From: Eledone cirrhosa
Taxonomy: Eukaryota
Length of the DNA stretch: 64,000 bases
NCBI GenBank assembly: GCA_964016885.1
Contig: OZ024741.1
Span: 90,458,001 to 90,522,000 of the forward strand
Direction of reading: 5' to 3'
The translations under genes and the position numbers were made by a program. Positions within the stretch are counted from its first letter, which is position 1; the number at the start of each line of letters is the position of its first letter. The notes beneath the pieces are model-generated. The model was not told the DNA's origin and made no database searches. It was given only the letters and a program-made list of their open reading frames with translations. This document shows positions 1-64,000 of this stretch, piece by piece.

Positions 1-270
1 CTCTATTCTCCAGAAAGCCAGACAAGGAATATTGAACTAGTTTCGTTGTTGTTACAACTCATCAGCAATATTTACCTATCTTCCGGCCTCTCTAGAGAAT
101 CGTAAAAGCACATATCGTTATATGCTTTTTCTATGAAAATTAGTAGTGGGCAGACCAATTTGCATAGAGTGTGAGTAAGTACCGGTTCAACGGAGACGAT
201 AAAAACAAATAACGAAACGAAATTAAATTTCGTTTCGTTTGTAACTCACTTTTGTATGACTGACGCTTAA
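1..270 (-). mobile_element. PLE pLTR/retrozyme-like repeat, related to the 19.2 kb and 56.2 kb family, truncated by window edge
   Basis: The reverse complement shares GAAATTT..TTTCG, TATGCAAATT, TAATTTTCATA and GAAACTAGT blocks with 19280-19500 and 56570-56790, and contains an HHR. Confidence 0.6.
28..72 (-). ncRNA. Type I minimal hammerhead ribozyme
   Basis: Minus strand reads AAUAUUG-CUGAUGA-GUUGU(AACA)ACAAC-GAAA-CUAG-UU-CAAUAUU: 7-bp stem I, canonical core, palindromic ACUAGU stem III, GUU triplet. Confidence 0.85.
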
Positions 271-348
271 ACAATTAAGTTAAAGATGTACATCCATATA
301 TGTATACTGAAATACTAGTGGTTACCTCCGATTCAACCCGGAATAACG

Positions 349-382
<34 letters not shown>

Positions 383-437
383 AATATATATATATAAATA
401 TATAAATATATATATAAATATATATATAAATATATAA

Positions 438-559
<122 letters not shown>

Positions 560-644
560 TCCATATACTGTACCGAATGTGTTGTTATTTCTGTTTACCT
601 TTTACATACCACACACACACACAAATATATATATATATATACAT

Positions 645-1085
645 GTAGAAGTTCTATTTAAATTGTTGGGATACAACGAGCAAATATTTTTATAACTGAT
701 ATAAAGCACTCAACAAATTATTGGAGTAAAAATACGATATATATACAAATGGAAACTATATTCATAAAACCATATTTATTTCATTATACATATTTCAAGG
801 ACACCAAGTTAAATTATGGTGTGCTTTCATCAGATAAAATATAATATAGAGCAGTTTTATAAATAAATATTGCCATACCCTTAAAGAATGCGACTATTTC
901 TGTTGGAAGCTCCCGGATAGTGGTCGCATTCTTTAAGGGTATGCCAATATTTATTTATATAACTGCTCTATATTATATTTTATCTGATGAAAGCACACCA
1001 TAATTTAACTTGGTGTCCTTGAAATATGTATAATGAAATAAATATGGTTTTATAAATATAGTTTCCATTTGTTAATATATCGTAT
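645..1085. mobile_element. Fold-back PLE-like element with degenerate HHR cores
   Basis: Inverted arms at ~733-897 and ~919-1084. CTGATGA-AAGCACACCA..TGGTGTCCTT-GAAA at 984-1024. Same family as 30955-31248 in the opposite orientation, flanked by (TA)n. Confidence 0.65.
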
Positions 1086-1339
1086 ATATATATATATATT
1101 TATACATATATACATACATATATGTATATATATATGTATATATGTATATATATGTATATATAACATACACATATATATATACATATATATATATACATAT
1201 ACATATATACATATATACATATATATATATATACATATACATATATACATATATATATATACACATATATACAAATATATATACACATATATACACATAT
1301 ATATATACATATGCATATATATATATACATATACTAATA

Positions 1340-1564
1340 ATAATAAATTTGAAGACTAAAATCCATAGAGGGCTCGATAAGGATAAATATATATCAAATA
1401 TATAAGAACCGTAGAGCAAATATTTATTAAAATAACACATTAAAGTTTAAGCAAAGAATCGCTGCTTTCACCCTTAACGGGATCTTCTGAAACTCAGAAG
1501 ATCCCGTTAAGGGTGAAAGCAGCGATTCTTTGCTTAAACTTTAATCTGTTATTTTAATAAATAT
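1340..1564. repeat. Dispersed palindromic repeat family (other copies ~25675-25890, ~57790-57997, stub ~61235-61275)
   Basis: ~70-bp inverted arms 1420-1490/1494-1564 (AAAGAATCGCTGCTTTCACCCTTAACGGGATCTTCTGA), plus the shared GAAGACTAAAATC..GAGGGCTCGATAAGGAT block. Confidence 0.75.
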
Positions 1565-1604
1565 ATATACACACATATATATATATATATATACACATAT
1601 ATGC

Positions 1605-1685
<81 letters not shown>

Positions 1686-1721
1686 TGTGTGTGTGTGTGT
1701 GCATACGATGGTTTGTACACA

Positions 1722-1763
<42 letters not shown>

Positions 1764-1778
1764 AATATATATATAATA

Positions 1779-1814
<36 letters not shown>

Positions 1815-3247
1815 CACACAAGCCTATTTCCGGATTTTCTCTGCTAATTGAAAAGCCAGTTTCAACACTGTAATGTACTCTGAGATTTACTTTGTTTATA
1901 TTTCAGCACTAACCATTTTTGAACATATATATTCATTTATTATTTTTACTTCGTTTTTGCAACAGATTTTTAAATAAATTTAGAACTTAGTGATTACAGA
2001 AAAAAAATTCACCCATGGGGTTCTTTCGTTACACTTATTCTTCATATTTATTACGGCATTTGAATATAGTTGTCCTCAGCCGCCTGGATTATTGCTCTCA
2101 GCATTGGCCATCGCACAGATTCTACTTAACTGCAGTCATCTAAACTATAATAAAGGGAAGAGTGCGGGACCGCTTCCAGAATATATTTTTTTAACTCGTT
2201 TGGAAAATAAGTTGGATTACTTTGAATAAATAATGAATGAATATTACATAATTTATCTACTAAATTTTATTATTCTTGATTAAATATAAATAATTTTGTC
2301 GCTTATTTTAAGATTCACTTCTTCAAAATGTTCAAATGTCAACACTTCCGGTTACCAATCGCTTAAATAAACGGTCATATATTTCCGTCAATGGATTACG
2401 TTACATAAGACTGTCTTCGTTCAATTTCTGTGTATATTGTCAATTAAGATTTTATTTGATGTATCATATCTACATGCATATATACGTGCGTATAATATCA
2501 ATATACACACTACATATGCTAGCAGAAAACCACCCTTCGGGTGGTTTTTCTGCTAATTAGAATAATACAACGATGATAGTATAACAAGCATATTGCCTCA
2601 ATAAATGAAAGAATTAAAATGCTATTCATAAATGAGACGCAAACAATATCTAAACATCTAAGCCTATCAGTCACTGTATATTTCAGAAAATATCATAGCT
2701 CTGACAGTTGGCAGGTAAGCAGTATATTGTATTGATGAAGGATAATCACACGGAAACATTCGTGTCTGCAGTTCTGTTTACATGCCAATACAAGAGCAAG
2801 AACAACGGGCTCATTCTACTGATATGTCTTAAAAAGAGGCTGTTTCCATAATTGCAAAGAGAATAGAATATTATTAATATTCGAAAAACTCAGATTACAC
2901 TTAAAAGGGGAAATTTATGAAAAAGGGAGAGAGGGTGGCAACAGTGCTAAGAAGCTTATATATTTCTTTTATGATGAGAAGGACTTTTAACGTTTCTCAT
3001 GGCTTCATTTTAATATATTATAGGTGGAAATAAATTATAAAACCAATAAATCATCTCATATAAAATGTATAACTGGATTGTTTGGAGTGACTGAGGTTGA
3101 CATCATATGATTATCGTTCACGCCTGCTAGAGAAAGCAACCATTTATCTATCTAGCGTATACTATGCTTATGTGTATCCATTTTAGAATTGGTACACAGT
3201 ATATGTCTATCATGATGGCAAGTGGAAATTATATACATATATATAGA

Positions 3248-3322
<75 letters not shown>

Positions 3323-3492
3323 AATAGAAAACGAAATATCAGTGATGTCTCTGAACTCAATTTATTGTGTGTTACAATTGTTTCGCCGGCAAACAGCTCG
3401 AGACGCGATCATTGTGTGGATCTGTCTGATTCTGGACCCGCAGGTTCGACGGACACGTCTAATGATTTCGGAGGGAAGCATCTTAGCTACCA

Positions 3493-3690
<198 letters not shown>

Positions 3691-3975
3691 ATACTTTGGG
3701 AGGGTCATATTGTTGTAATAATATTGTCAGAAATAATAACGGAACACACTTCTGTATCTTTTATATCTTCATAGTTAATTCATTTGGCCATCAATGTTTA
3801 TCACTGACTGACCAACGGTCAAAAATAGAGATAAAAATACATATATATAGTCTAACAAAGTTCTTTCGTTGCACATCTGCAACATCATCAGTGGAAATAT
3901 TATGTTTGCTCCTGTTGTATTGTATGTCTACGCCATTTTTATTTTATCTCAAGATAAATATATATATATATATTA

Positions 3976-4007
<32 letters not shown>

Positions 4008-4014
4008 AGACACA

Positions 4015-4153
<139 letters not shown>

Positions 4154-4306
4154 TAAAGTTATGTATATACTATATACAACTATACACAGGAAAGTTCAGT
4201 AATTTATTACTACCTTATTATCAGTAAGAAAAATAGCTCAATGTAAATACATGAGATGTTTTACAGAGGCGGAATAGAAATCAAAGCTATGTTCAAATCA
4301 TTTTAT

Positions 4307-4353
4307 TGCTAACAATCGTTTCTTCCAAACTATCGTTTGGAATCATCGGAGCA
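4307..4353 (-). ncRNA. Type I hammerhead ribozyme, CCGAUGA core variant
   Basis: UGCU-CCGAUGA-UUCCAAAC(GAUA)GUUUGGAA-GAAA-CGAUUG-UU-AGCA. Confidence 0.7.
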
Positions 4354-4431
4354 TGAGGAATCCAAACGACAGTTTGGAAGAAACGATTGTCAGCAATAAA
4401 ATGATTTGAACATAGCTTTGATTATTGTGCA

Positions 4432-4495
<64 letters not shown>

Positions 4496-4954
4496 TTATA
4501 TATATATATATGTGTGTATGTGTGTGTGTGCATGTATGTGTATATATATACATATATGTATATATATATATGTGTGTGTGTATGTATGTATATGTTTATA
4601 TATATATGTATATACATATATATATATTTATATATGTATGTATATGTATATTTATATATATATTTATATATATTTAATAATATATTTATGTATATGTATA
4701 TTTATATATATATATTATATATATATATATGTATATATTTATATATATATAATATATATATATATGTATATATATATATGTATATATATATATATGTATA
4801 TATATATATAATATATATATATGTATATATACGTATATATATATGTATATATACGTATATATATATGTATACATATATAATATATATATAAATATACATA
4901 TACATATATATGTATATATGTATATATATATAAACATACATTCACACACACACA

Positions 4955-5087
<133 letters not shown>

Positions 5088-5240
5088 TAAAGTTATGTAT
5101 ATACTATATACAACTATACACAGGAAAGTTCAGTAATTTATTACTACCTTATTATCAGTAAGAAAAATAGCTCAATGTAAATACATGAGATGTTTTACAG
5201 AGGCGGAATAGAAATCAAAGCTATGTTCAAATCATTTTAT

Positions 5241-5287
5241 TGCTGACAATCGTTTCTTCCAAACTATCGTTTGGAATCATCGGAGCA
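5241..5287 (-). ncRNA. Type I hammerhead ribozyme, CCGAUGA core variant
   Basis: UGCU-CCGAUGA-UUCCAAAC(GAUA)GUUUGGAA-GAAA-CGAUUG-UC-AGCA, with a GUC triplet. Confidence 0.75.
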
Positions 5288-5365
5288 TGAGGAATCCAAA
5301 CGACAGTTTGGAAGAAACGATTGTCAGCAATAAAATGATTTGAACATAGCTTTGATTATTGTGCA

Positions 5366-5413
<48 letters not shown>

Positions 5414-5868
5414 TTATATATATATATATGTGTGTATGTGTGTGTGTGCATGTATGTGTATATATATACATATATGTATATATATATATGTGTGTGTGTA
5501 TGTATGTATATGTTTATATATATATGTATATACATATATATATATTTATATATGTATGTATATGTATATTTATATATATATTTATATATATTTAATAATA
5601 TATTTATGTATATGTATATTTATATATATATATTATATATATATATATGTATATATTTATATATATATAATATATATATGTATATATATATATGTATATA
5701 TATATATATGTATATATATATATAATATATATATATGTATATATACGTATATATATATGTATATATACGTATATATATATGTATATATATATAATATATA
5801 TATAAATATACATATACATATATATGTATATATGTATATATATATAAACATACATTCACACACACACA

Positions 5869-5954
<86 letters not shown>

Positions 5955-5960
5955 TATATA

Positions 5961-6040
<80 letters not shown>

Positions 6041-7692
6041 AATACTGTTTATAGTTATGTATATACTATAAACAACTATAAACAGGAAAGGTCAGTAATT
6101 TATTACTATCTTATTACCAGTAAGAGAAATAGCTCAATATAAGAACATCAGTTGTTTTACAGAGCAGGAAAATAAATCATCGTATAATAAATAAATCATC
6201 GTATAAACCACCGAATATATTGTGTAGTTGCTGTCTTCTAGAGACCCATACTATAATCTTTTCGAAACTAGAACTCCTTAATAGAAAGTCAGATACATTT
6301 TCCTCGTGCCAGCACCGATACCGGCACTCGTTCCATAACTTTAAACCCAGTATACAACAATGTCAGATTTGGATTCCCCACCACCATTAACACTTCACAT
6401 CTAGGACTTATCAGCACCCACAACTACACACTCTTTGATGAACCCTTTCCTCTACGCAACTCCTACTTGTATCTAACCTTATGCTCTGCAATAACAGTTA
6501 GAATTAAACATAAAGTTACCACCTTGTGATATAACTACAATAGATTAATTATATTATATACTGTAATGGATATTTAGTATGTAAAGACATTTAATGTAAT
6601 ATATGATAATAAACTATATATACATTTATAATTATATAATTAAATATTTAAATTAATAACATGTATATAAGGGATCTACCTTTAGCACAACATAATAATA
6701 ATAAAGTATATATACATTTATAATTAAATATAAAATGTAATAGCATTGTATGTTAGGGATCAACTTTTAAAACAATAATGTATATTATTACACATATGAT
6801 ATATCTATTTTGACATATTAAAAGCTATACAATTCTTAGTAACATATACTTGTCCAGTAATGAATAGATAACAATCTAAAGAGGTCTTTAATGTATTATA
6901 GTAAAATACACTGTATTTAAAATCAAGTATAAATATATAGCATAATGTAATAGAGATTCAATGGTATCACATTATAATGTGTATTAGGGCAAAGAATTTA
7001 AATAACTGAATTGAATTTAATTAGCTAGTTACCTCCCCTTACGCATTAGCTCCCCTTATTCACTTCCGGAAATCAACGATTGGAAAATTTACCGGTTGAT
7101 CAACTATAGTCAATGAATATGATATGAATATAATAATACTATTTTACAATCCATTGCTCTAACTAACTTAAAACATTCAATATAAACATTAACTAAAGTT
7201 TAATTCAACATATGTGATGGAAAAGACTGCAAAAACTTTATGTTTCTCAACACACACAAATTTAAACACCATCAACATACTATATCCACCATAGACTTTA
7301 ATGCATTAACATATTTGCTTAAAGTGCAGTATTTATTTATCTATATATGCATAATAACTTTGCTTGTTTCCTCCTCATATATATGACTAACGCATGTGCA
7401 CTCTCCACACGCCTGCATATGTATTGTTAATGTACTCTTCCTTTCTCAAAATTCCTCTCTCAATGCCTCTTTAATTATTGGACTATTCTCTTGTTTTTTC
7501 TGTTGCATGTATTCCACTCTGTGCTTTTAATTTGAATTTGAATTTTTGTACAATTATTGTACAATTCTCGTAAAATATATGTCACATCCATTCCACCCTG
7601 TAAATACGAAACTGTTGCTCACAACATCAATATATATGTATCTATATTATTGTTCAGTTGAATAGGAGGTTAATTATATGTGCAAACATTGA

Positions 7693-7747
7693 TAATGCTC
7701 CGATGATTCCAAACGAGAGTATGTAAGAAACGATTGTCAGCTATTAC
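7693..7747 (+). ncRNA. Hammerhead ribozyme, diverged copy of the 4.3/5.2 kb family
   Basis: UAAUGCU-CCGAUGA-UUCCAAAC(GAGA)GUAUGUAA-GAAA-CGAUUG-UC-AGCUAUUA, with mismatches in stem II. Confidence 0.6.
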
Positions 7748-7779
7748 ATGATTTGAACACAACTTTGATAATTGTCTAA

Positions 7780-9145
<1,366 letters not shown>

Positions 9146-9364
9146 TATCATAACTCGTGTGTTACACCTCTATTCTTTTATATATATATATATATATATA
9201 TAAGGAGGAGGTTATAGTTCACTTGAAGCATTGTGTAATGAGGTATAAACGTTTGAATATGTATAATAAAGCCAAAACAATGCAGGTATGGACATAGAAA
9301 AAAGAATGCAATTGCAAAAGATATTGTTGACAATTCGTCTTTTACCTTAGATTTATTTAAATGT

Positions 9365-9399
9365 CCTTAATTTTCGAGATAATATCTCTTCTTCAGAGG
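9365..9399 (-). ncRNA. Minimal hammerhead-like motif (CUGAAGA core)
   Basis: CCU-CUGAAGA-A-GAGAU(AUU)AUCUC-GAAA-AU-UA-AGG. Stem I is only 3 bp. Confidence 0.45.
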
Positions 9400-9655
9400 G
9401 AAATAAAGGTCTCAAACCAGCGTTCTAAATATCTTGCCAAGCCATGCTGACAGGAAATAGTATATTTATATATATGTATGTATGTTTATATATGTGTATG
9501 TATATATATTTATATATATGTATGTATGTTTCGGACGCTAGTCCTTCACCAGACGAAAGAATGAGAATAAGATAGATTGAGTGGACGGACGGGCTGGTTG
9601 CATTTTGAAAAAATATCTTTAGATGAAATTAACAGGTCTTGGAAAACTGTTGGTG

Positions 9656-9729
<74 letters not shown>

Positions 9730-9730
<1 letters not shown>

Positions 9731-10020
9731 CCTAAGTCTGGCAGGCATGGAAAGATCTCCTTTGCGTGCTATTAGAATGAGAAAATTCGAATTCTTTGGC
9801 CACATAACAGAAGTTTGGAGAAGCTGATTCTTTGTGACAAGATCACTGGAAAGAGGAGACAAGGAAGACAAAGAACAACATTTATAGACAGTCTGAACAA
9901 ATAGGTCAACGAAAATAGGACAAGAAAGTGCGACCTCATCCGGAATACTGACAACAGGAAGGACTGGAGAGCCACGATCGCCGATGTCTGGAACAGACCT
10001 GGCACCTGATAATGATGATA
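9730..10020 (+). mobile_element. RTE-clade LINE 3' fragment
   Basis: RKFEFFGHI..., KITGKRRQGRQRTTF..., DWRATIADVWNRPGT* followed by a short TAA/TGA tail. Confidence 0.7.
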
Positions 10021-10479
10021 AAATACTGAATAGAAGAAACCAAGACTGTGTGTGTATATAAATTTACACATTTTTAGTATATAGACATGTAAACGTCAAA
10101 TATACCTATTTTCCTTGTAAACTGAAAAACAAAATGATAAACACCTTTAATTGAATTTCAGACTTAGTTGGTTCCTACATTAGGTGTGTATCTCATCCAA
10201 ACGACCACAAGGAAACAGAGGACTTTATATGCCCTATCATTCGTAGTAGTATTCTGAAATGGCTGCACGAATTTTATTCGTGTTAACAGTTAATTAAGAT
10301 ATGTACATTAAGTTGTGCGCTAAGCAGTAGTTAGTACTTTAAGGTTGATACTGAAGTGAGACAGGTTAGTATGTTTTCACCGTTGTTTTTCCTTCTGGTC
10401 ATTTATTTCCTGATGTGGTGCTCTATGGATAAATCAGGAGTCGAAATGTCTTGAATTGTAGAAAAATGTCTCATCTATC

Positions 10480-11090
10480 TTGACTTTTGGATTAAATTGC
10501 ACCCTTGGCAGAGTCAGGTTCAACACATCAGCAGATGACTACCAGATTAACAGAAAAAAAGCTCTGAAAGGGTAGGCTTAAGACTCAGCAGTAAGAAGAC
10601 AAAAGCAATGCAGACAAGTGGATTTAGTGGATCAGGTATTCAGATAAACTAAAACCAAAGGTTACCAGACTATTTTCCTGCCAACTGTAATTTACACAGA
10701 GAAAACCTGGAAGATGACTGCCAAAATAACACTGAAGTGGAATGTATTCCATCAATGATGTTTACGCAGAATACTTAAGACAACATACAGAGGTCGGTTT
10801 ACGGTTCACCAACAATGAAGTACTGAGGGGAGCTAGTTACGTAGCCCGCAGGAAATTGTGGCAGAATGAAGAAGAGACTTGCAGTAAATTCCTTCGTAAG
10901 TCTAGAGCGGTGTTGGTAACACCAGATGGAAGCAGAGGAAGACCAAAAAGCCATGGCGTGATACTTTCAAGGAAGACTTGAAATAACTTATCACATGGTA
11001 ACAGGAAGGCGATCGAATAGAAATCTAGGCTGATTAAGCGTCTTCTTGTTGCCCGATGTACAGGATGACAGCGCAGGAAGAAGTAAATAC
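10480..11090 (+). mobile_element. Degenerate RTE-like LINE 3' fragments
   Basis: Remnants such as KVGLRLSSKKTKAM and PDGSRGRPK, heavily frameshifted. Confidence 0.5.
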
Positions 11091-11266
11091 TAAGTACAAA
11101 AAAAGTCAAAAACTAACTACGTAGATTCTCATATATATGTTATGCAATTTTAATTAACTATGTGGGACAAAAGATAACGGAGACACAGATTGGAATCGGC
11201 CCCTCCTCTTATATACTCATGTTATATATTACTAATACTTGATAATTTATGAAACATATGTGCATA

Positions 11267-11333
<67 letters not shown>

Positions 11334-11634
11334 TCTTTTACTCTTTAACCTGTTCCAGCCATCCGGCCGAGGCCATGCTGGGGCACCGCCCTTGTTGCTA
11401 CACATTCTATTTCCAGTCTATGTTGGCTGGCCATTGGTGTAAGAAGAAATTCATTGCTGCTGCCCTTAGGTTACCTTTGTACTGTGCCGTGGGCCCATCC
11501 GGGATCCTGGATAGCACGGTGTTAAGATGTTATATATATATACAGTATATATAAGGTAAAAAGATCTTTTTTCCTTATACTTTCACTGGAGGAGGACGTC
11601 TCGTTTTTTTTTTCATTTTGTAAAAAAAACCCTC

Positions 11635-11720
<86 letters not shown>

Positions 11721-12479
11721 TTATATATAAGCATAAATGTTTCCCAAATCAAGTATTAGTCATCGTAAATTAATATGCAGTATACACTCATAAGTTAAAA
11801 GAGTGCCAGGAACGTTAATATACCATATTGAATAACCTACATTATTTACTTTCATCCATCTGGGACTGCCGTTCAAGGTCATCGCCGAAGCGTTGCTTAA
11901 ATTGGAATAACTTATATAAGTAGATCTATTCAGTCGGCGATATTGTGACCTTGTATCAATAACAGAATTCATTGTTTATGTATTATTTAGATGCAAATAA
12001 TCTCTCGACAGTATCTCTACAAGAATCCCTTGGTGGAATATAGTACCAGTAGTATAGTGAAATAAACTCTTTCTCTTATACCATTGTACATATTTATATG
12101 TATATCTTGTAACACTTGTAAAGAAAAGGGTTGTTGAAAATCAGAAGTACGTACATTTTAGATACAAAGGAACTTCTTAGTATTGAACTTTCCAAATTTT
12201 TCCAAATTTTTCCATTTGTAGATGTGCGCTACCATTCACCTAGAATAGGAAATAAAGGTTATGAAGATGATTTTATCAACCACCTCAACTTACGACACGT
12301 TCATAGTTGTTAGCATACGATTGGGTAGTGATGATTCATGTCTACCACACTGGTATTAGCAATAAGTGAATAGATTCATATAATTGGAAGGTAAGAAGGT
12401 TACTTCATACCCTCTTATTTCATATCATCAATTACTAAAGACAATTAGCGCCTGTGTTGTTTTTTTCATATTCAGACAG

Positions 12480-13260
12480 AAAACCACACAGTTTTTGCGT
12501 TAAGGCTCACAACTCAAGAAAACTGACAAATTGTGATGGGAAAATGTACAAAGAGATAATTACCATAAGCACAGTTGATGTGAAAGAACACGTAGCCAAG
12601 GTACCAAACTGAAAATCCCCCGGACCAGATGGGGTCCACGGAATTTGATTGAAGAGATGCAATGCAATACATGAAAGACTGGCAACACAATTGACTGTTT
12701 GTATCCAGAGAGGTGCAGTACTCACCTGAATAGTTACAGAGAGAACAACGCTTGTGATAAAAGATAGAAGTAAGGGGAATGCTGTGGGAAACTATCGCAT
12801 GCCTAAACATAATATGGAAAGTTCTCACTGGGATATTTGCAAGGAAGACATATGCTTTAGTGGCACAGGAAGAAATAGTGCCAAGAGAACAAAAATGATG
12901 TAGGAAAAAGTCCTAGGGTACTAAGGAGCACCTGGTTATTGATAAGACAGTTTTGAGGCATTGTAAGAAATATCACACAAACATGTATATGGCCTGGGTT
13001 GACTTTAAGAAGGAATATGATATGGTGTCCCATTCGTGAATTGGTGAATGCCTGTGGATGTGTGGCATTGCTGGTAACATCACAAAGTTTATACTAAATA
13101 GTATGCCAGAGTGGAAAAACAAGTTACATTCAAGCAATGTCTTTTTGGGAGAAGTAGAAATTAAAAGAGGTATCTTCCAAAGGGACTCATTCTCACCGTT
13201 ACTATTTGTTATAGCACTGATACCTACTTACACTCAGAAAAATAAAACTGGGCTACCGTG
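12480..13260 (+). mobile_element. R4/Dong-like LINE reverse transcriptase pseudogene fragment
   Basis: KSPGPDGVHG, KDRSKGNAVGNYR, GTKEHLVIDK, MAWVDFKKEYDMVSH and KRGIFQRDSFSPLLFVIALIP, with stops and frameshifts. Confidence 0.75.
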
Positions 13261-13419
13261 AATAAAAATAACGAGTCAAGAAGATTATAAAATTCTTCAG
13301 AAATTGAGAGACTGCATGTCAAGAAAAAACACAGGCAAAATCTTAAATACACAGATTAAACGAAATTGAAAACGGATATTTCTCGGGTTAATGACATTAA
13401 AATATATAGTTACAGGATG

Positions 13420-14162
13420 TTACCCAGTACATGAAGGTTGTGAAAGCAGGACCAGTTCTAGTGCGAGAAATGATGACTGAGAAAGAAAAAAAACAAAACA
13501 AAAGAAGCTTAGGAAAGAAGCATATTGAAAAAGAAGAATTGTAAATGGCATTGCCAAGATCCGGAAAGATACTAGCAGGATAGGAGCAAGGAAAAATGAC
13601 AAGAAAAAAGACAAGTAGGAGCTAATTAAAAAGTACAAATTAAAGAGGAAGGGCTTTTCATTTGTTATAGAAAGACTGGAACGAAGAATACCTGCAAAAA
13701 CTATCAAAGTAAGGGGATATAACAACAGAATCAAACAGTTCGTAGAAAATACAGGGATTTGTGATAAACGAAAGTAGATTTTACAAAAGAATGGGAGGAG
13801 TAGATTCACGTATAATACAACCTAATCCAGAGAAGGTTAGCAGATTCTGGACGCAGCTATGGAAAGCTGGTGTTATGCACAACAGCCAGGCAGAGTGGCT
13901 TAGATGACCCAAAGAAAAGATGAAAGGTGAGAAACAAAGGAATATTAGGAATATAAGGATGTCACAAAAAGATTGAACTGAATGCCGGATTGGAAGGGAA
14001 GGAACCAGATAATATATATGGGTATTGGAAGAAATTTACAGCTGTACGTGATGCTTTATTCAATACATTGGAAGAATATGTGAGATCAGGTTTTATGCCT
14101 GAAGGGTTAGTTGACGGCCGCACCGCCTTGATCATGACAGATCTGGCAAAAGAAACAGAAGC
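13420..14162 (+). mobile_element. Second R4-like LINE fragment (region preceding and entering the RT domain)
   Basis: PDNIYGYWKKFTAVRDAL...GRTALIMTD, homologous to the start of the previous fragment. Confidence 0.6.
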
Positions 14163-14164
14163 AG

Positions 14165-14420
14165 GGGGAAGGGAAAGTCGATTAAATCGACCCCAGTGCT
14201 TACTGGTACTTTATTTTATCGACCCCGTAAGGATGAAAGGCAAAGCTAACCTTGGCGGGATTTCAACTCAGAACATAAAGGGCCGTAACTCTATTAGAAA
14301 TTTGGTGATATGTCGGTTATATCAATCCCAGAACCTGATTGGTATTTACTTTATCCACCCCAAAAAGATGAAAAGCAAAGTCAGCTGGATTTAAACCCAG
14401 AACCTGCAGAGTCGTAATTA
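14165..14420 (-). mobile_element. tRNA-derived SINE (partial copies)
   Basis: Shares TACTGGTACTTTATTTTATCGACCCCGTAAGGATGAAAGGCAAAG with the 25.5 and 30.0 kb copies. Confidence 0.75.
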
Positions 14421-15205
14421 AATATTCTCCTATGGTCTAACGATTTCGTCATCAACCTTGTAATAATAATGATTATTATTTCCTCTATAGTAGTAGGTCG
14501 TATACTGTGAGTATATAATGTTTATGTGTCAGTCATTTGTGACAATTGGAGGCCAAATGGCTTCTCTTAGGGAAAGAAGAAACCAGTTCGTGGAATCCAG
14601 CTGAAGCCTACCTCAATGTTTTCGAAAACATCGACGACGTCTATTATTTTGGTGTCAAAATAAAACTCGGAGCCATGTAATTTTATAAATTGTTTTCCTA
14701 AGTAATTAATATAAACTTCCTTCAATTGGATTTTTCGTTGGCTTCCACTCTTAATTGGTACACAGGTCTGTGATTAAAGGAAAAGATGAATAGCAGAACA
14801 GAACTAATTACTTCAATATGAATAGAACATTCTAAAAATTAATATTCCATATAATATATTTTCTTCGATATCGCTAAATATAATATAGTATTATATGTTA
14901 TTCTATTCAAAATTTGTTTTAAGAAATAATTATTTTCAATAACTTTCAGTAAAAAAATAAAATAAAGAATGTTGCCATTGTTTTGTTTTTGTTACTATAA
15001 ACGTTACTTATTTTCTGTCACAATTTCATCGTCTTATTTTTTATTTTAGTTTGATTGTTTTAGGCTAAAGTAAAAATAAAATAACATTATTGTTATACTT
15101 TGGGAGAGTCATGTTACCAATAAAATCACACGCACCTGTTGGTTTTCACTTCAATTTATTATGAATTTCCGGAAATGCATAGTCTGCAAGTTAAGCCCTC
15201 CAATT

Positions 15206-15520
15206 AACTGCAAAACTAGGAACGTAGTATATAGCATAAGATACACTGAGAGACAGTGTAGGAATAAGAATATAACATACATAGGTGAAACAGCCCGTAG
15301 CATAGGAGAAAGGATAAGTGAACACTAGCGAGAACTTCAGGATGGGAAAAACTCATCAGTACTCCACCAACAGCCCAAAATAAAAGATAATTAGAGAACA
15401 AAATAGAAGACATTAGAGAACATAGAGATAAAAATCATATCCACACACAATGCTCAGGAAAATCACAGAGGCAACAAATATAAACTCCAACCAAAATTAA
15501 ACAGAAAATATGACTGGAAT
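15206..15520 (+). pseudogene. Penelope-type GIY-YIG endonuclease remnant
   Basis: The frame from 15206 reads NCKTRNVVYSIRYTERQCRNKNITYIGETARSIGERISEH*RELQDGKNSSVLHQ: VVY..YIGET.R...R..EH signature with in-frame stops. Confidence 0.8.
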
Positions 15521-15764
15521 AGCAACATCACAACTAGTAATTAAGGACAAAAAGAAGACATACAGACACACACAAAAACCAAACTATCAAAACAAACCAG
15601 ACACACACAGATAGAACAAAAAATCAACTAGTGACAAATAAATAATCATATAAATAAAAAAAATAAAAACACACGCACGCTCAAACTAAGCACACAACAC
15701 ACAACACACAAAACAAGATGTTGTAGAACAGAACAAAGGAGAGACACACAAAATAAAAAACCTA

Positions 15765-15807
15765 GTCACTGAGGAGGTCACAGAATGTGTGACGACAGAG
15801 CTTTGAC
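15765..15807 (+). ncRNA. Hammerhead ribozyme variant in the PLE pLTR (GAAA mutated to GACA)
   Basis: GUCA-CUGAGGA-G-GUCACA(GAAUG)UGUGAC-GACA-GAGC-UU-UGAC. Confidence 0.6.
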
Positions 15808-16609
15808 AATATATAAACAACCTTCCGGTTATCGAACCAACCAACCAACCGGAAATTTATAATAAATTGAAGTGAAAACCAGCAGGTGCGTGTGTGTTTT
15901 TATTGGCAAAGTATAACAATATCTGTTTCAACACACGATTTCAGATAAGAAATCTCACAAAACAAATTCAAAAAATAAAATTATAGTTACGAGTATGAGT
16001 AAACTATGTATAATTTAAATGAATAAACATTGTTTTCTCTGATCGAGACGAAGCGGATATATATGAATTCATAGAAAAATGAGAAAACTCATCGTTAGAA
16101 CAGCTGTTAAAACAGCCAAATGCTGTCAATGACAGCAATGGGCAAACATGCCTGTTGTAGATTGTGAAGCCGTTAGCAAAAACTGGAAAAGTCTGAGGCA
16201 GATAAAAAAAATCAATGTAATTTGAGTCTTATTTTACATAGATGGAATGTTAAACTCAGCAAATGCCTTGGAATCAAAATTTGACAAGAGTTCTATGCAA
16301 CATCGGGAAGAATGTGGCATGTTACTGTTTGTAAGAATCTGCCAGATATCATCAACAGCTAGTCTCTTATTAGTAATTATTCTAAATGTAAACAATTGCG
16401 AGAATAGTTTATTATAATTAAGAATAAATCTAATTCCCACACGAATTTCTATCAACAATGAAGTCTTTTACTATACTTGACCGCTCTATAGAGGTTTCTA
16501 TGTAGACCGTGGGTGTTAACTAACAAAAGGTTGAATTACTGAGAAGGGAAAACTGGTATTACATTTCGTTGAAGAAGCGGTAATAGTAGCAGCATGATTA
16601 TCATCACCA

Positions 16610-16700
16610 TCAGCAGCAACAGCAGCAGCAACGGCAGCAGCAACAGCAGCAGCAACGGCAGCAGCAGCAGCAAAAACAGCAGCAGCAACAGCAACAGTAG
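16610..16700 (+). repeat. Imperfect (CAG/CAA)n trinucleotide tract
   Basis: cagcagcaacagcagcagcaacggcagcag...; no supporting exon found. Confidence 0.85.
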
Positions 16701-18439
16701 TTGTGACAATAACTGCAGTTATAAGTTAAATGTTAGTAAAACATTTCCCTTCTAAAAGTAGGGGCTGCCATAAAAAAATAATGATTTAACATCGGGTTTG
16801 TTGGCTGTTATATTTTTGATATTTCATTTTAAATTAAGTGTAATTTGAAAAAAAAGTAACTATTTATTATGGAAGACCGAACGTAGAATCACATCGTTGG
16901 GTTCGATGTTTTGATGTCAGAATGTGTAATAAAACATCAATATATAATTCTGGGGAATAGCTAATGAAAATAACAGGAAAATGGAATGTCAAATTTGGAA
17001 GGAAAGGCTGACAAAGAATCAGATATAATCATTAACAGAATATAACCACTTAAAGATAGAAATGTTGAAAAACAGCAGCCTCATGATGATGCAAGAGATC
17101 AGAGTTAATATGTTAAAGAACAACAACTGCTATAGCGAACTCTTAAGGCAAAGGAATAGAAAGGACAGAATAACAGATTTCATGTTAGTGAATTAGAAAT
17201 TATATAGAATGGGTTGATAGCAAAAGCTGTTTTGAAAAGTGTCCTGATTTTAATATAGATTTATTACATTACATTAACTGAAATGCATATTTGTACATTT
17301 TACACACATTTCTCTTGCTTTCCCAGAATGATTATGACTCACCATGACCAGCTGGCTGGTTAGTTTCATATCCTTAAATCATTTGTAGCTCTATGTAGGT
17401 TACTCAGATTACGAAATTTCAAGTTCCGTGAAATACCATTTCGACCAATAGATTTCGTGGTTTCCCCAAGAGCCAAGTTTTTTCTAATACCTGCATAAAC
17501 CGTGTACTAGAAAATATTTCTTTGCCAATTAGAACTTATTTATATCATAATAAATTTTATCAAGAGAATCAATTAGGATGAACATTTGGTAGTACCATCA
17601 AAATGTAGTTATGCTAAGAGAGCCCAGCCCAATTTCCTTAACTTCAAACAGTATATTTCAAAGCTATATTTTTACTTACTTAAACGAATTGCTACAACAC
17701 AAGTTAATTGCTTATGGCGTTTTAGGTGTTTTCCCACAAAATTACATTATTATGCCAACAAGTGATAAATCATAGACTCTAAAGTTGCTTAATTATTCAA
17801 AACACTGCTGTAGATTAATGTATCTTTCTATTTATTATTAGAGAATTTGAACTTGAGTGTCTTATCAGACTTAACTTTCTACTCAATCAGTTTTTTTATG
17901 TCTGGAGTTTGTCGGCACCATCCATTATCCAATTTGTAAAACTATTTATAATGAAGAAAATAATTTACAGACTCATATCATTCGGAGTATAGGAAAGTCT
18001 GTATCTTTTCAAGATATAATTCAAAGGAAAATGAATTAATTATACATATTACTTTTACAGAAAACCAAGGTCATAGGGAAAATACAAAGTTAATCATTAT
18101 GTATTTTTTATTGGAATACGTTTGAGGCCTTAGATAAGATAACGTTTTATGGACAAACATGAGAAACACTAAAGTAATGTTTGATTGGATTAAATATGGA
18201 ATCTTGTTGTTCCATATTCTAATTCAAATTTCATAGCTAGTGTATTTGTGTTATATTTGATGGCAAATCTTTGATATCATAGTATCAGTATATCCGTACC
18301 TCTAACGGAGGTAGAGAGACAGAATTCATAGTGTTGGATAGAATATCATTGCAGTATTCATTCTGGCTCTTTACATTCTGATTTCAAATCCCGCCAAGGT
18401 CAACTTTGTCTATCATCTTTCCAGAATCAATGAGATATT

Positions 18440-19030
18440 CTTCTTCTTCGCCTGAGAGGGTCGTGGGGGAAGATTCCCCAAACACTTCTTCCAGAAGGTC
18501 CTGTCAGAAGCAACGGTCTCTAACTGATCCGACTGGATCCCCAAGCGAGACCAGCCGAGCTCATGGATGTTATCCAACAGTCTTGCTCAGGGCCTGCCCT
18601 GGGTCTCCTGTCGGTTGGTTTTGCCCGTAAAATCTTCCCAGCGACACCTTCTTGAGTCATTCTAACCATATGCCCATAATATCGGAGAAGTAACGGCTCC
18701 ACCTGAAGCGATTCTCTGATCTCCGAGCTACGCACTCTATCGAATAACGTCACTCCAAAGACCCTTCGGAGGAACCCTATTTCGGCCGATTGTATTCGCG
18801 ATTCGGTCATTACGCAATATTCATAACCATGGTTAATTGTTGACGCACATACCGAATTGAAGATAGCGAGTTTGGCTTTTACACCTACTCCCTTTCTTCT
18901 GATTACCGAATGCTGAAGCTGGCGCATTAGTGAATCAGGTCCTGCAATTCTTGCATTTAATTCAACCTCCTGACTTCCATCACTAGTGAACACAGTCTCG
19001 AGATACTTCTCCACTTTACTAACCTTGTGC
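18440..19030 (-). mobile_element. RTE-clade LINE 3' fragment (family of 31.5-33.1 kb)
   Basis: ORF 18520-19047: RIQSAEIGFLRRVFGVTLFDRVRSSEIRESL...YYGHMVRM. Confidence 0.85.
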
Positions 19031-19184
19031 CCTAAATTAGAAATCAATATATCTGTACTGGACTAGCACACTATTTCAGAGAAATATGTTTCTTGTTAAT
19101 TGAACACCGTAGAAAATTGTTGGATATATGACCTATTATAGTGAATATACAGGTAACATAGTTCTGTGAAGTTAAGCAGTTATA

Positions 19185-19740
19185 TTATATATATGTGTGC
19201 ATGTATGTATATAAATATACATACTACTGTACGTCTGTATACATATATGTATGTACGTGTACATACTTATATATAAGTAACAGCCGTACTAAGAGTGGGA
19301 AATGAAATTTCCGTTTATCGTTTTCGGTGCACCCGGTCGATTAACCCACTCGATATGCAAATTGGGCTACTGAGCCGTTAATATGCATAAGGTAAGTATA
19401 TACTTTCAGACGTTCAACAATCTGGCAGGAAGGTATACATTGCTGACGATAGCTAATAAGCTTGAAACTAGTACAGCATTCCTTTGTCATTGCTGAACAA
19501 ACGAGCAACGATGGTTGCTAGACACTACGGCTTAATACGGGATGTTTGTTTACAAACACACCGAGCATTATAATAAATGTTCGGTGAATCCATACGTACA
19601 TATATATATGTGTGCATGTATGTATATATATATATACATACTACTGTACGTCTGTATACATATATCTATGTACGTGTACATACTTATATTTAAGTAACAG
19701 CCGTACTAAGAGTGGGAAATGAAATTTCGTTTCATTTTTT
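19185..19740 (+). mobile_element. ~416-bp HHR-containing unit, ~1.3 tandem copies (relative of the 56 kb array)
   Basis: CTACTGTACGTCTG..GTACTAAGAGTGGGAAATGAAATTT is repeated at offset 416. Confidence 0.7.
19438..19478 (+). ncRNA. Type I minimal hammerhead ribozyme
   Basis: UUG-CUGACGA-UAGCU(AAUA)AGCUU-GAAA-CUAG-UA-CAG. Stem I is short. Confidence 0.65.
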
Positions 19741-20726
19741 CCGATTATATTATAAGTTCAGCAGTTATATTTAACTAGCTTAATTAGTCTCATATCAGAA
19801 TGAATTAATGAAAAATATGCTTAATTTAACATACATTTCATATGTTTATGGAATTCTCAATAACAAAAGAAAAAAACAAAAAAACAATTGGTGCAATCAA
19901 CCCTACCTGTCTTTGGCTTCATTTAATATTGTGTCCCCAATTAAATCTCGCTAATTTTAATCACTGGCTCTATCGAGAGGAAGTAACCCGAAGCTCTATT
20001 AGTCATCTGGAAGGGAAGCCATATTACAAGACATTAGATAATGATGTGTGAGTATATTTCAACTTTGTTAATATTTGACTTGCTTCATTGTGTCACAGAC
20101 GTGATGAAATGAACAATATCGAGAATCTTTACCAGATATCTCATAAACTACAGCTTCTCAGAAGATATTGTTTAGGACCCACTGATATATTAGCGTTTAT
20201 TTAAATCTACTCCATATATTGCAGACACATGCCACTGCATGCTTTGTGGCTATGGCACGCAGTAGCCATCCTTCTCTCCTCACAAAAAGTAAGAGCTGTG
20301 GGATCAGTTACATAAAATGTAGAACGGCTTTTTAAAAAGAAATAGATTGTCTGAGAACGTAGCTCAAAATGAAAATATTTCTAGTGAATTAAAAGATATT
20401 TATTGTTTTCAAAGCTCCCCTGTTTCTGCTGCCACCGTATTCCACTTGCATTAGGCATCAGATAGGTGTATAAGTATGGGGCATTTCTTTTGTGGAATTA
20501 TAGATGGAATGACATTAATAAAAAGTGATTTCAAGCTACAAAACATTCTGAATTTATACAGAAATGCAATTGCAGCACAAAAGAAAATTGCAAATGTGAG
20601 CAGTAATTGAAATTATAGAAAATATCGAATAATAAAGTGCAGAGAGCGTTGATAAGGGCAATTGGAAGAATAGTAGATGGAGGAAAGGGGAGCAATAGAA
20701 AATAATAGCCATATGAAAAACAAAGA

Positions 20727-20802
20727 ATTAAAGAGAGTAGGAAAGACAGGTGAGTGAAAATAAGCTTATTTTTACTCACCTGTCTTTCCTACTCTCTTTA
20801 AT
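20727..20802. repeat. Near-perfect ~75-bp palindrome
   Basis: TTAAAGAGAGTAGGAAAGACAGGTGAGTGAAAATAAG/CTTATTTTTACTCACCTGTCTTTCCTACTCTCTTTAA. Confidence 0.85.
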
Positions 20803-21555
20803 ACAGGAGTTTCGTTTTGATATATAATTTTCTACATACGTCTCTCTCTATCCACCCTCTCTCTCTATCCCCCTCTCTCTCTATCCACCCCCTCTCTCTC
20901 TCTCTCACCTTTTCTTCTAATGCAGGATTCATGACCGAAACTTTGAAATTTAAAACACTTGTCCTAAAATAACAGTCGTTGTTTTTGCTTGTTAATGATA
21001 ACCCTCATATATATATGTCAAGGCAGAATTCTAGGAGAAGGAAAACTCTGATATAACACCTGCAACTCTGATGGTATCCAATGTTGTTGACTTGTTCTTC
21101 TTTTTGGTAAATATCATCTTGGTTAAGAGAGTGGGACTGGCTTTGTGCAGTGCCTTTTCTCACTATAAAAGCTTCACGGCACAGGCATTGCTTTATATCT
21201 GGAGATCTCTCTGCACTTGTCGTCACATGGTACCATGGGCCCAGTACTATGTATCAATAATTGTCGCAAGTCTAGTGTTTGTACCAGAGTTTTCAAGTCG
21301 CTGGCTGAACGAAAAAGTCACACTCGTTCAGCGCATCGGTAAGGGTTCTCCGACATGGATATAAAGTAGTGGCCGTACTCGAAAACGAGTTGGCAGCCAC
21401 CATATATATATACATATATACATACATACATACACACACACATTATATATATATATATGAGGGTTATCATTAACAAGCAAAAACAACGACTGTTATTTTA
21501 GGAAAAGTGTTTTAAATTTCAAAGTTTCGGTCATGAATCCTGCATTAGAAGAAAA

Positions 21556-21602
<47 letters not shown>

Positions 21603-21671
21603 AGATATAGAGAGAGGGGGGATAGAGAGAGACGTATGTAGATTATATATCAAAACGAAACCCCTGTATTA
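20801..21671. repeat. ~200-bp inverted repeats flanking a ~450-bp insert resembling a LINE 5' region
   Basis: 20801-21007 is the reverse complement of 21457-21671. The insert has CTAGGAGAAGGAAAACTCTGATATAA, similar to 22811-22855. Confidence 0.75.
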
Positions 21672-22046
21672 ATGATTCACTGGAGGAGAAATAAGCATTG
21701 AGAGGTTAGATTATGTGTGTTTGTTTTTTGCTTTTTTTGTGTAAGCCATGTTAGACTATAACGTGGGTGAAGGACTATTGTCTGTGTAGTGTTTTCTATA
21801 TGCGAGTGTTCGTGAGCGCCAGCTGACCAGTATCGAGTGTATCAGAGGCTGACCTGATGGTTGTGTGTGTAGGTGTACAAGTGTGTGTATGCGTATCTGC
21901 TTGTATGTGTACGCACATGTAGAAACAATCCTTAGGTAGTAGAGGGGACAACGACAGCATGCAATTCACCGCGTCCTATATATATATATATATATATAAT
22001 AGAATAATCGAGTATCGGAAAATCAGCTCACGAATTAACGATAAAC

Positions 22047-22117
<71 letters not shown>

Positions 22118-22187
22118 TGTGTGCGTGAGAGCATATATGTGTTTATATATACCAATATTTGGATCATCCTTAAAAATATCTTAACAT

Positions 22188-22222
<35 letters not shown>

Positions 22223-22471
22223 TGAATTACTGGTGGTGATATCAAAATGAGCACTCGATGCACAGGCAGAATGTACATATTAAGAAGAATGATGATATTT
22301 TGGTTACACGTAGTACACATGTGCGTATGTGTGTATGATTGCATGTGTGTGTGTGTGTCTGTGTGTGTGTGTGCATGTGTGTGCATGTGTGTCCGTGTCT
22401 GCGAATACGGAAATGTCTCGTATCTATCTAGTGGTGGACAACCACCAAACTTATATATATATATATATATA

Positions 22472-23030
22472 CCAGTGCTACTGGTAACATGTAACCCAGT
22501 ACAACCTGTCGCATGGTCGGGTCTAAACTGGCCACCCCCCACCAAGTTTACTTGGTGAGGAGGGTGATTTTGGACACCCTGCAGGACAAAAAACAAAACC
22601 CGACAAAGGGCGGAAGAACTCATAAGAGTCAACGGCCATCCAAAAGTGTGTAAATATGTATATACACATGTACATATGTATGTATATGTGTATATACATG
22701 GGTGCATGTGTATGTATATGCGCGGGGACATAGAAATAGTCGGGCTGGACACCCGATCGTGGGGTTAAACCACTGGGAGTGAAGGACCCTAGCCTTTGTC
22801 AGGGCATTCTTCTAGAGAAGGCAACTCAGGAAACTGGGATAACTCTGATATAAAACCTGCGGCTCAGTAGTTACCGATGATGTAGATCTTTTCTTCTGTT
22901 CGGGTTATAGCTATTGTCGCTCAGAGTGGGATTGGCTCAGTGCACAGACTTTCCTCACTTTAAAAAATATCTTCACGTACAGGCAATGGTATATCGTGCA
23001 ATGGCCATACTCGATAACGAGGGGGCAGCC
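22472..23030 (+). mobile_element. Probable RTE-type LINE 5' UTR / derived repeat
   Basis: GC-richer block with a CTAGAGAAGGCAACTC..ACTCTGATATAAAACC motif reminiscent of RTE 5' UTRs. Confidence 0.35.
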
Positions 23031-24169
23031 ATCATATATATATATAGAGGTATCCACTGTAAGTTGTGGGGTCTATTCTGTATGAAGAACTCATTGCTTT
23101 TGAAAACAGCTGGTGATATGCATGTAAGTAAATATTCTCTCTATCTGATAGTTTGTAAACTTACATAGATCAATAACTGAGTATAGATACAATGTATTAT
23201 CACCATCTAGAAACGATCGTAAAGCAGTGAAGTATATCTCTAATGACTTGATTTTTTATTTCATTTTTTAACTTATATATATATATATATATATATGAAC
23301 TTAAGAAAGACAACAAAGGAAGGACAAAACAACGAACGAAAAACAATTTTTTAAGGGGAAACCTTAAAAAATTATTTAAAAAAAGGCAAATGCAGGGCCC
23401 AGCACTCCAGTGTCATCGGCCGCGTAGGCGGACTTTGGCAGTTTCGGCCTCTGCCAGCGGTATTACTGGCCTACCCGGGGTCACAGCGTCTGACACAAGC
23501 CAAACACTGTCCATTGGAGTAAGAAACGAGAGACAAAACATTAATTTATAGCAATTAAGCTACAACGAGTACACAGAATTTTATGTGACATCAGGGAAAA
23601 AATGTTGTGCTTCTTATAGCACGAGAGTCATGAATGAAAAAAGAAAATAAAGGAAAAAACAAAGGAAGAAAATAAGCAAGAATTAATATACATATATGTA
23701 CATATACATGTGTGTGTGGGTGTTGGAAGAGGGTATGTATATAATTGTGTGTACTTATGCACATATGTATATATATATGCTTTCATTTCCTGTTTATGAA
23801 TTCCCACTACCAGAAAAAAAAACATCACTATGAATGTGCATTTGGCAGAGCAACACACACATGCGCACCCATATACAGACACCCCAATTAAAAACAAAGG
23901 CACAAAAACGCATAAACACAGACACAAACACACATGGAAATATGTATATATACACGAGGAGCCACGTCACTCAAACACTTACATACGTACACATCCACGT
24001 AAAGAAATAGGGCCGATGTTTATAAATACCCATCATTTCACAAATCACAACACTGTATTTTTGTTGAAGAGCAGATAAATAATGGAGCCAATCTTTTGCG
24101 AAACGCGCGTAACAGGTCGGTACACAATAAAACTAGCCATATGTAAACGAAGCGGCATCGTTTTTCTTA

Positions 24170-24271
<102 letters not shown>

Positions 24272-24457
24272 CAATAGAAAATCTGAAGTCATATTCATTT
24301 GGTTTGGGTTTCCGTTATATATATATTTCGCTAAAGACTATCAGTTATGAGAGTCTGAGCTCCTTCGACGGTAAACCTATAAAACAATGAAATTTCATAA
24401 AATCCTTAAATTTGGAAAAGGTTTACTTTTCTTGATACTTCAACGGTCGGCTCCTCA

Positions 24458-25289
24458 TTCATTTGATTTATTGATTTATTGATTTATTGATTTTTTATCC
24501 GAGTGTCCCGAATCTTCCAGATCGCAACTTTTCGATCGTACGGTTGATTATAGACTTGTTCTATGTGTGACGGTATTTTAACGATAGTTATAGCTCTGAT
24601 TTATCTAAATTATGGAGCCCTCTGCCGCTCATATCGAATTTTGTTTATCGTGAACTCGTGCGCCGATTTTTCGATACTCGATTATTCTACTATATTTAGC
24701 TCTAGACCTAGCTATTGACCAGTTAATTTTATTGTTCATTTTTTGTCGATTCTATTAAATGATGAATAGCTCCTGTTTATTTTAACATGTCTATTGAGCA
24801 CTCTTATTCGATATGTGGATTTCCACATTTTCCCGAATATTTTTCGCGGATATAGAGGTTATCTCCCTTGCCGAATTCCATGTGCGTATTTAGCTTGGGT
24901 TATGCTTTTGCATTCGTTTGGACAAAGCTCGTTGAGGAAGTAAATTTCCTGTCCCCTGGTATCTAGAAGTCTTATATATTTTTATGTGAGCTGATAGAGA
25001 ACAGTTTAAGGATTTACAGAAACCCAAGAAGCTAGATTTAACATCTTTCTAGCGGGTCCGGGTATGCTTTTTACATTCATTTGATTTATTGATTTTTTAT
25101 CCGAGTGTCCCGAATCTTCCAGATCGCAACTTTTCGATCGTACGGTTGATTATAGACTTGTTCTATGTGTGACGGTATTTTAACGATAGTTATAGCTCTG
25201 ATTTATCTAAATTATGGAGCCCTCTGCCGCTCATATCGAATTTTGTTTATCGTGAACTCGTGCGCCGATTTTTCGATACTCGATTATTC

Positions 25290-25295
<6 letters not shown>
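24458..25295. repeat. ~220-bp direct repeats at 602-bp spacing (pLTR-like)
   Basis: 24458-24693 matches 25076-25295. A partial inverted copy lies at ~22000-22050. Confidence 0.8.
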
Positions 25296-25351
<56 letters not shown>

Positions 25352-25422
25352 ATAATATACATAGAGAGAATAATATATATTCTATATATATATATATATA
25401 TATATAATATACATAGAGAGAA

Positions 25423-25610
25423 TAATTGTTTCTACTTTTGGCACAAGGCCAGCAATTACCCAGTGTATTACTGGTACTTTATTTTATCGACCCCGTAAGG
25501 ATGAAAGGCAAAGTCAACCTCGGCGGGATTTGAACTCAGAATGGCAAGGGCCGTAACTCTATGCGTCAAAGCATGGCGTCCGACCCTCTACCGATACTGC
25601 CAATCCACCG
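25423..25610 (-). mobile_element. tRNA-derived SINE, full length
   Basis: The reverse complement has A-box TGGCAGTATCGG, B-box GAGTTCAAATC, a conserved core and a GTAGAAACAATTAT tail. Confidence 0.85.
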
Positions 25611-25894
25611 TATACATAGAGAGAATAATATATATATATAGAGACGATATAGAGAATATATAATATATATATATAAAGAATCGCTGCTTACATTCTTAAC
25701 GGGATCTTCTGAAACTTAGTTTCAGATGATCCCGTTATGGTTGAAAGCAGCGATTATTTGCTTTAATATGTTATTTTAACTTTAATATGTTATTTTAATA
25801 AATATTTGCTCTACGGTTTTATATATTTTATATATATATTATCCTTATCGAGCCCTCTTCGGATTTTAGTCTTCACTTTTATTATTATTACTAT

Positions 25895-25927
<33 letters not shown>

Positions 25928-25952
25928 TCACACACACGCACACACACGCACG

Positions 25953-26049
<97 letters not shown>

Positions 26050-26073
26050 CGATTCTTTGCTTAAAATTTGTTC

Positions 26074-26125
<52 letters not shown>

Positions 26126-26235
26126 TATAGACATAGAATATTCTGTATGTTTATAATAAACATTTTGAAGACCTAATCGCTATAGAATAGAATACGTCAC
26201 GTATTACAATTAGATTCTCGATAAAAGCAAGGGAA

Positions 26236-28138
26236 GTAATCTACGCGTTTCATTCTTGTTAGAATTCATCAGGACTACATATCCAGTGCTTTTATCGAGA
26301 ATGACACAGCTAGAGACTTATAGAATACTTAGCTGTGTACTGGAACTGGTTTGAAAGAGCGGTTGCCGGTCCGGCAGAAATTAGAAATTGGAATAAATGC
26401 TCTGAAATAGCGATATATATGTGAGTATAGACATAGAATATTCGAAAATATTCTGTATGTTTATAATAAACATTTTGAAGACCTAATCGCTATAGAATAG
26501 AATACGTCACGTATTACAATTAGATTCTCGATAAAAGCAAGGGAAGTAATCTACGCGTTTCATTCTTGTTAGAATTCATCAGGACTACATATCCAGTGCT
26601 TTTATCGAGAATGACACAGCTAGAGACTTATAGAATACTTAGCTGTGTACTGGAACTGGTTTGAAAGAGCGGTTGCCGGTCCGGCAGAAATTAGAAATTG
26701 GAATAAATGCTCTGAAATAGCGATATATATGTGAGTATAGACATAGAATATTCGAAAATATTCTGTATGTTTATAATAAACATTTTGAAGACCTAATCGC
26801 TATAGAATAGAATACGTCACGTATTACAATTAGATTCTCGATAAAAGCAAGGGAAGTAATCTACGCGTTTCATTCTTGTTAGAATTCATCAGGACTACAT
26901 ATCCAGTGCTTTTATCGAGAATGACACAGCTAGAGACTTATAGAATACTTAGCTGTGTACTGGAACTGGTTTGAAAGAGCGGTTGCCGGTCCGGCAGAAA
27001 TTAGAAATTGGAATAAATGCTCTGAAATAGCGATATATATGTGAGTATAGACATAGAATATTCGAAAATATTCTGTATGTTTATAATAAACATTTTGAAG
27101 ACCTAATCGCTATAGAATAGAATACGTCACGTATTACAATTAGATTCTCGATAAAAGCAAGGGAAGTAATCTACGCGTTTCATTCTTGTTAGAATTCATC
27201 AGGACTACATATCCAGTGCTTTTATCGAGAATGACACAGCTAGAGACTTATAGAATACTTAGCTGTGTACTGGAACTGGTTTGAAAGAGCGGTTGCCGGT
27301 CCGGCAGAAATTAGAAATTGGAATAAATGCTCTGAAATAGCGATATATATGTGAGTATAGACATAGAATATTCGAAAATATTCTGTATGTTTATAATAAA
27401 CATTTTGAAGACCTAATCGCTATAGAATAGAATACGTCACGTATTACAATTAGATTCTCGATAAAAGCAAGGGAAGTAATCTACGCGTTTCATTCTTGTT
27501 AGAATTCATCAGGACTACATATCCAGTGCTTTTATCGAGAATGACACAGCTAGAGACTTATAGAATACTTAGCTGTGTACTGGAACTGGTTTGAAAGAGC
27601 GGTTGCCGGTCCGGCAGAAATTAGAAATTGGAATAAATGCTCTGAAATAGCGATATATATGTGAGTATAGACATAGAATATTCGAAAATATTCTGTATGT
27701 TTATAATAAACATTTTGAAGACCTAATCGCTATAGAATAGAATACGTCACGTATTACAATTAGATTCTCGATAAAAGCAAGGGAAGTAATCTACGCGTTT
27801 CATTCTTGTTAGAATTCATCAGGACTACATATCCAGTGCTTTTATCGAGAATGACACAGCTAGAGACTTATAGAATACTTAGCTGTGTACTGGAACTGGT
27901 TTGAAAGAGCGGTTGCCGGTCCGGCAGAAATTAGAAATTGGAATAAATGCTCTGAAATAGCGATATATATGTGAGTATAGACATAGAATATTCGAAAATA
28001 TTCTGTATGTTTATAATAAACATTTTGAAGACCTAATCGCTATAGAATAGAATACGTCACGTATTACAATTAGATTCTCGATAAAAGCAAGGGAAGTAAT
28101 CTACGCGTTTCATTCTTGTTAGAATTCATCAGGACTAC
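26236..28138 (-). ncRNA. Seven type I hammerhead ribozymes (43 nt each, starting at 26236, 26546, 26856, 27166, 27476, 27786, 28096)
   Basis: Minus strand reads GUAGUC-CUGAUGA-AUUCU(AACA)AGAAU-GAAA-CGCG-UA-GAUUAC. Confidence 0.9.
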
Positions 28139-28416
28139 ATATCCAGTGCTTCCCTTGCTTTTATCGAGAATCTAATTGTAATACGTGACGTATTCTATTC
28201 TATAGCGATTAGGTCTTCAAAATGTTTATTATAAACATACAGAATATTTTCGAATATTCTATGTCTATACTCACATATATATCGCTATTTCAGAGCATTT
28301 ATTCCAATTTCTAATTTCTGCCGGACCGGCAACCGCTCTTTCAAACCAGTTCCAGTACACAGCTAAGTATTCTATAAGTCTCTAGCTGTGTCATTCTCGA
28401 TAAAAGCACTGGATAT

Positions 28417-29389
28417 GTAGTCCTGATGAATTCTAACAAGAATGAAACGCGTAGATTACTTCCCTTGCTTTTATCGAGAATCTAATTGTAATACGTGACG
28501 TATTCTATTCTATAGCGATTAGGTCTTCAAAATGTTTATTATAAACATACAGAATATTTTCGAATATTCTATGTCTATACTCACATGTATATCGCTATTT
28601 CAGAGCATTTATTCCAATTTCTAATTTCTGCCGGACCGGCAACCGCTCTTTCAAACCAGTTCCAGTACACAGCTAAGTATTCTATAAGTCTCTAGCTGTG
28701 TCATTCTCGATAAAAGCACTGGATATGTAGTCCTGATGAATTCTAACAAGAATGAAACGCGTAGATTACTTCCCTTGCTTTTATCGAGAATCTAATTGTA
28801 ATACGTGACGTATTCTATTCTATAGCGATTAGGTCTTCAAAATGTTTATTATAAACATACAGAATATTTTCGAATATTCTATGTCTATACTCACATATAT
28901 ATCGCTATTTCAGAGCATTTATTCCAATTTCTAATTTCTGCCGGACCGGCAACCGCTCTTTCAAACCAGTTCCAGTACACAGCTAAGTATTCTATAAGTC
29001 TCTAGCTGTGTCATTCTCGATAAAAGCACTGGATATGTAGTCCTGATGAATTCTAACAAGAATGAAACGCGTAGATTACTTCCCTTGCTTTTATCGAGAA
29101 TCTAATTGTAATACGTGACGTATTCTATTCTATAGCGATTAGGTCTTCAAAATGTTTATTATAAACATACAGAATATTTTCGAATATTCTATGTCTATAC
29201 TCACATATATATCGCTATTTCAGAGCATTTATTCCAATTTCTAATTTCTGCCGGACCGGCAACCGCTCTTTCAAACCAGTTCCAGTACACAGCTAAGTAT
29301 TCTATAAGTCTCTAGCTGTGTCATTCTCGATAAAAGCACTGGATATGTAGTCCTGATGAATTCTAACAAGAATGAAACGCGTAGATTAC
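28417..29389 (+). ncRNA. Four type I hammerhead ribozymes (28417-28459, 28727-28769, 29037-29079, 29347-29389)
   Basis: GTAGTC-CTGATGA-ATTCT(AACA)AGAAT-GAAA-CGCG-TA-GATTAC: canonical core, GUA triplet, palindromic ACGCGU stem III. Confidence 0.9.
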
Positions 29390-29987
29390 TTCCCTTGCTT
29401 TTATCGAGAATCTAATTGTAATACGTGACGTATTCTATTCTATAGCGATTAGGTCTTCAAAATGTTTATTATAAACATACAGAATATTTTCGAATATTCT
29501 ATGTCTATACTCACATATATATCGCTATTTCAGAGCATTTATTCCAATATATATATATATATATTATATATATGTATATATATGTATGTATGTATATATG
29601 TATAGGTATAGAAACAAAAATATATAAAAAGAATCACTACACCAGTAGTCGACGCATGTTACAGTTCTTCTCTGACTACACATGTACAGAGATGATATCA
29701 TTTTGACATTGATGAAAGATGATCTTGGACAATGTTGCTAACAGTGAAATAAACTCGCCCACCAAACCACTTTCTGACTCTCACTCACCACCCTATATAT
29801 CGCTTTGATTGTTCATTTATTTATTTTTCAGGATTTCTTCTTGTGAGAAGTTAATCTAAATATGTAGGAGTGAGTATATGTAAGTGTATAGGTACACTGC
29901 ATAATTATGTATATATGTGAATATGTGCGTTTACAAACACATACAATGATACACCCAGACAGGCTGATACACACACATTATATTTAC

Positions 29988-30178
29988 GGCGGTGATTTGG
30001 CAGTATCGGTAGAAGGTCGGACGCCATGCTTTGACGCAAAGAGTTACATCCCTTTACGATCTGAGTTCAAATCCCGCCGAGGTTAACTTTGCCTTTCATC
30101 CTTACGGGGTCGATAAAGTAAAGTACCAGTAATGTACTAGGTAATTGCTGGCCTTGTGCCAAAAGTAGAAACAATTAT
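29988..30178 (+). mobile_element. tRNA-derived SINE, full length
   Basis: GGCGGTGATTTGGCAGTATCGGTAGA (A-box) ... GAGTTCAAATCCC (B-box) ... core ... GTAGAAACAATTAT. Confidence 0.85.
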
Positions 30179-30370
30179 ATTTATATGAATTTTTAGGCTC
30201 TTCTGTACACGTTTGCCGTCCCCAAGGGTACTTTACACGACTTTTTCAATCACTACTTATAGTGATCGACTGCTCTTATCGTTTTCTTCGTTGAGGCGTC
30301 TAAAATATAATTACAAAATTTCACAATGATTCTTAAGTCTACCGAATGATATATATATAAGTAGAAACAG

Positions 30371-30406
<36 letters not shown>

Positions 30407-30594
30407 TACAAAAAGCTGCAATATTTATTGTCAATTTATATATATATATATATATATACACATGAACTTATGTATATGTGTTTGCGTGCATGGCAATGTT
30501 GGTTCCCTCCTCTCTCTCTATATATAAGTCTGTATATGCACACACGCGCGTGCGCGCACACACACTCACACATACATATATACATATATATGAA

Positions 30595-30664
<70 letters not shown>

Positions 30665-30666
<2 letters not shown>

Positions 30667-30890
30667 AACGAGTAGGACCCCGACGGCTGAGCTCAAGCCG
30701 TTTCGACGGCTAATTCTGGAGTCCAGAATTAGCCGTCGAAACGGCTTGAGCTCAGAGAATTAGCCGTCGAAACGGCTTGAGCTCAGCCGTCGGGGTCCTA
30801 CTCGTTGCTATTACCCACTCTACTACCCTAAGTATTGAGTACTTTGGTGCATTATGGTCTATCTGGTTCCGTACCACATTTCCTTCGTTA
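30665..30890. repeat. GC-rich fold-back repeat (second copy 36405-36620, opposite orientation)
   Basis: GTAGGACCCCGACGGCTGAGCTCAAGCCGTTTCGACGGCTAATTCTGG and its reverse complement, embedded in (TA)n. Confidence 0.8.
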
Positions 30891-30892
30891 TC

Positions 30893-30954
<62 letters not shown>

Positions 30955-30958
<4 letters not shown>

Positions 30959-31248
30959 ATATTAACAAATGGAAACTATATTTATAAATCCATATTTATT
31001 TCATTATACATATTTCAAGGACACCAGTTTATAAAACTGATCTATATTATATTTTATCTGATGAAAGCGCACCATAATTTGCTTTGGTGTGCTTGAAATA
31101 TGTATAATTAAATAGATATGGTTTTATGAATATAGTTTCCATTTGTTAATATATTGTATTTTTACTCCAAAAATTTGTTGAGTGCTTTATATCAGTTATA
31201 AAAATATTTGCTTGTTGTATCCCAACAAATTAAATAGAACTTCTACAT
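30955..31248 (+). mobile_element. Fold-back PLE-like element, family of 645-1085, with an HHR-like core at 31058-31105
   Basis: CTGATGA-AAGCGCACCA(TAATTTGCTT)TGGTGTGCTT-GAAA-TATG-TA, plus an inverted 5' stub at 30955-31026. Confidence 0.65.
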
Positions 31249-31269
31249 ATATATACATATATATATAAA

Positions 31270-31465
31270 AGGTGAATTGGCAAAGTCGTTTAGAATGCTT
31301 TCTGATATTCGTTGCGGCTCTCTGAGTTCAAATCCTACCGGGGTCAACTTTGCCTTTCATCCTTTCGAGGTCGATAAAAAAGAAATCTGGTGGAAGAAAT
31401 CTGCTGTACTCCGGCCTCGAGAGAGAGAGAGATGGGCTCTGCCAGGCTTAAAATGCCAAAGAAAC
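31270..31465 (+). mobile_element. tRNA-derived SINE variant
   Basis: GAGTTCAAATCC B-box and CTTTGCCTTTCATCCTTTCGAGGTCGATAAA core. Confidence 0.7.
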
Positions 31466-31466
31466 G

Positions 31467-31539
<73 letters not shown>

Positions 31540-31540
<1 letters not shown>

Positions 31541-33090
31541 CTTCGAGAGGTGGATCTCCTAAACCTGGTCACCACAGTATCTTCTGGGAGCGGTAACTAA
31601 TTTTTTGGAGGCTGAGGTCACAAGAGCAGTTAAAAAGATCAAATGTGGCAAGGACACTGGGGAACATGAAATCTGGCCTGAGATGTTAGAAGCCTTAAAT
31701 AGAGATGGTATTCTCTTGCTGACTTGTGTGTGCCGGGCGGCCTGGATGTCTGGAAAGGCACCTAAGCAATGGTAATCGGGAATGATAATCCTAATTTTGA
31801 AAAAGGGAGATGAGACAGATTGTTCCAATTACAGATGGATCTCCTTGTTAAGCCTTCCAGGTAAAGTTTATGGTAAGTGTCTGGCAAAGAGATGCAGATA
31901 GATTGTCGCGTCGAAACTAGCTGAGGAACAGTGTGGTTTTTACCCAGATGTTGCACAGCCGTCCAAATATTCACATTGCGACATGTCTTCGAGGAATCGT
32001 GGGAGTATTATCAAGAGGTATATTATTATTTTGTCGAGCTTGAAAAGGCATATGACCACGTTTCTCAGGACCTGCTGTGGAAGGTTCTTTAGGAGTATGG
32101 GATCGATGGTCAGCTTCTTGCTGTCCCAATGTCTCTATACGAATGTCCGAGTATTTGTGTCGGATATATGGTGCTAAATATAATTCAATGTGGGAGTCGG
32201 ACTCCGCCAAGGGTGCGTACTGTCACCTATCCTGTTCATTATTTACATGAACAGGATTGACATGTGCAGCCGGGTTGGAAGTGGTATCAATACTGGCGGG
32301 TGTAAAATCAGTCGGCTAGAATTTGCAGGCGCTATGGTGTTATTTAACTCGACAGAAGGTGATCTCCAACTTGACTTGCACTTGATAGGTTTGATGCCGA
32401 GTGCTGCATGGGTGGAATAAAAATCAGTGCTGCGAAAACTGAGACATTCGTCCTCTCAAGGAATCCTGTGCAGTGAACTCTACATGTGAATGGTGTTCCA
32501 CTGAAGCAGGTGGAGAAGTTCAAGTGTTCCGGGGCCGTGTTAACGTGTGAATGAATTAAGTGCAAGAATTACACGAGCTGGTGCAGTAATGCACCTGCTT
32601 CAGCATTCAGTAATCAGAAGACGGGAGGTAGGTATAAAAGCCAAACTCGCTATCTTCAATTCGGTATTTGTGCCAACCCTTACATGAATCTTGGATAATG
32701 ACCAAAAGAATACGATCGTGAATACAAGCAGCTGAAATGGGGTTCTTCTGAAGGGTCTTTGGAGTAACGTTACTCGATAGAGTGCGTAGCTCGGAAATGA
32801 GAGAGTTACTCCAGGTAGAGCTGCTACTTCTCCAGATTAAGAGATCACAGCTCCGATACTATGGGCATGTGATTAGAACGTTCCAGGAAAGTATCGCTGG
32901 ACAGATTTTACGGGCAAAACCAACCGGCAGGAGAACTAGGGGTAGACATCGAGCAAGATGGTTGGATAACATCCATGAGCTCGGCTGGTCTCACTTGGGG
33001 AACCATCTCGATCAACTTGAGGTGGTTGCCTCTGACAGGACACGCTGGAGAAGGAGTCTTTGAGGACTCAGCCCACACGACTCTCCCAGG
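31540..33090 (+). mobile_element. RTE-clade LINE, RT domain to 3' end, degenerate
   Basis: IIPILKKGDETDCSNYR, LEKAYD, GVGLRQGCVLSPILFIIYM and SQLRYYGHVIR...GRRTRGRHRARWLD, with many stops. Confidence 0.9.
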
Positions 33091-33268
33091 AATACGTGGG
33101 CGAAGAATCATGGGAGGGTCGTGCGGCCTGAGTCCTCAAACACTCCTTCTCCAGCGTGTCCTGTCAGAGGCAACCACCTCAAATTGATCGAGATGGATAT
33201 CTGATTCTTCGCCCACGTATATTATATATATATATATAAATATATATAATCACACACACACACACAAA

Positions 33269-33303
<35 letters not shown>

Positions 33304-33393
33304 GTGTGCGCGCGCGTGTGTGTGTGTGTATGCATCTACACAGTACAATGAAGAAATATATTATTAGTTTTACGCTTGATATAGTAGGAAAAG

Positions 33394-33432
33394 AGTCTTA
33401 ACGTTTCGGACGCTAGTCCTTCATCAGAAACT
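33394..33432 (-). ncRNA. Minimal hammerhead ribozyme (related degenerate copy at ~9528-9555)
   Basis: AGUUU-CUGAUGA-A-GGAC(UAGC)GUCC-GAAA-CGU-UA-AGACU. Confidence 0.65.
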
Positions 33433-33761
33433 AGAATGAAAAATTAAAAATAAATAGAGGCGACTGGCAGTGACAGAAACGAAAAAAAAATTTCTTGAGT
33501 AAAAACAGGTCTATTCACGACGCTATCTGATGGAAAACCCTTGATACTGGCGTTGTTGCATAAGTTGATCTTGTTTTAAAAGGCGGTGATCGAATCCGTC
33601 TATTGTTTTGTATATACAGTGCGTACGTGACCGTGTGCATATACGTGTGAGTGTGTATTTGTTATTCGTCCGTACAAAGCTGAGAGGATATGTGTGTGTA
33701 TATGTAAGTATACGAGAGAAAGAGAGAGAGAGAGAGAGAAAGAAAGAGAGAGAGAGAGAGA

Positions 33762-33849
<88 letters not shown>

Positions 33850-33868
33850 TGTGTGTGTGTGTGCGTGC

Positions 33869-33908
<40 letters not shown>

Positions 33909-34475
33909 GTGTTTGAAGTACGAAGCTATGAGTATATGTCTCTGAATATAATGGTGTGTTTGTATGTGTATTAGTTGTTGGTCCGTACAGAGAGAAAGCG
34001 AGAGAAAGAGAGAAAGGGAGAGAGAGAGAGAGAGAGAGAGAAAAAGAGGGCGAGAGAGAGGGAGAGAGAGATGTATTATTTGCATATGTATATGCATGTA
34101 AATATATATGTGTGTATATATCTCTACTTGTATGTTCATGTATGTTCATTTATGTGTGTATGTGTATGAATGCTTTGTTGTATGTGCACGAGTTTTCCTA
34201 GTAATGAATTAACTGTTTTCGCGCAATTTCTAAATATTTTCTATTGGTCAATAAAATACATTTTAGGGTGGATCAATTCCATCCCATTTATAGCTCCCCC
34301 TTCTCTGGGTTTTCTTACTTGATTCACATTAACCTGTAAGTCCTCTAAGCAATATTGGATTTCCATTTGTGTATGGTGTGTGTGTGAGTATGTGTGTTTG
34401 TGAGTTTGTGTGTGTCTGTGAGTCTCTCTATATATATATCTCACACATATATTTGTACGTATGTATATACATATA

Positions 34476-34519
<44 letters not shown>

Positions 34520-34533
34520 GTATATATAACACA

Positions 34534-34639
<106 letters not shown>

Positions 34640-36192
34640 AAAAGAGAGAGAGAGATACAGTTAACTACATTCGAGGGAAAAATAAAGTATTTATTATTTT
34701 ACAAAAGTGATTGACAGCTATATTCGCACATATAGAGTTTCAACACACACGTACTTTTATATCTATACGCATGTATGTATGTATGTATGTATGTTTGCAT
34801 GAATGTATGAATGAATGTATGTATATATTCGTGTATCTGAGTGTATATATATATATATATATAAATATATTCACACACTCATATAAATGCATACGTACAT
34901 AGAAACATATATTCATATGCATACGTAGCCATCCATACATCTAAGTGTTTATATAGATATATACATATGTATGCATTGAAGAAAGACCGACTGGCAGTGT
35001 GAAGAAATAAATAGAATGAGAGGTGGAGAAAAAATATAGACAGATAGTATGAGTGGGACATAAAGAAATGAGAAAAGGAAAGCGAGAGTATGTGTGAGAG
35101 AGAAAATGAGGATGTGAGAGAGATCAAAATATACAACTATAGTTTTGTGTATATAACCACTCTGCGGGTTTTTAGTTTCAGATATTAGAAGTAATGCGAT
35201 GCTAATGCTAGCACTAGTGACCACCCCTTTCCGTTGTTACACTGGTCGCTTTGTTAGGGGTTTCTGCAACACCTACTTTGACTGTGCACTAACTAGCAGC
35301 CTAGTTTAGGGACTTGCCCACCGAAACACCTACCTCCACACTATCTATATAATAGTAGTGGTCCAGTCGTGTCTCGCACACATTTCTACTTTCAGCTGTA
35401 AGCAGTGGAATATGGTATTCAACACACTCATTTACCTCGGCAGTAAGAATACTTTTTCTTCTCTCACTTTTACTTCTGCTTTCGTTATCCTTTACTTCCC
35501 CTCTTACACTTTCTCGTTTAGCAAATATTAACTCTTAACAGCAGAAAATATCTAAAAACTGGGTTTCTTAAATCAAATATTTAGAGTATCTTTACTAGGG
35601 GATAAACTATTATTATGTCCATTTTCAATATTAGAGAAAAAAACATTAATTTTTAATACGTTGCAATCATGATGCTTTGTACTTTTTAAGAATGTTTTGC
35701 TAATGTGATTTCAGGTGGTACAGGAAATTAAGAGATATCTTTCTAAAAATGTTTTACTTTCCAGCAGATATTTTGAAAAATTATGAAAGGAAGAATTAAT
35801 TGCATTTTCTTAGTGTGTTCTTGTGATTGCCTGCTTTAAGATAAACAACATAGGCACCGGTTCATAATGCATGTACTAAAATATTGTTGTACATTGTTTA
35901 GACTTAGTCCAGTTTTTAATCAAGAATACCAACTTATAAAAGTATTCCGTGTCATGACCATGTCAACTGATGTTCAGACATGGTATCTTGGACTACATGT
36001 ATTCAATGAGTCTGTTTTACATACTTATATATTTTCTTCTTTTAAGATGGTAAGGTGCGAAAAAGACATACATGCAAGCATACATACAAACATACGTACG
36101 TACGTACATACATCCATATATACATACATATATATATATGTATATATATTTATCTCTCTCTCTCTATATATATATATATGGATATATATACA

Positions 36193-36342
<150 letters not shown>

Positions 36343-36365
36343 CATGCATACGTGCATACACATAC

Positions 36366-36404
<39 letters not shown>

Positions 36405-36409
<5 letters not shown>

Positions 36410-36616
36410 CGAAGGAAATGTGGTAAGGAACCAGATGACCATAACGCACCAAAGTACTCAATACTTAGGGTAGTAGAGTGGGTAATATGAACGGGTAGGA
36501 CCCCGACGGCTGAGCTCAAGCCGTTTCGACGGCTAATTCTGGACTAAAAAGTCCAGAATTTTAGTCCAGAATTAGCCGTCGAAACGGCTTGAGCTCAGCC
36601 GTCGGGGTCCTACCCG

Positions 36617-36620
<4 letters not shown>
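36405..36620. repeat. Second copy of the GC-rich fold-back repeat
   Basis: Reverse-complement match to 30665-30890, with an internal palindrome at 36487-36620. Confidence 0.8.
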
Positions 36621-36666
<46 letters not shown>

Positions 36667-37051
36667 CATATGTAATATATACATTTAATTTTGAATTACA
36701 CACCTGTAATTTGTACATATGTCTGTATGTGATGTGCTTGTTTGTGTGTGTGTGTGTGTGGGGGGGGGGTCTATAACATGCCGGCGTTATCTCTGTCTCC
36801 CTCGCACCGTCTTTTCCCCTTTCCCCCTCTGTAGCTAAGTATCTATCTACCCATCCATACACAGATGTCTATATAAGCACTTGCTTCAACTTTCTTAGCA
36901 GGTGGTCTCATCTCTATTCTCAAGGTTATTGAATTTGTTTTTTCAGTGGTTGAGTAGTTAGTTAGAGGGATTATGTAATAACAGACAACGAGTTCGTGTT
37001 CCAAAGCAAACATGATAGATAATTTATCTTCCTATTCTGATTCTACTCTGC

Positions 37052-37113
<62 letters not shown>

Positions 37114-37146
37114 GAAAATTGCAAACTTGACTGTCACCACATATTA

Positions 37147-37185
37147 TGAACCTGAAGATTGCGAAAGCATGAAAGTATTTGTTCA
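37147..37185 (+). ncRNA. Minimal hammerhead ribozyme (CUGAAGA core)
   Basis: UGAAC-CUGAAGA-UUGC(GAAA)GCAU-GAAA-GUAU-UU-GUUCA. Confidence 0.7.
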
Positions 37186-37355
37186 ATTAACACTTAGAAT
37201 TTAATATTCTATCATACTATTTCATTATAATACCATTATAAATTTTAAAGGATTGTAAATAAAACGAGTAAATCAGACAAAGTTGGAATTCCTCTTATTA
37301 ATATAATCTTCTATACACAATCATACACACCCGTGTATATTTATCTATCTATCTA

Positions 37356-37393
<38 letters not shown>

Positions 37394-37416
37394 ATATATA
37401 TATATATATGTGTATG

Positions 37417-37470
<54 letters not shown>

Positions 37471-37542
37471 CATATTTCTCTCTCTCTCTATCTCTCTCTC
37501 TCTATATATATAATATATATATATACATATATATATAAATAA

Positions 37543-37663
<121 letters not shown>

Positions 37664-37959
37664 GTGATACCAGGTAAAAGCCGACGTTATTGGCTGATCG
37701 TGATTATAATTATAGTAGTGGTTGTGGTGATGAGGATGATAACAATGATCATATTACACATACGCATACAATTATATAGTAGATACACATATACACACAG
37801 GTACAGCCCTGCCACACACCACATTTATATGGTGACGCATTGAGAAAATCGTTATATTGTTCGATATAATACTTTGCGGTATTTGTTGCGAGCCCCTGCC
37901 TTCAGACTTCAAGTCACACCCAGATCATCTTTGACTTCTTCTTTTCTGCGACACTAAAT

Positions 37960-38144
37960 ATAATTGTTTCTACTTTTGGCACAAAGCCAGCAATTACTCA
38001 GTGTATTACTGGTACTTTACTTTATCGACCCCGTAAGGGTGAAAGGCAAAGTTAACCTCGGCGGGATTTGAACTCACAATGGCAAGGGACGTAACTCAAT
38101 GTGTCAAAGCATGGCGTCCGACCCTACCAATACTGCCAATCCAC
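37960..38144 (-). mobile_element. tRNA-derived SINE, full length
   Basis: Near-identical to 25423-25610. Confidence 0.85.
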
Positions 38145-38924
38145 TCGAGGGTGGTGGATTGGTGGAATTGTGAATACTTTTTGGTATCCATTCCGGTTCA
38201 CCATTCCTTATTTTAACCTGCAATTAACTCATGATTGTGCAGTCCAAAATCTAATTTCATGCAGATTTAAATATTATTTTGTGCAGTAAATTTACATTTT
38301 TTGTAAAACACTACATGCACTTACATCATAAAAGATGGTTAAAAGACTTAAAACACGCACAAAAGCTTAAAAATAGCAATTACAAATACTTCACAAACTC
38401 AGAGAATATCAAATATTGAATCAAGGTATCCGCTCGAAGATTTGAGCATTTCTAAAATTTCCTTTAAACTTTGTGTAGTTCTACAAATTCCCTAATCATT
38501 TCCTTAAAATAAACACCGCAGCTCCCTGCGTACTCACAGCAACGACTGCGTTGACAGTAGTGCCAATCTACACCGGTTCTTAACATTCCTTTGACGTGGA
38601 GAGAGGGGATTTCTGCTTACATGTTCAACTGGTGGTTTACATTAAAACAAAAACTTTGTGCCGGCCGGCACCTTGGAGAAAATTTTCCACAGGTGCTGAT
38701 ACATGCTGATATATCTCGAGATATACGGAGGCCGTGGATTCCACATCCCTCTATCTCTCTTCGTGTATATATATATATAGGGCTCCAGTATGTTAATTCT
38801 TTTTCAATTATCAAAATAGACCACACAATATGAAAAGGAGTGAAAGACGTGCTTGCAGAGCGAATTATCTTTACTTAAGTAGTTAAATGTTACCCATATA
38901 TACATCCCTTTTCCTTTCCTCTGG

Positions 38925-39007
<83 letters not shown>

Positions 39008-39456
39008 ATGATACGTTTCAATTCTTTGAATTGAGCTCGTTCCATCGATCGGATTTAGATCTCAGCAGCGGTTAAGTGTTACCTGTTGAATGAATTTTAA
39101 ACATATTTTGCGTATATTCGCTGTTCCCTGAAAGTATGAAAGGCAGACCAATGTTTAAAATGATAATATTAATTTCTCAAAATATTACTAAAATAATTAG
39201 ATGGTTATGTCGAAATATTGAAAAGTTATAATCTGTTGCATTATTTGGAGTTTATTGATGATATCTAACTGAGCGGTTCACGGGGAACAAAATGCAAGGT
39301 TGAAAATGGCGAGCTTTGGATCGAGAGAAAGTAAACTGATATTAACTATGGTGCATTTGTGTCAATGTTTCGGACAACATTATCTCCTTATCAAAATAGC
39401 TGTAAAATACTGATAGATTTAACTATTAGTGTATGCAGCAGTTACCAGCAGCTGCA

Positions 39457-39492
<36 letters not shown>

Positions 39493-40576
39493 GGGTGGGG
39501 GTTGTACGTACACTGTTTCGATTGCTTTCATATGAACGCAGTAGAAAATACATTGTATTGAGCAAGGCACTTTATTTCACGTTGCTTCAATCCGCATTCC
39601 TGGAAAAAATGAATTGTACCTGTGGTATAAAGGGCCAGCCATGTCACACACTGTGTCATGCTGAATCTCCGAATCTCCCAGAGAAGAAGGTCAAAAGTAT
39701 AGGTGTTTTGGGGATGCTCAGTCATTTACATGTTAATTTTACGAGCAGGCTTTTTCGTTGTTCAAACAGCTAGAACACTCAACGAAATTGATGGCAGCCT
39801 AACTACAACAACACCATCAACAAACGTATATTTTTCTGGATAAAAAATCTTCATGTTAGGAAGTCTTTTCCAGGAAACAGGACCACTAAAAGGAGATTCA
39901 GTTGGTATATCTGTCCAGGGCCCGAAAAATGAAGAAAGAACTTTTGAGTAACTGAGTCCGTCCCCCACTGAAAACTCTCTCAGACCTCTTGAATTTTGAG
40001 AAGTGCTTCCTCACTTCTCATTGAACCCGAAAGATGTAAATTTCTCACGGAAGCCCTGGCATGTTGATATATTTCCTCGATAATGGCAGTTTTGATTTAT
40101 GCACAGAGGTTTTTGTTGTTATCGCTTCTGTTGCCACTTTTGTTATTGTTGTTGCTGCTGTTGTTTCCACTGCTGTTGTTTAATACCTATTAAAATTTAG
40201 TTTAACAGAAATATGATTAACTGCATTTTAACCATAACCATATCGTCTTTTATGCACAATTAGGATTGCTGAATCCCCTTAAGTGTTACGTGAAAAGTAT
40301 ACGTGTCTGAAATGCCAAACCCCTTGCACGTTAATTTCACGAGTAGGCTGTTTCGTTGTTCGAACAAGTGGAACACCTATCGTTGCAATCGATGAAGGTT
40401 CAGCTTCAATGAATCTTTCAAAAAATATAACATGTTCTATCTTACATCAGTGAGCTGTACTTCACAATGTACCTCATAACAGCTTGGTTGAGCGAACCAG
40501 CAAGAGAAGATTGTCTAATGACAGCCAGTTTGACTGAACCAACATGGGCTACGCATATTGACCATAAGTATTATTG

Positions 40577-40762
40577 TGGATTGGCAGAATCGGTAGAGGG
40601 TCTGACGTCATGCTTTGCAACAACGAGTTACGGCCCTTTGTGGTCTGAGTTCAAATCCCGCTGAGGTTAACTTTGCCTTTCATCCTTACAGGGTCGATAA
40701 AATAAAGCACCAGTAATGCACTGGGATAATTGCTGGCCTTGTGCCAAATGTAGAAACAATTA
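40577..40762 (+). mobile_element. tRNA-derived SINE, full length
   Basis: A/B boxes, core and tail as in 29988-30178. Confidence 0.85.
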
Positions 40763-42030
40763 TAAGCGATATGAGGAGGATCATCAACTTGTCAAATAAC
40801 AGTGAGGCACCATAACAGCTCAACCAGCTGCAGAGTTTTTATTTAATTAAAATGTGATTTCCATCTTAGGTTCATTTTCTAGAAGTATATGAAAAACGAA
40901 CTTGGAACAACGGATTAGATTATTTCAAGACGAAAGTCAATGAATTCGACAGTTTGGTTTCCTGTTCTAGATTCTGTAACATATTGGTGTTGTATTGTGA
41001 TGTTTTACAAGATTATACTCTAACCATTTATGGTATATTATCGTATGCCGCATTTAACAATCTGTACAGTGTAATATGTTGTTGACATTTGGTGTTATTA
41101 TTTAGGAAAAGCATAGAATAAACAATGGGGCTTGTACATCACACACGCATGCACTCACACACATCAGCATACATAATTATAAATATACCCATTACTCAAA
41201 TACTTTTGCGTTCCAAACATTCGCGGCATTAATTCACTGTCTAATACAAGATCCCTGGAATCAGAATGTACTGCTATGATGGAATACATCCTTAATGGAA
41301 ACATAACCACAAATAATAAATGCTATTAACCATTGATAGGAACCTCACAAATATAACGCACCAAAAATATACGCGAAGAGACAAAATAAAAGAAACAAAA
41401 TAAAAAGGAAGGGGGACGAAAAAAATAAAAAACGACCATCAATTCACTGCCAAATAGTTTTTTTTTAATCGGATTAGAAAGAGAGAAGAAATAAAAATTA
41501 AAAACAAACCAACACGTGTTGCTCCCCACACGGATATACACAGATATATGTGTGTATTTGACATACCAACACACATATGTACGTGGGTATACATGTATGT
41601 GTGTATATGTATGTGGTATGCTAATATTATGCCATTCCTTGGAGCAAGCATACCCATTTACAGGCTTTTTCATCCCATTGAATGAGAGCCGTACAGAGCT
41701 GATATACTAGTCGCGAATTATTAAACATTATAGTTCTCCATACGTAACTCAACACGCGAAGCCCATAAAGATGTTGATCCTGATATCGATGAAGGAAATT
41801 TGCCTGCATCAGATACCAACCCTCTTGAGTTAATGAATTTTTATCTTAAACATTTACCAAGCTGCTTCATCACTTCTAGCACATTCTCAAATCCACTAGA
41901 CTCTATCCATATCTACATTGTACGCTTGGATTATTTGATTACCAAATAGTCAAACATTCGCGGCATTAACTCACAGTTTAATCCATGATGCTGGGAAGCA
42001 GTATGTGCTGTTATGATGGAATACATCCTA

Positions 42031-42849
42031 TTGGGCTGGGGAATAAGTCGTGACCGTTTTTCAAAATGTTTTATTGTCATAGTTTTACAATGTTAAATTG
42101 CATAAAACTAGTCAACAAGATAATCTCCGTTGTTGTTGATGACCTCCTCCCATCGTTCAATAGGTTTATCTATGCCTTGACGATAAAAGCTTGGCGATTT
42201 TGAACTGAAGAATTGGTTCAACCAAGCGCTCAAGTCCACATCATTATTGAACGATACACCGCGCAATGCATTCGAAAGTGATCGAAAGAGGTGGAAATCT
42301 GATGGTGCCAAGTCTGGAGAGTATGGTGGATGTGTTAAGCGATGTCTAGCGAGCAAACTGGCGGAAATCGTGGAGCACTCAAAGCGTGTGGCACTCATGC
42401 GCCAAGTTTCTGAACTTTGCTCATTGAGTGAAGATGATTTACCACAGTTTTATGGTCACAATTCATCTGTTCGGCCAATTCTCTGGCCGTCTGACGTGGA
42501 ATTTCGTGAAGAAGTTGGTTTAATCGTTCCTTATCTATCTTATCGCTCAAAATCTTTAAAGAGTAAAAACCAACGGCGGGCGGTACGTTGATGCATTGCT
42601 CCTTCTCCATACACGTCACAAATCTCACGAGCAGCTTTGGCGGCGTTAAAACCTCGATTAAATGCAAAAAGCAAAAGGTGTCGAAAATGCTCAATTCTGT
42701 TCACTTGACATTCCATTTTAATGCTCTGAAACTGAACGAAAAGCAATAAAATCTCATTGACCAAACATAAAACATTTGCAAATGTGTTCCGTTTCTCCAT
42801 ACATTTTTCTAATTTGAAAGAAACGGTCACGACTTATTCCCCAACCTAA
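42031..42849 (-). mobile_element. mariner (Tc1/mariner) transposon, internally deleted
   Basis: ~29-bp TIRs TTGGGCTGGGGAATAAGTCGTGACCGTTT / AAACGGTCACGACTTATTCCCCAACCTAA with TA duplication. Transposase pieces HFRHLLLFAFNRG and HPPYSPDLAPSDFHLFRSL. Confidence 0.92.
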
Positions 42850-43559
42850 TAGAATGGAAATATAACCTCAAATAATAACTGCTAGGAACCTCACAAATTT
42901 AACGCACCGAAACATACGAGAAGAGCGAGAGAAATAAATAAAAAACAAATGGAAACATAAAACAAAACAAAACAAAAGCGATCACCAATTCACTGCCAAA
43001 TAATTTGAATCGGATGAGACAGAGAGAAAGCAAAGACCCCCCCCCCAAAAAAAAAGAAAAAATAGAGAATATATTTATTTGCCGTTGTGCTGCTAAATGA
43101 TGCCCAAAGCCACTGACCCGCATCTTCGGTCAAGAAGGCGACAGCAACAGGATAATAACATTGACCCCGCATCTTCGGTAAAAGAAGGCACTCGAGCGTC
43201 AGCATACTGCCTGGCAGCCCGAACTGGTAGCAGTTTCATCTCCACCACCATTAACAAGAGGAAGGCAACGACAACAACTGTGACATTAACAACAACAACA
43301 GATATGTATATACATCAACATCTCACCAGCAATCACTACTACTACCATTAACAAAAGGAAGCCAACTCCAGCATCAGTGGCAAGAACAACAACACATATG
43401 TTTTCAGGATTGAATGACTCATCCCCAGCCATAAGATCCTATGAGAAACTGCTAAAAAGCTAGCATGTGAGCGTGCTGAACTCTGGGTCTTTCCGCTGGG
43501 AACAACCCCGTTTTCTCTCTTCCCCCAAGTACATTCATCCATTTGCTAACATTCTACCT

Positions 43560-44405
43560 TCTTGTGTGTCCACTTCCATGCACCCCTTCTTTTCTCTCTT
43601 GTGTTTTGACGCCTCTATATCTGATGTAGGTGAGCTATGAGACCCTCTTACCAGCACTTTCCCTTCCACCCACACACGCCAGCCACTCACCCCTGATTCC
43701 GCTCCAGTGCCCTCGCAGCGTGGAGATCCAAGAACTGCCTCTTCCCCTCGTCTGCCCAGCCACGGTCGTCTGGCACACCACCAGATGAGACAGCGAGCTT
43801 GCCTGACGACCAAGCATCGCTAGTCAACATTGCTCGGCTCAGGCGGCTCCTGAAGATCCCACTCAGGATCCCGAAAGTGGCCCAGGTGCCGGTTCCGATG
43901 CCCTCGCTTCCTCGATTGAGGGCTCCCTGGACTCCAATCGAGCCAGCGACTGGGAGCGACTCTTTTATTTCGTCCCACTCGCCCTCGGCCTCCCCAGCTC
44001 TGGTGCTGACCGAGGCGGCCGGTCGACAGCAGCTTTCGTCAAGGCCAATGTTTCGTGCTTTGGGATCTCAGACCCATACCCCCACCCGACTCCAACTTGC
44101 TCCTTGTGGCTTTCGACGCAGGAGGTGCTGATGGTCTCCGACCAGGCCACCTCAGGGAGTTGTTATCCCTCCTCTCCGCTGAGGCCGACTAGTCTCACTG
44201 CTCTCAGGAAGAAAGAGGGTGGCATACGCCCCATCGCTGTGGGCAATGTCTTCCGGAGGCTGGCTGCCAAGGTGGTCTGCAGGTCCACAACACCCGAACT
44301 GGGTGAGGGGTTCAGTCCGGTGCAACTGGGTGTCGGGGTGTCCGGTGGCTGTGAGGGGGCCGCACATGCAACCAGGCAGTTCCTCAACAGCTGCCCACCG
44401 GAACC
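43560..44405 (+). mobile_element. CRE-like non-LTR retrotransposon fragment (RT N-terminal part)
   Basis: GC-rich island encoding LTALRKKEGGIRPIAVGNVFRRLAAK...PVQLGVGVSGGCEGAAHATR. Confidence 0.75.
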
Positions 44406-45083
44406 ATTTATATTTTTTCCTCAGCTGCGGTTGTCTGTTTCTTTCTTACTGCTTCCCCTCTCTCTGTATCTCTCACCTTCTTTTTACCCCCTCTGAAAGT
44501 CACACTCTTTCAGCTGGGCTCTTCCTCACACTTCCACTCACTCACTCTCTGCTTCTCCCCCTCTCTCACTTCCTCCCGTTTGACCTGTGTGAAATCCTTT
44601 TCTCGCTCACATCTCACCCATGTCGGATGGTCTGTATCTCTCGTCCATGATTTCACCAAGCTTAAGCTTATAGATATCATGTACTTGTCTCTTCCTATCT
44701 TTCCGTTGCAATACCATCTTTGTTTGTTTACATGTCTCGCTCGTTTCACCATATTTCACTTGTCCCAATAACTTTATTTAGTTATTGCTCGCACCAACTA
44801 GAGGTATATGATTTTTAAAGCGATGAAATACCAATGAAGGCTGGAAGATCACTGATGAAGGACTAATTTTATTCATATTCATATATATATATATTATATA
44901 TATGTATATATATATTGTAAAGTTGTATATCTCACTATAAATACATTCATCTTATAAACATCTCCACACAGACACAGACACACAGACACAGACTCACAGA
45001 CACATTCTCTCTCTCTTACATACACACACACATATATATATAAATGTATACATATACGAGTAAATACATATATATATGTATAT

Positions 45084-45127
<44 letters not shown>

Positions 45128-45470
45128 TTATGCATACAAGAATAGTTGAGTATAAGCACACACAAGCACACACGTGTAGTTAGAAAAAATCATATATATT
45201 ATCTCGAAAAAGCCACCGGGGAGTTATCATTTTACAAAAGACAAGCTTGCGTTAGAGTTTGGAAAGAAGTTGAAAAGTCTAGCGAACTGTATTTGTCTGA
45301 AGCTTATAGAAACGACTCGGTTAACAGATGGTTCGTTGTTCGCTAGGTAGGGAGTCTCATAGATATAATCTATTCATTGTAACTAAAATATAAAACATTT
45401 GTCGAGTGCAATCAAGTTCATTAGATTTGTGTAAAACATCTCTAAGTGGGCGGCGCCGAAAGCCAAGTAA

Positions 45471-45584
<114 letters not shown>

Positions 45585-46449
45585 CATACACAAACAAACA
45601 CTGACACACATATGTATATGTATATATTTGTGATAAACTTCTCTCTGTGTGTTCCACCGGAAACGGATTGAAAAGGTCTATAATACAAAGTCGCAGAGGT
45701 GGTTGTGGTGTGTGTGGTGGTTGTGATGGTAGATAAGGAGGAGGAGGAGGAAGAGGAGAAAGGGAAGATAAGCAAAGAAAAAATGTTACAACTTCCAAAA
45801 GAGAGAACCAGAAGTTGATCAAGAGAATTAACGAGTGTGAGATTATGAATTTAAGGTGATGTCCACACATTACACTTTATTGTGGAGTACCATCATCAAC
45901 CTCATTGGCCTACCTCCGCACATTCACCATCTATTTTTTCACCCAAATCTACAAACTCAACAATCTTTGCCTCCCTATAATTTCTGCTCGACACTGCTCC
46001 ACCGAACTAATTTCCCAAAACCCTGATCAATCCTATCATACTAGTGCCTCCCCCTTCCCACATTAGTAATATCAACCACGTACCACGACTCTTTAATACC
46101 TTAGTTCTTCTAATCTTTTTCAACTACTCACTATGGACATCAAATCTCTTTACTTTGTCATCACTTACAATGACGGACTCCTCATCCTCAGATATTCCTC
46201 ACACCGTCGCACTACTCGCTATCCCATCTTTTTCACATGTATAATCTTCAATTGCTTCTGTATCGTGAAAGATGTTACCAGCAGGTTACTGTGGTAGCTA
46301 TGGTAACTAGAATGCGTACCAGCTACGAGAAGTTTTTCGTTAGCTAAATCGAGACTTAAATATTCTCAAAATACATCGGCTTCCCTTTTGAACTATGTGG
46401 TTGCTATTTGCTCCAACGACGCAGAAATTTATTTATAATTTATTACAAC

Positions 46450-47400
46450 AGTAATTTTTAAAAAAGAAGTGTAGATCATTTTTGAACAATGCTCCTTTGC
46501 ATTTCAACAAATTTGGTCCATCATCTCACAAGCTTCTTTATGTCACTAGGAAAAAAATGTTTTCGTCTAAGGACGAGTTACACATACATCGATTCTTTCA
46601 TTTTTTTAGTCCGTGGTAAATCGACGGTCTCTTAATATAGTTTTGACTGAAGCAAATAGATGATATTGTGAAGGAGAAACGTCATGACTATATAGAGGAT
46701 GCTCCGATCGTTCAACTTTCAGTATAAGCAGTAGCACGTTGAGAACAGGTATTTTCCAACAACACAACTCCTTTTGACAGTAGGCCACAGCATTCACTTC
46801 AAATTGTAGCTTTTAGTATGGCACTCGGCATTGATAATGTTCCAAAATTGGACCTTGTGAATATCAAAAACAGAAACACCTCTCAGCATCAATCATCTAT
46901 GTGCTGGTTGAATTTTGAACATTTTTGTGACTTGCTATTGCAAATGTTTGCATTTCTGGAATTTATTTAGTGTATATGTTTCGACGATATTTGCCAGGAA
47001 AGTGTCACATCTATTACTGTAGCGATCCAAAAGTCGTTGGCAGAATCTGAAACGATTTTGTTAGTACAATTTGTTTTTTTTATTATTATTATTAAGATCC
47101 ATCTTTCATAAATTTTATACTAAACCAAGTCTGTCGTAAATGATTGGATGGGCACAGCCACGACAAATTTGCATATTATTTGCTATTTCATCAATATTTT
47201 CCCGTCCGTTTAACAGCACCATCTCATGGTGTTGGATGCTTTCTTGATTCAAATATTTTGAATTTTTTAGTCTATTCGACGACTGTCCGTAATGGCAAAA
47301 AATCAATTGATGGATTATGGTTCGTGATACACTTTCAAAACACAGAAAAAAGGATCACTCAATCCTGGTCGTATTTGATGTAAACAAAACATGAAGCGGC
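46450..47400 (-). mobile_element. Old degenerate mariner relic
   Basis: EHPLYSHDVSPSQYHLF (YSPDLAP-like) and an IDEIA..ICRGCAHPII HTH remnant. Confidence 0.65.
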
Positions 47401-47706
47401 TAGATGTTCTCACCAATAAGATAAAAATCATTATTGCATTGCAGATAATTAACTACTCAGCAGCGTGCAAATGCACGCATATGCGCGCGCACACACACAC
47501 ACACACATATAACCCCTCCCCCACACGTGTCTGTAATATCAATACTGACATTTCCAGTCGTTCAATTTCGCCTAAAGAGAATCGATTAGATTCGAAATAC
47601 ATTGGTACTGGAGTCTTTTTCCAATCTATTTGTACAGTTATTTACTGTATGTTTAGTCTTCTTTATCTTTAGATTAAGATAATCAATTATACACACACAC
47701 GCACAG

Positions 47707-47802
<96 letters not shown>

Positions 47803-47827
47803 TCTCTCTCTCTCGCTCTCTATCTCT

Positions 47828-47891
<64 letters not shown>

Positions 47892-48062
47892 GAAGTAATT
47901 CCGTCGGAAAGGTCCAGGAAAAAAGAGTGCTCTATGTGGGTTACAGAGCTTAATAGTTATGTAATAAATAGGATTTTTTCATTCTGATGATTGAAAGCAA
48001 AATTTGTTTGCTTTCAAGAAACCACTGGTAAATGAAATAATTACCTTATGTTGTTTATTACA

Positions 48063-48142
<80 letters not shown>

Positions 48143-48147
48143 ATAAG

Positions 48148-48231
<84 letters not shown>

Positions 48232-48420
48232 AGAAAATGCGTAGTAGTTGCAGATGTTAAAGTTCTTTATTGATAAGGCTGTGCCATGATCTCTTCAGGC
48301 AGCTTCATTAGATAATAAGGTCACGTTCTGGAGGCATTCCAAACTAAAACAAAGGAACAGACAAAGATGATGTTTGTATTCCCTTCGCCCTTTCCTTTGT
48401 GAGCCCTAATTCCTCTCCAC

Positions 48421-48461
<41 letters not shown>

Positions 48462-48462
<1 letters not shown>

Positions 48463-48620
48463 GTGGTTACACAACAGTTAGTTCACCCTACCGAGAACAA
48501 TTGTTTCACCTTAGCGGATCCTCAGCTCGTAATGGATATGGTTATACGGAACAGGAAGGACAACCGCTGATGTGAAACAATTGTTCTCGGTATGGTGAAC
48601 TAACTGTTGTGTAACCACTA
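48462..48620. repeat. Short fold-back element
   Basis: 48462-48509 is inverted at 48572-48620, next to (TA)n. Confidence 0.8.
48492..48529 (-). ncRNA. Minimal hammerhead ribozyme (CUGAGGA core)
   Basis: CGAG-CUGAGGA-UCC(GCUAA)GGU-GAAA-CAAUUG-UU-CUCG, with palindromic ACAAUUGU stem III. Confidence 0.7.
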
Positions 48621-48690
48621 CTAACTAACTCGTCCAATGGACTGAGTGCTCTACCACTACGGATATTACCTTCCAGTGTACTACCCCCCC

Positions 48691-48736
<46 letters not shown>

Positions 48737-49689
48737 GTTAATGTTAGTAAGTTTTGCCCCAAGAAAAATATAAACATCGGCGTGAAAGGAGATTAGGAAT
48801 TTATTTGCTTTAAGATATGTTTCTGTGTCAATTATAATCGTCTACATATGCTGACTACAATATATATTATTCAATCATATGCATTACTTAATTATTTATC
48901 ACACTTCATTATGCTATACCATTCAAAGGATACCGTCGAGTCAAACTCTCTGATAAGCAGGTTTCTTGTTTAAGCATTCATTCCTGATATATATAAACAA
49001 AACCTTATCTAACTTCACCCCACGCCACATGTATATATGTATGCATATATATATATATTTATTTATAGTTCCCTACCATATCTTTTCATATTTCGGTAGA
49101 GTAAGCAGTCACGGATTTCGTTTTATTTTATCTCACGGGAGTTAGCTACAGACGCAGGCGAGCCTGAACAAAATATACAGATGTTAACGCGAGTAATAGA
49201 TCACATGATATGTGCCCCAATACAGGGGCAGATTAAGTCACGATGTAAAGTAGGCTGGTCAGCGTTTACTACGACCTAGTTCCAATGGATAACTTGATGA
49301 GATATTTCACATGTAAAATATATAAAGAAAGAGAAATAACGTCTATGGCATCGACACCTTTTCTTATGGTATGTTTTGTATAATAGGATTGAATTGATGT
49401 TTAAATCTAGCATATGGTTTCAGCTTAATACTTTAACAGTATAAAAGTACGTTTTTGATTAAAATCCTCTTATATTGTTTTTGTTTTTGTTTTAAGATAG
49501 AGCACAAACGACTTGTAATTTTTGGGTAATTATGGAGCAATAAGTGGTATGACCGTTCAATATTCCAAAGCATTAGAGAAAAAGGTTAACTGAAATGCCT
49601 GGAAGCAAAACAATTGTATTGCTGATTTGATTGATTGATAGAGATGTAAGAGAGGTATTTAGACAACTAATATTTCTAATTTTTACAGG

Positions 49690-49910
49690 GGGTGGTGGAT
49701 TGGTAGAATTGGTAGAGCGTCAGATAAAATGTCATTAGGGTATTTGTCTGGCTTTTTACATTTTGAGTTCAGATCCCACCAAGTGCAACTTTGCGTTTCG
49801 TATTTCCGGAATCGATAACATAAAGCACCAGTCAAATACTAGAGTTGATTCGATGATTTTTTGCCCTTCCCCAAATTTACTGGCATTGCGTCTAACTTAG
49901 AAATCAATAT
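49690..49910 (+). mobile_element. tRNA-derived SINE, diverged
   Basis: GGTGGTGGATTGGTAGAATTGGTAGAGCG..GAGTTCAGATCCC plus core. Confidence 0.7.
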
Positions 49911-50529
49911 TTCTAATTCAGCAGGAGAAATATTTTGGAATCTATTGATAAAATGTTCTTGTAGGTTTAATGATGCCACACATGTAGAGACTGACAGGAA
50001 GTATTGGGGAAATCTTCCCAGTAAAATAGACGATAAACAAACAACAACAAAATAAACTGTTAAAACATGACCAGACTGTTACAGATAGATAAGTAAACAT
50101 TAAGTGAAAATTGTGGGATTATAACGAAGTTGACACAAAGAAACTGTTTTACAAATGAGAAAATGTCCTGGGAAATATGGTAGCTGAATGACTGACTTAT
50201 TTTAATTCCAGGAAAGTTTTTTTTAAAACTTACTCCACCCTTAGTATTTATAGAGAAAATGTTTTGCTGAAACCAGAATAAAAAAAGTATGGAAGCGGGA
50301 AAGGAGTGAAGTATAATATATGTTTTGAAAGATACTTCTGCACATTTTCTTATACATTTTGTATTTTCTAACAAAGTTGAAATTACTGATAAAACTAATA
50401 TCTCATGAGCAATAAATATCGAAGATTTTAAAATGAAACGAAAAGGTGCTTTTAGTGCAGTCCACCCTGTGAAAGTGAGTGAGAGAGAGAGAGAGAGGGA
50501 GAGGGGTGTGGATGACTACTGGACGGCTA

Positions 50530-50652
50530 TTTCTTTTATCGATATCGAAAGGATGAAAAGAAAAGTTAACCTCGGCGGGATTTGAACTTTGAATGAAAAG
50601 AGCAGAAACAAATTTCACTAAGCGTTTTATCCGATGTTGCCATCCACCGCCG
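50530..50652 (-). mobile_element. tRNA-derived SINE, partial
   Basis: GGATGAAAAGAAAAGTTAACCTCGGCGGGATTTGAAC. Confidence 0.7.
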
Positions 50653-53600
50653 TTATTAGATCAGGATTATACAGTATATAAAGAATGTGGTAATGACCAT
50701 ACAATACATGCACAATGTACACTAAATATCCTAATGACGATACAATGCACACGGAATGTGCTGATGATTATATATTACATCGGTTGTGATAATAACCATG
50801 TATTATGCATATACTATAGTAATGTTTATACAGTACACACAATGTGTTAATGATTTTACAATATACAGGTTGAGGTAATGGCTATAAAATGCATTATAAA
50901 ATACACACATAATGTAAAAACGATTAAAAAGTATCTACAGGGTATAGTTATGCCTAGAGAATATACCTAGAATTTTGTAAGGATCACACAGATACGGTGG
51001 GATTATCATTACACAATGGAACATTTTATTTTAAATTTCCCATTTCTTATTTTCTAACATGGTTATAATATTTTTAGAAGACTACTTCAAGAAATTATAT
51101 ATTTCAGCACACACACACACACACAAACACTTTTATATTTACACAAAGAATATTCTGTATTTATATTCCATATATATAAACATTTATTGTAACAAATCTT
51201 TTACATATGTAGAAAGTAAGACATACACTCTTAACTTTATTTGTTGCAAGAGAAATAATATTTATTATCTAATTTGATATGAAGAAAGGGAAGACACTTA
51301 AATATACATTCACACGTGCACAAGCACAAACATACTCCCATACACATACACACATAGACAAAAACACTTGCACGGGCGTTTACAGCAACATTAAGTATGT
51401 CTACATGCATACACGCATACAGACACAAAGGCTTACATAGACTTAACGACCATTTTATTACTTGCAGTTCGTCATTGACCAGTTTATTACTATTAAGGGA
51501 ACTAGGTCAGTCATGCTGATTGTGAGTCATGTAGGTGGGGTTTGCATAAAGCAGGTAGATAGGCGTGGATAGATTAAGTCACTGTTCTCTAAAAATGGGT
51601 AAAATTAGTGTTAATTGACAAAGAGCCTGATAAGGATAAGATCACCGAGAGTAAGAACCTCTGTTCCCATAAATATTATCCATGATGTTTGGTGTTTTTT
51701 GGAGAATGGTACCACATACATATTCTCAAGGTTTTACTTCTCCATAGATATATGTCTATTGTTTCCAGAGAATAGTACAACCAACATAATGTTTTATAAT
51801 GATAATCTCAACTATGTTCCATGTTTTGTTCATATTTGTTTATCATACTGCATGTTAAAAAACCAGTTCCTTCGCGTGAGAATCTGCAGACGAGAAACAC
51901 CAACTTATTGGTGTTTTTCATCTCCAGATTCCAAATATGGAATCCAATATGAAAAACACTTACATGGCATCTTAAGGTACTCTGCAAAATTGAAGAACGG
52001 TGTCTCAAAACTACAGATAGTTTATTTTGAAGATAATTAGTTATTTTTGTTCAAACCTGATCAAGGTAACCTATGAGCAAAACGATCCCAAGCATGTTTT
52101 AGGGATATCTAGGATTGTTAACTGATATAAATGCGGCGTATTGACACTGCTGTTAGAACATCGGAGTAAATGTCATGCAGTATGTACTCCAGTTCTCTGC
52201 TCCGTGAGTTCAAATCGCGCTGAAGTGAACTTAACGTTTATATTTTTCAGGGTCAATAAATAAAGTAACAGTTCAGAGCACTGGGTTGGTGGAATTCTTA
52301 GAGAATCGAATGTGATGCCTTGTGATAGCAGTTCTAGCACTGTACGATCTGAGTTCAAATTCTGCCTCGTGTTATAGGAAAAAACGATAAAAAAAATAGA
52401 ATTGAGACGCCTAACGAGCCTCCCATGAGATATAAACTGAAAAACCTATGTAGGTCCGAATTGTAAAAACAAAGCATTATGCAGTATGTCCTTTTCATTT
52501 TTAATGTGGAGAATTGGCTGTTTTTTCTAGCAAGTCAAAAGCTCCTATTGCAGCTGATGATGACACTATTTGACTCCATTCATGAGTTCTAGAACAGGAG
52601 CAAGCATTGTTGCTTCATACTTTAGACAGACACTGTCTGTATTGAGACGAGCTGTAGATATTATTACACATCAGTATGTTTTTGTTGTGGCATGTGTACT
52701 ATTTCTATGTTGAAACTATGTCATTCTATTTATGTCATTAGTTGCTCTTGAGGAAACGTCGTTAGTCATAGCTTCTATTCTAATATAAGTAAAGACGTAG
52801 TCGCGTGGCTAAGAAATGTCATCGAAACCGAGTAGAGAGACACTGTGTGGAAGCCCAATTTACTGTACTGTTCCTTGAGTTGGAGATTTCATCCGTTACC
52901 TTGTTTTTCTTCTCTCCATTTACTAAACCATGCAAACTTACCTGAAATATTTGAAACCGCATGTCTATTTAAAACAACCTTCATTTTTCTTACGTAGCAA
53001 GATTTAGAACGAATACTTATATGACGTCAAGTTTATAGAAAGCCAACCTTGTACTACAGGCTCAATTCCCAGTTAAATAATTTTAGTTCACTTGCTATGT
53101 TTCCAGCTGCATTAGAGAGTGATATGATTTCCCAACGGCAGACTGATAGATATTTGACACCAGACTAACTTTTTCCATCAGCCTGCCTTTGGACACTAGA
53201 TTCCAGACACATTACATAAATATAAATTATTCTGTATTGTTCCAACGAACCATTATGGCAACAATATACTTGACGTTCAGTAATGCTCAGCGTTACTTTT
53301 TTTTAATTTGATTAATTTAAATATTTGATTTAAGCAATTCTCAACGATCTATTCTCAGCTGAATACTTTCCACTTTCGCCTATAAATGCAATTGGAGAAA
53401 TAGTAGTTATGGACACGGCACTTGGACATTAGAATTTTATTGTCTGAAATTATCCTAACTACAGTTTTCGAAAGATTGCTCCAGATTCTGATGGTTGAAT
53501 ATAGGAAGCGTCTGTGAATAGTATGGTTCTTGCTTTCGTGCAATGAGCGAACGTGCCAGACATAACGTTTCTATGTTTGCTGCAACATTTTGTAGTGGTA

Positions 53601-54486
53601 ACATAGCTGTGAGGTCGGAATAGGTTATAGCTGCTACACATTTGAAATATTTGCTATAACTTGTTCATGACCTGTTCTTAGTTGCCTTGGATCTACCAGT
53701 ATCAAAGATCCTGACATACATTCGTTCAAGTAAACTAAGTTGGTTATAACATTCATCACGGAAAGATTGTATCACTTTTCGGTGAATCGAACTTGTCTCT
53801 TGACATCATTCTATTCTTACACTATTAAACAAAACATGGAGTTATCTATGCAAAGAACAATTATTATAATATCTAACGATACGATAAACTAGTTCACAAT
53901 GTCCTTGCATTACATTAATATTTTCTAGTAAAACGTTAATCAAGCCAAATATTAATAACAAATTGAGCATTAGTAAATTAGAAAGTTATTATGGGCAAAC
54001 TTTTGACACATACAATTTCAACGGTGTTTTCAGGAGACTTTGCTTGCAATTTCATGTCTAGTTCTTGTATATATATACATTTGTTTTTATCTACATTAAT
54101 CTTTCCATTAAGCAAGCACACTGTTTGATATTTATGACCATTTCCTTGAAAGCAATCTACAGAGTAAGAAATAGATGCCAAACAGAGGTGATGGGGGAGA
54201 ATAAATCCGATTTTCAGTAGCTATTCCCAACTAAATATTGCATCCAATGGTTAAAACTTTCCCCATAAAACATAACTGCTGACATGAGTGTTTACGGTCG
54301 AAAAGCTTCATAGGAGAGATAAAGATGTTTGTTATTAACTATCACGTGCTGCATCTACTTCACATCTGCTCTAATCAAATTACATAGAAAGTTGCGTCAC
54401 CGCACGAAAAAAGATATAGGTCGAATGAAGGCTGCTGCTGAAACTGCACTTTCTGCCTTGGTTCAACATTATCTCTCTGTCTATAA

Positions 54487-54553
<67 letters not shown>

Positions 54554-54939
54554 GTGTGTGTGTATGTTTGTTTATATATATATATATATATATAAATACA
54601 CATATGTGTGTCTGTATAATATTAAGCAATACGAGAATAAGAAAAAAACAAGGTAAAGTAGTTAATTTTTCCGCTGTTTTACAGTCGTTTCAGAAAGCAA
54701 AATTAGTGACGAGCAGACGAATGGAGTGATGTTATACAACTGTCATGAAAAGGCACATCTACTCTGCTGTCTATCCTCAGAAAGCGTATATATATTCAAT
54801 CCATTCAACCCAGGACCTTTTACCTCCTATAGGAGGAATCCCTCCCTGGTTGACCTCCACCGTTTTCTGTTTTTGGTTTTGGTCATGTCAGGGGTGTAAT
54901 CGTAATCACCACGCTCGGCCAATTGTGGGTTGGTGAGGT

Positions 54940-55065
54940 TATTTAACCCATAGCTGGGTAAACTCATTTCTACAGCTGAGTGAACTGGAGTAACTTGAAA
55001 TAAAGTGTTTTGCTCAAGAACACAACACAAAGCCCGGTCCGATAATCGAACTCACAACTTTATGA
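54940..55065 (-). mobile_element. Second SINE family (related pieces ~39550-39620 and ~55365-55500)
   Basis: Reverse complement reads GAGTTCGATT..TGTGTTCTTGAGCAAAACACTTTATTTCA..CCAGTTCACTCAGCTG. Confidence 0.6.
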
Positions 55066-55066
55066 T

Positions 55067-55139
<73 letters not shown>

Positions 55140-55189
55140 TATATATATAATATATATATATATATAATATATATATATATATAATATAT

Positions 55190-55267
<78 letters not shown>

Positions 55268-56080
55268 TATATATATATATATATTTATATACAGTTGGTA
55301 TACACCTATTTAAGGTATGTATGTTTTTGTGTGCGCGAGTATATATGTATATATGTAAAGGCACATTGTAACATTGGGTAAGACACTTTATTTCATGTTG
55401 TTCCAGTCCATTTAGCTGGCAATACTAAGTTGTCTGTGGAATGCTCAGCCACGTGAATTTTAATTTCACGATTAGGCAGTTTCGTTGATTGATTCAACTG
55501 GAGCAAACGTCGGAAACGACAGAGGTCCAACAAAACACACACACACACACACATATATATATATCCATATATATATATATGTGTGTGTGTGTGAGTATAT
55601 GAGTATATACATATATATATATATACTCATATACTCATACGCACCCCTCTATCTATCTCTCTCTCTCTCTGTCACACACACACAAGCACACGTACATAAA
55701 AGAGTTGATGTTATGTAAAGTAGAGACTGCTATAGCTTCTTCATATCTGATATCATGTTCAGGATCTACCACGAACAACTATAATAACAAAAGATAAAGA
55801 TAAATGCACAGATATATTCAATATTAATTTCTGCCAACATTTTATCTCATGAAAGCTAGTTTATATAACTGAAGCGGACAGAACCCTTTCTCTATTTTAA
55901 GTGCTAAATAATAAGTAAAAAGGTGCTGTAATGGTATTTCCGATGAAAAATAAAATTCATTGTTTGTTAAATAAATAAAACAATGAATAAAACAACTCCT
56001 TAGAAGAGTAGTTAAATCAGGATGGGAACTGGCTAACATAGATTTCTCAAGGATATAAATAGGGAGTTGAATTCCCCACC

Positions 56081-56120
<40 letters not shown>

Positions 56121-56162
56121 ATAATTGTTTCTACATTTGGCACAAGGCCAGCAATTATCCCA

Positions 56163-56209
<47 letters not shown>

Positions 56210-56212
<3 letters not shown>

Positions 56213-57480
56213 TGAAACAAAATGAAAACGAAATTTCATTTCTCACTCTTAGTATGGCACTTACAGATGGGTAAACGGTGCTGATGATAGCTAACAAGCT
56301 TGAAACTAGTACATCGTTCCTGTGTCAGTGTTGAACAAAAAGGTGACGTGGTTGCCTTAACACCGTATGGCATAAATTCAGGCTGTTCAGTTTGTTTACA
56401 AACGAACAAAGCGACGTTAGCGCCGCTAAACTGATACGTGCATATATGTATGTGTACCTGTATGCATATGTATGTATATATGTATATATATATATATATG
56501 TGCATGCTACTGTACGTCTGTATACATATATGTATGTACGTATACATGCATACTTACATTTAAGTAAGTGCCATACTAAGAGTGAGAAATGAAATTTCGT
56601 TTTCATTTTGTTTCAATTTATCGTTTTCGGTATGCCTGACCGATTTAACTCACTCAATATGCAAATTAGGCTGCTCAGCCGTTAATTTTCATAAGGAAAG
56701 TATATACTTTCGAACGTTCAACTATCTGGCAGATGGGTAAACGGTGCTGATGATAGCTAACAAGCTTGAAACTAGTACATCGTTCCTGTGTCAGTGTTGA
56801 ACAAAAAGGTGACGTGGTTGCCTTAACACCGTATGGCATAAATTCAGGCTGTTCAGTTTGTTTACAAACGAACAAAGCGACGTTAGCGCCGCTAAACTGA
56901 TACGTGCATATATGTATGTGTACCTGTATGTATATATGTATATATATATATATATATGTGCATGCTACTGTACGTCTGTATACATATATGTATGTACGTA
57001 TACATGCATACTTACATTTAAGTAAGTGCCATACTAAGAGTGAGAAATGAAATTTCGTTTTCATTTTGTTTCAATTTATCGTTTTCGGTATGCCTGACCG
57101 ATTTAACTCACTCAATATGCAAATTAGGCTGCTCAGCCGTTAATTTTCATAAGGAAAGTATATACTTTCGAACGTTCAACTATCTGGCAGATGGGTAAAC
57201 GGTGCTGATGATAGCTAACAAGCTTGAAACTAGTACATCGTTCCTGTGTCAGTGTTGAACAAAAAGGTGACGTGGTTGCCTTAACACCGTATGGCATAAA
57301 TTCAGGCTGTTCAGTTTGTTTACAAACGAACAAAGCGACGTTAGCGCCGCTAAACTGATACGTGCATATATGTATGTGTACCTGTATGCATATGTATGTA
57401 TTTATGTATATATATATATATATATGTGCATGCTACTGTACGTCTGTATACATATATGTATGTACGTATACATGCATACT

Positions 57481-57485
<5 letters not shown>
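56210..57485 (+). mobile_element. Tandem array of ~460-bp HHR-bearing units (~2.7 copies) with an inverted 5' stub
   Basis: HHR cores at 56281, 56747 and 57205 (periods 466 and 458). 56210-56263 is the reverse complement of 56566-56619. Flanked by (TA)n. Confidence 0.88.
56274..57242 (+). ncRNA. Three type I hammerhead ribozymes (56274-56318, 56740-56784, 57198-57242)
   Basis: AACGGUG-CUGAUGA-UAGCU(AACA)AGCUU-GAAA-CUAG-UA-CAUCGUU: 7-bp stem I, palindromic ACUAGU, GUA triplet. Confidence 0.88.
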
Positions 57486-57514
<29 letters not shown>

Positions 57515-57516
<2 letters not shown>

Positions 57517-57765
57517 AACTCAGATCATAAATGGACGTAATTCTATGCTTCAAAGCATGGTGTCCGACTCTCTACTGATACTGCCAATCCACAGGCCAGC
57601 AATTTTGGGAGGAGGGGGAAGTCGATTAAATCGAACCCAGTGCGTGACTGCTACTTTATTTTATCGACCCCGTAAGGATGAACGGCAAAGTTAACCTCTG
57701 CGGAGGGATTTGAACACAGCTGCAAAGCATGGCGTCTGACCCTCTACGGATACTGCCAATCTATG
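57515..57765 (-). mobile_element. tRNA-derived SINE pieces (two adjacent)
   Basis: GCATGGCGTCTGACCCTCTAC..ATACTGCCAATC heads and core. Confidence 0.75.
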
Positions 57766-57992
57766 GTCCTTATATACTGTATATATAGAAATAATAAATG
57801 TGAAGACTAAAATCCGAAGAGGGCTCGATAAGGATTAAATATATATAAATATATATATATACCCGTAGAGCAAATATTTATTATAAGAACAGATTAAAAT
57901 GTAAGCAAAGAATCGCTGCTTTCACCCTTAACGGCATCTTATGGGTGAAAGCAGCGATTCTCTGCTCAAACTTTAATCTGTTCTTATAATAA

Positions 57993-58028
<36 letters not shown>

Positions 58029-58445
58029 CTTAAAATACATGCCATCTAAGCCTGTTTTCTTCGGTACTCAGAGTTTCGTAATGGCATCCGAATAATCGTA
58101 GTAGGTTAATTTCGCTTGCACCACAAGTCTTCAGCTATTATGAAAAATATACATGCTTTCGGGTTCTAGTTTACTTTCGGTGCTGAATCAATTTGAATAA
58201 TCTCAACAAAATTTCTCCTTTTATTTGATCACGGGGTGGCAAATTATGGAGATCAAATATTTGTTTATACCAAATGCATTTGGTTTGTGTCTGATATACA
58301 TAGAATTTTTGTGCGAAGGAACATTTTCACATGATATTCAGTTTATCTATAAATATTATCCTAAATGCATATAATGTTTAAAATTGTCAAATAACTTCCA
58401 AGTATATTTAACCAGTTTATTAATGCTATATTAATTTCATTTCAG

Positions 58446-58484
58446 TATTTTTGCCCTTTGTACGGTGCGGTTACAATTTTTTTG
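58446..58484 (+). CDS. Candidate 39-nt micro-exon of the vWFA gene (possible end of signal peptide)
   Basis: tttcatttcag|...|gtaagt, phase 1-1. Encodes xFLPFVRCGYNFF(E), in frame with the next exon. Confidence 0.5.
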
Positions 58485-58552
58485 GTAAGTAAATATAATT
58501 ATAAATATATATATATACAAATACATATAGCATATATGTTTTTGGTAAGCAC

Positions 58553-58605
<53 letters not shown>

Positions 58606-59542
58606 AGTTTGCTTGAAGCATTGTTGAATAGGAAATATCAACTTAAATAAGTTTATATTTCAGGTTCTGAGTTAAAATTCTGCCTTTCATCTTTTCACCC
58701 CACCTTCAAATTCATAGCTTTCTATCAGTGTTAGAAACCAATCTTATAAGGGTTTACTAGTACACTTTTATCGACCCTTCATGGCCGATAAAAGACATCC
58801 AGCACAGAGCTAGTGCATTCTTCTTTCTTTCCAACCGAATGGATGGTTCGCTGGATTAAATAATTTACTTGACTTTCCCATCTTAATATAACTGTTGAAT
58901 ATAATTTCTAAATTGATGTATAATAAAGAGACATCCCGAATAACGATAACTTTATCTCTCATTTCCTCTTAAACAAGAACTTTCAGGACGAAGCGGCGCA
59001 CAAATTTATAGAGCATTTACGAGTAACGCAATCTGGCCAACAGAAAAAAACAACAATGGTATAACACAATACATTAGATCAGTAGTGTTTTGCACCATCC
59101 TACAAAGGCTTCTTTCATCCATTTAAGTTCGAGAAAAAAGTACCAGTTTAGTACTAGGGTCGATTCTTCCTCTATATCTCATTCTCACTTCCTTTCTCTC
59201 ACTCTGTCTATCCTTCTCTGGAAGAAATCTGCTGTATTCAGACCTGGAGAGGAGATGGGCTCCGCCATGTTTAAAAATGCCCCTGATAGGCTGTATGTCA
59301 ACAGACACTCACATAACGTCTCAGAGAACTATTACAATATTCTAAATATTAAACACTTTCCGTTACTCAGCTAAAGCAAGCACACGGAAAACAAACGCAC
59401 AATAATAACTAAAGCATCACAAATGTTTTAAATTTCCTTTGGTTCATTTAAAACATACAGTAAATTCTTTCTATCTTCTATTTAACTTGTAACTTTTATT
59501 TAATGAATGAAAATACATATTCTTTTTGTTTCCTTTATTCAG

Positions 59543-60109
59543 AAACATCATGCAGTCATCCAGCAGACGTGGTATTTTTGCTAGATTGCTCAGGAAGTCT
59601 TAGAAGAGATGAATTCCATGAACAATTAAATTTTATGAGGAATTTCGTGTCCGAAGCTGATATTTCACCGACAGTTGTCAGAGTTGGTTTAGTGACATTC
59701 TCAACCAGACCCAAAACTGCATTCCATTTAAAAGATTATCGAACCAAGCGAAATGTGATGGCTGCTATTAGCCGAACACGCTACCGTGGTGGACGTACTC
59801 ATACTTGGTCGGCTTTAGATCATATACGCAAATACTCTTTTTCTTCAAAAGCAGGTGGTCGGCCAGGAGTCCCTAAAATATTTATCATAATAACTGATGG
59901 TGGCTCTAACGAGAGATATAGAACAGAACGTTCTGCGGCACTGATAAAAAGGCAACAAATACGCATCTATGCTATTGGAATTGGGAACCAAATAAACTAC
60001 AGAGAACTTGTAACCTTAGCCTCAAAACGTCACTTCATATTTCAGGTTCCGGATTCCTATTCTCTGAGAAAGATCCAAAATGCCGTTCGAAGAAATGTTT
60101 GTCGCTCGG
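59543..60109 (+). CDS. vWFA domain exon of a matrilin/collagen VI-XII-like extracellular matrix protein
   Basis: Polypyrimidine tract + AG acceptor, GTAAGT donor, 567 nt phase 1-1. CSHPADVVFLLDCSGS (MIDAS DxSxS), GGRTHT, IIITDG, IYAIGIG and a terminal Cys. Confidence 0.92.
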
Positions 60110-60379
60110 GTAAGTGATTAGTATAACACTTCATGATTTGCCTTTCAGAAAGATTTTAGTTAAGCAAAGTTCGAATCGTATGAATGACAATGAGAAAGGG
60201 AAAATACTAAAAATATTATAGGACAGAGGAGAGATACTGACAGAAATAATTTCTATTAATGCAAAATATAATTATAAAAGGAAAGTTTGATTGGTGGGTT
60301 TGAATTTAGAACGCAAGGTTTCAGAAAAAGTACTGCAAGATATTTTATCCGATTCTAATGTTTTTTACTAATTAGTTGC

Positions 60380-60930
60380 GAGTCCTGTCAGAAGCAGTCC
60401 TCCTGCTGGATTCCCAAACAAGACCAGCCAAGCTCATAGATGTTATCCAACCATCTTGCTCAGGGTCTACCCATGAGTCTCCTGGAGGGGAGTTTTACCC
60501 CTAAAATCTGTCCAGCGATCCTTTCCTGAGACATTCTAACCACATGCCCATAGTATCGGAGCTGTGATCTCTCAATTCCGAGAAATAGCGGCTCTACCTG
60601 GAATGACTCTGATCTTCGCGCTACACAACCTCTCGAGTAACGTTACTCCAAAGATGCTTCGGAGGAAATCCATTTCGGCCGCTTTTATTTACGATCATAT
60701 TCTTTCGGTCATTATCCAAGATTCGTGATCATAGGTAAGGGTTGGCACGAATACCGACCTGAAAACAGCGAGTTTGACTTTTACACCTACTTCTGATTAC
60801 CGAATGCTGAAGCTAGCGCATAACTGCACCAGCTCCTGCAATTCTGGTACTTAATTCAGCTTTCTGCTTTCCTTCACTCGTGAATACAGCCCCGAGATAC
60901 TTGAAATTCTCCTCCTGCTACAGTGCATGA
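60380..60930 (-). mobile_element. Intronic RTE LINE 3' fragment (family of 18.4 and 31.5 kb)
   Basis: Nucleotide similarity to 18500-19010 (CGATTACCGAATGCTGAAGCT-like block, CACATGCCCATAGTATCGGAG). Confidence 0.8.
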
Positions 60931-61296
60931 TCTTATAACATTAATCTTATATTGGTTTAAAGAGTTAAATTAAGATTTGAAAAAATAAATAGTGTCAAAC
61001 GTTTTACCATGAAAGACATATAAAAGAACATTATAAATATATTCCTACAATGGTACACATCTCTTAATCTCACACCAGGGCCATATATTTCTTGACAAAG
61101 TCATCTATTTTATGTTACAAAAACCTACAAAATGTTCAATAATGCACACCTGAATACACACACACACACTTACATGTATATATATATACATACATACATG
61201 CATATATATATATATAGATATATAGTAATAATAATAAATGTGAAGACTAAAATCTAAAGAGGGCTCGATAAGGATATATATATATATATATACATC

Positions 61297-62380
61297 TAGG
61301 GCGGGTAAAATTCCCGAGATACATGGACGAGTTCTCTCCAGCGGTCCTCGCCCCTCATAATCGCTGCTATGTCCTGCGTCTCCAAGAGACCAGTGTCTGT
61401 CCTTAGGGCATCAACATATGTTAACCTCGGTCTTCCACTTCCAGTCTGTCCATGCAGGGTCTCCCACAGGAGCAATGAGTGTAGTGTCAACTCTGGATGT
61501 CGGTGAGCATGTCCAGCTAACCTCAGTCTCCTCTGTGTCACTTTCGAGCTGACTTTTGAGAGGCTCCTGTACAGCTCTGAGTTCTTCATCCTCAGTGTAT
61601 ACTGATTAATGTTCAGAGCCATCCTCAGCATTCTCGTGTAGCACCCATCTACCATCTGAGTGAGTTTCTTGGAAGAAGATCAAGGAGGGCAAGGCTCATG
61701 GAGAAGATGAAATGGCATCAGAGGTGATGAAGAGGTGTGATTTTGATGATATCATCCTGGGGTTCTGTAACCATGCACTGGAGAAAGGAGTTGCCTCGAA
61801 TCAGTGGAGGATCAGTAACTTCGTCCCAGTGACAAAGAAGGGAGATCTCTCTAACACTAACAACTACAGGGGGATCTCACTGACATAACTTGTGGCAAAG
61901 ACCCTCAACAGGGTGATTCTTAACAGGATCCAGCCCGAGATGGAGAAGAGGCTCAGAGACAACCAGAACGGCTCCAGAGAGGGAATATCAACCACCAGTC
62001 ACATCCTGATGCCGAGGAGGATATTAGAGGGAGCTAGAGCAAAGTGCCTTCCTGCAGTTATGGTTTTCATTGACTTTAGGAAGGCCTTTGATTCTGTGGA
62101 CCGTCACTGCCTGATGAAGAACTTACAGGCTTATGGAATCCCCAAGAAGATAGTGGACCTGATATCACTGCTCTACACCAACACCAAAGCCCTAGTCATT
62201 ACACCTGATGGGATGACAGAGATCTTTGAGATACTGGCTGGAGTGCTCCAGGGAGATACATTGACTCCCTACATTTTTATCATCGCAGTGGACTATTGTA
62301 TGCGCCTTGCGCTGGAGAAACACCGGGACTCGGGCTTTACTGTAACACCGGCTCAGAGCAGGAGAGTTAAGGCTAAAAGA
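61297..62380. mobile_element. Intronic RTE-like LINE with 5' inversion
   Basis: 3' end on - (61297-61655, RRLRLAGHAHRH...GRPRLTYVD) joined to an RT segment on + (61660-62380, FIDFRKAFDSV...[13 protein letters not shown]). Confidence 0.85.
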
Positions 62381-62468
62381 TATATATATATATATATATA
62401 TGTGTGTGTATGTAAATTTATATGTATATATATATGTGTTTGCGTATGCGTGTGCGTGTATATATACA

Positions 62469-62578
<110 letters not shown>

Positions 62579-62697
62579 TCTTTGCGCGCGTGTGTGTTAT
62601 TGCAAATTCATATATAGATAAGATAAACATATTTATTATCGAAATTTAATTTAATATGAATTTTATCCATCATAAAGCAACTTTTATTATTTTGCAG

Positions 62698-63276
62698 TTT
62701 GTGATATTTGGCCTGCGGACATTGTATTTCTACTGGACGATTCCACTAGTATATGGGACAATGATTATGACAAACAACTTACATTCTTATCTGATTTTGT
62801 GAAAGATATCACCATTGGTCCGAAGAAATCTCAGATTAGTGTTGTGACATTTAGTTCCCGTCCAAAGACACAATTTTGGCTACGAGACCATTTAAGTAAA
62901 ACGGAAGTTTTGAGTGCCATTAAACACATCAATCGAATGTATGGCGATACGTACACCTCTGCTGGATTACGAATGATAAGAGAACACAGTTTCTCACCTC
63001 GATACGGTGGTAGAATGAAAGCTTCACACATTGTTATCGTAATAACAGACGGAAAATCAACAATACCAAGAGAAACTGTAAACCAAGCGAAAAAACTACA
63101 TGATACAAAAGCAATAGTCTTTGCTATTGGTGTTGGTCGCCGTGTTGACCCGATAGAATTGAACAGTATTGCAAGTGAGCAGCAATTTGTTTTCCAGGTT
63201 GACAGCTATGGAGCTTTGACAACGATTAAAACAAAACTATCACAAAAAGTTTGCACACTTTCCATAACAAAAGTAG
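62698..63276 (+). CDS. Second vWFA domain exon
   Basis: tttgcag acceptor, phase 1. (V)CDIWPADIVFLLDDSTS...GDTYT...IVITDGKS...VFAIGVG...QKVC. The end is uncertain: donor after 63276 or read-through to the stop at 63290. Confidence 0.9.
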
Positions 63277-64000
63277 GTGACTGGGATTAAACGAAAATAA
63301 TTCAGGTTTTAAGTACTATAAGGTATTTCATTAATTTCACACACAAACGTGACAGTTCCATAAATATAGATAGCTTTCGCAGTTATTATTTTTATACGAA
63401 ACCAAAGTGAAACTTGAGTGAAAGTTTTCAATATTTGATACTGCATTCATTTAAAGGTTTAAAAAGTTTGAAAGTATTTAGCACCCAATTTCACGGAAAC
63501 GTTTGTCAGAAAAAAATGAGATTGATTAGATGGAATAGTTGCCAAAGAGTTATTGACTTTGTTTAAAAAGGTTTGTAGCAAATTATTGATTATTTATTCT
63601 CCAACCCAAAGCCGAAAACATCGCTGAAATTGTTAATCTTTAAAATAAGATAGATCCAATCTCGATGGATAATTGGTAAATTAATAACGAATGCCACAAA
63701 AGGTAAAGATATACAAAAGTCACTATAATTACTATTACATTCCGCGATATCTCAACAGAATAACTCAAACAGTAATTTTTGTTCTGTTTCTCTCTGTTAC
63801 CTTTCTAAGGAAAGTGAAGAACCTTGAAAATTTCATCATGAGTATAAGTTTTCAATCATTTTAATTATTATTCATTGAGGACGAATACAAGTTAATAATG
63901 ACTAGTTTATAATTGTTCTGTATTCACAATATCTTATAGTAATACACATCTTAATTTTGACTGGAATTTAGGATATTTATATTAGTTATGCATAGAGCAG

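Follow-up and report, generated by a model that had tools for sequence, protein, structure and literature searches.

The stretch of DNA studied here (the window; 64,000 nucleotides from Eledone cirrhosa) contains an array of two back-to-back arms of a 310-nt hammerhead repeat, of 6.5 and 4.5 units, which meet via the trinucleotide CTT (Table 1). The whole insertion consists of monomer sequence bounded by (TA)n flanks; neither an open reading frame (ORF) of 180 codons or more nor LTRs were found over the arrays. Phases are numbered from the predicted cleavage site, +1 being the G after GTA at window position 28454. Arm A extends from an inner end at +6 to an outer end at +165, the first fixed end of the family, and arm B from an inner end at -50 to an outer end at +130, the second fixed end. 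The outermost unit of arm B has a 10-nt deletion.

Table 1. Features of the two-armed hammerhead array, in window coordinates
Feature	Position	Strand	Remarks
(TA)n target, left side	26075..26122		
Arm B	26122..28151	-	2030 nt, 6.5 units of the 310-nt monomer, sense on the minus strand
Palindrome spacer, 52 nt	28097..28148	-	Innermost hammerhead of arm B; core 28102-28132
CTT microhomology, inversion junction	28149..28151		Overlap of inner ends -50 and +6
Arm A	28149..29548	+	1400 nt, 4.5 units
Complete type I hammerhead with 16-bp stem extension	28393..28481	+	Core 28423-28453
(AT)n target, right side	29547..29604		

An earlier, sequence-only reading of the window had described a palindrome of about 1.4 kb whose spacer is essentially one hammerhead, a plus arm that begins about 5 nt past the predicted cut, and a CTT microhomology at the edge of the 16-bp stem. 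These details were confirmed: the palindrome arms lie at 26692-28096 and 28149-29553 with 52 nt between them, the spacer core was found on the minus strand, arm A begins at +6, and the CTT lies 3-5 nt inside the ribozyme-side edge of the left arm of the stem. With ends at +6 and -50, a spacer of one hammerhead follows from the geometry. The predicted cuts fall after 28453, 28763, 29073, and 29383 in arm A, and between 28102 and 28101 in the spacer hammerhead. An inverted pair of 189 nt (25422-25610 and 29990-30178; 92% complementary) also flanks the array, and is probably two copies of a dispersed repeat.

A descriptor search found 11 type I hammerhead motifs in the array. The motif consists of stem I (GUAGUC/GAUUAC), the core (CUGAUGA and GAAA), a palindromic helix III (ACGCGU), and the 16-bp stem extension, in which 28393-28408 pairs with 28466-28481 (fold z -6.65). 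The match to Rfam HH9 was weak (23 bits, E 0.059, under the gathering score of 52). No array-wide variant was seen at the 12 catalytic core positions in 129 arrays. The period of 310 nt, in 6.5 and 4.5 copies, is within the tandem-unit range of non-LTR retrozymes (about 170-400 nt), and the family is dispersed, with at least 1346 insertions recognized genome-wide by their outer-end patterns. The window array is likely one insertion of a young, protein-free non-LTR retrozyme, predicted from its motifs to be self-cleaving. Non-LTR retrozymes, their circles, and their link to Penelope-like elements (PLEs) have already been published (Cervera and de la Pena 2014, PMC4209133; Cervera and de la Pena 2020, PMC7229834; Li et al. 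2026, bioRxiv 10.64898/2026.07.22.740005).

Other hammerhead repeats were also observed. A second tandem family occupies window positions 56264-57485 (period about 458 nt; motifs at 56281, 56747, and 57205), and a hammerhead of a third family lies at 35-65 on the minus strand. Related hammerhead repeat families with 68-83% identity were found at L160:2440-2870 and in the flanks of L017, L064, L098, L119, and L132; the L160 copy is likewise inverted, and its end corresponds by homology to about +165. Among public sequencing runs, 20 (17 studies, 18 organism codes) contain about half or more of the words sampled from window 27840-28460, and one 340-nt contig of run X4, from another organism code, spans the whole unit. 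The runs listed as containing the unit included none of RNA. A near-identical unit is possibly widely shared among organisms.

Inner ends and the predicted cleavage site

In the 3.0-Gb genome assembly surveyed (G000), 1067 outer ends lie exactly at +165 and 279 at +166 to +168. We sampled 180 other insertions, namely the first 20 listed arrays, the first 100 of the 1067 exact +165 ends, and the first 60 of the 279 ends at +166 to +168, and called the junctions against the own unit of each array. Divergent inversions were found in 164 of the 180 insertions; the other 16 (11 single-armed, three running into N, and two extending past the fetched stretch) were outside the junction counts.

If the ends of arrays were set by the ribozyme, as the sequence-only reading had proposed, the ends and junctions should cluster at the cleavage site across arrays. 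They were scattered instead: none of the 328 inner ends is at +1, one is in +1 to +6, and six are in +1 to +10 (10.6 expected). For the A arms, which have the outer end near +165 and are the window's type, the count in +1 to +10 is one of 164. In the 157 untruncated arrays, +10 was reached 779 times by A arms, with a single stop in +1 to +10, and 719 times by B arms, with five stops; arms traverse up to 21 cleavage sites without stopping there. None of the 11 single-arm insertions with a determined start begins at +1 to +10. A genome-wide pattern for arms starting exactly at +1 gave 62 matches, mostly substitutions at -1 inside arrays; some six of the matches represent genuine inner ends (two in L189 and those in L195, L197, L198, and L199, with L196 left out), and a uniform spread would also give about six by a hand estimate.

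The inner ends are not perfectly uniform (chi-square p 0.0002). An excess was seen at +11 to +20 (24 ends vs 10.6 expected; 16/220, then 8/108), in a bin picked post hoc on the pooled data. The bin partly coincides with the 3' strand of the 16-bp stem (+13 to +28), and the excess amounts to about 4% of the ends. The availability of microhomology fails to explain this excess. An enrichment of B-arm inner ends around the cut in the first set (23/110 in -8 to +22; scan p 0.02) was dropped, as a retest fixed beforehand on new arrays gave 2/54 (5.4 expected).

A random junction has an inner end in +1 to +6 with a probability of 3.8%, so that some 50 of the at least 1346 insertions are expected to look like that of the window. 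The inversion point is indeed next to the predicted cleavage site, but this closeness is no more than that expected by chance. Because the joins are scattered in the sister arrays while the two outer ends are fixed, the position of the window's join near the predicted cut is most likely a coincidence.

In rare cases, copying does run off at the cut (L189, L195). Both sub-monomer arms of L189 end exactly at +1, L195 joins at +1 across the hammerhead, and L249 has two sub-monomer arms both ending at +14. From their sequences, L189 and L249 look like copies of a cleaved linear monomer, and would support the predicted position of the cut. Such cases are rare and short, unlike the window's multimer.

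Several other observations concern the cut position. At L190:294-6760, an insertion with both arms ending at +1 adjoins a retrozyme arm fused to inverted reverse transcriptase (RT) pieces of a PLE-like element, and an identical 5-nt junction filler recurs three times. L191-L194 have a changed cut-position base in all units of both arms (GTT twice and GTG twice, the latter in L192 and L193); according to the hammerhead rules, GTG at the cut site should not cleave. An array-wide insertion of 1 nt at +2 was seen in 15 of the 129 arrays.

Outer ends, joins, and the template of the arms

The outer ends are fixed. The A-arm outer end is at +163 to +169 in 17 of the 18 inverted arrays not selected for that feature, and the B-arm outer end is at +126 to +139 in 155 of 157 arrays, at or beside a ATATATAT run able to pair with the target. 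Each of them is the 3' end of a sense copy and points away from the junction into (TA)n, and the offset between them is 26-39 nt. The longer arm is A in 85 and B in 72 of the 157 arrays; as either arm may be the longer, self fold-back is excluded. Arm lengths correlate (rho 0.26), and their distribution is not exponential.

Filler is present in 36 junctions. Among the 128 junctions without filler, 73 have a microhomology of 2 nt or more, compared with 18% at random; thus, the joining through microhomology that had been read from the CTT of the window is also seen in the family. The phase difference of the two inner ends is evenly spread, junctions that span the hammerhead are not enriched (4/164 vs 3.8 expected), and hairpin-type junctions are at the chance level. 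The L121 junction contains a filler of 54 nt similar to a short dispersed repeat, which is also present at window 30664-30825.

The two arms have a haplotype in common in 65 of 77 and in 41 of 45 arrays (chance, 11%), and all units are identical in 53 of 129 arrays, among which there are 44 haplotypes. We considered 'private' variants as proof of copying from one molecule; the two that were tested are subfamily marks (9 arrays; 233 matches), and the shared haplotype therefore shows only a common source. Haplotypes are mixed in three of 98 arrays (L082, L110, and L111), which means that more than one template is sometimes used.

The L228 array (G000:C1:380304683-380313083) differs from the window's unit by 14 changes, all of which are A>G on the sense strand and identical in all six full units across both arms. 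Two L228 marker motifs gave nine genome matches each, all nine in L228. A>G changes are read as A-to-I editing on the basis of established ADAR chemistry. We infer from the sequence that L228 arose by editing of one monomer and then repeated copying from both sides, which would need a circle; the alternative is a source array absent from the assembly. Array-wide variants include more A>G than T>C changes (24 vs 8; single-unit variants, 10 vs 19; Fisher p 0.002), but we do not claim a general A>G excess, as 12 of the 24 come from L228 alone, leaving 12 vs 8. No peak of reverse-transcription errors was found at the ligation site among 127 single-unit differences in 900 units.

Possible origins of the two-armed arrays

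The layout observed comprises divergent arms that pass many cleavage sites, two outer ends at fixed positions in (TA)n, inner ends that are scattered, microhomology of short length, and one unit haplotype in both arms. By analogy, the two-armed layout is that of twin or dual priming (PMC2837659). We consider it probable that the arms of this non-LTR retrozyme were written by a borrowed Penelope-type RT from both cut (TA)n strands, likely round one RNA circle, with the join falling near the predicted cut by coincidence. Multimeric transcripts would self-cleave at GUA^G, and the monomers would be circularized. Priming would then occur on one target strand at about +165, and on the second strand at the AT-rich +126 to +139, which lies 26-39 nt farther down the path of the enzyme. 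Both enzymes would lap the circle over a variable distance; the cDNA 3' ends would anneal via 0-6 nt (CTT/AAG in the window) or join with filler, and each cDNA would then template the second strand of the other. The window locus is probably one example of such a twin-primed, circle-templated insertion.

The sequence-only reading had taken the junction as the mark of a self-cleaved RNA 5' end followed by fold-back or a template switch. For the window locus, such a run-off with the loss of 5 nt would account for the start of arm A at +6, and the rare arrays ending exactly at +1 (L189 in both arms, L195, L197, L198, and L199) as well as the twofold excess at +11 to +20, which could be run-off plus trimming, are in its favour. 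We nevertheless find it quite unlikely here, and it is refuted as a general rule: the inner ends are scattered with no excess at +1 to +10 (6/328; A arms, 1/164), the B-arm excess failed its retest (2/54), and hammerhead-spanning junctions (4/164) are as frequent as expected. In addition, a cDNA ending at +6 could fold back over about 1150 nt at most, whereas arm B is 2030 nt long and has its own fixed outer end; the reverse fold-back would need a chance stop at +165, the commonest end in the family. A different template, namely long, linear, largely uncleaved multimeric transcripts of source arrays used in twin or dual priming, with circles only occasionally founding subfamilies, is unlikely, but less so than the run-off. 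It accounts equally for the same outer ends and scattered joins, and subfamily variants common to several arrays, mosaic arrays, arrays of over 25 units, and arrays with GTG at the cut site all exist. A linear multimer would be edited unit by unit, however, and the 14 A>G changes of L228 recur unchanged in each full unit of its two arms, with no source array in the assembly; moreover, 53 of the 129 arrays are unit-identical, yet have 44 haplotypes among them, and the fixed internal start at +165 becomes no easier to explain.

For the inverted junctions of Penelope, it has been proposed that a palindrome or hairpin allows self-priming, on an antisense template or cDNA (Arkhipova et al. 2013, PMC3846280); in the window family, such self-priming would be guided by the 16-bp stem. 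The join of L064 is in exact register through this stem and the junctions of L249 and L189 are palindromic, but the evenly spread phase difference, the chance level of hairpin-type junctions, the lack of a stable DNA fold in the cDNA strand of the window spacer (z 0.67), and the two distinct fixed outer ends, which it leaves unexplained, make it very improbable. Even less credible is an inversion made by local DNA events (unequal crossing-over or replication fold-back) or by a read or assembly chimera, although amplification by unequal crossover has been offered for retrozyme arrays (Li et al. 2026) and the window junction is known from the assembly alone. The two arms have different lengths, outer phases, and flanks, which those of a mirror chimera would not, 164 of the 180 insertions are inverted, and the microhomology is non-random, all of which agrees with the earlier preference for retrotransposition over unequal crossing-over. 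Contigs of the public runs X1 and X2 hold other minus-to-plus unit joints (15 of the 18 listed). The window junction itself is unbridged among the listed pieces of X1, X2, X3, and X5 (149 further pieces lie beyond the listing), which is evidence neither way.

Relation to Penelope-like elements and other known systems

The insertions have two features of Penelope-mobilized sequences: an inverted 5' copy with an offset of 26-39 nt at one end, and a position in (TA)n, within which any target site duplication would be hidden. Penelope insertions have a tail of 30-40 bp at one end together with an inverted 5' copy (Craig et al. 2021, PMC8557442), and a tail of 31 bp has also been given (PMC3846280). 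As the offset matches the 30-40 bp tail, we count it for a Penelope-type mechanism, and with inversion in 164 of the 180 insertions the parallel with inverted pLTRs drawn in the sequence-only reading is well founded.

The genome contains 150 listed matches to GIY-YIG elements. Comparison of the monomer with the coding parts of 30 of these 150 loci gave no significant DNA similarity and no shared pLTR; a related non-coding repeat lies near one of the 30. In L190, inverted pieces of a PLE-like element, whose ORF of 1216 codons is rich in asparagine, are fused to a retrozyme arm; this suggests that both RNAs were used in one event. The ORF as a whole has no Pfam match, and a partial RVT_1 match is weak (E 3.4e-5, below the cut-off); we call it PLE-like from our reading of its motifs. 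The monomer has no significant DNA similarity to this element either. A fragment at window 15170-15448 is 59% identical to the C-terminal part of the same ORF.

The coincidence at the cut site is itself of little weight, being at chance level, but the test that it prompted was useful. Whether retrozyme arrays originate as multimers at insertion or by later unequal crossover is stated to be open (bioRxiv 10.64898/2026.07.22.740005), and so is the origin of the inverted ends and tail of Penelope (PMC8557442; PMC4209133; PMC3846280). The genomic evidence for a circular template is that the ends ignore the cleavage site and that one monomer, apparently edited, is repeated in both arms. We lean towards the wider view that Penelope-type integration is twin-primed by rule: two RTs would start at two fixed points of a single circular RNA, separated by about 30 nt, and run round it, so that one step would yield the tandem copies, the inverted pLTR, and the tail of 30-40 bp on one side; A-to-I edits of a single circle would be written into the germline as new subfamilies; and cleaved linear monomers would be a rare side template giving short arms ending at +1. 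With over a thousand fresh insertions and two exact start points, the family offers a clear prediction for an in vitro assay. Whereas retrozymes, their circles, and the PLE link were known already, no report of two-armed inverted retrozyme arrays with two fixed ends, or of Penelope twin priming, was found in the literature searched, which covered few subscription journals and no supplements; arrays of this kind may appear in the supplementary figures of PMC7229834 and the 2026 preprint.

In the sections of the published descriptions cited above, metazoan non-LTR retrozymes resemble the present family: they are dispersed arrays of non-coding tandem units (170-400 nt), every unit carries a type I hammerhead whose helix III is short and palindromic, and the genomes are rich in GIY-YIG elements. 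Only head-to-tail tandems are described there, whereas the present family has two-armed inversions in 164 of 180 insertions and two fixed outer ends in (TA)n. Expression of circles was demonstrated for the former and is a prediction for the present family. Endonuclease-bearing PLEs similarly have an inverted, 5'-truncated copy beside a sense copy, a one-end tail of 30-40 bp, a preference for (TA)n, and a hammerhead in the repeat; the window family differs in having no ORF and many units per arm. Circular templates have been proposed for PLEs (PMC4209133). The self-priming model for Penelope (PMC3846280) expects palindromic junctions, and those of the window family are not consistently palindromic. 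In the twin or dual priming of L1 (PMC2837659), both target strands likewise prime cDNA, giving two inverted parts with their 3' ends outward. The two cDNAs of L1 copy different parts of one linear mRNA, whereas both arms of the window family copy the same unit over many laps, and their second start is fixed at 26-39 nt from the first.
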